From a virus (lineage: Duplodnaviria; Caudoviricetes): a stretch of DNA of 64,000 nucleotides. The notes beneath the pieces were generated by a model. It saw nothing but the letters and a program-made list of their open reading frames with translations. It had not been told where the DNA came from and did not search any database. Location: the IMG/VR virus record IMGVR_UViG_3300017388_000002, positions 1 to 64,000 of that record; one strand, written 5' to 3'. Positions 1 to 64,000 of this stretch are shown here, piece after piece (the stretch's first letter is position 1; each line of letters starts with the position of its first letter). Both the position numbers and the translations under genes were made by a program.

Positions 1-675
1 CGGAGTACAGCCCATTCTCGATCACAGGGCCGGAGTATGCCCCGTTTTCAATTACAGGACCGGCATACAGTCCATTCAGCATCACAGGACCAGAATACAG
101 TCCATTCAGCATCACAGGACCGGAGTATAGCCCATTTAGTATCACAGGGCCGACGTATGCCCCGTTTTCAATTACAGGACCGGCATACAGTCCATTCAGC
201 ATCACAGGACCAGAATACAGTCCATTCAGCATCACAGGACCGGAGTATAGCCCATTTAGTATCACAGGGCCGACGTATGCCCCGTTTTCAATTACAGGAC
301 CGGCATACAGTCCATTCAGCATCACAGGACCAGAATACAGTCCATTCAGCATCACAGGACCGGAGTATAGCCCATTTAGTATCACAGGGCCGACGTATGC
401 CCCGTTTTCAATTACAGGACCGGCATACAGTCCATTCAGCATCACAGGACCAGAATACAGTCCATTCAGCATCACAGGACCGGAGTACAGCCCATTCTCG
501 ATCACAGGACCGGAGTATGCCCCGTTTTCAATTACAGGACCGGCATACAGTCCATTCAGCATCACAGGACCAGAGTACAGTCCATTTAGCATCTCTGGAC
601 CAAATTACTCTCCGTTTTCGATTTCTGGCCCAACGTATGCCCCGTTTTCAATTACAGGACCGGCATATAGCCCAA
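1..675 (+). repeat. 30-bp tandem repeat (10-aa unit) with a perfect 120-bp higher-order repeat at 61..480
   Basis: Lines 121-180, 241-300 and 361-420 are identical; lines 61-120, 181-240, 301-360 and 421-480 are identical. Confidence 0.95.
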
Positions 676-1523
676 TCTCTGTAGATTGGGGCACCGCTCC
701 CGCTGTGAGTGTAGATTGGGGTAGCCCACCAACTGTAAGTCTGAGTTGGGGCAGCTCTCCAAGTGTAACCGTAAATTGGGGAACACCGCCCAGCCCAAAC
801 GTTAGTTGGGGTACGCCTCCTAATGTGAATGTTGATTGGGGCAGCCCGCCGACCGTCTCATGTGTTGTTACCGTGCAATGTCCTTCGGCATCTCCGTTCA
901 TGGCCTTCCCTACTGGTGTGGGCGAGGAGTTTGAAGATCAGGAGATGGCTCGCCGATTCAATGGCGACCTACAACTTGAGCCGTTGAACATAGGCATCCC
1001 AGATACAATCAAACTACTTGTGCCTGAGATACCAGATGTGAAAGTTACGCACACACTGCCTTATGAGATTTCGGTAACTAATCTCAAAGACATCCACATA
1101 GTCGGACCTATTGAACCGTTGCCGCAGAAGATCGTGATTGAGCAGCAAATACCGATCCCGGACATAGTGAATGTGGTTCAGGCCGTTCCTTTGCCAGAGC
1201 GTATACTAATCGAGGCTAGCCGAGAACTAAACATACCTCACTCCATCAAAGTTGAACTTCTCGGCGAGATTCCGAAGAGTATCTTGATCGATGCCACTGG
1301 AATACCAGAGCAGATCAGGGTAGTTGGTATACCAGATGTCATCTCTATCGTACACGACATCCCAAGAGAAATTGTGGCACGGTTCGAGATGCCCGAAATT
1401 CCAGAAATACCACTAGTTTACAAGGGTGGTCCGATACCATTGCAGTTTGACCCTCGCAGTTCCTTTGTGAACACAGAGGGGGAGGACTTGCCATGCTTCG
1501 CTATCGTACCATGTCCGAAATGA
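3..1523 (+). CDS. 5'-truncated repeat-rich, probably virion structural/fibre protein: (ITGPxYxPFS)n, then (VxWGxPPxVS)n, then IPxxI-type repeats
   Basis: The frame starting at nt 3 reads [20 protein letters not shown]... without stops into the listed 705..1523 ORF. Synonymous variation among units fits this frame, so ORF 37..684 is a shadow. Confidence 0.75.
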
Positions 1524-2392
1524 TGAGAACAAAGAAAATTCTAAATAACGAGTACCTGCTGACTCCCAGCATGGTATGGGTGAGGAACTTCACAAAGTCC
1601 AAGGCCCCTTTTCTAGACATCAACAAGCATCTCTACTCCAACGCAGACTACCAGTTGTATATGGAGAACGAAAGTTTCTCGCATCAACAGAAATATCTGC
1701 GGATTGACACCGAGAACGTGACGCTAGAAAAAATAGTGATTGTATCAGATGGGTATGGTTTTGCCGAGAAACAGAAACTCCTGGCTGGGATCGACCATAA
1801 TGCCGCCATCATAGCTGTCAACGGTGCGTTGTCTAAATGGACTCTAACGAACAAGACCACACCGGTTGAACTCCGCAGAAGAATCAACTTCTATGTTGTC
1901 AATAATCCCTATCGGGAATGCCTATCCGATCTACCAAAGGAAAGATTTTTCCCCAGGTGCGTTGCTTCTTCGAGGACTTGCCCGGAGTTCTTGGAGAGGT
2001 ACAAAGGAGACATCTACACCTACAGTCCTGTATCAACCGAATTGTATTCAGGCACTAGGTTCCAACCAGCCTACAAGATAGACGACTACCGTAATCCGAT
2101 ATGTGCCGCCGTAGGACTGGCTTATAGATTCGGCGTAAGAAAGCTCATGCTGTTTTGTTGTGATGCTTCGTTCGTGGATGAGCGGCCAGCTTCGGTCAGG
2201 TTAGAGAATGGGCTGTATACATACGAGCAACAATTGATGTCGCAACACATCATAGACGGCAACCTGCACTGGTTAAGGCAAGAAGGAATCGAGATTGTGG
2301 ACCACTCAAGTGGAGCAAAGTACGAGAATGCTACATATATAACCGAGGACAAAGTAGTGTCATTCTTTGAGGAAGAAGATGCAGGCACCTAA
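1520..2392 (+). CDS. Rossmann-like protein resembling DUF115/MptE-like or glycosyltransferase-associated family
   Basis: [10 protein letters not shown]...IIAVNGAL...[19 protein letters not shown] pattern; ATGA overlap with the upstream stop. Confidence 0.45.
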
Positions 2393-2684
2393 GTTTTCTT
2401 TAGATGATTTCAAAAAATGGATGGAGTTCCAAAAGGACGGCCATGAAGGACAAGGACAGCCCAAGAGGACAAGCGACCTGATCGGGATACAGGTAGAGTC
2501 TAAGGTCAGCGAGAGAAAGTTAATCGCCCGTATGGTGCCAGAGAACGGAGAAGCGGAAGACTTGGCCCTAGACTTCATCAATGAAGGCGGCATCGTCGTG
2601 GATGTGAATGGCAAGAATTTTCTCATCGAGGTAGATTCAGGCACCTTCTTCATCGCACGCCACTGTATACGAAGAGTCGATTAA
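2379..2684 (+). CDS. hypothetical protein with FKKW-type N-terminal motif
   Basis: GGAAG RBS-like sequence and upstream TACATATATA; N-terminus [16 protein letters not shown]. Confidence 0.6.
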   Translation: MQAPKFSLDDFKKWMEFQKDGHEGQGQPKRTSDLIGIQVESKVSERKLIARMVPENGEAEDLALDFINEGGIVVDVNGKNFLIEVDSGTFFIARHCIRRVD

Positions 2685-3073
2685 CCACTACTCTTTCTTC
2701 TCACCATAGTTTTCGGCTTATCCAATTTAGACATATCTGGAATGATCTCGCTGTCTTTGCGTTTCTTTTCATCTGAAAAGTAGAAGTTGACGCTGGCGTG
2801 TTTTGGACTGTCGTGAATAGGCAGGTTCGTATAGCCCCTGTTTTGTAGCGACTTTTTTAGATCGTTGAAACTATTTGCCGTCTCCAACCAAGGTTCCCAG
2901 AACATATCATCCTTGTCGATGCTCTGCTGTATCTGGGCCTCCAGATTCTTCGGCAAACTCAAGTCTGAAATGCTCGACGCCCTCGCTGGACCAACCTTCT
3001 TCTCTGAATTGAAGACGCTCAGTAGTTTGAATCCTTTTTTGTCTCTCCTCGCTAGGTACAGAAACGCTCTCAT
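2681..3073 (-). CDS. hypothetical protein
   Basis: AAGGAG RBS on the minus strand; fills the gap. Confidence 0.65.
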   Translation of the reverse strand: MRAFLYLARRDKKGFKLLSVFNSEKKVGPARASSISDLSLPKNLEAQIQQSIDKDDMFWEPWLETANSFNDLKKSLQNRGYTNLPIHDSPKHASVNFYFSDEKKRKDSEIIPDMSKLDKPKTMVRRKSSG

Positions 3074-3204
3074 GGTGTTGTAGCAACTCCTTAAATAGCT
3101 CCTCCAAAACTATAGTAGTGTGGATGTCCATTTTGCCGAACTGCTGGCAGAAGAGTGACATCCCAGCGACGGCCTCGCTGACCATTTGGTTGTTAGAGGT
3201 AGAC

Positions 3205-3849
3205 ATGCCTATACCCTTCGATAAGTATTTGAAAGCCAAGGACCGTTACTGCATAGGGTACTTTGGAAATTGTGCCGAATACATCGTCCAGCTATCCTAT
3301 TTAAGACCGCATATAGAAAAACAACTAACCGGACTTGAAATCCATTTGTCGTGCAAAGACGAACTCTATCACCTACTCAGCAACCAATCTAACACTTGGC
3401 CCTGGTCTATTTACAAAGATACAAAACGAGAATTTGGACATGTGCGAGAAATGACGAGCGACCTGATGAGTCATCCCGTTCTAACTATCATGGAAGAATC
3501 CTCTCTTCAGTTTCCGCCTCCTCCCTCCATTGCCAAACCAAACACTAGATGCGTTCTTTGGACCAAAGGAATATTGCCAACAAAGAATCTAGACCCAGGT
3601 GACATACCTTACTTCAAAAACAAACTCTCGATAATGGGATACGAGGTCGTAATAGATCAACCACAAGGAGTCGGATGTGTTGCAGGTGTGGAATCTGAGT
3701 TCCTTTACTCGTCAGCGGCCCACGGATTGATGACATACCTAATCCCAACGGGCATAGGCACAGAGCTTTATAGAAAGATGTTCCCCAACAGAGGCGTATT
3801 GGAAAAAATCTATAACGGTTTTGTTCGACCCTTGAATATATACGAGTGA
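3205..3849 (+). CDS. hypothetical protein, weakly GT9-like
   Basis: AGAGGT RBS; C-terminal VAGVESEFLYSSAAHG resembles the GT9 VxxDSxxxHxA motif. Confidence 0.45.
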   Translation: MPIPFDKYLKAKDRYCIGYFGNCAEYIVQLSYLRPHIEKQLTGLEIHLSCKDELYHLLSNQSNTWPWSIYKDTKREFGHVREMTSDLMSHPVLTIMEESSLQFPPPPSIAKPNTRCVLWTKGILPTKNLDPGDIPYFKNKLSIMGYEVVIDQPQGVGCVAGVESEFLYSSAAHGLMTYLIPTGIGTELYRKMFPNRGVLEKIYNGFVRPLNIYE

Positions 3850-3892
3850 AGATTAAGGAACATTCGACCTTACCTGCAACACGAGGAGAAAA

Positions 3893-4504
3893 ATGAGCGT
3901 ATTTAAGGTTAAGTTAAACAACATGAATCAGGGCCAGTTGGATATGAATCCAGCTACCGGTGCCCAATTCGCTGAGTCCATCCAGAGAAGTATCTTCGTG
4001 ATGGGTCCAGGCAAGTCTCAGAGACTACTCAAGGACGGCCAGACCTTCACGGACTCGAACTACTGGAAGAGATTCGCCTACCCACAGGTTCCGTTGAACG
4101 AGGCTTTCATTGAAGTAGTAACCGATGACGGCAGCGTATACAACGATCAAGACGGCAATGCCGGTAACTACCCTGTGACGTGGCTTCCTGGTAACGCTGG
4201 CGACGGTATTATTGTCGCTAATTCTACCTACACGAGCAATGGCAACTCACTAGACATCGTAGCTACCTACGGCAGTGCGGCTGCATTCGTGATGATCGAG
4301 AACACCGATTCTGCCAACCCGGTCAAGGTTCGTTTGAACGGCAGTGCTTCCGCCGTATTGACTGTGGAAGAGGCCAGCACCAAGGTCTTCGACAATGGCG
4401 ATCTAGTCGTCACCAAGATCGAGTTCGACAACAGTGCTTCCGGTGCCAGTAACGTCAACAAGGTCCAGGTCATCTTGGGTATCCGTTCTGTGAACAAGAG
4501 CTAA
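3893..4504 (+). CDS. probable virion structural protein
   Basis: GAGGAG RBS, upstream TATATA, G/A/S/N-rich beta composition, followed by a terminator. Confidence 0.55.
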   Translation: MSVFKVKLNNMNQGQLDMNPATGAQFAESIQRSIFVMGPGKSQRLLKDGQTFTDSNYWKRFAYPQVPLNEAFIEVVTDDGSVYNDQDGNAGNYPVTWLPGNAGDGIIVANSTYTSNGNSLDIVATYGSAAAFVMIENTDSANPVKVRLNGSASAVLTVEEASTKVFDNGDLVVTKIEFDNSASGASNVNKVQVILGIRSVNKS

Positions 4505-4525
4505 CCTAGACTCAACTAAGTAAAC

Positions 4526-4559
4526 AAACCCCATGCAGCAAAGCTGCATGGGGTTTTTT
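4526..4559 (+). terminator. intrinsic terminator
   Basis: CCCCATGCAGC-AAA-GCTGCATGGGG followed by T6. Confidence 0.85.
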
Positions 4560-4581
4560 GTTGGTTTAACTATGATACGGT

Positions 4582-5592
4582 ATGCCGAAGATTCTGTCGC
4601 ACAAGATAACTCCTCCCAAACCCTTTACGCTACGACAATTCTATGAGAAACGAAACACGGTTCTGATAGTCAGGGCAGCAGGAGGGCTGGGAGATATTTT
4701 GATGCACAGGATGATCTTTGAGAATTTTAAGAGGGTGATGCCGGAATGTCGGCTGATTTTTGCTCTGCCTGAGATGTATTTCCCGGCAGTCATAGATCAT
4801 CCGCATATTGACCAGATATTAAACTGTAAGTCGGTTTCGGTGCAGGATTACCTGATTTGGTATGATACAACATACAATTGTCACCGTTACGAGTCGGCCA
4901 AGGCTCCTTTTTCCGACAAACATCGAAGTGATATCTGGGCAAATCACTGTGGGCTAAAATTAGAAACCCACAACATGAACATTCGCTTTACTTCCAAGGA
5001 GCGGGCATTCGGCGAGGAGCTAGTAGGGTCACACTGCAACGGCAAGAAAACCGTAGCTTTTTGCCCTATATCTGCGATGACGGTGAAAAACCTACTGATG
5101 CATCAGCAAAAGGCAGCGGTAGATTATCTGCGATCTCAGGGCCTCACAGTCCTGGGGCTACACGACCGGCCTGTTGCGGAGTTAGAGGCTTTGAAGGTGC
5201 CTGTACTCACAGGGCTGACGATCAGGCAATGGATGTCGATTCTAAATGCGGTTGATTACGTTGTCTCAGTAGACAGTGCTGCCTTCCATTTTGCCGGGGG
5301 CATCAGGAAACCATTGACTGGTATTTTTACGGCTTTCGATGGAAAAGTGTACGGGAAATACTATAAGTTCAACCTAGTTCAACTACACCGAGACAATGGA
5401 AATTGGGACTGTGGCCCTTGCTATGATTGGGGTGGTTGTCCAAAAAGCACAAAACACCCTAAGCCCTGTCTGACGGAACTAACCGGCGAGATGATAACGG
5501 ATGGGATAAGAAGAATGCTTGACGGCAACGTAAATAAGTCGAGGACTCTTCCGGTTTTGAATCGGTTTGAGTATTCGGAGACTATAGGATAA
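4582..5592 (+). CDS. GT9 family (ADP-heptose:LPS heptosyltransferase-like) glycosyltransferase
   Basis: IVRAAGGLGDILM and VVSVDSAAFHFAGGIRKP motifs; C-terminal CGPC...C...PC cluster. Confidence 0.85.
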   Translation: MPKILSHKITPPKPFTLRQFYEKRNTVLIVRAAGGLGDILMHRMIFENFKRVMPECRLIFALPEMYFPAVIDHPHIDQILNCKSVSVQDYLIWYDTTYNCHRYESAKAPFSDKHRSDIWANHCGLKLETHNMNIRFTSKERAFGEELVGSHCNGKKTVAFCPISAMTVKNLLMHQQKAAVDYLRSQGLTVLGLHDRPVAELEALKVPVLTGLTIRQWMSILNAVDYVVSVDSAAFHFAGGIRKPLTGIFTAFDGKVYGKYYKFNLVQLHRDNGNWDCGPCYDWGGCPKSTKHPKPCLTELTGEMITDGIRRMLDGNVNKSRTLPVLNRFEYSETIG

Positions 5593-5599
5593 ATAATAC

Positions 5600-5851
5600 A
5601 TGCCGCAAGTGTTAAAACAGCCTGTCGTAACGAAGGTTGTAACGAAAGAAGGTGAATGCATTGTCACTATAGCCTTGGAGCTAAATATCAACCTCCATAC
5701 GCTAGGGGCAGAGGTAGTCGCCAAACCACAAGATCAAGTTCAGGCACAGGCTCAACCGGCTGTCAAGGAAGAGAAAGAAAGTATTGACTGGATGATGCCA
5801 GACCTCCAGGGTATAGAAAAAATCAAATTTGGCAAGATAGTAGGAGAATGA
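5600..5851 (+). CDS. hypothetical small protein upstream of the actin-like gene
   Basis: TAAATA upstream; abuts the next gene. Confidence 0.6.
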   Translation: MPQVLKQPVVTKVVTKEGECIVTIALELNINLHTLGAEVVAKPQDQVQAQAQPAVKEEKESIDWMMPDLQGIEKIKFGKIVGE

Positions 5852-5852
5852 A

Positions 5853-6863
5853 ATGGCTATAGGTTTTGATTGCGGAACATTCAACTTGGTTTGTGCCCAG
5901 CGTGACGACAAGGGCAATATCATTCACAAGAGGGAGATCAACGCCTTCTTGGAGATGCCCATTGAGAACCGCTTTGTGTTCAACATGATGCGGAATGCTG
6001 GCGTCCCTCTGATCGAGAGGCCGGATGCTGGGGTAGCGTATGCTCTGGGCGAAGCAGCAGTCAACATGGCATATACGATGCCACAGATTGAGTTGAAGAG
6101 ACCCATGAAGGACGGCTGCTTGAATCCCAAGGAAAAGCACGCCCAACAGATTATGACTATCATGATCCACAGTTTGCTAGATGAAATCAAGAATGACAAG
6201 GAAGTTCTTTACTACAGTGTTCCTGCTGACGCTGTAAACCAGGAGACAGATTCGGAGTACCACTCCAAAGTATTGGAGCTAGTCTTCAAATCATACACAT
6301 CAGATTCAGGGAAGAAAGTCGAGGCCAGACCAATTAACGAGGGTTTGGCATTGGTTTACGCCGAGCTAGCCAAGGACGCATACAGTGGCATTGGCGTATC
6401 TTTTGGTGCAGGCATGGTCAATCTATGCTTCGCCATCTTCGGTGCCCCCGTTTTCCAATTCTCTATCGTCAATAGTGGTGATTGGATCGACAAGCAATCC
6501 GCCAAAGTTACCGGCGAGACGGCTACCTACATCAACAAAGAAAAAATAAAGCTCGACTTCACAAAGTCGAACGATTCGCTGTTGCTACAGGCGATCAAGA
6601 CGCAATACGAGATCATGATCCAGAAGACGGTCGCAGGAATCAAGAAGGGCCTAGATGATGCCGGGCATAAGGCTCGTATGGATCATCCGGTGAACGTAGT
6701 CGTGTCTGGAGGCACTGCCTCACCCAATGGGTTTGAAAAGGTCTTCGAGGAGGCGTTGCGAAACGCAAAGCTATCCGTGGAGATCGGTAAGGTATTGAAG
6801 CCTGCGGACACGCTTTATTCGGTAGCCAGGGGTTGCTTGATCGCAGCCGAGGCTTCCAACTAA
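5853..6863 (+). CDS. actin-fold ATPase (MreB/MamK/ParM-like)
   Basis: Phosphate-1 IGFDCGT, connect INEGLA, phosphate-2 VSFGAGMVN, adenosine VVVSGGT, C-terminal YSVARG. Confidence 0.8.
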   Translation: MAIGFDCGTFNLVCAQRDDKGNIIHKREINAFLEMPIENRFVFNMMRNAGVPLIERPDAGVAYALGEAAVNMAYTMPQIELKRPMKDGCLNPKEKHAQQIMTIMIHSLLDEIKNDKEVLYYSVPADAVNQETDSEYHSKVLELVFKSYTSDSGKKVEARPINEGLALVYAELAKDAYSGIGVSFGAGMVNLCFAIFGAPVFQFSIVNSGDWIDKQSAKVTGETATYINKEKIKLDFTKSNDSLLLQAIKTQYEIMIQKTVAGIKKGLDDAGHKARMDHPVNVVVSGGTASPNGFEKVFEEALRNAKLSVEIGKVLKPADTLYSVARGCLIAAEASN

Positions 6864-6884
6864 TCAGAAAGAGAAGGAAAGAAA

Positions 6885-7124
6885 ATGACAGAACCAGTAG
6901 TATACAAAGAAGTGACAGACTTGGGTGCGGGTGCGTACCTGCTCATGCACGGATACAAGGTCGTCGGTCGTAGAGGCAAGGCGATTGTGTTCGAGGTAGA
7001 GCAGTCTGGAGTGAAGGAACTCGAACAACGCACGATGGAGTACCTATCTAGTGAATTCCACCGTTTTGATTCCTGCATCATGTCGCTGAAGAAAATCGGG
7101 GAATATATGCCGTCTAAGGAGTGA
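6885..7124 (+). CDS. DUF5659-like small protein
   Basis: TDLGAGAYLLMHGYKV...VFEVE pattern. Confidence 0.5.
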   Translation: MTEPVVYKEVTDLGAGAYLLMHGYKVVGRRGKAIVFEVEQSGVKELEQRTMEYLSSEFHRFDSCIMSLKKIGEYMPSKE

Positions 7125-7125
7125 A

Positions 7126-8709
7126 ATGGCTCAACCTAAACCACCGTATTTGAACATATATCTGAACCTTGTCAACCACGTTGAACTGTTAACCGACAAG
7201 TTGCAACAAGATTTGGAAGCTCGTCTCAAAAGATTAGACCAAAGGAAACCAGCACCTACTGAAAAGGAACCGGCACCTGTTAATGTTCCTGCCCCCACGC
7301 CGGTTACGCCAACTCCTGCGGTAGACGATACGCCTCCACCAGTTGATACACATGACCCAAGCAAGACGGGAACCGTACACGGCACCGAAGTCCCTACTTC
7401 TGCTGTGACGCAAAGCGGCAAGCCTTGGTGGACAAAGCTACCGGCCTGGAGAGGGATTCGGGGTATTTTCAGATGGTTCTGGTATGGGCATCACAGAGAC
7501 AATCCAGATTACGCTCCGTATATCAAAGATTGGGTAGATACATTCTCCAAAGATAGATTGAAGTTGGTAGAATATGCCTCGATGCAAGATAAGGCCGAAG
7601 ATATTGCAGAGCAATTCACAAAGGCGATCTGCCAAGAGTTCATCGAAGCATCGCTCGCCGATATGCCAGACCTGAAGAATCTAATTGATGGGTTCAAAAG
7701 TGCTGTATGCAAGGCCGTGTTCAACGCCATCAAACAAGTTTATGAGTTGGGTAAGGGCAGTGGCGGGACCGCTGCACCGACTCCTATAACCCCACCAGAG
7801 GCAGAAAAAACAGATGGCAGTAAACCAAAACCGGTAGTACCCACGCCAAAAGATGAACCAGCAGCCGATGATGCAACATCACGACTACAGCCTGCTCTAT
7901 CGCCACAGACAGATGCGGATTTGCCAGGACCGTCACCAAAGCGGACAAGGAAAAAGAAAATGGTCGTCCCGCCAGCGGGAGAGGAAGTAACGCCTACAAC
8001 GCCTGCAACACCTGTTGCAGAGAAACCTCCAGCACCGGAAGGCGAAGACGTTGGAAGAGAATTGCCGACACCAACGACACCTGATGACTCCGCAGCCGTA
8101 TTGTATGGTACTAGAAAGCTGTCTGACGAGGAACTAGAAGGCATGAAGCTCAGTTGGGATCAGAGAGCAGACATGCTGAAAACAATCGAAAGCAAGATGT
8201 CTGGTTCCAAGAAAACACCATTGCAGCAGCGTAGGCACAAGGAATGGAAGGATGGTAAAGCTGGCAAGGAGAAGGCGTACCAATACCTGAAATCAAAGAG
8301 CCTTGTGCCGGAAGCTCCAGATGATCTCAAAAACATCTGGGCAAATGCCCGATTGAGGAACTACATCGGCACGATCTTTCATGTCACGCCAAAAGCTGCT
8401 GATTTGCTAATGGCTTACATCAAAACTAGAGAAAAGAAAAGCGACCTGCCGATAGGTGGGCAGACGAGCAAATCCGAGAAGGAAGTAGATGCTGAAGTCG
8501 ATGACATATTGAATAGGTTGGAGTCACACGACGTCTGGAGTAATTTCAACCGGAATCTTTACGAAGAGATGACGCCCGAAGAGAAGAAGAACTACCTCCT
8601 AGAGTTGCTGCGAAAAGGAAAGCAGGACACTTTCATCCCAAAGTTGAAAGTAGACTCCCTTCCTTGGACTGAAAAGATAGCCTTCTACAAGAAGTTGCTG
8701 CGGGCTTAA
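7126..8709 (+). CDS. large Pro/Thr-rich hypothetical protein
   Basis: 527-aa ORF with AAGGAG RBS and low-complexity PT linkers. Confidence 0.7.
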   Translation: MAQPKPPYLNIYLNLVNHVELLTDKLQQDLEARLKRLDQRKPAPTEKEPAPVNVPAPTPVTPTPAVDDTPPPVDTHDPSKTGTVHGTEVPTSAVTQSGKPWWTKLPAWRGIRGIFRWFWYGHHRDNPDYAPYIKDWVDTFSKDRLKLVEYASMQDKAEDIAEQFTKAICQEFIEASLADMPDLKNLIDGFKSAVCKAVFNAIKQVYELGKGSGGTAAPTPITPPEAEKTDGSKPKPVVPTPKDEPAADDATSRLQPALSPQTDADLPGPSPKRTRKKKMVVPPAGEEVTPTTPATPVAEKPPAPEGEDVGRELPTPTTPDDSAAVLYGTRKLSDEELEGMKLSWDQRADMLKTIESKMSGSKKTPLQQRRHKEWKDGKAGKEKAYQYLKSKSLVPEAPDDLKNIWANARLRNYIGTIFHVTPKAADLLMAYIKTREKKSDLPIGGQTSKSEKEVDAEVDDILNRLESHDVWSNFNRNLYEEMTPEEKKNYLLELLRKGKQDTFIPKLKVDSLPWTEKIAFYKKLLRA

Positions 8710-9095
8710 CGCCTGCCAAACTGATCGTTGAGGCCCTTTAACATCTCTTGAATTGCCGCTGGATTCACAGTTTTGCTAGGCTCAGGCTTGGACTTAATTG
8801 GCTGAGACGCAGCGGCTTTCATCTTTTCTATGGCCTTTTTGTGTACGGGGTCTTCTGGATCAAGTAACTCTTCCTGGCAGACTGCTACGACTTGATCTTT
8901 GAAGAAAAAACTTTCTAGACCTGTGGTAGCTTGTCTTATCGTCAATCCCCAATCATCCACTTCTTCCAACACGCCCACAAAGTAGTGGTATAACTGTTGA
9001 GGATACTTATCAGGTTGTTCGGTTTTGAAGTCTCTGTTAATGGGCTTGGTGAAAACCGTGACCACTTTACCCTTCATCTTGTTCAATAATCTCAT
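8706..9095 (-). CDS. hypothetical protein, possible Sm/Lsm-like fold
   Basis: LNKMKGKVVTV...FVGVLEEVDDWGLTI resembles the Sm1 motif; coupled to the primase gene. Confidence 0.4.
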   Translation of the reverse strand: MRLLNKMKGKVVTVFTKPINRDFKTEQPDKYPQQLYHYFVGVLEEVDDWGLTIRQATTGLESFFFKDQVVAVCQEELLDPEDPVHKKAIEKMKAAASQPIKSKPEPSKTVNPAAIQEMLKGLNDQFGRR

Positions 9096-10147
9096 TGATA
9101 TTTCCTTAGTTTGATCGGGTCAGATGGAGGTATCTGGCTGAACCTCATTTCTAATCGATCACTCTCTGTAAAGTCCTTCTCGTACTTCTCGATATAAGCT
9201 TTGATGAGATTTGGTCCCGCCTTTTGTAGCATCTCATTCCAGTCTTTGAACTGCGAGGGTGGACGCACATAACGCATTGTGAAACCCCACCCAGTCAGTT
9301 TATCTTTAATGTCGGGTAGTGCAGCCTTTCCAGCATTGTCATTATCAACACACAGCACCGGAATGTAGCCACGCAGGTATTCGGCCTGCTGCTCTGAAAT
9401 GGTTTTACCACCGAAAGCCCCAGCATTCAAACCAGCTACCAACAACGACATCGCATCGAACTCGCCTTCGGTGAGATATAGTTTGCCGCCAGGAAGATAC
9501 CACCTGGGCATGTAAATCACGTCACCCTTGCCCACACCGACTTCTTTATCAGGACCACGGTACTTCGCAACCTTATCGCTTTCGGAAAGATAGCGGGCAT
9601 TGAAGTAAATCAACCTGCCCTCTCTATCGTAATAAGGAATGACAATTCTATATTGATACTCACCGCCGCAGCAGACGTACAATCCCTCTGTAGGCAGACA
9701 ACGGCTCAACATGTAGACTTCGGCTTCGACACGGAAGAAATTGTTTGAGTCCAAGTCCTCGATGCGGTAGGTTTCTGGAGGGAGTTGCAGGCCCCGTTCG
9801 CCCACAGGCAATTCCGGCTCGTCCTTCTTGCCCATGATCTCGGCGAGCTTTCTTTCAAGCTCTACCATCGAGAGGTCTGTGGCACCCAAGATGTCCAACG
9901 CTTCTTGGTAAGTCACGTTGTCACGAAGCATGACTAGCGTAATGAGGCTGCCATGCCGGTCTGACTTCCAGCATCGGAAGGCACCGTTGGGCAATTCCTT
10001 CTTGCCGCCCATTGGGTTGCACCAGAGATGGTGCTTGAAGTCTTCGCAGAAGATGGAATTGACCTTGATCTCGTTGCCTTTGACAACGACATCGCCATCC
10101 CATCTAGATTCTGCCCACTTCAGGAATTTGTCGAAGTCGATAGCCAT
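9092..10147 (-). CDS. DnaG/T4 gp61-like DNA primase
   Basis: N-terminal Zn-binding-like region, RIVIPYYD..GRLIYFNAR, TOPRIM motifs LTEGEFDAMSL, DNDNAG and KDWNE. Confidence 0.9.
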   Translation of the reverse strand: MAIDFDKFLKWAESRWDGDVVVKGNEIKVNSIFCEDFKHHLWCNPMGGKKELPNGAFRCWKSDRHGSLITLVMLRDNVTYQEALDILGATDLSMVELERKLAEIMGKKDEPELPVGERGLQLPPETYRIEDLDSNNFFRVEAEVYMLSRCLPTEGLYVCCGGEYQYRIVIPYYDREGRLIYFNARYLSESDKVAKYRGPDKEVGVGKGDVIYMPRWYLPGGKLYLTEGEFDAMSLLVAGLNAGAFGGKTISEQQAEYLRGYIPVLCVDNDNAGKAALPDIKDKLTGWGFTMRYVRPPSQFKDWNEMLQKAGPNLIKAYIEKYEKDFTESDRLEMRFSQIPPSDPIKLRKYQ

Positions 10148-10148
10148 G

Positions 10149-10289
10149 CTATTTCTTCATTTTAGACTTCATCTTCTTCGGTTGTGCCGCTCCTGCGGAG
10201 GCTCCTTTTCCGCCCATGTCGCCAACCATCCCTGGATAGCCGGGAATTCCCTTCGACGGTCTGTTTTTCTCGTCTGGGAAATCACTCAT
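10149..10289 (-). CDS. small basic-tailed ORF (MSDFPDEK...PKKMKSKMKK), absent from the ORF track
   Basis: Manual translation; in frame with and directly after the LAGLIDADG stop codon. Confidence 0.4.
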   Translation of the reverse strand: MSDFPDEKNRPSKGIPGYPGMVGDMGGKGASAGAAQPKKMKSKMKK

Positions 10290-10319
10290 CAGGTTCTCTC
10301 TTTTTAGGAGCCATGCGAT

Positions 10320-10913
10320 TCAGTCTGGATTTTCAATACCCCTTCTGTTCAACCGCCGCAACTCGCAGTATACCAAATCCACGGAGTCTCGGTAAAACTG
10401 AGTTCGATCTTTCTTGGTAGCCAGATCGAGGTATTGAAGCAACAGTTTGGCTTGTTTTTGCTTAACCCTCATAAATGGCAGTACCAAGGGAAGAAGCATT
10501 CTGGCTTGATTAGAAGAGATGTGCCAATCATATCTGTCCTTGTTATTTTCTTTTCTACGCTTAACGAACTGCACCCGGCCAAAACCGAATTCTTCTCTAA
10601 TCTCGTGCATTACCGGGTTGGTAAGAGTGATAACCAGCCTTGGAAACATATAATGATTTCCTTTGAACCTTCCTTGTGACCGTTTGGATTTCGCCAATCC
10701 AACATACCCTTCTCCGTCTATCAATCCAGCTAGATAGGCAGTCTGTTCTTTCGACAAATCAATCGGAATCGGTTTCAATCTAGTTTTATTGCCCCTAAGT
10801 TCGTGATTACAATCTCGGCAACGTCTATCTAGTCCATCTTTTGATCTGGATAGACGGGAAAAATCAACTAGAGGCTTATCAACTCCACACTTTTTACACG
10901 TTTTGCTAAACAT
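10320..10913 (-). mobile_element. free-standing LAGLIDADG homing endonuclease with N-terminal CxxC Zn-ribbon
   Basis: YLAGLIDGEG motif; CKKC...CRDC. Confidence 0.85.
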
Positions 10914-10934
10914 ATAACACCACTGAAATTTCAG

Positions 10935-10963
10935 TTGACATGACTATATCAAATCGTTAGATT
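10935..10963 (+). promoter_or_regulatory. sigma70-type promoter
   Basis: TTGACA-17 bp-TAGATT, followed by AAGGAG RBS. Confidence 0.65.
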
Positions 10964-10982
10964 GAGTGCAAGGAGATAAAAA

Positions 10983-11765
10983 ATGGATATAGAACACATC
11001 TCTGTAAGTAGAAAACAGTGTTGGGATTTGTGTCAATACCAGTACAAGTTTCGATACCACCTGCGGGCCATCCCTCCTGGGGAGGAGCCATTCTACTTCA
11101 TCTATGGCAAGGTTATCCACAAGATAGCCCAGAACTACGTCGAGGCTAAAGGTGCTAGACTACTCAAGGACGTGACGCACGACGTACTCAGCGGTAATGT
11201 CGTCATCGAAGAAGGTAGGGATGGAAGACCCCACACTTACTGTCCGAGCGAGATACCAACGGAGTACAAGAAGCGGATGCCATCTCATCTCCGAGCCATT
11301 GAGCGTCTAACCGAGCAAATCGGGTTTGGCGGCGTGACAGAACATAAGTTCCGTTACGACCTAGACCCGCCCCACCACCGCTTCGTCACTGGCTTCATCG
11401 ACCGCTTCATCGAGAAAGACGGCAACTACTTCATCATCGACTACAAAACTTCCAAGGAGAGCAGGTTTCGCAAAAACAACCTGACCATTCTCAGCGATCT
11501 ACAGTTGCGGACGTATGCAAGGGTAGTCCAACGAGAATTCAACGTCAAGGCCGACAACATCAAGTGTGCCCTCTACTATCTGGAGGGTGCCAAACTCATC
11601 GGAGCGAAGTACAGTCAACAGTCATTAGAGGCGGCAGAGTCAGAGCTTCTAGAAGTCTACAAGCAGATAGAGGGGACCGAGCCGGACGCAGCATGGGGAA
11701 ACGTAGGCCAGCACTGCGAAAGGTGCGATTACGTCAAGATGTGCCCGTTCTACCGGATGCACTAA
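10983..11765 (+). CDS. PD-(D/E)XK RecB/Cas4-like exonuclease
   Basis: GKVIH, GFIDR, IIDYKT, QLRTYA motifs and C...CxxC...C Fe-S cysteines. Confidence 0.9.
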   Translation: MDIEHISVSRKQCWDLCQYQYKFRYHLRAIPPGEEPFYFIYGKVIHKIAQNYVEAKGARLLKDVTHDVLSGNVVIEEGRDGRPHTYCPSEIPTEYKKRMPSHLRAIERLTEQIGFGGVTEHKFRYDLDPPHHRFVTGFIDRFIEKDGNYFIIDYKTSKESRFRKNNLTILSDLQLRTYARVVQREFNVKADNIKCALYYLEGAKLIGAKYSQQSLEAAESELLEVYKQIEGTEPDAAWGNVGQHCERCDYVKMCPFYRMH

Positions 11766-11824
11766 CACAACTAGAGAAGAACAAAATTCTGCTAGATTTT
11801 TGCGAAACTCTGAACTACGACCAA

Positions 11825-12155
11825 ATGATCGTATTCTCAGATAAAGGCAATTTGTTCAATCGGCAAAGCATGGACAAGTTACCTTCTAGACGAAAATGAA
11901 TCTTGGTCGAAACTGCGTCTGAACCATGTCACTCATATCTACAAACTAGAACTGGACCTCGGACAGTTGTGTTGTATAGAGTCAATCAAGCAATTTAACG
12001 AGTTTGAGAAGAAGTTTTCTGTTGCTGACAGTTCCTCGGCTCTTCGTACTATAGCCTGGAAAAAGGTAGCCAAGGACTATGCAGGCATGAAAATAAAATT
12101 CCAACCCAAAAAGACTTCTACTGGCGATGACAAATACTACTCCCCTTGGTATTGA
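11825..12155 (+). pseudogene. probable frameshifted remnant of a phage hypothetical gene
   Basis: The MIVFSDKG frame stops at 11899, while the 11967-frame is open upstream (KAWTSYLLDENESW...) with no ATG. Confidence 0.35.
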
Positions 12156-12198
12156 GATTGGGACATCTCCTCCGGGTGTGTTTGAGATCGTGGTGCTG

Positions 12199-13200
12199 TT
12201 AAGGACGTAAAACTCTTGATAGCATTTCAACCACTCTGGAAACTCCTCGATACTGAAGAGGCATCGGGTTTACCGGGATTGGTATAAAGTCAGAGGGGAA
12301 CTGTCGCCCTGGTTCCAGCATATCCCTGATCGGAATCTCTCTAGCAACCGATCCCGATTTCGGCACTTTCAGTAACCAATCGAAACCATTCTGAGTCCAT
12401 ACCTTGTGAATACTGCTGAGGGGTGTAAAATAGCCAATGCCAGACCCGCTAGTATCGGATGTACCCCAACAAGTTCCTATGTAAAAACCTGCATCATCCA
12501 TCAAACCGCCGCCTGATCTTCCAGGCCGTGGGCTGTTGTATTTAGTAACTAGATCATCGCTGCGGATGCCCACGATCTCGACATCGTAGTGTGCGACTTC
12601 TCGGCCTCCGTCACAACCACAGGAATGAACATGGGTGCCCACCGGTATTTGGTGGTTGACCGGAGCTATTGGAAAATAGTGCGGCACCCAATCGGGCTTG
12701 AATCTAATGAGACTCGTATCATATCCTCTGTTATTGCTCCAAAACAAAACTTCGGCCTTGTAAGTTTTCGGGCTGTCTAGCTTAGTCTCGTTACGATACC
12801 ACGTTATGACCTCACAAGTTACGGGATTTCGTTTAAGGTCTTCTGCTGATTTGGTGCCGCTCCACAGGTGTCCACAAGAGGCTACATAGGCGTATCCTGT
12901 ATTCTGATCAAAGAAGATTATAGTTCCCGATCCACTAGCCCCTCTAACGCTGATCTTCAAGCTGGAGGCCACCCATTTTCTAACTTCGGGGCCTCGCTGC
13001 TCTTCTGGTGCCCCGGTTCTTATAGAAGCGGTAACTGGATCGCTGTCTTCTACAAGCGGCATAGGGGCTACGCCGCCGTGTGAGTGGCTCCAAGATATAA
13101 TTTTGTCCGGCTTAGGGGCGAGTATACTATGCATTCCCAGCAACGTGACGAATGCTGTAGTCAACATCCCTAGAAAGGCTTTCCAGTAATTACCGTTCAT
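12199..13200 (-). CDS. N-terminally membrane-anchored trypsin-like (S1) serine peptidase
   Basis: Hydrophobic N-terminus; GSGTII, SCGHLW (His), YDTSL (Asp), PGRSGGGL (Ser). Confidence 0.85.
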   Translation of the reverse strand: MNGNYWKAFLGMLTTAFVTLLGMHSILAPKPDKIISWSHSHGGVAPMPLVEDSDPVTASIRTGAPEEQRGPEVRKWVASSLKISVRGASGSGTIIFFDQNTGYAYVASCGHLWSGTKSAEDLKRNPVTCEVITWYRNETKLDSPKTYKAEVLFWSNNRGYDTSLIRFKPDWVPHYFPIAPVNHQIPVGTHVHSCGCDGGREVAHYDVEIVGIRSDDLVTKYNSPRPGRSGGGLMDDAGFYIGTCWGTSDTSGSGIGYFTPLSSIHKVWTQNGFDWLLKVPKSGSVAREIPIRDMLEPGRQFPSDFIPIPVNPMPLQYRGVSRVVEMLSRVLRP

Positions 13201-13258
13201 GCTATAATAAACCTCCGTGTGGCTCTAACTATATAGCTTGTTGAAAAGGGAACCTTCC

Positions 13259-13747
13259 ATGATTACGTTATCGATTTCGCACCACATTTCACTCACCAAA
13301 GAACAGAGGTATAGTCTCGCCAAAGGCGAGCCTCAAAAGGTGGTTGGCATCAGCGTACCGGTTTGGTTCGAGAAAGGGTCTACCTCCGAGCCAGCGGTAG
13401 AGGTCTTCTGTGAATATGAGCTAACCAACCGGTCAGATCACTACCCCATTAAACGGAAAAATCGTGGCTATAAGATTAACATGCCGCAACTCCCAGAAGA
13501 CTACAAACCACCAAAGAAGATACCCGACGAGAAGTGGCGGCAACTGCCCGAAGAGTTGAAGCAACAATACTATAAAAAAACCAAAAAGCCGCCGACCGCA
13601 GAGAACCTGTTAGACGAGGAGGATGGCGGTTCGAGGTATCTAAGGTTCCTAGAGTACAACAAGGTGAAGGAAAAGGACAAAGTGAACAACATAGTTCACT
13701 ATGTCGAGATCATGACTATGGAGGAAATGATGGAGTCACTGGCGTGA
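13259..13747 (+). CDS. hypothetical protein
   Basis: AAAGGG RBS; divergent from the peptidase across a TATATA box. Confidence 0.65.
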   Translation: MITLSISHHISLTKEQRYSLAKGEPQKVVGISVPVWFEKGSTSEPAVEVFCEYELTNRSDHYPIKRKNRGYKINMPQLPEDYKPPKKIPDEKWRQLPEELKQQYYKKTKKPPTAENLLDEEDGGSRYLRFLEYNKVKEKDKVNNIVHYVEIMTMEEMMESLA

Positions 13748-13962
13748 GATACTCCTTCTTCTTCCACTACAATAAACCGGCTAGCAAACAAAGAGGCAGG
13801 CCGATCATTAGCCTGCACTATCGCCAGCAATGCTTGCTTGTCGAAAATTTAGTATGTAATGTGCCAACCAAAGGGAAGGTCAATAAGAGGCAGCCGTTTT
13901 TCGTCATGACGGGCAAAGCCAACGAGGTCGTTATCGACAGTAATGTGGCCCACATCAACTAG
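13744..13962 (+). CDS. small hypothetical phage protein
   Basis: GTGA-coupled; FFFHYNKPAS motif. Confidence 0.6.
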   Translation: MRYSFFFHYNKPASKQRGRPIISLHYRQQCLLVENLVCNVPTKGKVNKRQPFFVMTGKANEVVIDSNVAHIN

Positions 13963-14486
13963 CAGGCCGTGCAATCCTTTAGAGACAATCCTAATCTCAC
14001 ATTGATCGACTGGCCGTTGTCGAGTGTAACTAACTGAGAGAGTGGCACGCTTGAAATCAGGTGCCCAAGGTTATCACTGGTAGTAGCCATGAATAGGTTG
14101 CTAACCGGTCCCCAACTCCCACCTGTTGCCGAAAAGGTCACGATTGGGGATTGTGCCAAGTTGTGACTACCTACTACAGCAATTGTGAAACTCCCCGATC
14201 CAACTGCCTGTCTGTTATATCCGTTTATAGTGGGTTCGTCGCCGGTCGTGGCGATGATATTTAGGGTATCTGAGTCATCTAACGACCCCCTGTTATCCAG
14301 ACCGAAATAATAACTTCCAGGTATAGTAAATCCGGCGAAGAGGGCCTTCAACATGTACTCTTCACCGTCAATGTGAAAGATATTGTGCAGGTTCTCTTTC
14401 CGCCAGATCACCGTACCATCTAGGTCCACCTTCTCTATGCTCAGCACATTTACGAACGGTTTGTACATCCAGCTTTTGCTTCTCAT
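13959..14486 (-). CDS. probable tail/baseplate structural protein
   Basis: GYNRQAV...VTFSATGGSWGPV pattern typical of small phage tail proteins. Confidence 0.6.
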   Translation of the reverse strand: MRSKSWMYKPFVNVLSIEKVDLDGTVIWRKENLHNIFHIDGEEYMLKALFAGFTIPGSYYFGLDNRGSLDDSDTLNIIATTGDEPTINGYNRQAVGSGSFTIAVVGSHNLAQSPIVTFSATGGSWGPVSNLFMATTSDNLGHLISSVPLSQLVTLDNGQSINVRLGLSLKDCTAC

Positions 14487-14503
14487 GCAGTATATAAGTA
14501 GGT

Positions 14504-14692
14504 ATGCTGGAGTTCTCTTTTAAGAAATGGCTTGAGGAAGTAGGGGCTGGAATTAACGGCCTCGAAGCTCCTAGAGAACGGCCTGAGTTATTTGTCAATC
14601 CAACACATCACGGCTGTGGGTCCAAAGAACTTCCTCCGACCCCCCAAAATAAGAAACGAATGCCCATGAAGAAAAAGCAAAGGAAGTCATGA
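14504..14692 (+). CDS. small putative internal head protein (MLEFSFKKWLEE)
   Basis: CTS-like N-terminus, basic tail, TATATA upstream. Confidence 0.6.
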   Translation: MLEFSFKKWLEEVGAGINGLEAPRERPELFVNPTHHGCGSKELPPTPQNKKRMPMKKKQRKS

Positions 14693-15441
14693 ATCGGACA
14701 AATACCTTTCTAGCAGTAGCCCTATCTGCTCTTTTAAGCCTCTTGGTGATGTTCGCTGCGGCCCCGCCGCAGGTAGGCCCGCAATACAATCCGGCATGGC
14801 CTGAAATCACGACAACCTATACCGAGTCATACGTCTCTATTTACGGCGAAGAGGAGCCGGATGGCTTACATAGTCCGATTCCGATGGACTGCCGTGTGAG
14901 GAATTACACCGGCATTCAGTGTGTATGGTCTTCTATAGAAATGCTAGGAAGGTGGGCCGAAGAACCCAAGCTAATGAACCCGCCTCTTACCAGTAGGTCG
15001 GACTGCAAAAGTTATTCTGGGCCGGGTTCTGCCGCCAAGAAACTCAGGGAACTTGGCGTCAAATTCGAGCAAGTTGCAGGGCAGGATCGACAGGCCAGCA
15101 TAGCTCTAATGAAGAAAGCGATGGCTGAAGGCCGAGGAGCCTTGTTTGGTGTCCCTGGACACGCTATGGTCTGTGTACACTACGACGAGCAGCAGAATGT
15201 AGCCAAGTGGATCGATAACAGTGACCGTTCGCTGAAAGTACAGACCAGTACAGTCCAAGAGTTCAATCGAAGATGGGACGACTGGGTGCTAGTAATCTAT
15301 GCAGATAATGACATCATCCCTCAAAAAATTATGGCACAAGGCGGTGCCGTCAGAAGCATTCCAATCTTTGACTCGGAAAATCCAAGTCGAGTCTTCCCCA
15401 AAGATTTCATACCTCTTCCTGGCTATCATGGTAGGGAATAG
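14689..15441 (+). CDS. signal/TM-anchored papain-like (C39-like) cysteine peptidase
   Basis: Hydrophobic N-terminus; QCVWSS (Cys), GHAMV (His), WIDNS. Confidence 0.6.
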   Translation: MNRTNTFLAVALSALLSLLVMFAAAPPQVGPQYNPAWPEITTTYTESYVSIYGEEEPDGLHSPIPMDCRVRNYTGIQCVWSSIEMLGRWAEEPKLMNPPLTSRSDCKSYSGPGSAAKKLRELGVKFEQVAGQDRQASIALMKKAMAEGRGALFGVPGHAMVCVHYDEQQNVAKWIDNSDRSLKVQTSTVQEFNRRWDDWVLVIYADNDIIPQKIMAQGGAVRSIPIFDSENPSRVFPKDFIPLPGYHGRE

Positions 15442-16046
15442 GATTCAGAGAAAATTAGCTCGCCAGGAAATTTGTTGGGTGGCATCATGTGTCTAGTCCA
15501 CATCAACCAGTATTTCCAGAACTTTGGATAGTTCTCCGCAGTAAAAATTTGCTGATCTTCTACAACCTCTTCTGGTGTTTTGCTAGAAACCCTAAAGAAC
15601 CCACACAATGAAGGCGAGGGCAGACTGATGCTTGAGAGATAGATTCTGCGAAATGATCGCCAGAGCCAGCAGTTCTTGGCTATCTCGTGCTTTGATGAGA
15701 TGGGGAAACGATCTGCATAGGAAAAATACTCATCGCTTGCCATAGGTTCACGATACGTGTTCTTCCCAGATGGAATGGGGTCTTCCTGAAACTCCAACAA
15801 GCAATAGTCGGGTTTGACTACTGCATCACTCTCGAATACATCGGCGACACGATACTCGGTCATGGGCGGCAAGACGTTCTCTTCGCCACACTGATCTAGC
15901 AGCCAATGCTTGACAGTGAAGCCCTTGTCTATCGTAATGGCTATTTTATCAGCTTCATACCGTCCCACGATATACAAAGAGCAAGGTGTCTCGAACAAAC
16001 CCCTAGCCGCCCCTGACCTTATCAAATACTCTATCGCCAGATTCAT
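15426..16046 (-). CDS. hypothetical protein
   Basis: 206-aa ORF directly following the acidic protein. Confidence 0.6.
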   Translation of the reverse strand: MNLAIEYLIRSGAARGLFETPCSLYIVGRYEADKIAITIDKGFTVKHWLLDQCGEENVLPPMTEYRVADVFESDAVVKPDYCLLEFQEDPIPSGKNTYREPMASDEYFSYADRFPISSKHEIAKNCWLWRSFRRIYLSSISLPSPSLCGFFRVSSKTPEEVVEDQQIFTAENYPKFWKYWLMWTRHMMPPNKFPGELIFSESYSLP

Positions 16047-16057
16047 ACGTCGCCAAT

Positions 16058-16432
16058 CTAGTCGTCCTCGTCATCGAGGTCGTCGTCCTCTTCGTCGTCT
16101 TCATAATCATCGAAGTCCTCGTCGTCCCAATTGTCCTCGTTATCGAGGTCGTCGTCCTCGTCGTCCCAATCGTCCCAATCGTCCTCATCATCTAGATCGT
16201 CCTCATCATCTAGATCGTCCTCATCATCTAGATCGTCCTCATCATCTAGATCGTCCTCATCATCTAGATCGTCCTCATCATCTAGATCGTCCTCATCATC
16301 TAGATCGTCCTCGTCATATAGATCATCCTCGTCGTCCTCTAGGTCATCCTCATCGAAGTCCTCGTCTTCGACCGTCTCAATGAGATCGTCGTCACCAACA
16401 ACCTCGTGCAAAAGGGTGTCTTTCTCGGACAT
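16058..16432 (-). CDS. extremely acidic Asp/Glu repeat protein
   Basis: AGGAG RBS before MSEKDTLL; (DDEDDL)n. Confidence 0.7.
   Translation of the reverse strand: MSEKDTLLHEVVGDDDLIETVEDEDFDEDDLEDDEDDLYDEDDLDDEDDLDDEDDLDDEDDLDDEDDLDDEDDLDDEDDLDDEDDWDDWDDEDDDLDNEDNWDDEDFDDYEDDEEDDDLDDEDD
16183..16308. repeat. 7 perfect copies of the 18-bp unit CCTCATCATCTAGATCGT
   Basis: Direct reading of the sequence. Confidence 0.95.
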
Positions 16433-16517
16433 GATTAAGCTCCTTTGTTTTGCGAACTCAGCTTCGTATATACTCCAGGGGAGTTTGAAAACAGCCCCTA
16501 TACTACAGGAGGTAAGT

Positions 16518-16964
16518 ATGAAGAAGCTAGTAACTTTTTTGTGTTTTTTGTTAGCCATTGTTCCAATCTTGGGAACCGCAGGTTGCGGAGGCGGCCCAGA
16601 GATTCTCATCGGCCCTATAGTTGCTGGCGTTATCTACTGGAAAAACGGCGAGGCAACCAAGTATTACGCCAACGATTATGCCTCCGTTTCCAGAGCTACT
16701 AGTCGGGCACTCACAGAAATGGGTCTCCCGATTAAGAAGAAGCAGGAAAGTTCCAACAGCGTCTATATCATAGCTGGAGAGAACGACCGCTTCAAGATTC
16801 ACGTCGAGTACGTAGAGCCTAACATCACTCGCCTGCGTTGTCGAATCAATTTCATGGGCGACAAACCCTATGCCGAATTGATGTACAGGAAGGTAGATGA
16901 AGAGGTTAGCATCATAGAATTTGATGACGAGGGGAACCCGACAAGAAACCCCATACGAAGATAA
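16518..16964 (+). CDS. lipoprotein, DUF3568-like
   Basis: AGGAGG RBS; MKK plus hydrophobic stretch plus TAGC lipobox. Confidence 0.65.
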   Translation: MKKLVTFLCFLLAIVPILGTAGCGGGPEILIGPIVAGVIYWKNGEATKYYANDYASVSRATSRALTEMGLPIKKKQESSNSVYIIAGENDRFKIHVEYVEPNITRLRCRINFMGDKPYAELMYRKVDEEVSIIEFDDEGNPTRNPIRR

Positions 16965-16992
16965 AAAAGGCCCGCCGAAGGCGGGCCTTTTT
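16963..16992. terminator. bidirectional intrinsic terminator
   Basis: A6-GGCCCGCC-GAA-GGCGGGCC-T5 between convergent genes. Confidence 0.85.
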
Positions 16993-16993
16993 G

Positions 16994-18373
16994 TTAGCTA
17001 ATTAGTGTTCTATACAGATCGCCATCCTTGATCTCCCATTTAGTATCTGGGTGCGGGCCGACATCATTATCGTCCTTGATGAAACCGACGCACTGCATTG
17101 CGGCTTCGTATACCTCGTCTTCGGACGATGAAACTTCCTCGACTAAAACGCCGTCCTTATTGAAGATATAAAGACTCTCGCCCGCAACGTGTACGTTCAC
17201 GTTGTTCAGGTCAGTGCCTTTGACATACATGCTGTAAACGTACTTGTTTGCTAGCTTGACATTCTTGAGAAATTGTACGGTAACGACGTTGTAATCGCCC
17301 TTCTTTTTCACGCTGCCCTCCACGTCCTTGATATTGGTAGTGGAGAGCATCTTAATTTCTTTCTTCAAGATATCACGGTTGTAGAGTGCGTCTTTGACTA
17401 GTTCTAAATACTTGCCATCGTCATGTGTGCGGGCAGACTCTACTATCAACTTGCCAATCGCCTCGGTCATTTTGGCACAGAGCGGCACCGTGGTGTAGGC
17501 ATCTATCAAGTAATCATAGGCTGTGTTCCTAGCCGCTTGTAGTGCCTGAACAGCGGCCATGCCATCAGCCTTCTTCTTCTCGAATATGCCGATAAGTATG
17601 TCGTACCAAGCACCGAGTAGAATCCTGCCAAAACTATGACATTCAGCACTGATCTGATTGTCTGGTCCTTCTTTGGGGAGTTTGAGGGGATCGATGTACT
17701 TGAAAGTGTTTACTGCATCTCTAAGGCAATTTGGTAGGTGTGTTTTATCGGGGCTGATCCTATACACCACCTGACCAATTTCCTCCGCTAATCTAGAGAT
17801 GACGTTAGACTTCCTAAGATCGCCTCCCGTCTCCGCAAGAGCTTTCTCCACCAACTTGTCGTAATGAATGGCAGAAACTATAGCCGTAGCGTCAGCGAAG
17901 GCCTCGTGTGCCGCCCAAACCTCAAGAGCTTGAACGCTCCAAAAATCAGGACGAATAGAGTCTAGTATGGCATGTCCTACCTCGTGGGTAACTACATCCA
18001 TTGAATCGCAAGTACACAGGAATTTGTTGGTGACAGAATCAAAGACCAAAAAGAACTTGCATCCAAGCCTATCATAATAGGCGTTCAGGTCTTTGCCTGC
18101 TCTAATATTCACCAGTAAAGAGTTGGTTGCGGCCCACTTGAGCGGAGCAGTTGGTTTGAACCGCCCGATGGCTTGTGTGGCTAGGGCGGTGACGTTTGCC
18201 ACAGCGATATAGGCTCTACCTCCCTGTTCCTCCCTCGTGCCGGACTCAGGGGTTACAGTAGGCATTGGAATGACTCGGAAGAAATACCCAGGGATCATAG
18301 GCGGCAACACCATCTCTGCCACTAGGTCTGGTGTTGTTGGATCATTCATTTGGTACTTGATTACTACTGCCAT
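16994..18373 (-). CDS. M4/M36-like gluzincin metallopeptidase
   Basis: LNAYYD, DVVTHEVGH, HEAFAD and ECH motifs; GGAGG RBS before MAVVIK. Confidence 0.8.
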   Translation of the reverse strand: MAVVIKYQMNDPTTPDLVAEMVLPPMIPGYFFRVIPMPTVTPESGTREEQGGRAYIAVANVTALATQAIGRFKPTAPLKWAATNSLLVNIRAGKDLNAYYDRLGCKFFLVFDSVTNKFLCTCDSMDVVTHEVGHAILDSIRPDFWSVQALEVWAAHEAFADATAIVSAIHYDKLVEKALAETGGDLRKSNVISRLAEEIGQVVYRISPDKTHLPNCLRDAVNTFKYIDPLKLPKEGPDNQISAECHSFGRILLGAWYDILIGIFEKKKADGMAAVQALQAARNTAYDYLIDAYTTVPLCAKMTEAIGKLIVESARTHDDGKYLELVKDALYNRDILKKEIKMLSTTNIKDVEGSVKKKGDYNVVTVQFLKNVKLANKYVYSMYVKGTDLNNVNVHVAGESLYIFNKDGVLVEEVSSSEDEVYEAAMQCVGFIKDDNDVGPHPDTKWEIKDGDLYRTLIS

Positions 18374-18428
18374 AGTTCCTCCATTATGCCGGTGAATCGA
18401 ACTATATATTCTTGATAACTGGAGATGT

Positions 18429-19046
18429 ATGGATAAAGAACATAAGATCAAAGAACAACGTACCATTGAGGCCACGAGAGATAATCTCATGGGTCTCAAT
18501 GGTAAATTGGGAATGATTGCCCGATTCTTGGGAGTGCCCATTGTCGCTCAAAGCGAGGGCGGGCCATTTCTAGATACGGGCTATCTCAACTACGGAATCT
18601 ACGAGGAAGTTGATCCTTTCGAGTTGAAGAGTGGCACGCCAGAAGATATCAATCGCCAGATTCAGGCTTGGGAAACAGGCGATCAAAGACCGGACGGGCC
18701 TGAGTGGAATCCGTTGCCTGATGGTAAAGTCATGAACAGCTATTTCGTCGGCTGGTTATTCGACGGGCTGAGTCGTGGTATCCACATGGAGATCAAGTAT
18801 TACGAAGAAAGCAGTGAGCTTCGTGTGGACTACAAAGGCTATATGGTCTACAAAGAAGTCGCTGGCGAGCTTGAAGCCTATGCCCCAGATGAAGAGTGGC
18901 GATCAAAGATAGAAGTATTGTATAAGAGAGCCAAAGAGCTTGAGAGAGATCACAGAAAACTAGAACAAATCGAACGCCATGAGCAGGGATTGAAGAAGCG
19001 GGCCAACTGGCTGAAGAAGATGAAAGACAGATGGAACTTCCAATAG
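18429..19046 (+). CDS. hypothetical protein
   Basis: GGAG RBS. Confidence 0.7.
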   Translation: MDKEHKIKEQRTIEATRDNLMGLNGKLGMIARFLGVPIVAQSEGGPFLDTGYLNYGIYEEVDPFELKSGTPEDINRQIQAWETGDQRPDGPEWNPLPDGKVMNSYFVGWLFDGLSRGIHMEIKYYEESSELRVDYKGYMVYKEVAGELEAYAPDEEWRSKIEVLYKRAKELERDHRKLEQIERHEQGLKKRANWLKKMKDRWNFQ

Positions 19047-19073
19047 AAAAGGGCCTCGTGAGAGGCCCTTTTT
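19047..19073. terminator. bidirectional intrinsic terminator
   Basis: AAAAGGGCCTC-GTGA-GAGGCCCTTTTT. Confidence 0.85.
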
Positions 19074-19075
19074 GT

Positions 19076-19576
19076 TTACCAGTCAATCCAAGGAGATGGA
19101 AGCATTAGTTGCAACACGTTCGAGTTTTGCATCTGATGGAAACTACGTTTCTTCACCTGTATAGTAACATTTAGTGGCAAAGCGGTAGTTGACAGTATGT
19201 GCAAAGTTTCAACTGGCTTCTCTAACAGAGCGATTTCATCTAGTGGTCGTTCTATGGCATGGATTGATTTCTTGATCCTGGTTGTCCTGCCAAGTTTCTG
19301 TAATGCAGTAACTTCGCCGTCTTCTTTTTTGGCGACATGCCAATGATCCGGCAGCCTGTTCGATAACGTAACTTCGTCATCGAACATCTTTTGTAAGTGA
19401 TAGATGCTGCATCTAACGTTACGTCTGTCCACCTTCTTATCTCCTCCTGATTCGGGCTTGTTAGATTGTTCGATGTTTTTTACCTGGAGTATTTCCGCAA
19501 CCGGTATTTCACCGGTTAGTACAATCTCTTTGTCATACCAAGGAAGATTGTAGAGAAGACAATCGCCGAAACTCAT
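19076..19576 (-). CDS. hypothetical protein
   Basis: TAATG-coupled ORF. Confidence 0.65.
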   Translation of the reverse strand: MSFGDCLLYNLPWYDKEIVLTGEIPVAEILQVKNIEQSNKPESGGDKKVDRRNVRCSIYHLQKMFDDEVTLSNRLPDHWHVAKKEDGEVTALQKLGRTTRIKKSIHAIERPLDEIALLEKPVETLHILSTTALPLNVTIQVKKRSFHQMQNSNVLQLMLPSPWIDW

Positions 19577-20172
19577 TACATGATGAACATGATGTACGCC
19601 AGAGCCGCCACCTGAGCCGCAATTATCATTAGCAACGTCAGATTCATTGCTGGTGTCTTTTGCTGCGATTGTAGTACCCTTTCACCAACGAGTTCTTGGT
19701 AGGCCGAAACTTGTGGAACCGATTGGGCTTTGACGGCCTTGGGTGCGGGCTGCTGTGGCGGCTCCACATTCTCATGTTCCTTGATAGCTCTGACAGCAGA
19801 TACAACGGCGTCGATGAGTTCTTCTCTGGTAACAGAGCAGTCTTCCTTCTTGACGCCAAGGGCCGAGACACCCTGTTGTTCCAAGGCAATGTGCTTGACC
19901 AATTGCATCCTACTCTCAGGTGGGTCAATTGATTCAACCAGTTGCTCGACTACCTCGCCGGTAGACGGATCAACTGACTCGATGGTACGTTCGCAGATGA
20001 CGTTACGACGCTTCTCAACGATGCGTTTTTCCAGTAACTTATCCCGCTTAGGCTCAGCGTGAAGCTCAACAACACGAGTTTCCCCGTCGTCCGTGACGTG
20101 TCTTTCGGCGTGCCTCCCGTCTTCTAGTTGGATTCTCTCCACTACTGTTTTAACTTCTTCGTTACAACTCAT
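19576..20172 (-). CDS. C-terminally membrane-anchored hypothetical protein
   Basis: GAGG RBS; C-terminal LTLLMIIAAQVAALAYIMFIM. Confidence 0.7.
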   Translation of the reverse strand: MSCNEEVKTVVERIQLEDGRHAERHVTDDGETRVVELHAEPKRDKLLEKRIVEKRRNVICERTIESVDPSTGEVVEQLVESIDPPESRMQLVKHIALEQQGVSALGVKKEDCSVTREELIDAVVSAVRAIKEHENVEPPQQPAPKAVKAQSVPQVSAYQELVGERVLQSQQKTPAMNLTLLMIIAAQVAALAYIMFIM

Positions 20173-20254
20173 ATTTAACCTCGCTTGAAAGCTAGCTTCT
20201 GCTTCCCCTATCTATCCCCCAGACATTTTTTTCCAATCACATTCTAAGATTAGA

Positions 20255-21133
20255 TTAGACTGGAGTTATTAAATCGCCACTTTGTAGAGTATAAGGTTCC
20301 TCTGTATGATTAGTTGGGGTCTGGTTGGCACCACTGTAGGTATAGGTAATTCTTTTCGCCAATGCACCGACCTTGGACCCGGCGTGATATTCGATCACCA
20401 CGGTCGGTCGGTCGCTGCCGTCCACGGTCTGCTTCCTGAACAGGAAGAGTCCAGAGCGGCCAGCCAGCAGTTCCCAATCCGCTCGAACCGTTCCAGAACT
20501 ATATCCAAGTGAATTACCTCTCGCATCGACGGCATTGTTTATCAGGTCGGCGTCTACGGCATTCGCTGCATCCAACTGAATCAATAAACCAACCGAGTCA
20601 GTAAAGGCAAAGCGATTAGCTATGGTGTGTCTAGAGAAATACGTTGGCAATTCAGCTATACCGGCACGGACATTGAAGCCAAGGGCTTCTTCAGCCCTAC
20701 CATTCTGAACGTAGAACTTCAAACGGGTGCAAGGGAGTTTCTGGCGAATGGAGATACGATCCTCGCCGTTGTCAAATTTTTCTAAAGTAGCAGTAAAGAA
20801 ACTAGCGAATGTATCGTTGTTGTTGAGATTATCGACGATCTCGGCTGGTGTCACCGCCGAGGCGGACACAGCACCAGCCGCCACATTGATGCTGACGGAG
20901 GCCCAATTCTTGAACGTCCCGGCATCAATGGCGAACCATATTACAAGTGTGTTACGTGGATTGCCAGCCGCATCGTTGCCGCTCATGTCATAGAGACCAT
21001 CCTTCCAGACAATCGCAAACTCGTCGCCTCGACCTGCGTTCTTGGGGCACTCGAAACTCACGGCGTATTGTCTATCGCCTAAATTCCAACTGCCTTTGTA
21101 ATCTGAGGGAAACGGATTCTGAAAGTAAGACAT
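20255..21133 (-). CDS. probable virion structural protein
   Basis: TATATA plus AGAGG RBS upstream; N/A/G/S-rich. Confidence 0.55.
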   Translation of the reverse strand: MSYFQNPFPSDYKGSWNLGDRQYAVSFECPKNAGRGDEFAIVWKDGLYDMSGNDAAGNPRNTLVIWFAIDAGTFKNWASVSINVAAGAVSASAVTPAEIVDNLNNNDTFASFFTATLEKFDNGEDRISIRQKLPCTRLKFYVQNGRAEEALGFNVRAGIAELPTYFSRHTIANRFAFTDSVGLLIQLDAANAVDADLINNAVDARGNSLGYSSGTVRADWELLAGRSGLFLFRKQTVDGSDRPTVVIEYHAGSKVGALAKRITYTYSGANQTPTNHTEEPYTLQSGDLITPV

Positions 21134-21198
21134 AGCCTAGTATCCTCTTTTTTTCTATATACCATCAAGTGTCGCCTTTCTAATAGAGTTAGTCCAAC

Positions 21199-21231
21199 AA
21201 AAAACCCCGCCGCACTTTCGTGCGGCGGGGT
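21199..21231 (-). terminator. intrinsic terminator
   Basis: CCCCGCCGCAC-TTTC-GTGCGGCGGGG with an A-tract on the left. Confidence 0.8.
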
Positions 21232-21253
21232 GCCTCTCTGTCACAGCCCCTTA

Positions 21254-21580
21254 TCATGGTCCTATACGGACCAGATCGAGCAGGGTGACACGCTTCAGCG
21301 TGGTTTTGGATGAAATCGGGTTTCGCCGACGCTCTACACGTCGGCGATCAATGTCTCTGACCTTGGCGATCTTTTTTCGAGTGTAGCTCTTGATCGGAGC
21401 GTCCTGATAGTCTCGGATGATCGATCCTTCTCTCAATTCGTAGCCCCGAATGTATCTGGGCGTACTCTCGATGATAAGGACGGTTCGCCGAACAGGGTGC
21501 GTGTGGTTGCCCTTATAGTAGAAGCGAGCAACTGGTGCTTTCTTCGCTATAGGGTGTTGAGGGGTTTGTTGTCTAGGCAT
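21254..21580 (-). CDS. basic hypothetical protein (weakly WYL/SH3-like)
   Basis: GGGAG RBS; RFYY...RRTV...IKSY pattern. Confidence 0.5.
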   Translation of the reverse strand: MPRQQTPQHPIAKKAPVARFYYKGNHTHPVRRTVLIIESTPRYIRGYELREGSIIRDYQDAPIKSYTRKKIAKVRDIDRRRVERRRNPISSKTTLKRVTLLDLVRIGP

Positions 21581-22128
21581 GATCTAACTCCCAACATTTC
21601 GAGCAGTGTCGATGCATATTGCTGGTTGGATAACTTGCGGCTACTAAACCGCCCGTCGTTCAGTGGAACCTCGAAGACTACGTGCTTCGAGATTATTGGC
21701 GGTACGAAGTCGGGAGCTAGCTTGCCTTCCTCCATCTCGAACTCGGCCATAGCGAAATAGACTTTGCCGTCTTCGTCTAGAAAAAAGTCAACCTCCCACA
21801 AATGTTCTTCGCCCCGTCTTGTGTTCAGGAGCAAATTGTATCTGATTTTCCAAATCTTGTTAAGGGCGATTTCCCACAAATCATCGTAGTCCCGCTGATC
21901 TATCTTCTTCTCTATCTCGATCAGCCTAGATGTGACCTTGTACTTGAAACAGAAATGATGCTTCCTTCTCTCTTTCCCAACTTTCCTACTCGATCTGATC
22001 CTTGCGGTCATGCCATTCTTGGACGCTACATAGCCCTGAAGTATCTCGAAAGCAGCTACGCTGTTTTTGACGATTTCGGTGTGGCAATCTAAAGTCAGAA
22101 CATACTTCTTCTCGTTCTCGGTCGGCAT
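21547..22128 (-). CDS. CYTH-domain (triphosphate tunnel) protein
   Basis: ENEKKY (ExExK), ILQGY, RIR, KIRY, WEVDFF, AEFE motifs. Confidence 0.85.
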   Translation of the reverse strand: MPTENEKKYVLTLDCHTEIVKNSVAAFEILQGYVASKNGMTARIRSSRKVGKERRKHHFCFKYKVTSRLIEIEKKIDQRDYDDLWEIALNKIWKIRYNLLLNTRRGEEHLWEVDFFLDEDGKVYFAMAEFEMEEGKLAPDFVPPIISKHVVFEVPLNDGRFSSRKLSNQQYASTLLEMLGVRSCLDNKPLNTL

Positions 22129-22141
22129 CACTACCCCGTTG

Positions 22142-22597
22142 TTAGGCCCCCTTGAGAATCTCACGGACGTGATCGACCGTGGCACGGCTATCTAAAATCT
22201 GGTCATCCAGAAACACGTCTACACGTCTGCCGTGTACTCGGTCCATGCCGCCGTTCTCTTCTAGCTTTGCTGCGTCGTCTTGCCGATCCACAAAATGCTG
22301 GACCACCTGCTCCTCGATGCAAAGCGTTTCGGTAAGGAGGTCTTTGGGATCGGTGAGGTTGTTGACAAACATATCAGGATCAGGCATAGAGACTGGCACC
22401 CCGCCGAGACCAATGATGAGTCTACCAAATTCTTCTATATGTTTCATCTCCCCTGCGGCCTCCTTCAAGAAAAATTCACTATATTCTTCCCGGTGGAGGC
22501 CGGTAACACGGAGAGCGGCGTTCATATAAAAGTGCCAGTGAGCATACTCCCTGGCTAGATCGCCGTTTAGTCTATCGATCAATTCGGCTAATGTCAT
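22142..22597 (-). CDS. bacterioferritin/ferritin-like diiron protein
   Basis: LNGDLAREY, EAAGEMKH, IIGLGGVP, EEQVV. Confidence 0.8.
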   Translation of the reverse strand: MTLAELIDRLNGDLAREYAHWHFYMNAALRVTGLHREEYSEFFLKEAAGEMKHIEEFGRLIIGLGGVPVSMPDPDMFVNNLTDPKDLLTETLCIEEQVVQHFVDRQDDAAKLEENGGMDRVHGRRVDVFLDDQILDSRATVDHVREILKGA

Positions 22598-22645
22598 AAT
22601 CTATCCTTTCCGTTATCACTTACTATAGTGTCCGTTCGATCATTC

Positions 22646-23797
22646 CTATTCTTTGAAAGGCATGTAGTCGTGATCGTGGTCATAGGGCATCGGCCTGTAA
22701 CCAGCATGGTTGAAGCTAGGGGCAGCTTCGGCCTGTGCGACCCGGTAGGCCAACTCAAACATATACCTCGTGATGTCCTCCATGCCTTTGTAGTTGATCT
22801 TATCGGCGGTGTCATCCGGCGTATGGTAGTTTCGGTGCATCCCGGTGTGTAGGCACACAACTGGAACTTTCTTATTGTAGAAACTGGCGTGGTCACTGCC
22901 GCCGCCCCCTCTGCTGGCGATTCGTTTAGCAAAACTATATTTGCCAGATAGTTCGTTGACATAGCGGTTCAGGTCAATGGAGCTTTCGGTAAGCTGGAAG
23001 TTGGCTTTGTAGTACGTCGTCTTGCCAAGGTAGCCTATCATATCCATATTCAACATGGCAACGTGCTTGCGGATATCCGGCTTACCTCGTGGAAAAATTG
23101 GATTTTCGCAATAGTAGCGGCTGCCAATCAACCCCATTTCTTCCGCCGAATAAGATTGGAAAACTACAGTTCGGCGAACCTTCCCCTTCAACATAGAAAA
23201 TGCCTTAGCGATGCTGAGCAGAGCAGCCGTACCACTGGCATTATCGTCCGCCCCAGGATGAATTTCTCTACGGCTGGGAGATTGGCTCATTGAGGGACCG
23301 TAGCCGATGTGATCTGCGTGTGCCCCAACTACAACAATCTCATCTTTGAGGCGGGGGTCGCTCCCCTCAATCCAAGCAAAGATGTTTTGTGTATAGTCGT
23401 CTCCTTGTTCGTTCTTTGGGCCAGGGTTTACCCGGTTGATCTTGAACCGTTGGTACTCAGTCTGTAGCCCGTAGGATTCGTATTTCTGCTTGAGGAAATC
23501 AAATGCAACTATATTGCCTCGCTTGCCTGACATTTTCCCTTCAATGTCTGGGGAAGCGAGATAGTAGAGGTTCTGCTTGATCTCGGCCTCGTTGATACTC
23601 TGGAGGGCTTGATCGACCGTGAAATCCATTGGCGGTTTCACGTCGGGTTTCTTCCACGGCTCCTCCCAAGGCGGCAACTTGCTGATCCTGTCACCAGGAG
23701 GCACCGGCTGCTGAACCAGTCGTTGTTTTGACCAGACGGCAACGCCAATCACAATACCAAGCGAAGCAACTACCAACAAAAGGTTCTTTGTTTTCAT
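22646..23797 (-). CDS. membrane-anchored M28 aminopeptidase
   Basis: GAHADH, GADDNASG, AEEMGLIGS, NMDMIG, SDHASF and YHTPDD motifs; N-terminal TM. Confidence 0.92.
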   Translation of the reverse strand: MKTKNLLLVVASLGIVIGVAVWSKQRLVQQPVPPGDRISKLPPWEEPWKKPDVKPPMDFTVDQALQSINEAEIKQNLYYLASPDIEGKMSGKRGNIVAFDFLKQKYESYGLQTEYQRFKINRVNPGPKNEQGDDYTQNIFAWIEGSDPRLKDEIVVVGAHADHIGYGPSMSQSPSRREIHPGADDNASGTAALLSIAKAFSMLKGKVRRTVVFQSYSAEEMGLIGSRYYCENPIFPRGKPDIRKHVAMLNMDMIGYLGKTTYYKANFQLTESSIDLNRYVNELSGKYSFAKRIASRGGGGSDHASFYNKKVPVVCLHTGMHRNYHTPDDTADKINYKGMEDITRYMFELAYRVAQAEAAPSFNHAGYRPMPYDHDHDYMPFKE

Positions 23798-23857
23798 CTC
23801 GCTTCTCCGTGTTTATTAACGAAAGCCATATATAAGACAGCAATTAGAAAGGAGAAT

Positions 23858-25714
23858 ATGGATACCGAAATCAGACCCCCAGAAGAATACGACGATCTTC
23901 CCGTACCAACCGAGAAGTTCGAGGACTTCTACAAACAACATCATAGTGTCTATGAACTCATGGCGACAAAGGAATGGAAAGAAATCTACTCCCACTACTA
24001 CGAGTTCGACGCCTTCGAGCAGGAGATAATTATACATGAAACTGAAGCTCAAGTAAATGCGTATGACCCGCATCGGCAGCTTCAAGAGACGATTAAGTGT
24101 GCAAACAGCTTCACCTACTGGTGCCACAAGTACGTTAAGATCACACACCCGATTCACGGCTTGATTCCTTTTGTCCTCTATAAATACCAAAGACGAGTAG
24201 TAAGCGAATACACCAACAGATTCAACATTCTGCGAAAATTCCGTCAGGGAGGGCTGACAACTGTATCGGTCCTCTGGGCTTTGTGGCGATGTCTTTTTAA
24301 GACGGACCAGCAGATCATGGTCATGTCCAAGACCGACCGTGAAGCTATATCTGCTGGAGAGATTGCAAAGAAGGCAATGTACTACTTACCCAAGTGGATG
24401 ATGCCAGACATGGGTAAGCACAACGAACACGAAAAACAATTCAGAGATACTGGTTCCAATCTTTGGTTCTACACCCCGGAAGCTGCTCGTGGTAAGTCTA
24501 TCACGCTTCTAATCATTGATGAGGCGGCATTTATCGCCGATATGCAGAAGCACTGGAAGGCCATGTATCCGGTTATCGCAACCGGTGGTGCCTGCATCGT
24601 CATTTCTACGGTCAACGGCATGGGCAACTGGTACGAGGAAATGTACCACGAGGCCGAAGCCGGTGAAAATCCGTTCAACGTCATCGACTTACATTACAAG
24701 GAACACCCGGAGTATAACGATCCGATATGGGCCGCTGATACAAAGGCCAACCTTGGAGAAAAGGGTTGGAAGCAGGAGGTATTGGGTGAGTTCCTTGGCT
24801 CTGGTGAGACCTACTTCTCACAGGAGGCTATCAAAGAACTAACGGAAATTACAAAGGACTGTTTCCCGCTTCGTCAAGCATTTGCCAAATGGAGAAACAT
24901 CGTCAAGGACCGCAAGGCCAGCGATTGGGACGAAGGGGCTTTGTGGATATTCAAAGAACCGGTCGAAGGGCACGAGTATATCATCGGCGTTGACTGTGCC
25001 GAGGGCATGGGTGAAACCAACGATAACAGTGCATTCGAGATTATCGATAGTTCGACTCTGGAACAAGTTGCCGAGTTCTATAGCAACCTTGTGCCGCCCC
25101 ACATCTTCGCCCAGATATTGAACGAAATAGGTTACTACTATAACACTGCCTTGATCGTGGTTGAAAACATGAATCAAGGGGGTGCCGTACTGAGTGCTTT
25201 GCAGAATGATTTGGCCTACGACAACATCTACTTCGATGAGAGTAAAGGACGGCAAGGCATACCGGGTATCAAACCGAGCAGAACGGCCAGACCAATCATC
25301 CTTGAGACGATGCAACACAGGCTCATCAATAGTAGCGTTCGCATCAACAGCCACCGCCTTGTATATGAGATGAACACCTTCATCTACAATCCACAAAGCA
25401 AGAAGGCAGAGGCTCAGAAAGGTCGTCACGACGACGCAATCATGGCTATGGCCCTGGCGTTATTCGTCTGTGATTCCCGCATGAGAGGTATACCAATTGG
25501 GTCTCAAGTTCCAGAAGAAATGGTCAAGATATTCAAGACCGAGATATACGAGGAGATCAGAAGAGAAATTCTAGAGGGCAGACCGGAAGATTGGGCGACA
25601 AGTGGCGATACCTTCGACCCGATCCTACTTCCTGACCCAGAAACAATACTGCCAGGGATATCTTGGGATATTAGAAGGAAGAATGACAAACTACTAAAGG
25701 AGTTCGGTTGGTAA
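23858..25714 (+). CDS. terminase large subunit (T4 gp17-like)
   Basis: LYKYQ, RQGGLTT, LIIDEAAFI, ISTVNG, IGVDCAEG, HDDAIMA. Confidence 0.93.
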   Translation: MDTEIRPPEEYDDLPVPTEKFEDFYKQHHSVYELMATKEWKEIYSHYYEFDAFEQEIIIHETEAQVNAYDPHRQLQETIKCANSFTYWCHKYVKITHPIHGLIPFVLYKYQRRVVSEYTNRFNILRKFRQGGLTTVSVLWALWRCLFKTDQQIMVMSKTDREAISAGEIAKKAMYYLPKWMMPDMGKHNEHEKQFRDTGSNLWFYTPEAARGKSITLLIIDEAAFIADMQKHWKAMYPVIATGGACIVISTVNGMGNWYEEMYHEAEAGENPFNVIDLHYKEHPEYNDPIWAADTKANLGEKGWKQEVLGEFLGSGETYFSQEAIKELTEITKDCFPLRQAFAKWRNIVKDRKASDWDEGALWIFKEPVEGHEYIIGVDCAEGMGETNDNSAFEIIDSSTLEQVAEFYSNLVPPHIFAQILNEIGYYYNTALIVVENMNQGGAVLSALQNDLAYDNIYFDESKGRQGIPGIKPSRTARPIILETMQHRLINSSVRINSHRLVYEMNTFIYNPQSKKAEAQKGRHDDAIMAMALALFVCDSRMRGIPIGSQVPEEMVKIFKTEIYEEIRREILEGRPEDWATSGDTFDPILLPDPETILPGISWDIRRKNDKLLKEFGW

Positions 25715-26049
25715 TGAAGAACGAAACTATCAAAACCAAAGAACATCTCGTCCGAGCCTTGAATGAGTTGTCGTATCACAATGATGTCGGCGAAGTGAAG
25801 ACCTACATCCAGAAAGCAATCACGGCATTAGAGACTGTAGAGAAACGCAGGGGAGTTCGTAGCCAGACTCCTCAACAAACTGCTGCCGAGAGATGGCAGT
25901 TCGACCTACAGCTTGGTTTGATAAATCCTTTCAACGCCAAGATGACGATGAAAACCTTAGACACCATGATTGCCGATGAGAATAAAAAACTGGCAGAATT
26001 AAGGAACAGACTCGCTGAACAGAAAAAGGGCAACTTGATGCTTGGCTAG
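25711..26049 (+). CDS. hypothetical coiled-coil protein
   Basis: Coupled to the terminase stop. Confidence 0.6.
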   Translation, partial: VMKNETIKTKEHLVRALNELSYHNDVGEVKTYIQKAITALETVEKRRGVRSQTPQQTAAERWQFDLQLGLINPFNAKMTMKTLDTMIADENKKLAELRNRLAEQKKGNLMLG

Positions 26050-26639
26050 TTCGGCATTCGCACGGACATAGATTTGAATCGGTATAAGTAACGCTCGAAG
26101 GCGTTCTCTGCCGATTCTAATTCGGATGGTAACAGGGTGTCTTTTACCTTCATCGGCTCTAATGTCAGAACGGGCAGAGGGGTATTCAAATCTAGATACT
26201 CTTCTATAAGGTTCAATCCTTTGCCAGCCAAAAACGTGTCCTTGGTTAAAACCACAGCCCCAGGTGTGTTCCTAGCCATTTCAAAGATTCTACGGAGACG
26301 GAATCTGTAGTATCTACTGGCTTGATCCGCCGACGTGTAGTATCGGTGAGAGAGCATTAGGTTTATGGAGGGTTTGGGAGAATCAATGAAGTAGATGAAC
26401 TTGCAGAAACCGTAAGCGGGTTTCAAGTAGAAAGAATGGTTGTAGAAAAGCTGATCGCCGTAAATAGCTCGACTGGTATGATCCTTGTGATCTGCCCGAC
26501 CAAGCAACATGATCTTCTCAGGCAAATCGTAGATGATACCCGATGCCCAAACCTGGATGCTGGGGTGGGCATTGAGAGTGTCGGCAAGTAGTTCGGCTCC
26601 TGCAAATATATGCGATACAACAAAAAGCGTCTGCTTCAT
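26046..26639 (-). CDS. sulfotransferase-like P-loop protein (divergent)
   Basis: LFVVSHIFAGAELLADTLNAHPSI resembles the sulfotransferase N-terminus. Confidence 0.45.
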   Translation of the reverse strand: MKQTLFVVSHIFAGAELLADTLNAHPSIQVWASGIIYDLPEKIMLLGRADHKDHTSRAIYGDQLFYNHSFYLKPAYGFCKFIYFIDSPKPSINLMLSHRYYTSADQASRYYRFRLRRIFEMARNTPGAVVLTKDTFLAGKGLNLIEEYLDLNTPLPVLTLEPMKVKDTLLPSELESAENAFERYLYRFKSMSVRMPN

Positions 26640-26707
26640 AACTAAAATAGAGTAATTCTGCCTCCAAGCCTAATAGCTAGAGGAGACGTTAAACGGAAAA
26701 AAATACT

Positions 26708-29242
26708 ATGCCTTGGTGGGATTATTACAAGTTATGGACCTACAGCTTTGAAGACGACCCTATCGCTAGACGTAGGAAACGTAAGCGAGCGGTGTCCGGT
26801 GCCGGCGTAGTTCTCCCCGATGCTATTCCAGACATCCGACAGGATGGTAGCTTCTGGGGCGGTGGACGTGGATTGATCCGTCTTCACGACAGCAACGACT
26901 TCATTGATCTATCGAGCATCACCAATCGCCAAAGCAGATACAAAGAATACGACCGGCTCCTCAACATAGCTGAGATCGACACAGCTATTACTGTGTTCGC
27001 CGACGAATCGTGTGTAGCTGGGTCTACCCTCATAGCAACTTTGTTCGACGGCTTCCTCCCAATCAAGACGTTGGTTGATAGATGGAAGCTGAAGCAAGAA
27101 GACTTCCTGGTGTACTGCTGGGATTTTGAGAAGAACGATTACACATTGGGCTGGGCATATGACCCAAGGCTCGTCAAGACAGCTAAGACCATGAAGATCG
27201 GCTTAGATGATGGCAGCTACTTCATATGTACCCCAGACCACAGAATTCTATTGGCTAGTCGCCGTTGGATTGTAGCTGGAGAATTGAAATACGGCGACCA
27301 ACTAATGCCTTTCTATAGGCTCCAACCAAACATCTATCACAACGATCTGAAGATCAAACAGTTCCCACGCATATTCACCTTCAACGATGGTTGGAAACAC
27401 CAAAACCAAATCATCAACGAATGGCGTCTAGGAAAGAGCGAAGGGCGATATGAGAGGCTCAATCGAGCCTGCCGCATGGCTACAGAGGGCCTTACGGCTA
27501 GAGAGATAGCCAAACTGATGGGACACCAATGGAAATCCATCGAGAGATGGTTCCACGAAGAGGGCTTCACTTTCAAAGAACTCAAACACCTGGGATCGTT
27601 GGAGAAGGTACGCAGAGTTATCAGTGTTTCGCCTCACGAGGAGATGGAAGTTTTCGATATGTCGGTGAGAGACCATGAGAACTTCTGCACCGATTGGGGG
27701 GTCATGCATAACTGCCAGAAGAACGACAAGGGCAATATATTCGAGATTGAATGCTCTAATGCCGACATAGCCGAAGACCTGAACTTCCTTTTCTTCCACC
27801 GTGAGATGTTGAACCTGAACCGGAACGGTTGGAAGATTGCCAAGAAGACCTATAGCATGGGCGACTACTTCGCCGAACTCATCATAGACCCAGATGAGCC
27901 AAAAAAGGGCATCGTCCGTATGATGGAATTGCCTGTGGAATCGGTCTACCGTATAGAAACCACCAAAGGCAGACTAGTTGAATTCCAACAGGGCAAGGAA
28001 GGACCGGATTACGACGCACTAACCAGGGCACCTATCACTCAGGCCACAGACGCTGAGTTGATACAACAAAAAGCCATTAGATTCACACCAGAAGAAATCA
28101 TTCACTTCAAGATCGGTGATGATAGAAAAGACTTCTACCCATATGGTCGATCACTTATCGAACCTGCTCGTGGACCGGCCCACCAGTTGAGAATGATGGA
28201 AGACGCCATGTTGGTCTATAGATTGACCAGGGCACCTGAGCGTAGGGTTTTCTATATTGATGTAGGTCAGTTGCCTCCATTTAAGGCCGAAGCATTTATG
28301 GAGCGAATGAAGGACCAGTTCAGGAAGAAGAAAGTCACGTCTGGAAGAGGCGGCGAAGGTGCCAGTGCCGTGGATGAAAAATGGCACGCACCAGCGGCAG
28401 ATGAAGACTACTGGATTCCAATTAGACCCAATGCCAACACAAGAATAGAGACGTTACCTGGGGCACAGAACCTTGGCGAGATCGATGATGCTTTATACTT
28501 CAGGAATAAGGTACTCATTGCTCTCAACTTCCCGCTCAATTACCTGTCGAATAGTGACCCCAACACAACCAGAATCGCACTATCCGCTCAGGATGTTCGC
28601 TTCGCCAGAACCGTCGAGAGATTGCAGGCTCACCTGGAGGATGGCTTCCTAGAGATCGCTATCCGCCATTTGCATCTGAAGGGCTATCCAGAAGAAGCCT
28701 ACGAAGACTTGAAAATAAAAATGACACCGCCATCCGATTGGCGAGAACTGAGCAAGGCCGAAGTAACAACCAATAGAATCAACAACGCAAACGGCCTGAA
28801 GGGATCACTGCTGATGTCTGACTACGACATCTATACGAAGTGGCTGAAGTACCCAGAGGTAGAAGCCCAGGAGATGCTGGCAAGGATCAAGATACAGAAG
28901 CTCGAAGACCTGAAACTGCAAGTCCTCGCCCAGAACCCGCAACTATTGGGTATCGGCGTACCGGGCGGACAGGGAGAGGCCGAAATGGGGACCGAGACCG
29001 GTGGACCGGCCCCAATGCTGGCCCCGGATCAAGCCGGTACTTCGCCTACCCCTCCTGGTGGTGCCCCAGGTATGCCTCCAATGCCGCCGCCTTCACTAGA
29101 TGGCGAACAACAAGGTCCGCCAAAGAAAAGCGGCATAACACTGCCGGACCCAGACCCGAAGGACATCAAGAAGTTCGACCTAGAGATCATAAGTCACGAG
29201 GAAGAACAGGATCGAGAAGAGATAGACTTCAGCAACATGTAA
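26708..29242 (+). CDS. portal protein (T4 gp20-like), intein-containing
   Basis: LRMMEDAMLVYRLTRAPERRVFYIDVG, EDYWIP, IETLPGAQNLGEIDD. Confidence 0.95.
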   Translation: MPWWDYYKLWTYSFEDDPIARRRKRKRAVSGAGVVLPDAIPDIRQDGSFWGGGRGLIRLHDSNDFIDLSSITNRQSRYKEYDRLLNIAEIDTAITVFADESCVAGSTLIATLFDGFLPIKTLVDRWKLKQEDFLVYCWDFEKNDYTLGWAYDPRLVKTAKTMKIGLDDGSYFICTPDHRILLASRRWIVAGELKYGDQLMPFYRLQPNIYHNDLKIKQFPRIFTFNDGWKHQNQIINEWRLGKSEGRYERLNRACRMATEGLTAREIAKLMGHQWKSIERWFHEEGFTFKELKHLGSLEKVRRVISVSPHEEMEVFDMSVRDHENFCTDWGVMHNCQKNDKGNIFEIECSNADIAEDLNFLFFHREMLNLNRNGWKIAKKTYSMGDYFAELIIDPDEPKKGIVRMMELPVESVYRIETTKGRLVEFQQGKEGPDYDALTRAPITQATDAELIQQKAIRFTPEEIIHFKIGDDRKDFYPYGRSLIEPARGPAHQLRMMEDAMLVYRLTRAPERRVFYIDVGQLPPFKAEAFMERMKDQFRKKKVTSGRGGEGASAVDEKWHAPAADEDYWIPIRPNANTRIETLPGAQNLGEIDDALYFRNKVLIALNFPLNYLSNSDPNTTRIALSAQDVRFARTVERLQAHLEDGFLEIAIRHLHLKGYPEEAYEDLKIKMTPPSDWRELSKAEVTTNRINNANGLKGSLLMSDYDIYTKWLKYPEVEAQEMLARIKIQKLEDLKLQVLAQNPQLLGIGVPGGQGEAEMGTETGGPAPMLAPDQAGTSPTPPGGAPGMPPMPPPSLDGEQQGPPKKSGITLPDPDPKDIKKFDLEIISHEEEQDREEIDFSNM
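27011..27712 (+). mobile_element. 234-aa intein in the portal, lacking a recognisable endonuclease but carrying an HTH-like segment
   Basis: Starts ADES/CVAGST; block B CTPDHRI; block F VFDMSV..HENF; ends MHN/C. Confidence 0.9.
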
Positions 29243-29247
29243 TAACC

Positions 29248-29277
29248 AAAACGCCCGGCAAAGCCGGGCGTTTTTTA
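29248..29277. terminator. bidirectional intrinsic terminator
   Basis: AAAACGCCCGGC-AAA-GCCGGGCG-T6. Confidence 0.85.
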
Positions 29278-29625
29278 TTCCTGTTCACCACTCAAGGCAT
29301 CTGCCTTGGGTATACGCACTTCGTTGTCATCGTTAGGGAACTTGCCCTTATTAGTCTTCCGTGGCCGATCTACGCTAGCCGAAGGGTCGTCCTTCACTTC
29401 TTCATAAGCCGCTTGCAGTTCTTGATCTTCTTCTGCGAGCTTTTCTATTAGTGGCTCTATCTGGTTGCGATACTTGCTCCATACAATAGACATAATCTTG
29501 GCGAGTGGGCTTTCGGGTTGATCGTCCATAGCAAATGTAGCTACACTGTCGGGGTCGTCTTTTGCCACAAATGGTATATCCCCGCTACCCTCTCTAACAC
29601 GCACGTACTGCTTGAATGTTTTCAT
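29275..29625 (-). CDS. acidic putative internal head protein (MKTFKQY)
   Basis: CTS-like N-terminus. Confidence 0.65.
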   Translation of the reverse strand: MKTFKQYVRVREGSGDIPFVAKDDPDSVATFAMDDQPESPLAKIMSIVWSKYRNQIEPLIEKLAEEDQELQAAYEEVKDDPSASVDRPRKTNKGKFPNDDNEVRIPKADALSGEQE

Positions 29626-29773
29626 AATAGCCTGCCTGATTTTAATCTCCGCTGCATACTATATAGTAATTGGCGTAACCAGTTTCCGTGAGGACTGCCT
29701 GCAAATAGACCAAAAATGGTAGACGCTAAACTATATACAGTGTCTTTGGAAGATCGATCAGGAGAACACCTTT

Positions 29774-31660
29774 ATGAAGAGAAGACTCATTAAGTTTGAC
29801 GAATTTGAGAGATCGGAGAAAGACTCCCTCTCAGCGAATGTGGTCGAACTGCAAGAAGCATCCGATATATTGGCTAGCGTCTTGGAGTGTGACGGCAATC
29901 TAGAATTGCGGTTTTTTGACCCAGAAGTAGTTACTTACGAGACTCAGGATGGAACATTCGTTCGTGCCGCTTACGTCATGAAAGAGGGTGCGATTGAGTT
30001 CTCCAACATTGAGGAGCTAGTAATTGACGAAGACTCCCAGCAAAGCAAAGCCAAGACACTTCTCAATGAGATGGTAGATGCTGTCCTCGAAGAGAAGAAC
30101 CATGAAGCCGAGAATCTATTTTCTGAGTTCATGGCCCTGCCCAATGTACGTCAGACCCTAATAGAAGGTACTGTTCGCACCACGGTTACTAGAGGCACAA
30201 GTGGTCGCAAGGGTCCGAATGCTGGCAAGAAGATTGGCAGCACGGCAGCCAAGAAAAGTTGGATCACTCGCCGTCGTCACCAAAAACAGTTCCCCGGCCT
30301 ATTCAGAAAAGGCCAGTTACAAAAGAAAGCCAAGAGAAACAAGCTATCCAAGACCAAGTACGGCAAGAGAAACGAGCGAAGATTGACCACTCGCATCATC
30401 GAAAGCAATCTACGCAAGCTGTCCGCCATGCGTCGTCTGACCGAGAATGTCTTCGGTTACATTGACTACAAGCACTATGGTCCGTTGGTAGAGTCTTCTC
30501 ATATCCAGTTTGACGAGAAGGCCAATGCAACAACCATTTCTATTCCTTCCAAGGAAATTCGTCTAAAGCACCAGCTTGAGAAGTTCAAGTGGGATGTGTT
30601 GTCTGTTGACAACGTAGTTCATCGCATGGCCGCTTCCAAGCTATCTGAGAACAACGCTTTTGCCAAAGCAGTAGCCGAACTCAGGAAGTTCAACGCCCTC
30701 TCTGACAACACTGCTCTAGAAGAGACTCTAGAAAACATCGTCAGCCGTTGGCCGGGCGTCCTTTATCTGACTCAAGATGAGTTGGCGAAGAAGATTGCCG
30801 AGTGCCTAGAGGCAGTTGGTGCCACGAATTATGACGACAACATGTGCAACTTCATGGCCGAGGGCATTCTGCGAGTAGCACACAACGCATATGTCGATAA
30901 GGTCAACAAGATTTACAAGTGGGCCGGTGTCGAGCCTATTAAGGAAGCAGAAGACGCCTACCTAGACTTCAAGGAAATGGCAGAAAAGTTCTACCCATCG
31001 GTAGACGAATCCGCCAAGGCCGAGATGCAGGTATACGTTGATCTATACGAAGCCTTCCGTGATCTTCGCACCTGGGCTGTTCAGGAACGCAACGACGAAC
31101 TGAAGAGTGACTCTGAGCATTTCTTGACCGAGTTGCTACAGGTCGTTACCCAGCAAGTCGCACCGAATACTGAGCTAGCTGCGGCAGCCGCCGAGTACCT
31201 CAGTGATTTGATTGAGACCAACCTGGATAGTGAAGAATGGAATGTATCGAACGCTGTCCACACCACAGTCAGCGGCGACCACCCAGCGATGGCTGAAAAG
31301 GCCAAGAAGGAGTACACGCCATCCAAAGACTTCAGTGGTGATTGGGGCGACACCGCTCCTGTGAGCGACGGCAAGAACTACAAGGGTAATCTGGCTGACC
31401 AGATGAGAAGTTCTGCATGGGGTAACTTGGGTGGTGAAGATACTTACCCGACCCTGAAGAACCCATACATCCCAGAGCCGTTCGGCGACTACAAGATCAA
31501 GGGCGAGAAAACTATCGAGGATGATTCCGACCTACTAGGTCATGTGAGTAACAAAGACACTTGGCCGGAACTCCAGAATCCTTACGTGCCTGATTCCGTA
31601 ACTCCTCAGAGCTACAAGATGAATCACGGAAAGGAAAAGGATTTGGTTGTAGACAAGTAA
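29774..31660 (+). CDS. probable prohead core/internal protein
   Basis: Lies between portal and protease; Glu-rich with a basic insert; TATATA plus AGGAG. Confidence 0.6.
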   Translation: MKRRLIKFDEFERSEKDSLSANVVELQEASDILASVLECDGNLELRFFDPEVVTYETQDGTFVRAAYVMKEGAIEFSNIEELVIDEDSQQSKAKTLLNEMVDAVLEEKNHEAENLFSEFMALPNVRQTLIEGTVRTTVTRGTSGRKGPNAGKKIGSTAAKKSWITRRRHQKQFPGLFRKGQLQKKAKRNKLSKTKYGKRNERRLTTRIIESNLRKLSAMRRLTENVFGYIDYKHYGPLVESSHIQFDEKANATTISIPSKEIRLKHQLEKFKWDVLSVDNVVHRMAASKLSENNAFAKAVAELRKFNALSDNTALEETLENIVSRWPGVLYLTQDELAKKIAECLEAVGATNYDDNMCNFMAEGILRVAHNAYVDKVNKIYKWAGVEPIKEAEDAYLDFKEMAEKFYPSVDESAKAEMQVYVDLYEAFRDLRTWAVQERNDELKSDSEHFLTELLQVVTQQVAPNTELAAAAAEYLSDLIETNLDSEEWNVSNAVHTTVSGDHPAMAEKAKKEYTPSKDFSGDWGDTAPVSDGKNYKGNLADQMRSSAWGNLGGEDTYPTLKNPYIPEPFGDYKIKGEKTIEDDSDLLGHVSNKDTWPELQNPYVPDSVTPQSYKMNHGKEKDLVVDK

Positions 31661-31681
31661 CAGGACTCTAACAGGAGAAAC

Positions 31682-32413
31682 ATGAAGATACTCAAAGAAC
31701 ATGCTGGAGTACCTGGAACTGTCTACAAGAACAGGCTAATCATCAACGGTTTTTGCGGCGGCATCTTGAATGAGATGGAGCTACATGAAGCCAAGGATGA
31801 CCTGGGCCGAAACACACTGAGGTTTCGAGGCAAGTTTCAGGAAGCCGAAGCCATAAACAAGAACAAGAGAATCTACCCATACGACGTTCTTGATACCAAT
31901 GTCAAGAAGTTGGATGAAATTCTCAAGAACGGCGGTCTAATCGGAGAATTAGACCATCCTGCTGATTCTATTATCCACTTCAAGGAAGCCTCCCACAAGG
32001 TTGCTAAACTCTGGTGGGAGGGCAAAACCTTGATGGGCGAGGGGATCATTCTCAGTACCCCATGTGGAAAGATACTACAGGCACTCATCAATGATGGTGT
32101 ACGTATCGGTATCAGTAGCCGTGGTGTAGGCAGTGGGAAGGTTAATGAGGATGGCGTCCTAGTAATAGGCGAAGGTTATAAACTCATTACGTTCGACGCT
32201 GTGGCCGACCCAAGCACGAATGCTGCTTTCCAAGAGAGAGTAGTGCATAGCAAGAAAGAACATACTTCTTCAGATATACCGCACAAAGTAACTGATTCTC
32301 GCACCAAAAACGAGGACCAGGGCATATATAAGAACAAGGAGTTGTTACTAGCCTGCTTGGGCGGCATTATTAGAAAACATACTGGCGAAATATCAAAAGC
32401 GAGGTTGAGCTAA
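31682..32413 (+). CDS. prohead core protease (T4 gp21-like)
   Basis: NKNKRIY, GELDHP, GISSRGVGS, TFDAVADPS. Confidence 0.93.
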   Translation: MKILKEHAGVPGTVYKNRLIINGFCGGILNEMELHEAKDDLGRNTLRFRGKFQEAEAINKNKRIYPYDVLDTNVKKLDEILKNGGLIGELDHPADSIIHFKEASHKVAKLWWEGKTLMGEGIILSTPCGKILQALINDGVRIGISSRGVGSGKVNEDGVLVIGEGYKLITFDAVADPSTNAAFQERVVHSKKEHTSSDIPHKVTDSRTKNEDQGIYKNKELLLACLGGIIRKHTGEISKARLS

Positions 32414-33354
32414 TGGACAAGACACTTGTTGAACTACTAAGTAGCCTTCTGCCAAAAGAACATATCGCTGAAATCTCTACCACTGTCAAGACTATGTTGG
32501 ATGAGGCGAAGGCTGAGATCGAGGCCGAAAAGGAGAAGGAATACGAAGAGAAGCTAGAAGCTGCATACGCTGAGCTAGCTCAGGAGATGAAAGAGGCTGA
32601 GAAGGTTGCCGAACAAGGCTACAACGAAGCCTGGACTATCATTTATGATCTACGTAATCGCCTAGAGACCCAGCAGGCCGAGTTTGAAAAGACCCTCGAA
32701 GAGAACTACGAGGAAGCCTATCAGATGCTCTTGGCAGAACGTGCCAAGAACGAAGAGCTTGAATTGAAGCTCTACGAAGATAGCCAGAAGAGATTGGCTG
32801 AGATGAAGGCTTACATCGTTGAGAAGCTCAACGAGTTCTTGCTAGTCAAGGGTCAGGAAATCTACGAGCAGGCCCGTCGTGATGTCCTCAGCGATCCACG
32901 TATTGCTGAACACAAGCTGGCCCTCGATAGAGTTGTTGAGATCGTTTCTACGTACCTCAGCGATGAGGACTTCAATGGTGCCACTTCTAGCAAGCTAGAG
33001 GAAGCCTCGAAGCTGGTCGAACAACTCAAGGCACAGCAGAGGATTCTTGAGGCCAAGAACATTAGGCTCTCTACTGAGAACCACAAGTTGACCGAGGAAG
33101 TTAGGAAGGCCGCTGATCTAATCACGGAATCCAAGACCACGGTTAAGAAGGAAGAAAAGAAAGAAGCAGTCCGCACGGCAAAGAATGTACAGGGGAGAGG
33201 TCAGATGTATACGGAAGGCATCATCCCAGAACCAAAGGGCGATGCTAAGAAGCCTAAGAAAGCTGAAGGCGACACTACACTAGTAGAGCAGTTTGGTGAT
33301 GCTGCTCTCCACCAGATGAAAGTTCTATCTGGTCTCGCCTCCGACGAAGAGTAA
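32413..33354 (+). CDS. prohead scaffold protein (T4 gp22-like)
   Basis: Glu-rich coiled coil between the protease and MCP genes. Confidence 0.75.
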   Translation: MDKTLVELLSSLLPKEHIAEISTTVKTMLDEAKAEIEAEKEKEYEEKLEAAYAELAQEMKEAEKVAEQGYNEAWTIIYDLRNRLETQQAEFEKTLEENYEEAYQMLLAERAKNEELELKLYEDSQKRLAEMKAYIVEKLNEFLLVKGQEIYEQARRDVLSDPRIAEHKLALDRVVEIVSTYLSDEDFNGATSSKLEEASKLVEQLKAQQRILEAKNIRLSTENHKLTEEVRKAADLITESKTTVKKEEKKEAVRTAKNVQGRGQMYTEGIIPEPKGDAKKPKKAEGDTTLVEQFGDAALHQMKVLSGLASDEE

Positions 33355-33394
33355 CCACTGTTTAGTGTGACAACACAGAGTAATTAGGAGAAAT

Positions 33395-34831
33395 ATGACT
33401 AGTAACGCAAAGTTCCTAAACGAAGCTCGTGAACTTGAGTCCCGTTGGTCTCAAACTGGTCTGCTAGACGGTCTAAAGGACAAGTATACCCGCTCCTGTA
33501 CAGCCGTCTTGCTAGAAAACCAGAGACTCTTCAACGAGATCGCAACTGATACGAGCGACATTGCTCAGTTCAAGAGGATTTCTATACCGTTGGTACGTAG
33601 AATCTATCCTCAGCTTATAGCTAACAAGATTGTGTCTGTCCAGCCGCTACTAGGCCCAACCGGACTAGTATACTACCTGAGATTCAGATACAGCAGCAAC
33701 AAGGGTGCCATCCGTGGTGCGGATAACAACGGTGGTTTCCCGGCTGACGACGCCAACTCTCTAATGCAGACCGCATCTGGTGACGCAAACCTAGATATTT
33801 TCTACAGCCACCAGTTCGTTCAGAACGAATCTACCAACACCGACGTTGGTGATGATACGGTCGCTGCATACGCTCCATTGGAGCATACTCCGGTAATCGC
33901 CGGTACTATTACTGGTACGGTGTACGATGGCACTACCGCTGTCCAGACCTTCGTGGTCTCTGAGAACGGTACGTTCACCTTCACCGATCTAGGAACCCCG
34001 ACGAACAAGGCAACCGCAGGTTCGGTCAACGTCACCACTGGTGCCCTGACCCTAACCTGGAACAACGCTCCTGGTGATAACCACGTAGTCTTGAGCTACG
34101 AATACAACATGGAGTGCCAAGCCGATCTACCTGAGATCAATCTAGTAGTCGAGTCCGAAGAGATCGCTGCTAAGACCAGGAAGCTCAAGGCCGTATGGAG
34201 CTACGAGGCTCAGCAAGACCTACGCAGCCAGCACAACCTGGATGCCGAGGCCGAATTGACCGCTGTTCTAGCTCAGGAGATTAACCTAGAAATCGATCGT
34301 GAAATCCTCACGGACCTCCGTAATAACGCTGGTACGATTTCTAGCTGGGATTTCAACACGGCATTGGGTGACACCATCAAGGAGAAATACGAGTCTCTAT
34401 ATATCAAGATCGTAGAAGTCTCCAATGTGGTCCATAGGAAGACGCTACGTGGCGGTTGCAACTGGCTAGTAACTAGCCCAGAAGTTGCCTCGATCTTCGA
34501 GACCGCTACTGCTGGTTTCGCTCCAGCCCCGTCTGAGACCTTCACTAGCTCGCTGGGTATCCAGTACGTTGGTACGGTCAACAGCAGATGGAGACTGTAC
34601 AAAGACCCGCTATTCCCGACTTCCCAGATTTTGATGGGCTACAAGGGAGATAGCTACATGGACTCCGGGTTCTTCTATACGCCTTACGTGCCTCTAACTC
34701 AGACACCAGTTGTGCTAGACCCAGAGAGCTTCTGCCCACGCAAGGGTATCCTAACTAGATACGGCAAGAAGTTGCTGCGTGAGGGATCGAAGTTCTACGC
34801 CAGACTGTCCATCGCCAACTTCGTGATCTAA
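33395..34831 (+). CDS. major capsid protein (T4 gp23-like)
   Basis: LLENQ, IPLVRR, VQPLLGPTGL, TRKLKAVWS, EINLEIDREI, YTPYVPL, GILTRYG. Confidence 0.96.
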   Translation: MTSNAKFLNEARELESRWSQTGLLDGLKDKYTRSCTAVLLENQRLFNEIATDTSDIAQFKRISIPLVRRIYPQLIANKIVSVQPLLGPTGLVYYLRFRYSSNKGAIRGADNNGGFPADDANSLMQTASGDANLDIFYSHQFVQNESTNTDVGDDTVAAYAPLEHTPVIAGTITGTVYDGTTAVQTFVVSENGTFTFTDLGTPTNKATAGSVNVTTGALTLTWNNAPGDNHVVLSYEYNMECQADLPEINLVVESEEIAAKTRKLKAVWSYEAQQDLRSQHNLDAEAELTAVLAQEINLEIDREILTDLRNNAGTISSWDFNTALGDTIKEKYESLYIKIVEVSNVVHRKTLRGGCNWLVTSPEVASIFETATAGFAPAPSETFTSSLGIQYVGTVNSRWRLYKDPLFPTSQILMGYKGDSYMDSGFFYTPYVPLTQTPVVLDPESFCPRKGILTRYGKKLLREGSKFYARLSIANFVI

Positions 34832-34862
34832 GCTAGTCTAGATACGATAGAGTAAAAACCAC

Positions 34863-34895
34863 AGCCCCGGAGCCGCAAGGCTCCGGGGCTTTTTT
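34863..34895 (+). terminator. intrinsic terminator after MCP
   Basis: AGCCCCGGAGCC-GCAA-GGCTCCGGGGCT followed by a T-tract. Confidence 0.9.
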
Positions 34896-34909
34896 GTTAT
34901 ACGTAGGCC

Positions 34910-35047
34910 ATGAGACTAATCAAAGGCATCACACGCTGGGTAATACTCACCAAGCGGCACGTCATCAAAATCTCGTCATTCTATAGCTGGAAGTTCTTTC
35001 TCATGGGTCTTCTAGCTAACATGCAGGAAGCCTTCCTTCAAAGTTAG
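34910..35047 (+). pseudogene. N-terminal remnant of a kinase-like phage gene
   Basis: MRLIKGITRWVILTKRHVIKI...FLMGLLANMQE, then a stop. Confidence 0.4.
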
Positions 35048-35172
35048 AAAATCTTACTTCTCAGGTTTGAGAATGCAAGAAGCGTCACCATACACTTCCC
35101 ACATAATTTCGTGTATGGTACAGCTAGGAGTCTAGCCTTGGGAATGCGTCTCCTGCATCTAATATATTTCAT

Positions 35173-35409
35173 TTAGCTTCCATAATCAATCAAGACGACC
35201 CTGCCTCTATAGATGCCGAAGTTCGTTGGTTTCAGATCGAGAGGCAGGCCCTCGTAATGGGAGTAATCTATGTCTTGATTCCAGCAAATTTCTACTCTGG
35301 GCATAACCAGAAACCACCCTCCAAGGCAAAACATGGTGACGGTGCAAAGGCGTGGGTCGTGATGAATCTCCTCCCACCAGAAGGGTTTCCAAAGTAGAAG
35401 CAGTAGTCC
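35173..35409 (-). pseudogene. C-terminal remnant of a kinase-like phage gene
   Basis: Open frame reading ...PRLCTV...FLVMPRVE...DLKPTNFGIYRGRVVLIDYGS*. Confidence 0.5.
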
Positions 35410-35549
35410 TTAGTCGAAACGCCCCATTCAATTCTGAACAAAGTAGGAGGGGTAGACCGAAATTGAACTTGCCCATTTTCTGCGGCAAGCATCCCACGAC
35501 AACATAGAAGGTGGAAGATTGATATTGAGTTCGCCCCCACACTGGACAC

Positions 35550-35579
35550 AAAAAAGCCCGGCTTTCGCCGGGCTTTTTT
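35550..35579. terminator. intrinsic terminator (identical stem at 38343..38369)
   Basis: AAAAAGCCCGGC-TTTC-GCCGGGCTTTT. Confidence 0.85.
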
Positions 35580-35581
35580 GT

Positions 35582-35914
35582 TTACGCCGCCTCTCCCTCG
35601 ACATAGTACGCTGGCCGGTGTGAGGCCACGGTAGCCTTGAACTGCCTCTCTCGCTGAGCCTGTTTTTCAGGCAAGAGATGGTACTGGTGAAGTGCTGAAT
35701 CAATGAGTTCGAGGGCCTTGGAGCCGATCTGCTTGATTTTGGATAGGGTGCTGGGCTTCTGGGCAACTAGCTCTTCTAGAGTCACGATGTTCTGGTCATC
35801 CAGGGTCTCAATGACTCTTACTGACAAACCAAGTAACTCCAATTCTGCAACTGCATCTCCACGCTCGATCCCTTCTTGGACAGCCAACCTTGCTCTTTTG
35901 GTTCTAATCTTCAT
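35582..35914 (-). CDS. stand-alone RNA polymerase alpha C-terminal-domain-like protein
   Basis: LELLGLSVRVIETL...IVTLEELV...LSKIKQIGSKAL matches the alpha-CTD HhH pattern; AAGGAG RBS. Confidence 0.75.
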   Translation of the reverse strand: MKIRTKRARLAVQEGIERGDAVAELELLGLSVRVIETLDDQNIVTLEELVAQKPSTLSKIKQIGSKALELIDSALHQYHLLPEKQAQRERQFKATVASHRPAYYVEGEAA

Positions 35915-36054
35915 GGATATAGCTCCTTTCCTTCGAGGCGAGAACCTCCTTTCGTGAATGTAAGCTAACACAAATAAACAAAACTGGCAAGAGGGCAAAA
36001 TGCATTGTATCAGGTCCAGCGAGTAAGGTAGAATCGGGCTGAAAAGGAGCAATT

Positions 36055-36420
36055 ATGAAAGTCAATGAACTTATAGCTAAGCTGTTACTTTGCCCGCAAG
36101 ATTTCGATATAGTCTTGGCGACTGTCGAGCGATTACAGGCCGACCGTGCGGACAGCGAGGATTTCCACATCCGCCTGAACCAGCCGATCAACCAAATTTT
36201 CAAGGACGAAAACGAAAAGGAAATTCTGTTTTTCACAACTGAATCTAGGATTGAAATTAGCCATCCGGGTGTTTCTGAGATTGTGGCTGACGCCACGATG
36301 TATCATAATGGAGTACGGCACTGCATCGGCGGACCCCCGATCTCTACGTTCCCGCCGCTATACGAGGGGGCCAACTCTATGCCGATGGCCCAGGTTCTAG
36401 AACCTGCGACAGACAGCTAA
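36055..36420 (+). CDS. hypothetical protein
   Basis: AAGGAG RBS; TAGAAT -10-like box upstream. Confidence 0.65.
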   Translation: MKVNELIAKLLLCPQDFDIVLATVERLQADRADSEDFHIRLNQPINQIFKDENEKEILFFTTESRIEISHPGVSEIVADATMYHNGVRHCIGGPPISTFPPLYEGANSMPMAQVLEPATDS

Positions 36421-36432
36421 CCGGGATAAACA

Positions 36433-37497
36433 ATGAAAATCGAGGAAGATGTCAAGCTCGACTTCTGTGATGTGCTTATCAAGCCTAAGCGATCCCAGGC
36501 CCCCAGCCGATCTAAAATACTGCTCGAACGAACCTACAAATTCAAGCGTTCGAGTTTTTCTTGGACGGGAATCCCGATCATTGCCTCGAACATGGATACG
36601 GTGGGAACCATCCCGATGGCGAACGCCCTCTCTAAATTCGGCCTGATGACGTGTCTCCACAAGTTCATCCCGGTCGATGATCTATATAGGTTTTTCGCCG
36701 AAACCGAAAAAGACGAAGAAAGAATAGCGGCGGCGTACCATACCTTCTACACGATGGGGATTACGGACGAGGATGTAGCTAAGCTCAAGAAATTGCTGGA
36801 ACTCGGTTGCCCTCCGGTGAAGGTGTGCATCGACGTTGCCAATGGCTACACAGAGTATTTCCAAGACAAGGTGAAGGAAATACGGGAGAGGTATCTGCCG
36901 CATGCCATTATCATGGCTGGCAATGTCGCAACGCCTGAGATGGTACAAGAACTCATCATCTCTGGAACCGTTGATATCGTAAAGGTAGGAATCGGGCCTG
37001 GGTCCGTGTGTACTACCCGGAAAGCAACTGGCGTCGGCTATCCACAGCTTAGTGCCGTGATCGAGTGTGCGGATGCTGCCCACGGTCTCGGCGGCTATAT
37101 CTGTGCGGATGGTGGATGTGTGACGACCGGCGATATCTGCAAGGCATTCGGTGCCGGGGCAGATTTCGTTATGATCGGAGGGATGTTAGCGGGCCATGAA
37201 GAATGTTTAGACCGTTGGCATTACACCAAGGAAGGCAAGAAGTACATGCGGTTCTATGGTATGTCCTCCCAAGAGGCTATGGAAAAGTACATGAACGGCA
37301 AGGCTGCGTACCGGGCGGCAGAAGGCAAAACGGTCGAGATAGATTACCGTGGCCCTGTGTTGCCAGCAGTCGAGGAAATTTTGGGAGGGTTGAGGAGTGC
37401 CTGTGCCTACATTGGGGCTATGCGTCTGAAGGATTTCAGCAAATGTTGCACGTTTGTGAAGGTCAACCGGACCCACAACGTATCTTTTGGGGATTAG
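36433..37497 (+). CDS. guaC: GMP reductase
   Basis: KLDFCDVLIKPKRS, ASNMDTVGT, CIDVANGY, KVGIGPGSVCTTR, FYGMSS, RAAEGKTV. Confidence 0.95.
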   Translation: MKIEEDVKLDFCDVLIKPKRSQAPSRSKILLERTYKFKRSSFSWTGIPIIASNMDTVGTIPMANALSKFGLMTCLHKFIPVDDLYRFFAETEKDEERIAAAYHTFYTMGITDEDVAKLKKLLELGCPPVKVCIDVANGYTEYFQDKVKEIRERYLPHAIIMAGNVATPEMVQELIISGTVDIVKVGIGPGSVCTTRKATGVGYPQLSAVIECADAAHGLGGYICADGGCVTTGDICKAFGAGADFVMIGGMLAGHEECLDRWHYTKEGKKYMRFYGMSSQEAMEKYMNGKAAYRAAEGKTVEIDYRGPVLPAVEEILGGLRSACAYIGAMRLKDFSKCCTFVKVNRTHNVSFGD

Positions 37498-37579
37498 GAT
37501 GCAGTGGCTAGTTTTGCTTCTAGCAGCAGTGCTTTACACCGGCTCGGTCTACTTCACGTTTAGCGATAAACACAAAAAC

Positions 37580-37947
37580 ACCACCCTAAAGGGTCGGGGC
37601 TTGCCATTCCAACTCTAAGCAACCTTTAACAGTTGTTTAGCGGACGACAATAGGCTGGTTGACAACAGCCCTTTATTCCTAATGTTCTTCGCACCGTTGA
37701 AATCAGCATGGTCAGTATGTCCACACAATTTACAGCAAAACTTGGCTTGCTTACGGCGATTATCTTTCTCGGTATGACCACAAGCATTGCATCTCTGCGA
37801 CGTATATGCAGGGTCAACTAAGATGACTGGCACACCAGCCAGTGCTGCCTTGTAAATAATGAAACTACGCAGTTGGTAGAACGCTCAACTTAATCTTTCT
37901 GCTCGTTGAGACTTCCGTACTGTTGTCCTTTCGTTGATATGCGTCAG
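37580..37947 (-). mobile_element. tnpB: IS200/IS605 tnpB 3' remnant with right-end hairpin
   Basis: LTHINER...LS*AFYQLRSFIIYKAALAGVPVILVDPAYTSQRCNACG...FCCKLCG..DHADFNGAKNI; downstream CAAGCCCCGACCCTTTAGGGT is right-end-like. Confidence 0.85.
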
Positions 37948-38274
37948 GACTCGAAGTCGGTAATAAAGAAATCGGGGTGATTCCTAGTTACGTCGATTAC
38001 AATGGAATTGAAGCTGCGTCGATAATGTCGCATGAACGAGACTAGGTTGAAAAACTACCAAGCAAGTCAATACCATGCTTGCTGTTGGCAAGCAGGCACC
38101 TTCTATCTCGTGTAATTTGTCCGAAGGAAAGTCTGAAAGCCTGAACGATTCGTGAGCTTGCCCAAAAGTATAAACATCTACTTTATGTCCATCTTTCAAC
38201 AATCTCTCGATTAACGCATAAGCTCTTCCGGCGTGGCCCATGCTTTCGTCGCATATTTCATAAAACACTTTCAT
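37948..38274 (-). pseudogene. truncated, frameshifted GT-B glycosyltransferase (MJ1255-like)
   Basis: MKVFYEICDESMGHAGRAYAL...GHKV, then another frame gives HPDFFITDFES at the junction with tnpB. Confidence 0.6.
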
Positions 38275-38374
38275 CTTTGTCCTCTATCTAGCGAACTAAG
38301 ACTACATGTTATATGAAACATGCGTAAAGAACAAGTATAAACAAAAAGCCCGGCTTTCGCCGGGCTTTTCTATA

Positions 38375-38695
38375 TCACTTACCGCATGTACATTTAGGAT
38401 CGCCGCATGGCTTTTGATCCTTCACGCCGCAAACGCAGCCGTTCTTACATGCCTCACAAGAGCACTCGCACACCTTCGGCATAACCAGAGGCGTTTTGCA
38501 GCAGCCCTGGGCATCGCAGCATCCCTTCTTATCGTGAGGGTTGCAGCAGGAATCACAGCATCTACAGCAGTCGCAAGGATTGCACTTCTCACAGTTGCAG
38601 CAGCACTCCTTGCCTGTGGTTGAGACCAAGTAGCTCAAAAGAAACGAGCCGACCATCAAGCCAATAACCAGTACGAACTTTCCAAATCTACCCAT
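38375..38695 (-). CDS. signal/TM-anchored cysteine-rich (metallothionein-like) protein
   Basis: Hydrophobic N-terminus followed by more than 20 Cys in CxC/CC motifs; GAGG RBS; TATATA upstream. Confidence 0.65.
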   Translation of the reverse strand: MGRFGKFVLVIGLMVGSFLLSYLVSTTGKECCCNCEKCNPCDCCRCCDSCCNPHDKKGCCDAQGCCKTPLVMPKVCECSCEACKNGCVCGVKDQKPCGDPKCTCGK

Positions 38696-38737
38696 AGTAT
38701 GTTACCTCAACTTTCGAGTGTGTATGTATATATCCAT

Positions 38738-39040
38738 CTAGTTGATGGTATTGACGCACCCGGCTGCGTTTTCAATCAACTCGATGTAATAATCATCTAG
38801 GTTGCCCACACCTAGTTCTTGTTCGCCGTAACCATTAGAGCAGAGTAGATTCCTCATCCTCATACCCCATCAGAAATGATGGCCGCCCCACCACTTGTCA
38901 GGACTTTTCTTGTGTTCGTGGCGAATGACTTCGACGAGGGACTTCCCCACCAGTTCTTTATCGTCCGCTTCGTCCACTTTGGTTTTCGCCATATAGTGAC
39001 CGAGCCAGCGGACACACGATTTTGCTACTTCATAGTTCAT
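38738..39040 (-). pseudogene. disrupted gene (DUF6794-like)
   Basis: MNYEVAK...PDKWW, frameshift, then HHF*WGMRMRNLL...NLDDYYIELIE. Confidence 0.45.
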
Positions 39041-39181
39041 ATAGAAACTCTCTATTCACTAGCTAGTAGTTAGTGTACCAAAAAAGAAATCCCGGCTGCA
39101 ATAAACAAGCTGTTTTGGGTTTGAGCTTCCCATCTGCACTGGCCTGTGCTATGATCTGAACTCCTAAAAAGGAGGAAAAAT

Positions 39182-39508
39182 ATGCATCTTCCAGACGAAC
39201 CTCTCCCCGCCCAGAGTGTCAAAGATACGGCGACTGAGGCTCAGTTGAGCTTCCTCAAGAGCCTGGGATACACTGGGCCAGCGAACATCACGAAAGAGGC
39301 GGCGTCGAAGGAAATCGACCGCCTGAAGAAACTGCCTCGTGACAACCACCCGGCCACGGAAAAGCAAATCAACTTTTTGCGGACGCTGGGCTACACAGGG
39401 CCAGCGAACATTAGCAAGGGCGAAGCCTCGAAGAAAATCGAGGAATTGAAGGGCAAGGCGAAAGACAAGTCATCAGGCCCCGACGAGCATGTACCGGATT
39501 GGCTATGA
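39182..39508 (+). CDS. protein with two tandem ATExQxxFLxxLGYTGPANIxKxxASxxI repeats
   Basis: AAGGAGG RBS; the internal duplication is visible. Confidence 0.75.
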   Translation: MHLPDEPLPAQSVKDTATEAQLSFLKSLGYTGPANITKEAASKEIDRLKKLPRDNHPATEKQINFLRTLGYTGPANISKGEASKKIEELKGKAKDKSSGPDEHVPDWL

Positions 39509-40026
39509 CCGAGACTCGGAACATCATCGACTACTACCATTACTGGACCACCGAGGCAATCAAGGCAGACCTCGACCAGAAGCGAAATAATTTTTCCATT
39601 CTGGTTTCCAACCAGTTCAACGACTTCAACCTGGGAACAGTGATCCGTTGCTCCAATGCGTTCTTGGCGAAGGAAGTCATCATCTACGGGCGGAAGTCCT
39701 ACGACCGCCGAGGTACAGTCGGTACACATCTGTATGAAAATTTGCGACATGTTAGGTGGATTGACGAACTTGTTATTCCAGAAAATTCCTTGATCGTCGG
39801 TATTGACAACCTGCCTGGGGCGGTGCCCCTGGAGACGTTCGACTGGCCCGCTGATCGCCATGTGGTGATGACTTTAGGCCAGGAGCAACTTGGCCTCCCA
39901 GAAGAGGTTGCATCGATTTGCGAACATCTGGTTTATATCAAGCAGTACGGCAGTGTGCGAAGTTTGAATGTCGGAGTGGCGGCAGGAATCGCCATGTACG
40001 ACTACTGCCGGAAGGTTTTAGGTTGA
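39505..40026 (+). CDS. SpoU/TrmH-family RNA 2'-O-methyltransferase
   Basis: NLGTVIR, LGQEQLGL, IKQYGSVRSLNVGVAAGIAMY. Confidence 0.9.
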   Translation: MTETRNIIDYYHYWTTEAIKADLDQKRNNFSILVSNQFNDFNLGTVIRCSNAFLAKEVIIYGRKSYDRRGTVGTHLYENLRHVRWIDELVIPENSLIVGIDNLPGAVPLETFDWPADRHVVMTLGQEQLGLPEEVASICEHLVYIKQYGSVRSLNVGVAAGIAMYDYCRKVLG

Positions 40027-40050
40027 CTGTTGCTAGCGACGGTTTACAAT
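40023..40050 (+). promoter_or_regulatory. sigma70-like promoter
   Basis: TTGACT-16 bp-TACAAT. Confidence 0.45.
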
Positions 40051-40099
40051 TCAAGGATGAATACATTACCGAGTCCTACCTTCAGAAAGGAACGATCAA

Positions 40100-41095
40100 A
40101 TGGCCGGATCGAAAAACGAAGCCTTTACGTTCGACTCCAGCGATATGCCCAAGATGAGGGGCACTCCGGAGATCGTGCGGCTGGTCCCAGAGAAGCCGAC
40201 TAGCGAGCAAAAGCATCCGGTCATGGAAGCCGAGAGTTTGTTGGAGATCAACTTCTTCAACAAGCAACGGAACATCATGCCGAAGCGACTTGAAGAACTG
40301 GCAAGGAAAATCGAGGACGGCAGGTTCCACGTCAACACCATCTGCATCGCCCACCTGAAGTTCGACTACGAAGGCTACAAGAAACTGCTCATGAATGGGC
40401 AGCACACCGCCCATGCCGTGATTTCCACGAAAAAGCCTGTCTGGTCGGTCCTGATCGAGTTCAACGTCGAGAACATCAGGCAACTCTGCTGTCTCTGGGC
40501 ACAATTCGACCCGCCCGGTGGTGACCGTACCCCGCAACAGATCGCCAACGCCTTCGTGGAAGTTCTTGGAGACCGCAAGTGGACGAAGCAATCCATCAAT
40601 AAATGCTCGTCCGCCGTAGCCGTGGTCCACAAGGGATCGTTCAGCTACGGTGCCAACACCACCGTAGACGAACGAATCGAACTGCTGATGTCCAAGAACT
40701 ACATCTCTCACGCCAACTTCGCCAGAAACATCGTCTTCGACAAGGGCGAGGCTGACGATGTTCGTTTCCTCAGCCGAATCGCTACCCTGGCTGCCATCGT
40801 GAAAACACACCAAGTCAATCAGAAAGACGCCCAATTCTTCTGGACTCGTGTACGTGACGGCGGCGAGGTCTCGGCCAGCCATCCAGCCCTGGTCCTGCGA
40901 GACCTTCTGCAAACCGCAGCCTTCGGCAACACCAAGGCTACAGGCAAGAAGCGGCTTACCAGCCATGAAGCCTACATCCGTTGTGCCCAGGCATGGGTCG
41001 CCTACCGCAGCGGTGTCAAGAATGGCTTTAAGTTCTCGAAGTCTGCTCCTGAAAGTATTCCAGACTTCGACTCAGAGAACGCCGAGGCAGCGTAA
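40100..41095 (+). CDS. ParB/DGQHR-like domain protein
   Basis: NKQRNI and LMNGQHTAHAV (DGQHR variant). Confidence 0.55.
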   Translation: MAGSKNEAFTFDSSDMPKMRGTPEIVRLVPEKPTSEQKHPVMEAESLLEINFFNKQRNIMPKRLEELARKIEDGRFHVNTICIAHLKFDYEGYKKLLMNGQHTAHAVISTKKPVWSVLIEFNVENIRQLCCLWAQFDPPGGDRTPQQIANAFVEVLGDRKWTKQSINKCSSAVAVVHKGSFSYGANTTVDERIELLMSKNYISHANFARNIVFDKGEADDVRFLSRIATLAAIVKTHQVNQKDAQFFWTRVRDGGEVSASHPALVLRDLLQTAAFGNTKATGKKRLTSHEAYIRCAQAWVAYRSGVKNGFKFSKSAPESIPDFDSENAEAA

Positions 41096-41115
41096 ACCTT
41101 ACCAAAAGTTGAAAC

Positions 41116-41151
41116 AAAAAAGGCCCCGGTGGGCAACCACCGGGGCCTTTT
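41116..41151 (+). terminator. intrinsic terminator
   Basis: AAAAGGCCCCGGTGG-GCAA-CCACCGGGGCCTTTT. Confidence 0.85.
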
Positions 41152-41189
41152 CTATTGATTCAGCCAGGGACTAATGCGAAAATAGATTC

Positions 41190-41561
41190 ATGCTAGATGA
41201 AAGAATACAGAAACTCATCGAGGACCAAAAGAACTCTAATGGCATAGACATCAGGCGGCTCCCCATCGGCACGAGGATCAGGGTGAGGACTAGAAACACC
41301 GTCTATCACATGATTATCCGAGGGGATAGAGAAGTAACCGTGCGGGGCGGTAGGTATTTCCCCTTCCCTACCAGGACTTATCTTCCAGGCTCGACTTGGG
41401 GCGGCTCAATGTTGATGGTGGGCTGGATCGGGCACTCCATGAACATAGAGCTTCACCATCCATTGACCGATAAGATCGTTACGACCACTAGCGTTCAGGA
41501 GGCCGAGGTTATTGGCCAGAACTGGAAGTACCAGATGGATTGGCAAGTCGATGAACCATGA
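41190..41561 (+). CDS. hypothetical protein
   Basis: Well-formed ORF containing GSTWGGSML. Confidence 0.65.
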   Translation: MLDERIQKLIEDQKNSNGIDIRRLPIGTRIRVRTRNTVYHMIIRGDREVTVRGGRYFPFPTRTYLPGSTWGGSMLMVGWIGHSMNIELHHPLTDKIVTTTSVQEAEVIGQNWKYQMDWQVDEP

Positions 41562-42099
41562 ACGGAGGCAGGTGCGGCATAACCAGTGCCAGGAACTGTT
41601 TTGAATATAGGTCTTCTAGTCTGATTCTGAAGTTGCCCCTCTCCTTAATTACTTCGCACTCGAAGCCACATTCCCTGAAATAGTTTGCGATCAAGTTGGA
41701 ATCTTCTTTCCAGATGTGGGTGTTAAGAACTACTCGTCCCTTGTCCATCTTCCCGCAGTCGCCGAACCAGACCGCCCAGGCGACATCCTTCAGCGGGTCG
41801 AGGTTCTCCTTGCGGAGCTTCCTCTTCTTGCCTTTGTAGAACTTGGTTCTGAAGTCGTTGAAAATAGGGTAACACAGGGAATGCCATCTATTCGTCTTCT
41901 CTATAGTCACAGGCTCAGAGGAGGCCAACGACGACAATTCCGCAGCCTTGTGGTCTAACCACAGGCCATCCTTGCTTCTCATCGACAGGTAGCAGTTCTT
42001 GCCCCTCGTAGGCTTTATGATAGACGAGCCGCCGAGTATTGTGCCCGCAATCACCTGCATCTGCCGTGAATCTATGGTTGGGTTGATTAAGTGAGTCAC
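41509..42099 (-). CDS. divergent two-motif LAGLIDADG endonuclease-like protein
   Basis: VIAGTILGGSSI and AWAVWFGDCG; catalytic acidic residues are degenerate. Confidence 0.65.
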   Translation of the reverse strand: MTHLINPTIDSRQMQVIAGTILGGSSIIKPTRGKNCYLSMRSKDGLWLDHKAAELSSLASSEPVTIEKTNRWHSLCYPIFNDFRTKFYKGKKRKLRKENLDPLKDVAWAVWFGDCGKMDKGRVVLNTHIWKEDSNLIANYFRECGFECEVIKERGNFRIRLEDLYSKQFLALVMPHLPPFMVHRLANPSGTSSSGQ

Positions 42100-42211
42100 G
42101 CTTTATCTATGCCTCGAATGGTGAATAATTTTTCCGATTGCATCTATAAAAAGAACCCAAGGGTCTAGATACTTGTGAAATTTGGAACTCTTTTACATGA
42201 GGTAATCAAAT

Positions 42212-42568
42212 ATGGGTGCAACATCTGTTACAGGTAAGGGCCGTGGAATGGCTAAGAACCTGAAGGGTCCAGGTAATGAGCGTAACTACTTCGTTCCGCA
42301 AGTTACCCCACACATCGTAATAGCTGGTTCTGTGGCTATTTCTGGTGGTCAGGGTACAGTGACCTTCCCGAACCCTTTGGCTGGTCCTGCTGCTGATTAC
42401 GTAGTTATGTTGAACGTAGTTAGCACCGTGGCTGCTGCTCACGGCGTCACCACCCACACCAAGACTGACGTAAACGGCAAGTTCTCTTCGTTCATCATCA
42501 AGACTGAGAATGCAACCGACACAGTTGAGTGGATGGTCGTCAAGGCAGGTTACGGCCTAGAAGCCTAA
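42212..42568 (+). CDS. probable virion (head decoration-like) protein
   Basis: TAGATA plus GAGG RBS; codon usage like MCP; followed by a terminator hairpin. Confidence 0.55.
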   Translation: MGATSVTGKGRGMAKNLKGPGNERNYFVPQVTPHIVIAGSVAISGGQGTVTFPNPLAGPAADYVVMLNVVSTVAAAHGVTTHTKTDVNGKFSSFIIKTENATDTVEWMVVKAGYGLEA

Positions 42569-42751
42569 CCTAAATGAACAAGGCCCGCCTTGCGGCGGGC
42601 CTTAAATTCCGTAACTGACCTTTCTAATTGCTAAGCACTTATGTGCTGTTACGGGAGGGGCCGGTAGTGGGACGCTACCGGCCCCTTGCTTTTAACAACG
42701 AGTTAATAATATATATCTGAAGTTGAACTTTTTTTCAGCATATGAACTAAG

Positions 42752-43176
42752 CTATTTGAAGTGTTTTTCAATTACAGCCACACCGCATGGTCGTATTTCA
42801 CCTAGTTTTACAACCCCAGCGTGAACATGCCTATGGCATATAGCACAAAGGACCACACACTTGTTAATTTCTGCTGCTATGTGTGACAAACTCATCCGTA
42901 CCATCTTAGCCACGCTATTCGATTTGCTGCCTATGTGATGCAAATCTAAATCGACGCCAACGAATTTGCCATCTGGGGTTCATACAGCCGTAGTAGACCT
43001 TGATCGAATTTATAACAGTCAGATTCCGCTTCTTTTCGATGGCCGGGACATGCCTCGATCTCATCTTCGAGATATACCCTCTACCGGGCCAGCAGTCGCC
43101 TTTTGTTCTTCCTGTAGTATTCTTTTGAGTATTCCTTATCTCTTCGTCTTCTCTCTTCGATAGACTTATATGGCAT
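42752..43176 (-). pseudogene. degraded HNH endonuclease
   Basis: MPYKSIEERR...* / IKVYYGCMNP / DLDLHHI...EINKCVVLCAICHRHVH, split by a stop and frameshifts. Confidence 0.65.
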
Positions 43177-43676
43177 TAGTTAATAACTCCAGAATCTACC
43201 AGTGCTTGGACGAGCTTCATTAGATGCTTACACATACCTTCTAACTGCAAAGGATTTGCAGGCGGGCCTCCTTTAGACTCGTATTTTTTCGGCTTTCTGC
43301 CAAAAAGACTACGATCTAGGTGGTTGTAGTAAGAAAACCTCCACCTGAAATCAGAGCAGTTACATCTAATCAGGACTTCGTTCTTGGTCAATGATGGCTT
43401 CTTGAACTCGTACAAAAGTCCATCACTCGCCACTAATTTAACATCAGGGTTGCTATTATACACCACGTTCTTGATGAGAATCAATGATGTATATTCTCGG
43501 CCTTCGTTTTGGGCCAGCCCCTTTACAAACAACGTCTTCAAACCTAAATATGGAGTCCAATCTATTCTGACGATTTTGATGGGCTGGGTGGCGTGTTGCC
43601 TGAACCTCGTGTTAGGGAAGGCAGCCACGGCACTATTGTAGAGACTCACCAATGTGCTTTCAGCTATCTCGCTCAT
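43176..43676 (-). CDS. SWIM zinc-finger protein
   Basis: CNCSDFRWRF...CKHL. Confidence 0.7.
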   Translation of the reverse strand: MSEIAESTLVSLYNSAVAAFPNTRFRQHATQPIKIVRIDWTPYLGLKTLFVKGLAQNEGREYTSLILIKNVVYNSNPDVKLVASDGLLYEFKKPSLTKNEVLIRCNCSDFRWRFSYYNHLDRSLFGRKPKKYESKGGPPANPLQLEGMCKHLMKLVQALVDSGVIN

Positions 43677-43705
43677 ACGGCTATTTATGATCTGTGGGGA
43701 AAGAT

Positions 43706-44026
43706 ATGACTATCATTATTCCTGGCGAACCAACTCCTGAAGAAAATACCCCGCTTCACCCCGATGGGAAACCGATGTTGCGTTTCGAGGTAAAAATGCG
43801 GAGACACAAGGGCGGTATCCAGAAGGCTATCTTCATAGGTGGCGAGATGCTCGACTGGTCCGTAGATGTGTCGCAAATGATGGACGCTATGAACATGGGT
43901 CTGGCGTTCTACAGGGCCGTGCAACGTGATATAGAAAAACATTTCGTAGAAAGCGTGAGTGAATTCATTGGTAGGAAAGTGACTCCAGAGGACATCAAGA
44001 AAGCTATCAAAGAAGGGTGGATTTAA
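43706..44026 (+). CDS. hypothetical protein
   Basis: Coupled to lat. Confidence 0.65.
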   Translation: MTIIIPGEPTPEENTPLHPDGKPMLRFEVKMRRHKGGIQKAIFIGGEMLDWSVDVSQMMDAMNMGLAFYRAVQRDIEKHFVESVSEFIGRKVTPEDIKKAIKEGWI

Positions 44027-45288
44027 TGGACGCAAATCGAGTACATGATATCCTGTCGAAGAAAATCTGTTACCATCCAGAAGCGATAGTGATTGACCAA
44101 GACCTCAGTATAGGTTCTTGGCTCTTCGATCTAAGAGATGGTACGGAGTACCTCGATCTGTTTTCTCAATTTGCCAGTCAGCCATTGGGCTGGAACCACC
44201 CAAAACTACTCGCACAACAGGACCGTCTGGGCAGGGCAGCACTCTACAAAATCGCCAACCCCGACATGTACTCTGTAGAACTAGCACAGTTTGTCGAGGC
44301 GTGGTCCTCGATCACACCAGACTTTGACCATCATTTTTTCATCGACACTGGCACCTTGGCGGTCGAGAATGCCCTGAAAGCAGCATTCGATTGGAAAGCT
44401 CAATTGATGGGACTTAAGCAAGATTCTGCGGCTGACGAACTTCAAGTTATTCACTTCACCCAGGCTTTTCACGGCAGGAGTGGTTATACACTATCTCTTA
44501 CGAACAACATACACAACCCCCTCAAAACTAAGTTCTTTCCCAAGTGGCAAACATGGCCGAGAATCGGGGCACCCAGAGTAATCGAACACAATTTACGAGA
44601 AACCGAGCGACTAGAAGGCATCGCACTAGATGATATCCGCTGGCATCTGGCTGGTGGTAAAATGGCAGCTATCATCATAGAGACCATTCAAGGCGAAGGC
44701 GGCGACAACCATTTCAGAGGCGAATTCTTACGAGAACTTCGGACCCTAGCAAGCGACAACGAGGCTATGCTGATCTTTGACGAAGTACAATGTGGCATCG
44801 GGCTAACCGGCAAGATGTGGGCATACGAGCATTTCGATGTAGTACCAGACATCATTGCTTTTGGAAAGAAATCTCAGGTTTGCGGTATATCTTCCACAAG
44901 TAGAATTGATCTAGTAATTGACAACGTATTCGAGAATCCGTCTAGAATCAATTCTACCTGGGGAGGTAATACGGTAGACATGGTTAGGGCAACCATCCTG
45001 ATAGAAATCATCAAGGAGGAAAATCTAGTTCAGAATGCGGCCTTGGTGGGATCGTACTTCCTAGAAAAGCTCAAAACGTTAGGATTCGAGAATACTAGAG
45101 GCCGAGGTTTAATGATAGCTTTCGATGTGAAAGACAAACCAGAACGAGATGCCTTGATCCATAGGATGAAACAAAATAGAATACTTGCATTAGCTTGTGG
45201 TGGTAGATCAATCCGGTTTAGACCACATCTAACATTCTCGCAACAAGATGCTGATGAAGCCGTAGAGAGGATCAGGAAGTCTATATGA
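44026..45288 (+). CDS. lat: L-lysine 6-aminotransferase (class III PLP aminotransferase)
   Basis: YLDLFSQFASQPLGWNHP, GTLAVENALKAAFDWK, AFHGRSGYTLSLTN, ETIQGEGGDNHF, DEVQ, FGKK, RINSTWGG. Confidence 0.9.
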   Translation: MDANRVHDILSKKICYHPEAIVIDQDLSIGSWLFDLRDGTEYLDLFSQFASQPLGWNHPKLLAQQDRLGRAALYKIANPDMYSVELAQFVEAWSSITPDFDHHFFIDTGTLAVENALKAAFDWKAQLMGLKQDSAADELQVIHFTQAFHGRSGYTLSLTNNIHNPLKTKFFPKWQTWPRIGAPRVIEHNLRETERLEGIALDDIRWHLAGGKMAAIIIETIQGEGGDNHFRGEFLRELRTLASDNEAMLIFDEVQCGIGLTGKMWAYEHFDVVPDIIAFGKKSQVCGISSTSRIDLVIDNVFENPSRINSTWGGNTVDMVRATILIEIIKEENLVQNAALVGSYFLEKLKTLGFENTRGRGLMIAFDVKDKPERDALIHRMKQNRILALACGGRSIRFRPHLTFSQQDADEAVERIRKSI

Positions 45289-45538
45289 ACAGAAGGTCGT
45301 TTCTAAAAAGTGTTGCTGGTCTACGGCGGCTGTCGCCGTACCTGTGGCTACTGTATCGGCATTAGCCAATCCAGTAGTGGTTGAGAACCGCAGACTGAAA
45401 GCAAGATGGTCGATGGAAGCTGCTCAGGACTTGCGTGCCATGCACAATCTAGCCGCCGAGGGAGAACTTTGCGAAATCATGTCCAAAGCAATCAACGAAG
45501 AAATAGATCGAGAGATCATGCGGTCCCTAGCTGCCTAA
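45285..45538 (+). CDS. Tat-signal plus major-capsid-fragment mini-protein (1-nt frameshift near 45321)
   Basis: MNRRSFLKSVAG / TAAVAVPVATVSALA-NPVVVENRRLKARWSMEAAQDLRAMHNL...EEIDREI. Confidence 0.6.
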
Positions 45539-45541
45539 AAC

Positions 45542-45568
45542 AAAAGCCCGCCTTACGGCGGGCTTTTT
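45542..45568. terminator. bidirectional intrinsic terminator
   Basis: AAAAGCCCGCC-TTAC-GGCGGGCTTTTT. Confidence 0.85.
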
Positions 45569-45570
45569 CA

Positions 45571-46584
45571 TTACTTGCCAAATACCTTTTCATATCCATC
45601 GAGCCATCCTGTAAACTGCTCGAAGAAGTCTTCGCCCTCGTATTCTGTGTGGGCATTTACTGGGATATTAACGGCTGCTGGGTCTATTGCAAGCGGTGTT
45701 TGCTGACTTTTCGGAGTTTCCTTTTTGAGTCCGAGTTTGACTAGATCAACACCGTTCTTCTCCAGTTTTGCCGATAACTTGGCTATGTCGCCTTGGAGTT
45801 TAGGATCGTTGGCGGCGACCATCTGCTTCAACTCTTCGATCTTGCCTTTGAACTTCTCGGCGGAGGCCGCAGCAGCAAGGGCGGCAGAACCACCAAAGTC
45901 CTCACCATGCTTGCCAGCCGCAATGGAATCCATCATCTTCTGCAAGGCAGCACCGTAACTGTTGTGGAACTGAGCGGCTTTCATGGCCTGCATAGCTTGC
46001 GTCAGGAAGCCCACAACCGCCTTAATGGGGTCGTCACCGCCGCCTGCATTAGCACCAGCGTTGCCTGGAGTCTGGTCTGGAGGGGTTTGTGGAGAACCCG
46101 GAGGCGTAGCTGCACTTGGATCAGTAGGGGCACCCTCAGCACCACCGTCCCAGCCTTGAGCCAATTCCTTGCCGAATGGTCTGAAGAAGTTGGCTATGCC
46201 GCCTAGTGCATCGCCGAGTTTCTTACGCCCGTATCCGAGCAAACCAGCACCAGCACCAACGGCCTTCCTAGCTCCTCTACCGAACAAGCGACCTAACCCA
46301 CGACGTAGTGACCAGCCCTTTCCGGCGTTGTAGTCATCTCCGACCGTGGCTTCTAGATACAGATCGCCGAGAATTTCTTCTTTCTCAGACAAAATCTGTA
46401 GAATGGCCTTGTGGGTGTCTGAATCTAGATCGCTACATTCGAGAAGTTCGTATAGTTGGCCCTCGAAAAAATTCCAAGTGAAAATAACTGGATTGATGTC
46501 ATTTTCAACGAATACTCTGGCACTTTCCCAGAGCAGAGTATCGTTTTTCCTAAACTCACGATATTCCTTGAATGACTTCATCAC
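45571..46584 (-). CDS. putative internal head protein (MKSFKEY), Gly/Ala/Pro-rich
   Basis: CTS-like N-terminus. Confidence 0.65.
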   Translation of the reverse strand: MMKSFKEYREFRKNDTLLWESARVFVENDINPVIFTWNFFEGQLYELLECSDLDSDTHKAILQILSEKEEILGDLYLEATVGDDYNAGKGWSLRRGLGRLFGRGARKAVGAGAGLLGYGRKKLGDALGGIANFFRPFGKELAQGWDGGAEGAPTDPSAATPPGSPQTPPDQTPGNAGANAGGGDDPIKAVVGFLTQAMQAMKAAQFHNSYGAALQKMMDSIAAGKHGEDFGGSAALAAAASAEKFKGKIEELKQMVAANDPKLQGDIAKLSAKLEKNGVDLVKLGLKKETPKSQQTPLAIDPAAVNIPVNAHTEYEGEDFFEQFTGWLDGYEKVFGK

Positions 46585-47381
46585 GGTCCCTTCTTTGGTT
46601 TCATTGCCTCTAGCCTTGAGAATACGAATGGTATCACAGGCAATGTTTCACTAGAATCGAATGCATATGATACAGTGTTATTTACACTTTCATCTAATTT
46701 TTTCAGGTCGCTAATAGGAACTGCATAGGACACACCAAAGACCGGGTACATATGACCGTTGACCTTGGCCCCACGAATGCAAAACATAACTCCGACCAGT
46801 TTATTGTTGTGAAATAAAGGCCCTCCCGAATCCCCTGGAACCGTGTAAACGGAAGTCCGCAGGCAACTCTTGCTTTTGTCGCTTGGCAGCTTCACTAAAA
46901 CTCCTGTAACCTTTCCGAAGTCCACACGTAGGTCGTCACCCAAGCCGCCGCCGACTCGAACTACCTCATTACCAATGAACAGCTTCTCCTCGAAACCCAA
47001 ATCTACCGTATGCAGCTTCTGATCTGATTCAAAGGCAATAAGTGCCAAATCGATTTTCGGATCAGAAGCAATAACACGGAACTTGAACTTATCTTGACCA
47101 TCGGGCTGCGACCAATTTTTGTACTTGATGACATAAATTGTCGGGCATTCCATGCCTCTTACTACATGGGCACACGTCAAAGCGATGTTGCGATAGGTAT
47201 CTTCTGATTTCTCTGATCTCAGCACTACAGCCGTACCACTGCACTCGCTCCCTGGACAATACACCTGGAGGGTCGGGTATAGGCATTTCTCATGAAGGGT
47301 TTTATCGAGTTCCCCACTAGATACCGGAAGTGTAAAGAAAAGAACAAAAGACACAGTAAATAAAGGGATTGAATATTTCAT
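46581..47381 (-). CDS. secreted trypsin-like serine peptidase
   Basis: Signal peptide; LTCAHVV, DLAL, PGDSGGPLF. Confidence 0.9.
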   Translation of the reverse strand: MKYSIPLFTVSFVLFFTLPVSSGELDKTLHEKCLYPTLQVYCPGSECSGTAVVLRSEKSEDTYRNIALTCAHVVRGMECPTIYVIKYKNWSQPDGQDKFKFRVIASDPKIDLALIAFESDQKLHTVDLGFEEKLFIGNEVVRVGGGLGDDLRVDFGKVTGVLVKLPSDKSKSCLRTSVYTVPGDSGGPLFHNNKLVGVMFCIRGAKVNGHMYPVFGVSYAVPISDLKKLDESVNNTVSYAFDSSETLPVIPFVFSRLEAMKPKKGP

Positions 47382-47411
47382 ATTAGATATATATGAAACA
47401 TGGAGGTCAAA

Positions 47412-48050
47412 ATGTCTTCTAACAACAACGTGCTACTTGCTGTGATAGTAGCTTTGGCTGTCGGTATCTTTGGGGTCTATAAATGGAAGTCAGCGAAGAA
47501 TGCCGACCCACAAGACAACTGGCAGCAGTGGAACCCGCAAGATCAAGAATGGCAACAGTGGACCCCACTAGCCATGCCACCAGGGACTCCACCCACCGAC
47601 CCGCCGACCACCCCTCCGGGGAACCCTCTTGGCACTCCCCGCAATTATACCGAAGCTATAAATTTTGCCAAACGCAATAATAAGCAAGTCTTGCTCGTTT
47701 TCGGTGCGGAATGGTGCCAGTGGTGCAAAAAGTTGAAAACCGAAACCTTGGCTAGTGCAGACGTGCAGAGCAAAGTATCGGGCTACGTGTACTACTATGT
47801 CGATACCGACAAGGAAAAGGAGTTAGCCAGAAAATACAAAGTATCTGGCGTGCCGTACTATGCTATAGTGAATCCTAGCAACGAGTCGGTAGTTAGGCAG
47901 GGAAACGGATTCAAGTCTAATGTAGAATTCATAGCTTGGCTGGAAGGGAGAGACAACCAGCCGAGAAACCAACCTAGGCCGTTGAGGAGAGATCGGAGTC
48001 AGCCTCCGAGCCAACCTCCGAGGACTCAACCGCCTTTGGGTCCAGGCTGA
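47412..48050 (+). CDS. membrane-anchored thioredoxin-like protein
   Basis: TM segment; FGAEWCQWCKKL; YKVSGVP. Confidence 0.85.
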   Translation: MSSNNNVLLAVIVALAVGIFGVYKWKSAKNADPQDNWQQWNPQDQEWQQWTPLAMPPGTPPTDPPTTPPGNPLGTPRNYTEAINFAKRNNKQVLLVFGAEWCQWCKKLKTETLASADVQSKVSGYVYYYVDTDKEKELARKYKVSGVPYYAIVNPSNESVVRQGNGFKSNVEFIAWLEGRDNQPRNQPRPLRRDRSQPPSQPPRTQPPLGPG

Positions 48051-48094
48051 AGAGTCTTCATTGAGTAACCCGCAGTTACGGGGGGGGTCACAAA

Positions 48095-49345
48095 ATGCTG
48101 GAAGATGCGAAGAAGCAGCTATACGCTGCTTTGCCTTATGCGAATATCGATCCAGAAAGTGTGTTGAGACTTGAAAGCCCGGAGAAGACGTTAGAAGTAA
48201 GCATCCCAATGCGACACGACGACGGGACGCTGAAAATGTACAGTGCATATCGTTGTCATTACGACAGTACCCTTGGCCCGGCAAAAGGCGGAATTCGCTA
48301 CCACCCTCACGTCGATAAAGATCATGTCCAAGCTCTAGCCTTCTGGATGACGTTCAAGTGTGCCGCCGTGAAGGTGCCTTTCGGCGGGGCCAAAGGGGGC
48401 GTCTCTATAGACCCTAAGAAATTATCCAACCGAGAACTAGAGAGAATCAGTAAAGCATACATCAGTGCCTTTGCCGACTTCATTGGCACGGACGTAGACA
48501 TACCTGCTCCCGATCTAGGAACCAACGAACGAGTCATGGGGTGGATGTACTCGGAATATCGCAGAATCAAAGGCGGCAATCCGAGAGCCATCATCACAGG
48601 GAAACCTGTTCCCTTGGGAGGGATTATTGGCAGGAGTTCGGCGACAGGTTACGGGGGCTACTACGTACTAGAAACACTGCTCAACAAGTACCTCGATAAA
48701 GTCAAGATAGCTGGCAAAGAGAACCTGAGAGTGGCAATCCAAGGCTTCGGAAATGTAGGCTATTGGTTTGCAGAGAAGTGTTACAAGAACCATATCAAAG
48801 TGGTTGCGGTAACGAACCAATACGGCGGGGTCTATGATCCCAAGGGCCTCGATATACCGAAATGCAAGTTCAACATCGACAACTCCCAGGAGAAAGAATT
48901 CGGGCTGGGCACTAAAATCACCAACGAAGAGTTATTTGAACTAGATACCGATGTATTGGTTCCAGCCGCTATAGAAAACGTCATTACCAAAGACAACGCC
49001 AGAAAGATCAAAACTCCCCTCATATTTGAATTGGCAAACGGGCCTACTACCCCGGATGCCGATGAGATGCTCCAAAATAAAATAATCGTTCCAGATATCC
49101 TCGCCAACGCCGGTGGTGTTGTTGTATCTTACTTCGAGTGGCTGCAAAACAGGCACGCCGAGGAATGGGATGCCGAGAGAGTCAATCTAGAACTGAACAA
49201 GAAGATGAAGTATGCCACAGAGAAGATGATGGATATGTATATGACACATCAGACTTCTATGCGTACAGCTACCTACATTCTAGCCTTGAAACGGATCGCA
49301 GCCGCCAACGAGTGTTTGGGTAATCGAGGCTTTTTCCAGAGATAA
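48095..49345 (+). CDS. gdhA: Glu/Leu/Phe/Val dehydrogenase (glutamate dehydrogenase)
   Basis: GPAKGGIRYHP, PFGGAKGG, DIPAPD, ITGKP, QGFGNVG, ELANGP, PDILANAGGV. Confidence 0.92.
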   Translation: MLEDAKKQLYAALPYANIDPESVLRLESPEKTLEVSIPMRHDDGTLKMYSAYRCHYDSTLGPAKGGIRYHPHVDKDHVQALAFWMTFKCAAVKVPFGGAKGGVSIDPKKLSNRELERISKAYISAFADFIGTDVDIPAPDLGTNERVMGWMYSEYRRIKGGNPRAIITGKPVPLGGIIGRSSATGYGGYYVLETLLNKYLDKVKIAGKENLRVAIQGFGNVGYWFAEKCYKNHIKVVAVTNQYGGVYDPKGLDIPKCKFNIDNSQEKEFGLGTKITNEELFELDTDVLVPAAIENVITKDNARKIKTPLIFELANGPTTPDADEMLQNKIIVPDILANAGGVVVSYFEWLQNRHAEEWDAERVNLELNKKMKYATEKMMDMYMTHQTSMRTATYILALKRIAAANECLGNRGFFQR

Positions 49346-49588
49346 CTAGAGTTGCGATAGGCTCACGACAGGGATCGTCACCCCCAGGTAGCGATCTCCA
49401 GAGGGGGTTATCAACTTTATGCAAACCTGCCGTGTTGGAGGATCGAAACTAATGATCTGCCATTTGGCTGGGTCTAAGTTCTCGAAAAACTCCTTCATCT
49501 TCGTCTCGGTGGGCAGCGTGGCTATAAGAGCCGTTTGGCTAAGACGTTGAGAGTTAAAACAAGCTGTCCTGTAAAACTGCATAGTCAC
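49346..49588 (-). CDS. small hypothetical protein
   Basis: AAGGAG RBS; TACATA upstream. Confidence 0.5.
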   Translation of the reverse strand: MTMQFYRTACFNSQRLSQTALIATLPTETKMKEFFENLDPAKWQIISFDPPTRQVCIKLITPSGDRYLGVTIPVVSLSQL

Positions 49589-49621
49589 ACTCCTTTATCA
49601 TATGTAGTGGAGAAGAAAGAA

Positions 49622-49876
49622 ATGCCGAAGGAAGATTGTTATTGGTACGTTGATAGAACAGTACCGGAGGACAAACAAACTATACAGGTAATGTGTACGG
49701 ACTGCTATAAGAAGGAAAACTTCGAGGAGTACGCCCTGCACGAGCGACCGTGGTTTTGGAATGGATCGAAATTAGGCTATGGCGACTACGATCTGAATTG
49801 TTCTCTATGCGGACATGTCATCTACTTGAGAGAAAAACCAGATGGTAAAAAAGCTGAGACCTCCATTCAAGGTTAA
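49622..49876 (+). CDS. small zinc-finger protein
   Basis: CTDC...CSLC. Confidence 0.6.
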   Translation: MPKEDCYWYVDRTVPEDKQTIQVMCTDCYKKENFEEYALHERPWFWNGSKLGYGDYDLNCSLCGHVIYLREKPDGKKAETSIQG

Positions 49877-50600
49877 TGGGTACAAGCATTACTTGGCAGG
49901 CTGGATAGTAAAGAACTTTCCGAAAAACTACCAAGAACTAGATTATATAGAACCCTATGCTGGGGCCGCTAGTGTGCTTTTGACTAAGGATCGTTCGACG
50001 GCGGACAAAATCGAAGCACTCAACGATTCAGACTTGGGTATTATCCAGATACTCCGTGCATTGCGAGACGATCCCGATTGTTTCGTCAAAAGGTTGAAGC
50101 ACACAACCTATTCTGAGAAGGTCTTTCAAAGGGAACTAGCTAGGACCGAGTTTGAAGACTACATAGACCATGCACTGAGAGAGTTCATCATCCGCCGAAT
50201 GAGCAGGGGTGGAGAGATGACAGTATTCGCTTGGTCTGAAAGGAAGCGAGGAGGCCAACCAAGCGAAATCAATGCTTGGAAAACCATTCTAGAAGAAATC
50301 CCCACTATAGCATCCCGCCTAAAAAACGTCAGACTTCTAAACAAGGACGGGCATGAAGTCATCCGCTCCTTCAACGACGAAAACACCCTCTGCTACTGCG
50401 ATCCTCCAGCTTTCGAGAACAACGAAGCGAGTATACGCACTCACCACGAGTTATGGCAGGTTTTGAACGGTTTTGGCGGCAAAGTCATATTGAGCGGAAC
50501 GCAGAACAGTTTCTACAACCGACTCTACAAAGGATGGAACAAGATCAGCAACAAAGATGGCAGGAAGGCCAAGCCAGATATACTCTGGCTGAACTACTAG
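49842..50600 (+). CDS. Dam-like DNA adenine methyltransferase (divergent)
   Basis: YIEPYAGAASV, LND, YCDPPAF (DPPY variant). Confidence 0.75.
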   Translation: MVKKLRPPFKVNGYKHYLAGWIVKNFPKNYQELDYIEPYAGAASVLLTKDRSTADKIEALNDSDLGIIQILRALRDDPDCFVKRLKHTTYSEKVFQRELARTEFEDYIDHALREFIIRRMSRGGEMTVFAWSERKRGGQPSEINAWKTILEEIPTIASRLKNVRLLNKDGHEVIRSFNDENTLCYCDPPAFENNEASIRTHHELWQVLNGFGGKVILSGTQNSFYNRLYKGWNKISNKDGRKAKPDILWLNY

Positions 50601-50646
50601 GCCACGCCCAGGCGTGGCTTTTTGTTTGATCCTTGATACATACTGA

Positions 50647-50871
50647 GTGGAACTCAACTTCAAGAGATGGTTGGAAGATGCTGGCGAGACCTTCCACGTT
50701 AGTATATCCAACCAAGCTGCCGAGGACGGCTTCAACCAGTTACCGGGCAACGTCACCGGACGGAAGACAATGCCCTCGAAATTCGACCCAAATAAGAAGT
50801 TCGGTTTCCAGAGGAAAACAGACAAGACACGCCTAAATAGAGATAGTTCAAGCAAGGAGAATTATGGCTAA
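50647..50871 (+). CDS. small putative internal head protein (MELNFKRWLE)
   Basis: CTS-like N-terminus; TACATA upstream. Confidence 0.5.
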   Translation: MELNFKRWLEDAGETFHVSISNQAAEDGFNQLPGNVTGRKTMPSKFDPNKKFGFQRKTDKTRLNRDSSSKENYG

Positions 50872-50932
50872 TCTAACACCAGCTATTACGTTCTGCTCAC
50901 CAAGCGGTTCTAGAAGTCGTGAGCGTGGCCTA

Positions 50933-51286
50933 ATGACCCTGAGCTTCCAACGTCTATGCGAGATCATGGACCGGAGAAAAGCCCTGCGTGAACAAGAGGA
51001 AGGCGAGGCGATGCAGGGCGGTGGAGAGAGTGCGGCCATGACGGTCGTTCGCTCCGGTCTCGATCTCCGCAGCGAGGATTGCGGGAGCTTTTGGGATGAC
51101 TTTATGAATATCTGCAACAACGCCGAGGGCATGTCTCAACTGCTAGATGTGCCTGCGGAGCAAGTGGCGAATTGGGCGACGAAAGTAAGAGAGATGGTAC
51201 AGAAAATAGAACAGGCCGACGATCAGGAGGCGGGTTCTTCGGATAAGAAGGCTTCGGTCATCACAACTGGAACCGAGATGGAGTAA
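50933..51286 (+). CDS. acidic hypothetical protein
   Basis: ORF within the operon; start uncertain (50864 or 50933). Confidence 0.6.
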   Translation: MTLSFQRLCEIMDRRKALREQEEGEAMQGGGESAAMTVVRSGLDLRSEDCGSFWDDFMNICNNAEGMSQLLDVPAEQVANWATKVREMVQKIEQADDQEAGSSDKKASVITTGTEME

Positions 51287-51288
51287 AC

Positions 51289-51702
51289 ATGAAATCATAT
51301 CAAGATTGGGAACTAGAACAGGCACGCAAGGTCATCTCTGAATTCATGGCTAGCGATAAACCACTCGATGCCAAGGAGGTTCCTGTCCTTCAGCGTACCT
51401 TTAACCGAGTGGCTATAGACAAATTCGGCAAGATGCTAAGCGGCGACAATACCAAAGATGATCCAATGAACATGCAGCATCTAGCCGGTACAAGGGGCCT
51501 TATGGGAACAGGAACCCACTCTGTAGAAGGCAGCGTTTCTGGTGCTATGATGCCCATCGTGAAGAGACTGCTTGCCAAGTACGACAAGGGCGACAAAAGG
51601 CAGGCTGTTATGGCTGCATTGAACGAGATCATGGAAGCGTCGTACTTCGCAATGAGTCAAGTCTTAAGCAAAACCGGAATTGGAAATGCTGATGAAAACT
51701 AG
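51289..51702 (+). CDS. putative internal head protein (MKSYQDW)
   Basis: N-terminus very like the T4 IP signal MKTYQEF. Confidence 0.65.
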   Translation: MKSYQDWELEQARKVISEFMASDKPLDAKEVPVLQRTFNRVAIDKFGKMLSGDNTKDDPMNMQHLAGTRGLMGTGTHSVEGSVSGAMMPIVKRLLAKYDKGDKRQAVMAALNEIMEASYFAMSQVLSKTGIGNADEN

Positions 51703-52141
51703 TGTGAAGACTTTTCTAGAGTGGTCTAAATTGCGTAGCGAGATGGTGGGTGCCACAGAACCCAACATGGCTATCAGCACGGACGGCAGTGCAAATCAAA
51801 TGGCTACTGGAGCTAAGAGGTTCCTTGGTACTCAGACCACAAGGGCCATTGGCGGTACTACTAATTTCGTGAACGCCCTGGCTATGATATCTCAAAATAA
51901 TCCGGCCTTACTCACTAAAGTTGTCGGTACTATAACCTCAGCCATCCGATCTCTCAAGGATGATGAAGTAGACCCAGAAACCAAAGAACAACTCGTAAAC
52001 TCGCTTCGAGCATCCGTTCCAGGTTTGAAACAGTTAGAAGGCCCCCCTGGGGCTAAGCCGTCAGCCGCCCCAACCGATCAACCAACGGTAGGCGGAACAG
52101 AGGCTAAACCTCTCGGTAACATAAGAGGCACCCCGGCATAA
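51692..52141 (+). CDS. putative internal head protein (KTFLEW)
   Basis: CTS-like N-terminus. Confidence 0.6.
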   Translation: MKTSVKTFLEWSKLRSEMVGATEPNMAISTDGSANQMATGAKRFLGTQTTRAIGGTTNFVNALAMISQNNPALLTKVVGTITSAIRSLKDDEVDPETKEQLVNSLRASVPGLKQLEGPPGAKPSAAPTDQPTVGGTEAKPLGNIRGTPA

Positions 52142-52151
52142 GAGGGGTAGC

Positions 52152-53219
52152 ATGAACCAAATTGTTACTAATCGTGAACGAGAAAAAATTCAAAGGATAC
52201 AAAAGATACTGATGGCGAAGAGGATTGCTTCTCCAGTAAAGCAACCCTCTACTCTGAAGCAGATATCCGCCGTGCCATCGCAACCTCCTGCACCAAACAC
52301 ACAGCAGCGAATCATATCGGGTCGCAGTGGCGTAATCAAAAAGACTATCAACCAGAATCAACGCATCACTGAGCAGGCCAGGAACGCCCGCCCTGCGACA
52401 GTCGGTCGCTCTACGCCCATCAATGAAAAAGTTATATTCCTGTCTGGTGGTATCGGGGATGTGTTGACCGTAGAGAGCTTCATGCCGGAAATGAGGAAGA
52501 AGTACCTGGAAACCATACTCTACGGAACTCGCAAACACCTAGTTATTCAAGAACTCTTCCAAGCATTGCCAAACTACCCAAACCTGAAAGAACATCGGGT
52601 AGTTTGGAGTGATTTCACCAACTTCTGGTGCTTCTTATACAAAACTGAGTGCGAAAACAGGTATGTCAAACAAGGAGCAATTCCACCCGCCATCCTTGCC
52701 GCCGCCGAAGATTACGGCATAGCAATCAAATTCCCCGTCATCAAGAGCGGACAATGGCCCTTCGTAGGGTCCAGCTTCATTAAACATCAGGTAGCCAATA
52801 TAGATCGTCTTAACTTGCCACAAAACTACATAGTGATTGCTCCATATAGCTCAGACAAGGCTAATTCCAGGCGGGATTTCACGTCCGCCGATTGGGAGGC
52901 AACAATAACTATGTTGCGCAGACGTGGAGCCAAAGGAGTGGTAGTAAACAATGGCACGGACTTTGTGCCGAACTCTGACCAGCTTATAAACCTGTCCAAT
53001 AAGACAACCATCCTAGAAAGCATTGAGGCTACGAAAAAGGCCAGTGCCTACATCGGGATAGATACTTGCTTCTCGGTTCTAGCCGCACAACTTTTCCAAT
53101 CGTCAAACTTGATAATCAAGTGCGTAAATAACCACGGCCTCAACAACAAGGCCGTATACTTTGCCCCTCATAACACATTTGAGTTCATTGTAGACGCAGT
53201 AAGCGGAAGGACCATTTAA
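52152..53219 (+). CDS. GT9-like glycosyltransferase with basic N-terminal extension
   Basis: SGGIGDVL; INLSNKTTILE...AYIGIDTCFSVLA. Confidence 0.7.
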   Translation: MNQIVTNREREKIQRIQKILMAKRIASPVKQPSTLKQISAVPSQPPAPNTQQRIISGRSGVIKKTINQNQRITEQARNARPATVGRSTPINEKVIFLSGGIGDVLTVESFMPEMRKKYLETILYGTRKHLVIQELFQALPNYPNLKEHRVVWSDFTNFWCFLYKTECENRYVKQGAIPPAILAAAEDYGIAIKFPVIKSGQWPFVGSSFIKHQVANIDRLNLPQNYIVIAPYSSDKANSRRDFTSADWEATITMLRRRGAKGVVVNNGTDFVPNSDQLINLSNKTTILESIEATKKASAYIGIDTCFSVLAAQLFQSSNLIIKCVNNHGLNNKAVYFAPHNTFEFIVDAVSGRTI

Positions 53220-53872
53220 TGGATAGAACCATTGGATCGTATCCTGCGGTAGAAGACGGAGACCTGATCTTTTGCACCAATGTTGACATAGCCTACCAAA
53301 AGGACATGTCCAAGAGTGTATCCTACGATAAAGAATACTACGAAAATTACGTCAAGCGGGAAGGCACCGACATAGCAGTTGCACTCAACAAAGCCAGAGT
53401 TGGTATCGTTGAGAAATACTGCTACAACCGTGATATACTAGATATCGGCATTGGTTCAGGCGAGTTCATTAGAAGCTGCCGTCACAATAAGGCATACGGC
53501 TTTGACATCAATCCATACGGCGTCGTCTGGTTGAAAGACAGATACTTGTACATCGATCCCTGGCATCATGTTCCTTACCACATTTCCGGTGTGACGCTCT
53601 GGGACACCCTTGAACACATGCCAAAACCAACCGACTTCCTTGATCTGATGCCAGAAGGCATGTTTGTATTCCTCTCGATGCCCATGTTCACAGACATCAA
53701 GAACATCAGATCAAGTAAACATTACAAGCCAAATGAACACTATTACTACTACTCGGTTGATGGATTTGCTCACTATGCAAAAGACGCTGACTTCGAGGTC
53801 TTGGAACATAACAACCAAGAAACGCTAGCCGGACGTACTGGTATAGAGACATTCGTTCTCAGAAAGCAATGA
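53219..53872 (+). CDS. class I SAM-dependent methyltransferase
   Basis: ILDIGIGSGEF, GFDIN, WDTLEHM. Confidence 0.85.
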   Translation: MDRTIGSYPAVEDGDLIFCTNVDIAYQKDMSKSVSYDKEYYENYVKREGTDIAVALNKARVGIVEKYCYNRDILDIGIGSGEFIRSCRHNKAYGFDINPYGVVWLKDRYLYIDPWHHVPYHISGVTLWDTLEHMPKPTDFLDLMPEGMFVFLSMPMFTDIKNIRSSKHYKPNEHYYYYSVDGFAHYAKDADFEVLEHNNQETLAGRTGIETFVLRKQ

Positions 53873-53900
53873 AAAAAAGGCCCGCATAGCGGGCCTTTTT
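53872..53900. terminator. bidirectional intrinsic terminator
   Basis: A7-GGCCCGC-ATA-GCGGGCC-T5. Confidence 0.85.
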
Positions 53901-53901
53901 G

Positions 53902-54891
53902 TTAGTTGATACCATTTTCTGCTTGATATGCTTTGACAGCTTCAACTAGTTTGCGTGGATCAATGATCCCAAATCCCTGGTAGAATGTCGGGTCTCCTAG
54001 AAGTCCGTTCTGAATGTTTGATGTGTTCTTCTTGAAAATCGTCCTGTAGTCTTCTGCCATGTCGAGTTTAATCCTCAGTCCCTTGCTCCTCTTGTATGAC
54101 AACACGAGTGCCGCTACACCTACAGCAAACGGACAGGCCATACTGGTTCCCGAAAGGATAGCGTACCAGTTATCAGGAACGGTTGAGAATATCTTGTCTC
54201 CCGGTGCCATGAAGTCCAGGTCTTTACCTGTGTTGGAAAACGTGGCCCTCTTCAGTTCCTCGGTGATCGCCCCAATAGCTATGGTTTCCGGGTACAGAGC
54301 CGGATAAAACACGTTCTGTGTTAGTCCTGCGTTACCCGCAGCACAAAATGTAACGACGTTCTTAGATGCGGCGTATTGCAGAGCCTTCTTGACCTCCTGT
54401 GTCGGGCGAGGCGAACCCAGAGACATAGCCAGGATGTCCGCCCCATTATCCACAGCCCAACGTATGCCTTTAGCCACATTTAGCAAGCTGCCATTGCCAT
54501 GACGATCTAGCACCTTTACTGGAAGGACTTTGGCCTTTGGTGCTACACCAACCATGCCTATGTCGTTATTGCTTGCTACAATAATACCAGTGACATGCGT
54601 ACCATGCTGGTTATCGTCGTCTGGTAGTTTAGCTTCGTTGACGAAATTCTTCCCAGGTAACAGGTTCTCGGCTAGGTCTGGGTGATCCAGGTCGCAACCG
54701 GTGTCTAACACTGCGATGGTTACACCTTCGCCCTGGGTTAGATTCCAGGCGTCGGGCAAGCTGAATGCGGTTATATTCCATCCAACTTTCTGGCGGGCGT
54801 CTTGCAGCGATAGTACCTCCTCGACCTCAAATGGAGGTAATTTGCATTTCTTATCCGTTCGTTGGTTGCTGGTTTTCTTCTTCCGTGCCAT
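53902..54891 (-). CDS. S8 subtilisin-like peptidase
   Basis: AVLDTG, HGTHVTG, AAGN, SGTSMACP. Confidence 0.95.
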   Translation of the reverse strand: MARKKKTSNQRTDKKCKLPPFEVEEVLSLQDARQKVGWNITAFSLPDAWNLTQGEGVTIAVLDTGCDLDHPDLAENLLPGKNFVNEAKLPDDDNQHGTHVTGIIVASNNDIGMVGVAPKAKVLPVKVLDRHGNGSLLNVAKGIRWAVDNGADILAMSLGSPRPTQEVKKALQYAASKNVVTFCAAGNAGLTQNVFYPALYPETIAIGAITEELKRATFSNTGKDLDFMAPGDKIFSTVPDNWYAILSGTSMACPFAVGVAALVLSYKRSKGLRIKLDMAEDYRTIFKKNTSNIQNGLLGDPTFYQGFGIIDPRKLVEAVKAYQAENGIN

Positions 54892-55303
54892 TTTCCTCCT
54901 TTGGAACCATAGCCCCCTCGTTGTACTTGCTAACCAGGAAGTCGATGGCGTTTCCTACAACTACGTTGATGACGAAGGCTTTGATGGCTGGTACAAATGG
55001 CCGCAACCAAAAGGGCATGATTTCTTTGACAGTGAAATCAAATAGTTTGGTCACAGCCATCATAACGACCGCCTTTTTGTCAGCACCGGCAGGGATGATC
55101 GGTTCTACGTACTGGATCAATCCATCTAGCGACTTCAACAGAAATTTAACTACTTGATGTATCTTGCTGCTTGGAATTTTCTTCCAAAACTCCCACCAAC
55201 GTGGTCCTTTTTCTTTCTGCTCGGCAGCATACTCCTCGGCGAGTGCATTGACGTAATCTTCTACTGCATTGATCTGTTCTTGCGTTAGCATATGAAGTGA
55301 CAT
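54851..55303 (-). CDS. hypothetical amphipathic protein
   Basis: AAGGAGG RBS; overlaps the S8 gene start. Confidence 0.65.
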   Translation of the reverse strand: MSLHMLTQEQINAVEDYVNALAEEYAAEQKEKGPRWWEFWKKIPSSKIHQVVKFLLKSLDGLIQYVEPIIPAGADKKAVVMMAVTKLFDFTVKEIMPFWLRPFVPAIKAFVINVVVGNAIDFLVSKYNEGAMVPKEENGTEEENQQPTNG

Positions 55304-55348
55304 ATTGCCTCCTTAACACTATCTAGCCTTCTGACAGGAGGATTTAGG

Positions 55349-55678
55349 TTAGGTTACACAAGGCTCATCTTGAAGCCTGCTGATCTGATCTTCTAGGTAA
55401 GCTGTTGCCAGAGCGGAAGCCTCGGCTGCGGTGCAAAGTTCGCTTTCTAGCCAGACACGATTTGTGGTGTCTTTGTAGACTATTGTGTAGTAGCTACCCT
55501 GCACATCATTGACGAGGATGGACTTGATGTATACTCGTTCGATTTTACCTTCGTCTGCGGCTTTGGCACACACGTAGGCAACTTCATTGACAAGGAACTT
55601 GACTGCGTAGATGTATTTAACGACGACGCCAGCACACCCCTTAACCCTCAACCCTCCAGTGGCAACGTAAATCGGCAT
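55349..55678 (-). CDS. hypothetical late protein
   Basis: TATATA just upstream. Confidence 0.6.
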   Translation of the reverse strand: MPIYVATGGLRVKGCAGVVVKYIYAVKFLVNEVAYVCAKAADEGKIERVYIKSILVNDVQGSYYTIVYKDTTNRVWLESELCTAAEASALATAYLEDQISRLQDEPCVT

Positions 55679-55690
55679 GTTCTATATATG

Positions 55691-55720
55691 AAAACGGCCC
55701 GCTGAAAGCGGGCCGTTTTT
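55691..55720. terminator. intrinsic terminator
   Basis: AAAACGGCCCGCT-GAA-AGCGGGCCGTTTTT. Confidence 0.85.
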
Positions 55721-55921
55721 GATTTATGCTACCTTCCTAATCGACCAGTCTACGGCTTGGTCTGTACCGCTGATCTTTTTCAGCGTCATGTCCCAACCGT
55801 GCATTAGGATGAGTGTGGGACTTACCCAAATAAGCTGGGCCTGGACTCCAGCAAAATGAGCAATATAAATGGCTCGCTGAGTGCTACTGGATAACACCTT
55901 CTCATATGGCGGGCTTTTCTA

Positions 55922-56698
55922 TTACATCACTAGGGCGGCGAACTCTTTTGAGAGGTCGGCTATAGCTGCTGACAGCTTTTGAACCATCTCGTGGTCCTCG
56001 TTTTCTGCCGCCGTTTGTAGTTCGACAAGTACAGCAGCCTTCTTCTGCCTGATGTGCTTGAGTGCTTTGACGACATCACGGAGCTTGGTGCAGTCCTCAA
56101 ACCGCTCTTCACGGATCGCACTCGCCAACTTTTGTTCAAACGTGTCGATAGCCTCGTCTATCTTAGATCGAGGTCCACGGACCAGTCCTGCAACTGGTTG
56201 TTCTTCATCAACCGTGAGTTTCTCTAGCTCCAATTTCGGCTTCTTGCCGACATGTTGCGTGGTGCCGTGAATTTGCTGAATTGCTATATCCATTTGGTCC
56301 TTAAAATGGACATAGCAATGCGAGCAACCCATACGGCCTGTCTTCTGTATCTCTGCAAATGAGATACCGCAGGCCGGGCAGACATTTGCTAGTTGTTGGA
56401 CTTGCTCATGATGCACCACAACAGGCTTGCCTTGGCTCTGGAAGTATGCCAGCAACTCAGATAGAAGCTGCCCCGGTGTGGCTGGCTGGTCGGATTTCGG
56501 TCCCTGATATTGTGAATGTTGCGGATTGTGAGGATGCAAGACCGGCAGTTGCGGCGGCACACTCAGTTTCTCGCTATTCAAGTAGACGGAGGCACACTGG
56601 TGACACAGACGTATCACCTTGGCGTTGCCATCAACAATCTCATTGATGACCACATTCTTCGGCAGTGTGCAAGGCTTGCCTGTTACGGGGCAGATCAT
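55922..56698 (-). CDS. McsA-like protein (Zn-finger plus UVR motifs)
   Basis: LCHQCA, CPACGISF..IQKTGRMGCSHCY..F, IHG...HVGKKP, AIREERFEDCTKLRD. Confidence 0.8.
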   Translation of the reverse strand: MICPVTGKPCTLPKNVVINEIVDGNAKVIRLCHQCASVYLNSEKLSVPPQLPVLHPHNPQHSQYQGPKSDQPATPGQLLSELLAYFQSQGKPVVVHHEQVQQLANVCPACGISFAEIQKTGRMGCSHCYVHFKDQMDIAIQQIHGTTQHVGKKPKLELEKLTVDEEQPVAGLVRGPRSKIDEAIDTFEQKLASAIREERFEDCTKLRDVVKALKHIRQKKAAVLVELQTAAENEDHEMVQKLSAAIADLSKEFAALVM

Positions 56699-57282
56699 TT
56701 ATTGTCCTTCTTTCTCTCGATCAGTTTGTGGTGGTCGTGGAAATCCTTGACCTGTTGCTGGTACAACTTGGCATCCTTTTCAGGAATTTCCTTTGTGTAC
56801 TTGCTCAGCGTGTCCTCCATGATCTTCTCGAACTTGACGGCATGATCCTTCCGAATCTGAGTTAGCTTCTTGATCGATTCTTCTATATCCGTCTTGTCGG
56901 GATTGCGGTCGGTCTTTTCCAGGTCTTCCTTGGTAGTCGCCTTATATCGTTCGGGAGCAGTCGTAGCTTCCTTCGCCCAGGCTTGATTCAATCCGGCGAG
57001 TTGTTTGCTGAGATTCTCGGCCTGGAGCAAGTAGAAAAGGTCTCTCTCGAAATCAGTCAGGTCTTTCAGTTTGGCTGTTTTCTTGGTTTTGGTATTTTCC
57101 AACTCGTAGTCCTTGTAGAACTCCGGGCTGTTGATGTTTTTACTCCAGTTCTCGGCGTTCTTCAGTGCTTCAAGATAATCCTTGACTTTCGGGCCGTCAT
57201 CCTTCTGGGTGTAGGCAGAGCCGGTCACAAACAAAAGGCTGGTGAAGGCTAGAGCTAGGCTTAGCGGGACAATGCATTTCAT
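56695..57282 (-). CDS. secreted hypothetical protein
   Basis: Signal peptide; AAGGGAG RBS. Confidence 0.7.
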   Translation of the reverse strand: MKCIVPLSLALAFTSLLFVTGSAYTQKDDGPKVKDYLEALKNAENWSKNINSPEFYKDYELENTKTKKTAKLKDLTDFERDLFYLLQAENLSKQLAGLNQAWAKEATTAPERYKATTKEDLEKTDRNPDKTDIEESIKKLTQIRKDHAVKFEKIMEDTLSKYTKEIPEKDAKLYQQQVKDFHDHHKLIERKKDNK

Positions 57283-57352
57283 GATTGGCTCCCTTGTAAG
57301 GGTGAAGTTTGATAACCTATTCTAGTAGTTTGGCGAAAAAGATCAAATCCAA

Positions 57353-58174
57353 TTATATCTGAATCGGAGAGCCAGTAATCCTTAGATCGAAACCATCTAG
57401 AAACAGAGCGGCTGTATTTGGAGTTACAGTACGCTCAATCCAAACAGGGACACTCTCGCCCGCACGTAGTATACCTATGTTGATGGGGTTTATTTTTTTG
57501 GCATTGAGGAAATCTACGCCGAATGGCTTCTGGTTGTCAAAGTCTATAGACGGTGCTATCTGGTTAATCGGGGCACCGTCTACTAGTTTGGCGGCACTAA
57601 CGGTAAACGAACCGACCAAGTTAGTGGTGTTCACAACGGTAAGCAAGTCGTGGAACTTCTTGTCATCGTCGCCAGCAAAATGTATCTCGAAGAATCTAGT
57701 GCCTCCAGCGGTCGAGACGTTGACAAACACGCCGGATAGCAGGCTCAGATTATTCAGTTCGTCCTCTAGATTCTGGCCCCAGACGTTCAAATCGCTGTCA
57801 TAGTTCCAGTTGAAAGTTTGATTTTCGTACTGCATCACCAGAAACCCGCCAGAAACGGGGCCGCTGATTGCAACTCGCTGGATGTCTCTGGAGGTTTCTA
57901 CGCCAATTTTCAACGTGGCACCACCAAGGATATCGTTAGCCATGTAGAGCGAAACATCGAACAGCGAATCTGTGCTATGATTATTGAAAATGTAGATGCA
58001 GCGGTAATCTACCTTGCCAGTGCCAGCACTCTCCTTTTGGGTGTCGGGAAAAAGGTTGTTTAACAAATTACCAATTACAATTGCAGAGGGATCACCGCCA
58101 AGGGATTCGGCGGGATCATTGTTTGCCGTACCCCCAGAGTAAACGAAAACTATGTCATTCGCACCTATAGCCAT
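57353..58174 (-). CDS. probable virion structural protein
   Basis: YSGG..N.DP..SLGG, NNLF, DYRCIYIFN pattern. Confidence 0.6.
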   Translation of the reverse strand: MAIGANDIVFVYSGGTANNDPAESLGGDPSAIVIGNLLNNLFPDTQKESAGTGKVDYRCIYIFNNHSTDSLFDVSLYMANDILGGATLKIGVETSRDIQRVAISGPVSGGFLVMQYENQTFNWNYDSDLNVWGQNLEDELNNLSLLSGVFVNVSTAGGTRFFEIHFAGDDDKKFHDLLTVVNTTNLVGSFTVSAAKLVDGAPINQIAPSIDFDNQKPFGVDFLNAKKINPINIGILRAGESVPVWIERTVTPNTAALFLDGFDLRITGSPIQI

Positions 58175-58473
58175 TATTTCCCTCGTTTCAAAATGTACCG
58201 GACATTTCTAGGTGTGTAGCCCGTCATCTGTGCTATAGTAGAGACGTTAAAAAATGGATTTTCCGCCAGAGCTAAGACATTGTGGTGGTTTGTCACCTGC
58301 CGGTTCGGTCTTCCGTGTTTGTGCAGGATTCGATAGACTTCCGCAACGGATTTCCCTGTCTTTAGTGCGATGTCTCGCACCTTCATCCCTGGGTCGCCAA
58401 AATACATGTTGGCAACCTCGAACTCCGAATATTGCTTTAGTTCTGTCAAGAAGTCCTTAAAAGAGAAGTCCAT
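58174..58473 (-). CDS. tandem-HTH protein with CTS-like N-terminus
   Basis: MDFSFKDFLTE; VRDIALKTGKSVAEVYRIL and VSTIAQMTGYTPRNVRYIL. Confidence 0.7.
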   Translation of the reverse strand: MDFSFKDFLTELKQYSEFEVANMYFGDPGMKVRDIALKTGKSVAEVYRILHKHGRPNRQVTNHHNVLALAENPFFNVSTIAQMTGYTPRNVRYILKRGK

Positions 58474-58508
58474 ACCCTATTTAGATAGACGGAACGTAAT
58501 TCCTGTTA

Positions 58509-58537
58509 TTGACGCTTTGTTCCATAGCAGGTAGAAT
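58509..58537 (+). promoter_or_regulatory. sigma70-type promoter
   Basis: TTGACG-17 bp-TAGAAT; GAGGAGG RBS. Confidence 0.7.
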
Positions 58538-58565
58538 CTAGCTGGTTCAGAGGAGGAATTTCTAT

Positions 58566-59516
58566 ATGGCGGTCTTCAGCTTCGGGAGCGATCCCGAATT
58601 CATGCTTTGGAAAAATGGCATTTTCTACAGTGCCATTAACATCGTGCCGGGCAGCAAAAAGGCCTGTTACGTTATAGACGGCTGCAACTTTTACTACGAC
58701 AATGTGTTGGCAGAATGCACGATTCAGCCAGCGAAAACCAAAAAAGAAACAGTCAAGAATATCCGCAAGTCTCTCACGTTGTACGCCAACTTGGTCAGGC
58801 CCTATTACCTCGTTCCCAGGGCTTCACACCGCTACGATTGGAACCAGTTGAAGAGCAAAGAAGCACTAGAAGCCGGGTGCGATCCAGAATGGTGTGCCTA
58901 TAGTCTGGAAGTAAAAAAGCCTGACAAGGTGTTTTTCCGCAAGAACAACCTGCGGAGTGGCGGCGGACATATTCACCTTGGCTCAAAGACAATTATCAAA
59001 AAGCAGCGTGGGCTGATCTTCACCACTAGGATGCTCGATCTCTTCCTGGGCATTCCTAGCATCCTCCTAGACCACGATACCTCCTCACCAGAGCGTCGGA
59101 AACTCTACGGCCTTGCCGGTAGATTCCGCAAGCCAGACTACGGTGTAGAGTATCGATCTATCGGTAACTTCTGGCTCGCTAGCCCAAAGTTGGTTGAGTT
59201 GGTCTATGACATCTGCGATTTCACCCTGGGGTTCATAGACGCCGACAAGCATCTAGAATTCTGGACTATTGACGAAGAGCGTCTGGCTTCAGATGACGCT
59301 TGGAATGATGAGAGCTTCAACCCGGCAGACTGCCACAAATGCCACGGTTATGATGTGGCAGCGTTGAGAGACGCCATCGATAATTCCAATAAAGCCAAAG
59401 CCAGGAAATTCATGGACTTCCTGAAACAACAGATGCCTTCCAAGCTCTATGAAGACATTTGCAGCCTTGCAGATCATCCTGATTTCGAGATGTACAAAGA
59501 ATGGAGACTCAAATGA
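58566..59516 (+). CDS. phiEco32-like COOH-NH2 ligase type 2 (amidoligase)
   Basis: GSDPEF, DNVLAE, GCDPE, RSGGGHIHLG, RRKLYG.AGRFR.PDYGVEYRS..NFW. Confidence 0.85.
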   Translation: MAVFSFGSDPEFMLWKNGIFYSAINIVPGSKKACYVIDGCNFYYDNVLAECTIQPAKTKKETVKNIRKSLTLYANLVRPYYLVPRASHRYDWNQLKSKEALEAGCDPEWCAYSLEVKKPDKVFFRKNNLRSGGGHIHLGSKTIIKKQRGLIFTTRMLDLFLGIPSILLDHDTSSPERRKLYGLAGRFRKPDYGVEYRSIGNFWLASPKLVELVYDICDFTLGFIDADKHLEFWTIDEERLASDDAWNDESFNPADCHKCHGYDVAALRDAIDNSNKAKARKFMDFLKQQMPSKLYEDICSLADHPDFEMYKEWRLK

Positions 59517-60145
59517 TTGAAATCTACCCGACCCTCATCAATCCCACTCTCGCCAAGAAATGTATCATCTTCATGGCTGGCCGAGGCGGTACGACAAGAG
59601 GGCGGCATTTTGAACTCTACAAAGAGCAGCTAGAGAAAATGAAGGCGGAGAATGTGTTACTTGTCGGGGCTGCTGCGATCAAGGAATACTACCAACAGCC
59701 CAGGGGTCCACACGACCAAGCTGAAGCTATTCGTGGTCAAGGCAAAGCAGTAGGCCAGATTATGAATCTGGTTCTATCTATGGAACATGATTACGAAGTG
59801 AAAAGAGAGAACATCTGGTTGGCTGGCTTTTCAGCCGGGGCTGTAATGGCTGTGATGACGGCGGTTCAGGCGACAAAACACTTTGGCGGCGTCATCGCAC
59901 ACAACGGTGCCATACTAGAACCGAACAACATTCCCGAAGCCAATGGCATGAAGACACCGTTTGCATTGTTCCACACAAAGGACGACAGTGTATTCAAGTG
60001 GGACGAACGATATCTGCCAATGAAGAAGGCACTAATCGACAAGAAGTACAATGTGACTTGTTTCGAGACTAAAGAAGGCGGGCACACTATTTCCCAAGAA
60101 CAAATAGAACAAGCTTGTTCGTTTATCTCCCGGCTACACGCATAA
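59513..60145 (+). CDS. alpha/beta hydrolase (phospholipase/carboxylesterase-like)
   Basis: LAGFSAGA nucleophile elbow, HTKDDSV, GGHTI. Confidence 0.85.
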   Translation: MIEIYPTLINPTLAKKCIIFMAGRGGTTRGRHFELYKEQLEKMKAENVLLVGAAAIKEYYQQPRGPHDQAEAIRGQGKAVGQIMNLVLSMEHDYEVKRENIWLAGFSAGAVMAVMTAVQATKHFGGVIAHNGAILEPNNIPEANGMKTPFALFHTKDDSVFKWDERYLPMKKALIDKKYNVTCFETKEGGHTISQEQIEQACSFISRLHA

Positions 60146-60998
60146 CAGTCATTCTGCCTGGAGGAACTTGAGCCTTCAATCCAGTCAAAGCTACTTCTTC
60201 GGGCGTAATAGGCTGGAGATGTACCTTCAACCCGGTTTGCTGCTTAGAAAGTTCCAAAGCAAGAACCGGGAATTCCTTTTTGAACTCCTCCCAATCGAAA
60301 CCTGGGGCTAGTTTCAATTCCTTGCCAAGAAGTACAAAGTATTTGTTGAGAGGCGAATCTGCGGCTAGTCTGCCAACATAGGCGTGATCGAAGTCGCTAA
60401 GAATGATCATCTTTTGGGGAGGGTAATCACCGTAGACGTAGTAGCAACTAGTTTGAGCCACTACTTCGGTGAACATGGCCTGGGCTGCCAAACATTTTCC
60501 AGCCTTAACCTGATCTGGGTTACAAAGGGTCTTCAAATGCCGGTTGTAGGCCCCATACTCGCCTCTGGCAGAGAAGGGGTGCTGTCCGGCGTAGTGTGAA
60601 ATGATGTCATGAACGCCTCTGCCACGAACATTGGTCTCGTTATCCCAAGCTGGATGATCCCTCTTATTTGAATCGGCGTCAGGGCCGGGTTTCTCGGCGT
60701 AGACATTTACCACTGGTTTTTTAATTCCGGCTGCTTTTTGGGTGTTGATGGCCTGAGTCATCTGCCTCATGCTCTTGTAAGGATCATCCATCGTCGGATT
60801 CATGACCCACCTACTCTTCAAAAAGTTATATTGCCTGCCGATCTTCCTTTGCAGGTCTTCGTAAGCGGCCCTGGCCCCAGGCTCTTCTGAAGAGGCGATC
60901 ATGTAAGATGCAGCCACAAGCCGCTGGAAAATGGAGCCTTTGTAGCTTCCCTTTAGAGCGAGTGCTTCTTGAAGTGATAACCAATTGACGAAATCCAT
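60123..60998 (-). CDS. hypothetical protein with HDxxxH motif and CTS-like N-terminus
   Basis: RGVHDIISH...FSARGEYGAYNRH...TEV.AQ. Confidence 0.65.
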   Translation of the reverse strand: MDFVNWLSLQEALALKGSYKGSIFQRLVAASYMIASSEEPGARAAYEDLQRKIGRQYNFLKSRWVMNPTMDDPYKSMRQMTQAINTQKAAGIKKPVVNVYAEKPGPDADSNKRDHPAWDNETNVRGRGVHDIISHYAGQHPFSARGEYGAYNRHLKTLCNPDQVKAGKCLAAQAMFTEVVAQTSCYYVYGDYPPQKMIILSDFDHAYVGRLAADSPLNKYFVLLGKELKLAPGFDWEEFKKEFPVLALELSKQQTGLKVHLQPITPEEVALTGLKAQVPPGRMTVMRVAGR

Positions 60999-61001
60999 GT
61001 C

Positions 61002-61802
61002 TTATCTACTATGTCTGCGAAGTTTTCTGCATTCCTCCTTCATCCACTCCTTGAACTCCGATGAACGGCACTCGTTGCACGTCCATTTCATGCCAATGTA
61101 GCGAAAAATGTCCAACTCAAGATACAAACGCTTCTTGTGAATGAAACATATTTCGCCACACTGCCCGCACCATAACTTTTTACGCCCCGGCTTGGCATCC
61201 TCGTTAAAGCGATAATGTTTGGCAAGATAGGCTTCAACGGGGTCCACAGATGAACGGTGGTTCACCGAGAACTTCGGTACAACGGCTTCCCGTTTGGCTT
61301 TCTTTCGCTTTTTGGGGAGGTTGTCGTAGTAATCACGAAGAGGCCCTGGCATAGCAGGCACAGGAAACTTGGTGCCACGCAACCACTGATATGTTGCTCC
61401 TGTTTCGCAAACAAAGCTGGGAGGGACTACGGATTGGTGCCCATTGCCACGAAATTCTATGTTTTGATAGACAATTCTGGTTAGATCGGGGTCTGGAGAA
61501 AGAAAAAGATGGTGCTGGGACTTGGAACTACGCCACGTAGGATGTGGGTAATCTCCGATGAGCTTCTGTAGCGTGGCATTTGCTTCCTCGTCGTCGCCCT
61601 CAACATCTACGACATCTCCCAGCAAAATGCCTATATTGGCACCGGGATAGACGTAGAAACCCTCTCTACATCGCTCGACGGACCAGTCCTTATTCCAGCC
61701 CATACCAATCGGTCTTTTTGACGAGCGGTGTAATGGAATAGGCTTGAGTCCCTGACCAATGTATGCTTCGACAAAATCAGCAATGAAAGCTTCCTTTGGC
61801 AT
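61002..61802 (-). CDS. bifunctional primase-polymerase N-terminal (Prim-Pol) domain protein with C-terminal Zn-finger
   Basis: PIPL...KRP..GW, NIGI, VDVE, HHLF, VVPPS; CGQC...CNEC. Confidence 0.8.
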   Translation of the reverse strand: MPKEAFIADFVEAYIGQGLKPIPLHRSSKRPIGMGWNKDWSVERCREGFYVYPGANIGILLGDVVDVEGDDEEANATLQKLIGDYPHPTWRSSKSQHHLFLSPDPDLTRIVYQNIEFRGNGHQSVVPPSFVCETGATYQWLRGTKFPVPAMPGPLRDYYDNLPKKRKKAKREAVVPKFSVNHRSSVDPVEAYLAKHYRFNEDAKPGRKKLWCGQCGEICFIHKKRLYLELDIFRYIGMKWTCNECRSSEFKEWMKEECRKLRRHSR

Positions 61803-61811
61803 AATCAAAGT

Positions 61812-61839
61812 ATTATACCAGACTGTCGAAAACCATCAA
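61812..61839 (-). promoter_or_regulatory. sigma70-type promoter with extended -10
   Basis: TTGATG-16 bp-TATAAT with TG upstream of the -10 box. Confidence 0.55.
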
Positions 61840-62102
61840 GCCTTGTATTTCACGGCCTCGATTATCTGCGATCTAGTCAGCGTCTCTACCTTGATACTGT
61901 GTTTGTGTGCCCAATCAGCAATTTTGGCGTATATAGCTAACCGATCCCTTCTCAGCCAATAGTTGGTAAGTGCCATTGATCTCCCCGTTCTTATTAACGG
62001 TGGAGTTAGATATACCAGATTCTATAGATAACGCAATAGCTACTCTAGACATTTTTGCCAAAATAGAATAAATTGTACCACGACCTAGAAAGGGAAACCT
62101 AC

Positions 62103-63023
62103 ATGAAAGTTTTCGTTACTGGCGGGACCGGCTTCATCGGCTCAAATCTAGTCAAAGAACTAGTAAAGAGAGGGCATAGAGTAGTGGCGACTGGTTGCAA
62201 AACCGAGGTCAAATTACATGGCGACGTGCAATTTCTCGGTCTGCATTTAATGGGCATCAACTGGCACGCCCTGGACGGTATAGATGCCGTGGTGCATCTT
62301 GCGGCCAATAACGACACGATGGACCGGGATAGGCAAGAGATGTTCTTGGCTAATGTAGACTCTTCGGTAAAGTTGATGTATGAGGCAGGGTGCCGTGGTG
62401 CTAAGAGCTTTGTATACGCCTCTAGTTGTGCCGTGTACGGTTCCGCTCCTGCTCCTTATGTCGAAGATGAAACAGTTCCAGTTCCACTCAATGTATATGG
62501 TGAATCCAAGCTATACATAGAAAAGGAAGCCGAGGTCTATTGGAACAGGGTGGGCACAACTTCGCTTCAAAAGATGCCGATGATTGGGCTGAGATTCTCG
62601 AACGTGTACGGCCCAGGAGAGGATCACAAGGGAAAACGAGCCAGCATGGTGCATCAGATCATACAGAAAATGCTACGAGGGCAGTCGCCACGGCTATTCG
62701 AGTTCGGCGAACAACAAAGGGATTGGGTCTATGTAGACGACGTGGTGCAGGCAATTGTACTCGCATTAGAGTACACAGGTCCACACGTAGTTCTCAATTG
62801 CGGCAGCGGTAAAGCTGAGTCTTTCAACAAAATCGTACAGATAGCCAACAAGCTAATTCGTACAAACAACGGGCTAATTCCGCTCGACATCCTGTATGTG
62901 GCTAACCCTAGCCCAGAGACCTACCAGGATTTTACTCTCTGCGATATGAGCAAAGCCGAAAGAGTGCTTGGTCACAAACCTAAATACGACCTGGAGGCGG
63001 GCATAGCCGCCCTCTTGAAATAA
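62103..63023 (+). CDS. NAD-dependent epimerase, ADP-L-glycero-D-manno-heptose 6-epimerase (GmhD)-like
   Basis: TGGTGFIGSNL, YASSCAVYG, PLNVYGESK, NVYGPGEDHKGKRASM. Confidence 0.85.
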   Translation: MKVFVTGGTGFIGSNLVKELVKRGHRVVATGCKTEVKLHGDVQFLGLHLMGINWHALDGIDAVVHLAANNDTMDRDRQEMFLANVDSSVKLMYEAGCRGAKSFVYASSCAVYGSAPAPYVEDETVPVPLNVYGESKLYIEKEAEVYWNRVGTTSLQKMPMIGLRFSNVYGPGEDHKGKRASMVHQIIQKMLRGQSPRLFEFGEQQRDWVYVDDVVQAIVLALEYTGPHVVLNCGSGKAESFNKIVQIANKLIRTNNGLIPLDILYVANPSPETYQDFTLCDMSKAERVLGHKPKYDLEAGIAALLK

Positions 63024-63060
63024 AAAAATCAATGGGCCGGAAAACCGGCCCATTGATTTT
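63022..63060. terminator. bidirectional intrinsic terminator
   Basis: AAAATCAATGGGCCGG-AAAA-CCGGCCCATTGATTTT. Confidence 0.85.
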
Positions 63061-63078
63061 GGAGGTTATTGGAGTTAC

Positions 63079-63870
63079 TTATAGCTGACCGATTCTGGTT
63101 GCAGGCGAAAATCCAGGTTCTCCTGGTTTTGGCTGAGTCTCGCCTTGCGGCACTTGAGCCAAAGCTAAAGCGTTAGGGTCTATCTCTGGAAAAAGTGCAT
63201 CCTCTCGCACGCTGATGCCATCCCAATTCTTCTGATTTGGGTCTGGACCAATCATGCCCATGACGGAGTTCCACCAATCGGTTTCCTCCTTCGTCATTTG
63301 CTTCTTGGCACCCTTCTTCATTGTCTTGCAGGAACATTTGGACATCATCTTGTTGCAGCCCTTACACTTGCCGTCGTCCTTCTTCATGCCCTTCTTCATT
63401 ATCTCACCCTTGGCAAACGGCGGCTTCTTACCCTTGCCCTTCTTCGGCGGTGGAGGCATATCCATGTCTTCTTCGTCACCCATGCCTTCTTCGTCACTCA
63501 TGCCTTCTTCGTCGCCCAGGTCTAGTTCCTCATCGCCCAGGCCCTCTTCGTCGCCTAGTTCTTCGTCGCCCAGACCTTCCTCATCATCCAAACTGACTTT
63601 TTCCTCGTCGTCCAGGCCCTCTTCATCACCTAGTTCAAGGTCGGCATCGTCTAGCTTTGGATCAAGTTCTTCTTCGTCTTCAGGAACATCCTTGCCGAAC
63701 ATCTTTTTCTTCATCTTCTTGGCTTCTAATAGCTTCCACTTTGCAAGCCAATCAGAAGCTCCAGTTGACCCGACAATACCGCCAACAGTAGCGGGCCGAG
63801 CAACACCTAGAGTGAACGATGTTCCGGTTACGGACTCGTTTAAGTCTCTCCATTCCTTAAATGTCAGCAT
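63079..63870 (-). CDS. putative internal head protein with acidic DEEG repeats and a basic/Cys block
   Basis: MLTFKEWRDLNES; (DEEGLG)n; CKGC...CSC. Confidence 0.7.
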   Translation of the reverse strand: MLTFKEWRDLNESVTGTSFTLGVARPATVGGIVGSTGASDWLAKWKLLEAKKMKKKMFGKDVPEDEEELDPKLDDADLELGDEEGLDDEEKVSLDDEEGLGDEELGDEEGLGDEELDLGDEEGMSDEEGMGDEEDMDMPPPPKKGKGKKPPFAKGEIMKKGMKKDDGKCKGCNKMMSKCSCKTMKKGAKKQMTKEETDWWNSVMGMIGPDPNQKNWDGISVREDALFPEIDPNALALAQVPQGETQPKPGEPGFSPATRIGQL

Positions 63871-63985
63871 GTGTTGTCTCCAAAAATCTTGTATCTAATA
63901 CCAATTGCTGGTAAACTATATATGTAGGAGTGCCCGAATTCAACCAGGCACCGTCCATTTCTTATTATCTTATCTAGGAGGCAAT

Positions 63986-64000
63986 ATGAAGAAATTCATA
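63986..64000 (+). CDS. start of next gene (3'-truncated)
   Basis: AGGAGG RBS, then ATGAAGAAATTC. Confidence 0.5.

What the first reader, a model, noticed from the sequence alone, without database searches (positions are those of the whole stretch)
45285..45538. Tat-exported mini-copy of the phage's own major capsid protein segment
Seen: ORF 45344..45538 (RRLKARWSMEAAQDLRAMHNLAAEGELCEIMSKAINEEIDREI) aligns with the MCP segment RKLKAVWSYEAQQDLRSQHNLDAEAELTAVLAQEINLEIDREI (about 34175-34305). An ATG overlapping the lat stop (ATGA at 45285) reads MNRRSFLKSVAG, a canonical twin-arginine motif (RRxFLK). A -1 frame change near 45321 continues it into a hydrophobic stretch ending in ALA (signal-peptidase-like site), then the capsid fragment. 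Inference: an exported or membrane-tethered capsid peptide, possibly a decoy for capsid-sensing defence, a dominant-negative against co-infecting T4-like phages, or an assembly anchor. The frameshift could be decay, a sequencing error, or slippage on the A5 run at 45305.
Basis: partly seen in the sequence, partly recalled or inferred. Interest (0 to 1): 0.75.

Follow-up and report, generated by a model that had tools for sequence, protein, structure and literature searches.

The report
Export-tagged capsid fragment gene, frameshifted here
A huge groundwater phage carries a small gene that joins a bacterial export signal to a copy of one piece of its own capsid protein; the copy here is broken by a one-base deletion, but intact relatives form a widespread and apparently undescribed family.

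Summary
Frame 2 of 45266..45538 matches the phage's own gp23-type capsid protein (29/64 identical, E 8e-18) and Pfam Gp23 (E 7.7e-17). ATG 45285, behind an AGGAAG ribosome site, opens with a twin-arginine motif (RRSFLK). The frames swap at 45321-45325, not at the A5 run.

An independent 36-kb contig at depth 380 carries the same sequence. It may come from the source sample. I found no slippery site. This copy is most likely a recent pseudogene.

The architecture is real. Intact homologues exist (85 aa on a 952-bp contig; 84 aa in a complete 527-kb phage). A profile search listed 34 short proteins with a twin-arginine N-terminus plus this capsid segment.

Between the two phages with DNA, synonymous sites are saturated, yet the mini-genes keep 45-49% identity. 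That argues for selection.

Context widens the finding. The 527-kb relative encodes a TatA homologue and a second RR-signal protein that is a diverged partial copy of its own terminase ATPase. Another 533-kb relative has 32 small proteins with a shared C-terminal RSIDD tail. Five are capsid pieces and one is a prohead-protease copy.

Function is untested. I favour an address-tagged capsid mimic. Six literature searches found no description.

The parts
44017..45288 (+). Upstream gene: class-III aminotransferase. Its stop TGA 45286-45288 overlaps the mini-gene's ATG.
   Evidence: Pfam Aminotran_3, E 7.7e-83; ORF list.
45274..45279 (+). Shine-Dalgarno-like AGGAAG, 5 nt before ATG 45285.
   Evidence: Read. 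The MCP gene has AGGAG at the same spacing. No such site precedes GTG 45344.
45285..45365 (+). Frame-0 ORF of 26 codons. The first 13 (45285-45323) are the twin-arginine n-region MNRRSFLKSVAGL. The rest is out-of-frame nonsense ending at TAG 45363-45365.
   Evidence: Alignment with P0003, P0149 and P0006.
45321..45325 (+). Site of the frame change (frame 0 to frame 2, equal to the loss of one base).
   Evidence: Frame 0 matches relatives up to Leu 45321-45323. Frame 2 matches them from Thr 45323-45325.
45323..45367 (+). Frame-2 hydrophobic h-region and c-region of the signal (TAAVAVPVATVSALA). A-L-A lies at 45359-45367.
   Evidence: An A-x-A motif is present in 24 of 34 family members.
45368..45538 (+). 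Capsid-derived part (56 codons plus TAA): a copy of the MCP E-loop return strand, short helix and spine helix.
   Evidence: AlphaFold2 model of relative P0003 has helices 46-55 and 58-84, pLDDT 85-98 there. The piece aligns to T4 gp23 residues 262-307.
45344..45538 (+). Mechanical ORF from GTG (64 aa), the form called on a 463,644-bp contig (P0002). It lacks the RR motif.
45542..45569 (+). Intrinsic terminator-like hairpin (11-bp stem, loop UUAC) and U run, between convergent genes.
   Evidence: Fold -19.8 kcal/mol, z -6.65, 0 of 200 shuffles as good. The consensus scan did not list it.
34127..34318 (+). The matching segment of the phage's own MCP gene (residues 245-308 of 478).

Best explanation
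The locus is a recently inactivated copy of a gene from an undescribed family of small phage proteins. In that family an N-terminal twin-arginine (Tat) signal peptide is fused to a copy of about 55 residues of one conserved piece of the gp23-type major capsid protein: the E-loop return strand, a short helix and the spine helix.

In intact relatives I infer the following. The protein folds into a helix-turn-helix in the cytoplasm. The host Tat translocon takes it up through the RRxF(L/F)K motif and a mildly hydrophobic A/V-rich h-region. It is then exported, and in most members cut after an A-x-A site, leaving a soluble peptide of roughly 55-70 residues outside the cytoplasm.

In this window the loss of one base at 45321-45325 cuts the RR motif off from the h-region and the capsid part. 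No Tat-targeted product can be made here. At best a leaderless 64-aa product from GTG 45344, which has no ribosome site, is possible.

Function is inferred, not shown. I take the family to be address-tagged mimics of conserved capsid motifs. Huge phages of this clade also tag partial copies of other hallmark proteins of their own (terminase ATPase, prohead protease). The most likely use is to engage a factor that recognises conserved capsid surfaces, such as a host sensor or a competitor's or the phage's own assembly partner, and to relocate it to or across the membrane.
For: Shown:
- Homology to the own MCP and to Pfam Gp23.
- A canonical RR motif behind a good ribosome site.
- Intact one-ORF homologues P0003 (85 aa) and P0005 (84 aa, in a 527,112-bp record rated 100% complete).
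- A profile search of 1.84 billion representatives gave 1747 hits at E<=1e-3. Of the 152 proteins then held (P0002-P0153: the 150 listed hits plus P0003 and P0153), 34 are short with an RR motif in the first 40 residues, 32 are MCPs of 300 aa or more, and 86 are other short proteins.
- All 35 of 35 aligned members hit Pfam Gp23. 12 of 35 hit PF10518 and 17 of 35 hit TIGR01409. Two of the 35 rows lack the N-terminus.
- Among 34 members: RR in 33, F two places after it in 33, then L/F/I in 34, then K/R in 26. The median uncharged run is 15 residues with mean hydropathy 1.8. A-x-A is present in 24.
- Selection: between the window and G001, synonymous differences are saturated (pS 0.76-1.03). The mini-genes keep pN 0.32-0.38 (45-49% identity). 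The same MCP segment is 98% identical.
- The frameshift stands in an independent Logan contig of 36,295 bases at depth 380, with 0 differences over 45100-45700. A 463,644-bp contig carries the same truncated 64-aa call.
- Context: G001 encodes a TatA/B/E homologue (45.9 bits against cut-off 21). It also encodes an RR-signal protein, P0159, that is a partial copy of its own TerL ATPase (36% identity over residues 61-227).
- G004 has 32 ORFs with a C-terminal [YWFH]RSID[DE] tail, encoded with all six Arg and all six Ser codons. Five are MCP pieces and one is a protease copy.
Against: Export was not tested and cannot be tested here. The host is unknown.

TatA was found in only 1 of 6 records searched. 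Two of the six are fragments. TatC was found in 0 of 2.

A piece of a cytoplasmic shell protein has no obvious partner outside the cytoplasm.

Isolated gp23 peptides are known as triggers, not blockers, of at least one defence (Gol/Lit, passages of PMC3014915).

Only four genomic contexts of RR-type members could be read: the window, G001, G002 and G003. They share no neighbours. The family is absent from LR756511.1, which has the closest MCP and the same aminotransferase synteny.

The selection argument rests on one saturated pair. DNA of the closest intact homologue could not be obtained.

A minor intact allele in the population cannot be excluded from contigs.
Confidence: 0.5

Rival explanations
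1. The gene is functional in this phage. The apparent frameshift would be a sequencing artefact, a minority-masked polymorphism or a programmed -1 ribosomal frameshift, so that the full Tat-tagged protein is made.
For: Frame 2 has no stop for 90 codons, and both halves still match relatives closely (76-80% identity to P0003). That is as expected if the gene is still read.
Against: An independent contig at depth 380 has the same sequence (it may be the same sample). A second large contig has the truncated ORF call. The shift site GGT CTA CGG has no X XXY YYZ heptamer, read by eye. The A5 run is excluded. Relatives need no shift.
Confidence: 0.1
2. A signal-less capsid fragment is the working product here. 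It would be translated from GTG 45344 and would act in the cytoplasm like the many signal-less mini-proteins that hold the same capsid segment.
For: One search shows signal-less short proteins with the same segment, among them P0004, P0019 and P0022. Gene callers chose the 64-aa ORF (P0002).
Against: There is no ribosome-binding site before 45344, while the phage uses AGGAG-type sites. The signal-less relatives carry their own C-terminal tail (KKKK..YRSIDDPWE), which the window's protein lacks. The 64-aa form would begin inside a signal h-region.
Confidence: 0.1
3. The family has an assembly role. The tag would hold a capsid-like module at the inner membrane (at TatBC before or without translocation) to seed, anchor or cap procapsid assembly, which in T4 starts on the membrane.
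For: T4 proheads assemble on the membrane and detach after proteolysis (passages of PMC9026906 and PMC9958956). The minis keep exactly the columns that are invariant in MCPs: W, E, D-L, H, E, EID-E. Some members carry further MCP motifs, such as P0007 and P0041.
Against: A Tat passenger ends up outside the cytoplasm, away from proheads. The genes are patchy (absent from LR756511.1) and lie far from the head module (window 10 kb away; G001 about 300 kb away). They are broken here without loss of the phage from the sample (depth 380).
Confidence: 0.12
4. The locus is a chance remnant: a stray MCP gene fragment that landed behind a leftover signal sequence and is drifting, with no function in any phage.
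For: The window's copy is frameshifted. The minis evolve much faster than the MCP (49% against 98% identity for the same segment).
Against: The same two-part architecture recurs in 34 short proteins from separate 50%-identity clusters. The RR motif is conserved. ORFs are intact in complete genomes. pN lies far below saturated pS.
Confidence: 0.03

Closest known systems
T4 gp24 vertex protein and other paralogues of the gp23 major capsid protein (Pfam PF07068)
   Same: A duplicated derivative of the phage's own MCP gene, kept in the same genome and recognisable by the Gp23 profile.
   Different: gp24-type paralogues keep the whole HK97 fold and are built into the shell. This gene keeps about 55 residues (profile 134-194 of 376) and adds an export signal.
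Bacterial twin-arginine (Tat) substrates (TIGR01409 / PF10518 signal)
   Same: An RRxF(L/F)K motif, a short mildly hydrophobic A/V-rich h-region, and often A-x-A. One relative's genome encodes TatA.
   Different: Known Tat passengers are mostly cofactor enzymes or folded periplasmic proteins (my knowledge). Here the passenger is a fragment of a cytoplasmic virion protein. In the window the signal is split by a frameshift.
Gol peptide of T4 gp23, trigger of the Lit protease of prophage e14
   Same: It shows that a short, highly conserved peptide of gp23 on its own is biologically active and is recognised by a host immunity system (PMC3014915, passages).
   Different: Gol lies in the first quarter of gp23. 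The window's piece aligns to T4 gp23 residues 262-307. Gol is not a separate gene and has no export signal. A separate piece in G004 (58150..58437) does align to T4 gp23 residues 98-134, which by my recollection overlaps Gol.
Capsid-targeted internal proteins of T4 (short terminal address peptide that sends varied cargo to one place)
   Same: The same logic of one short terminal tag shared by many unrelated small proteins. The 32 RSIDD-tailed ORFs of G004 follow it.
   Different: The T4 tag is N-terminal and directs cargo into the prohead (my knowledge, and passages of PMC9026906). The destination of the RSIDD tail is unknown. The tag in the window is a Tat signal.
Envelope-located superinfection-exclusion proteins of phages (such as T4 Imm and Sp; recalled, not checked here)
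   Same: Small accessory phage proteins sent to the membrane or periplasm, patchy among relatives.
   Different: None is known to be derived from a capsid protein. No sequence relation was tested or expected.

Membership tests
Gp23 major capsid protein family (PF07068) | Sequence match above Pfam's gathering score | tested here: met
   62.2 bits against 24.4, E 7.7e-17. PHROG 138 'major head protein', E 3.7e-16.
Gp23 major capsid protein family (PF07068) | Whole HK97-type body (the phage's MCP covers profile 1-347) | tested here: not met
   Only profile positions 134-194 of 376 are present. It is a fragment, not a capsid protein.
Tat signal peptide (TIGR01409 / PF10518) | Twin-arginine consensus motif near the N-terminus | tested here: met
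   RRSFLK at codons 3-8 of ATG 45285. RR in 33 of 34 relatives.
Tat signal peptide (TIGR01409 / PF10518) | n-region, h-region and c-region contiguous in one reading frame | tested here: not met
   In the window the h-region lies in frame 2. The feature is met in P0003 and P0005.
Tat signal peptide (TIGR01409 / PF10518) | Profile hit above the curated cut-off | tested here: inconclusive
   Relative P0003 scores 21.1 against 16.7 bits. 17 of 35 members hit TIGR01409 and 12 of 35 hit PF10518 at E<=0.05. The window's split N-terminus was not scanned as one protein.
Tat signal peptide (TIGR01409 / PF10518) | Export that depends on TatABC and on the RR pair | not testable with these tools
   Needs expression in wild-type and tat-mutant hosts.
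Gol peptide of gp23 (Lit trigger) | Same segment of gp23 | tested here: not met
   The window piece aligns to T4 gp23 262-307. Gol is in the first quarter of gp23 (PMC3014915 passage).
T4 prohead core proteins gp67, gp68, gp22 | Sequence similarity | tested here: not met
   BLASTP of the window piece, P0003 and P0005 against T4 gp67, gp68 and gp22 gave nothing better than E 3.
Programmed -1 ribosomal frameshift site | Slippery heptamer X XXY YYZ at the shift site | tested here: not met
   The site reads GCT GGT CTA CGG CGG, judged by eye. A downstream stimulatory structure was not tested.

The most novel reading that the evidence does not exclude
Huge phages of this clade keep libraries of address-tagged fragments of their own hallmark proteins: capsid protein, terminase ATPase and prohead protease. 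The tag is either an N-terminal Tat signal (supported in one genome by a phage TatA) or a C-terminal RSIDD tail. The fragments keep just the most conserved motifs, the ones that pattern-recognition immunity would see. They would work as baits that bind such sensors, or rival phages' assembly partners. The tag would then carry them out of the cytoplasm or pin them at the membrane. This would be a bait-and-remove counter-defence.
Probability: 0.2. Interest if true: 0.9.

Novelty: categorically new. Interest (0 to 1): 0.72.

Why it matters
Conserved virion proteins are the main things that bacterial immune sensors recognise. A phage that makes separate, address-tagged copies of just those conserved pieces would point to a new layer of phage-host or phage-phage conflict, or to an unknown step of capsid assembly at the membrane. 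It would also be, as far as my six literature searches show, the first case of a capsid fragment given a Tat export signal, and of a phage-borne TatA beside such a substrate. The family is small, easy to synthesise and directly testable. For this window alone the result is more modest: the copy is real but broken.

Tried and rejected
1. Complex prediction of the G001 MCP with the mature part of its mini-protein: no verdict, score 0.00 against a mark of 0.32. It says nothing either way.

2. My recalled idea that T4 core proteins gp67/gp68 resemble gp23: rejected.

3. Single versus multiple origin. The tree of the 53-column segment (90 rows) is unresolved. AU tests do not reject one clade for the MCPs (p 0.425) or for the RR-type minis (p 0.35). 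The five RR-type rows P0003, P0009, P0012, P0060 and P0103 were dropped by my length or anchor filter. The partial T4 gp23 row was also dropped by the anchor filter.

4. Getting the DNA of P0003's 952-bp contig. So there is no dN/dS for the closest pair.

I replaced it with a degenerate DNA pattern. It gave 3 matches in IMG/VR: G001 itself, L063 and L065. It gave 19 matches in GTDB genomes, 0 of which encode the family, about the number I estimated from chance.

6. Cultured phages. tblastn of P0012 against 50,697 records gave 2134 records with a match, all to MCP-length genes among those inspected, and 0 covering 80% or more of the query. P0034 gave no match.

7. ESM Atlas: no usable hit.

8. 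A second IMG/VR scan with P0005 found only itself.

9. RSIDD tail as a shared DNA element: rejected, since the codons vary freely.

10. A likeness of Y-x-x-x-D in that tail to type VII secretion signals is only a recollection and was not tested.

12. Supplements of papers were closed and not consulted.
Full report
WHAT THE WINDOW IS

The window is bases 1-64000 of a 122,654-base IMG/VR virus record (G000). CheckV rates it 24% complete, which implies a genome of roughly 500 kb.

It holds a T4-type head module:
- a large terminase at 23858..25714 (Terminase_6N, E 1.3e-9);
- a gp21-type prohead protease at 31682..32413 (Peptidase_S77, E 1.1e-27);
- a gp23-type major capsid protein (MCP) at 33395..34831 (Pfam Gp23, E 4.1e-84).

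The closest MCP in 50,697 phage records is that of the uncultured 595-kb phage LR756511.1, at 79% identity. The best cultured phage reaches 33%. The only sequencing run found to hold the locus is labelled a groundwater metagenome.

THE OBSERVATION

It is confirmed at the stated coordinates.

ATG 45285 overlaps the TGA of a class-III aminotransferase gene (44017..45288; Aminotran_3, E 7.7e-83). AGGAAG precedes it at a 5-nt spacing, the same kind of site as before the MCP gene. It reads MNRRSFLKSVAGL, then nonsense up to a stop at 45363.

Frame 2 is open from 45266 to 45538. It reads a hydrophobic A/V-rich stretch ending in A-L-A, followed by 56 residues. Those match the phage's own MCP residues 245-308 (29/64 identical, E 8e-18) and Pfam Gp23 (62.2 bits against a cut-off of 24.4, profile 134-194 of 376).

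A strong hairpin with a U run follows the stop (-19.8 kcal/mol, z -6.65).

WHERE THE FRAMES SWAP, AND WHETHER THE BREAK IS REAL

In an alignment with intact relatives, frame 0 matches them through Leu 45321-45323. Frame 2 matches them from Thr 45323-45325. Frame 2 upstream of that point (KKCCWS) matches nothing.

So the break equals the loss of one base at 45321-45325. It does not lie in the A5 run. By eye there is no slippery heptamer there.

Logan's independent contig of 36,295 bases, at mean word depth 380, is identical over 45100-45700. It may come from the sample the record was assembled from, and contigs drop rare variants. The same truncated 64-aa ORF was called on a 463,644-bp contig (P0002).

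I conclude that the dominant genotype carries the frameshift. The gene here is most likely a recent pseudogene, since frame 2 still has no stop.

THE ARCHITECTURE IS A REAL GENE TYPE

A word-indexed search found three small relatives among five candidates. One is P0003 (85 aa, 80% identical). It carries MNRRSFLK, an h-region and the capsid segment in one ORF.

A scan of IMG/VR gave 48 loci. Only one, L003, matches over residues 1-84 including the capsid part. Four others match only the signal. The rest are MCP genes, judged by the residues they match. L003 lies in G001, a 527,112-base record rated 100% complete. Its 84-aa ORF (P0005) is intact and has a ribosome site.

A profile of the three sequences, run against 1.84 billion cluster representatives, gave 1747 hits at E<=1e-3, with 150 listed. 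Of the 152 proteins then held (these 150 plus P0003 and P0153):
- 34 are short with an RR motif in the first 40 residues;
- 32 are MCP-length (300 aa or more);
- 86 are other short proteins.

All 35 of 35 aligned members hit Pfam Gp23. 12 of 35 hit PF10518 and 17 of 35 hit TIGR01409. P0003 is above the curated cut-off (21.1 against 16.7 bits). Two of the 35 rows lack the N-terminus.

Among 34 members:
- RR occurs in 33;
- F two places later in 33;
- L/F/I next in all 34;
- K/R next in 26;
- the following uncharged run has a median of 15 residues with mean hydropathy 1.8;
- A-x-A is present in 24.

An AlphaFold2 model of P0003 with this alignment (pLDDT 82) gives a signal helix at 3-28, an extended linker holding the RKLKARW strand, and helices 46-55 and 58-84. 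The ten cluster representatives I looked up are metagenomic, and no source gives them any name beyond 'hypothetical protein'.

SELECTION

DNA for two members was available, the window and G001. Their MCPs are 81% identical, with pS 0.76 (saturated) and pN 0.145.

The mini-genes are 45-49% identical, with pS 0.84-1.03 and pN 0.32-0.38. The homologous MCP segment is 98% identical.

So neutral sites have been randomised since the split. The minis still keep half of their residues, both signals and open frames. That is purifying selection, although much weaker than on the MCP.

The columns that are nearly invariant in the minis (W, E, D-L, H, E, I) are also invariant in the MCPs.

DISTRIBUTION AND CONTEXT

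The gene is patchy. LR756511.1 has the same 88-aa gene plus aminotransferase synteny, but nothing after the aminotransferase and no second Gp23-like match. In G001 the mini lies about 300 kb from the MCP, among unrelated small genes.

A degenerate DNA pattern for 'M-N/K-R-R-x-F ... W-S/T-x-E/D ... D-L' found 3 places in IMG/VR. They are G001 and two variants:
- one in a complete 211-kb record (L063, directly after what looks by eye like a tRNA 3' end);
- one in a 40-kb fragment (L065, where the signal is followed by the strand and the C-terminal GY.Y.PY.PL motif of the MCP).

The same pattern gave 19 matches in 185,579 species genomes. None encodes the family, which is about what I estimated from chance.

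tblastn of two members against cultured and deposited phages found no such gene.

WHAT WIDENS THE FINDING

First, G001 encodes a TatA/B/E homologue (PF02416, 45.9-46.3 bits against a cut-off of 21). No TatC was found in G000 or G001. No TatA was found in the four other records searched, or in the partial G000.

Second, a crude scan of G001 for RR-type N-termini found, besides the mini, two adjacent genes with a shared signal.
- One, P0159 (289 aa), is a diverged partial copy of the phage's own terminase ATPase domain. PHROG 2 gives E 5.6e-7. It is 36% identical over residues 61-227 to G001's 633-aa terminase ORF, and 32% identical to the window's terminase.
- In its Walker A position it reads SRQVGMTT by eye, with no lysine.
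- It has no other relative of similar length.

Third, many signal-less short proteins hold the same capsid segment and end in a basic run plus YRSIDDPWE.

One lies in G004, a complete 532,729-base record with an MCP of the same clade. G004 has five Gp23 matches and 32 ORFs ending in [YWFH]RSID[DE]. All six Arg and all six Ser codons are used there, so the conservation is at the protein level.

Five of the 32 are pieces of the MCP. They cover residues 55-102, 218-310, 316-368, 400-448 and 436-463, at 43-88% identity. These ranges skip residues 1-54 and 103-217, which I take (not tested) to be the N-terminal propeptide and the variable insertion. One more is a partial copy of the prohead protease (39% over 124 residues, E 8e-28).

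G000 and G001 have no such tails.

A third group of short proteins has the capsid segment behind an N-terminal M-K-N-Y-W-L-E-like motif.

HOW IT MOST LIKELY WORKS

Shown: the two-part architecture, the quality of the signal, the conservation, and the break in this window.

Inferred: Tat targeting and export of a small folded helical hairpin, and cleavage after A-x-A.

More weakly inferred: the purpose. The same clade tags partial copies of three hallmark proteins with two different address tags, and the pieces kept are the most conserved motifs. I therefore read them as tagged mimics. They would engage something that recognises those motifs and move it to or across the membrane.

That a short conserved gp23 peptide can be seen by host immunity has a precedent in Gol/Lit (PMC3014915, passages). 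There, however, the peptide is a trigger. This cuts against a simple decoy.

The rivals are an assembly anchor at the membrane, a signal-less cytoplasmic product, a still-functional gene read by frameshifting, and a neutral remnant. Each is weighed in its own section. The last is contradicted.

COMPARISON WITH WHAT IS KNOWN

By sequence the piece belongs to the Gp23 family, but it fails that family's defining feature of a whole fold.

It has the features of a Tat signal, except that in this window the regions are not in one frame.

It is not the Gol segment. It is not related to T4 core proteins gp67, gp68 or gp22.

Six full-text searches and the passages I read found no description of a Tat-tagged capsid fragment, of tagged hallmark fragments, or of a phage TatA. 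The passages came from PMC9026906, PMC9958956, bioRxiv 2026.01.04.697583, bioRxiv 2026.10.24.761521 and PMC3014915. The 2026 preprint on envelope proteins of huge phages has 0 occurrences of 'twin-arginine' or 'Tat'.

Subscription journals and supplements were not searchable.

VERDICT

The window's copy is a recently broken member of a real, widespread and apparently undescribed family. Its function is open. The context in two related huge phages makes it more interesting than the single locus suggested.

Noticed in passing
L066:1477-1692 (-) = G001:C1:308245-308391: A 527-kb relative of this phage encodes a 71-aa TatA/B/E homologue (PF02416, about 46 bits against a cut-off of 21). No TatC was found. 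TatA was not found in G000 (partial), G002, G003 (partial), G004 or LR756511.1.
   Followed up: partly
G001:C1:525193-526062 and 526130-526645 (L094:12193-13062, 13130-13645): Two adjacent genes share an RR-type N-terminus (LRRD[MA]LKIMGGAVLLPSLPAPKKE). The first is a diverged partial copy of the phage's own terminase ATPase domain, with no lysine in Walker A by eye. The second has no recognisable family or paralogue.
   Followed up: partly
G004 (532,729 bp), e.g. L108:1474-1761, L102:3914-4315, L112:1492-1737, L113:1480-1740: 32 small ORFs end in a basic run plus [YWFH]RSID[DE](PWE). Codons vary freely, so the tail is conserved at the protein level. Five are different pieces of the MCP, one is a prohead-protease copy, and the other 26 have no detected source. 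The tail's destination or partner is unknown.
   Followed up: partly
proteins P0020, P0028, P0032, P0037, P0043, P0083, P0072: Another set of short metagenomic proteins carries the same capsid segment behind an N-terminal M-K-N-Y-W-L-E-like motif. A further set ends in ..NWKKEGF (P0045, P0064, P0089, P0094).
   Followed up: no
window 46581..47381 (-), 47400..48050 (+), 48095..49345 (+), 44017..45288 (+): The mini-gene sits among metabolic and envelope-directed accessory genes. These are a trypsin-like protease with an N-terminal hydrophobic leader, a thioredoxin-like protein with an N-terminal membrane segment (both leaders judged by eye), a Glu/Leu/Phe/Val dehydrogenase and a class-III aminotransferase.
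   Followed up: no
L047:1896-2312 and L048:4953-5231: Other viral contigs encode small proteins that start with the same MNRRSFLK signal but have unrelated C-terminal parts. Tat-type signals on small phage proteins are therefore not limited to capsid fragments.
   Followed up: no
L063:3118-3375 (-): In a complete 211-kb phage record the RR-type mini-gene starts directly after a sequence that looks by eye like a tRNA 3' end (GGTTCGAGTCC...). It has an internally shortened helix.
   Followed up: no
proteins P0007, P0041; L065:3023-3256: Some RR-type members string together non-adjacent conserved MCP motifs. Examples are E-loop/spine helix plus the C-terminal GY.Y.PY.PL motif, or plus the N-arm motif, leaving out the parts between.
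   Followed up: partly
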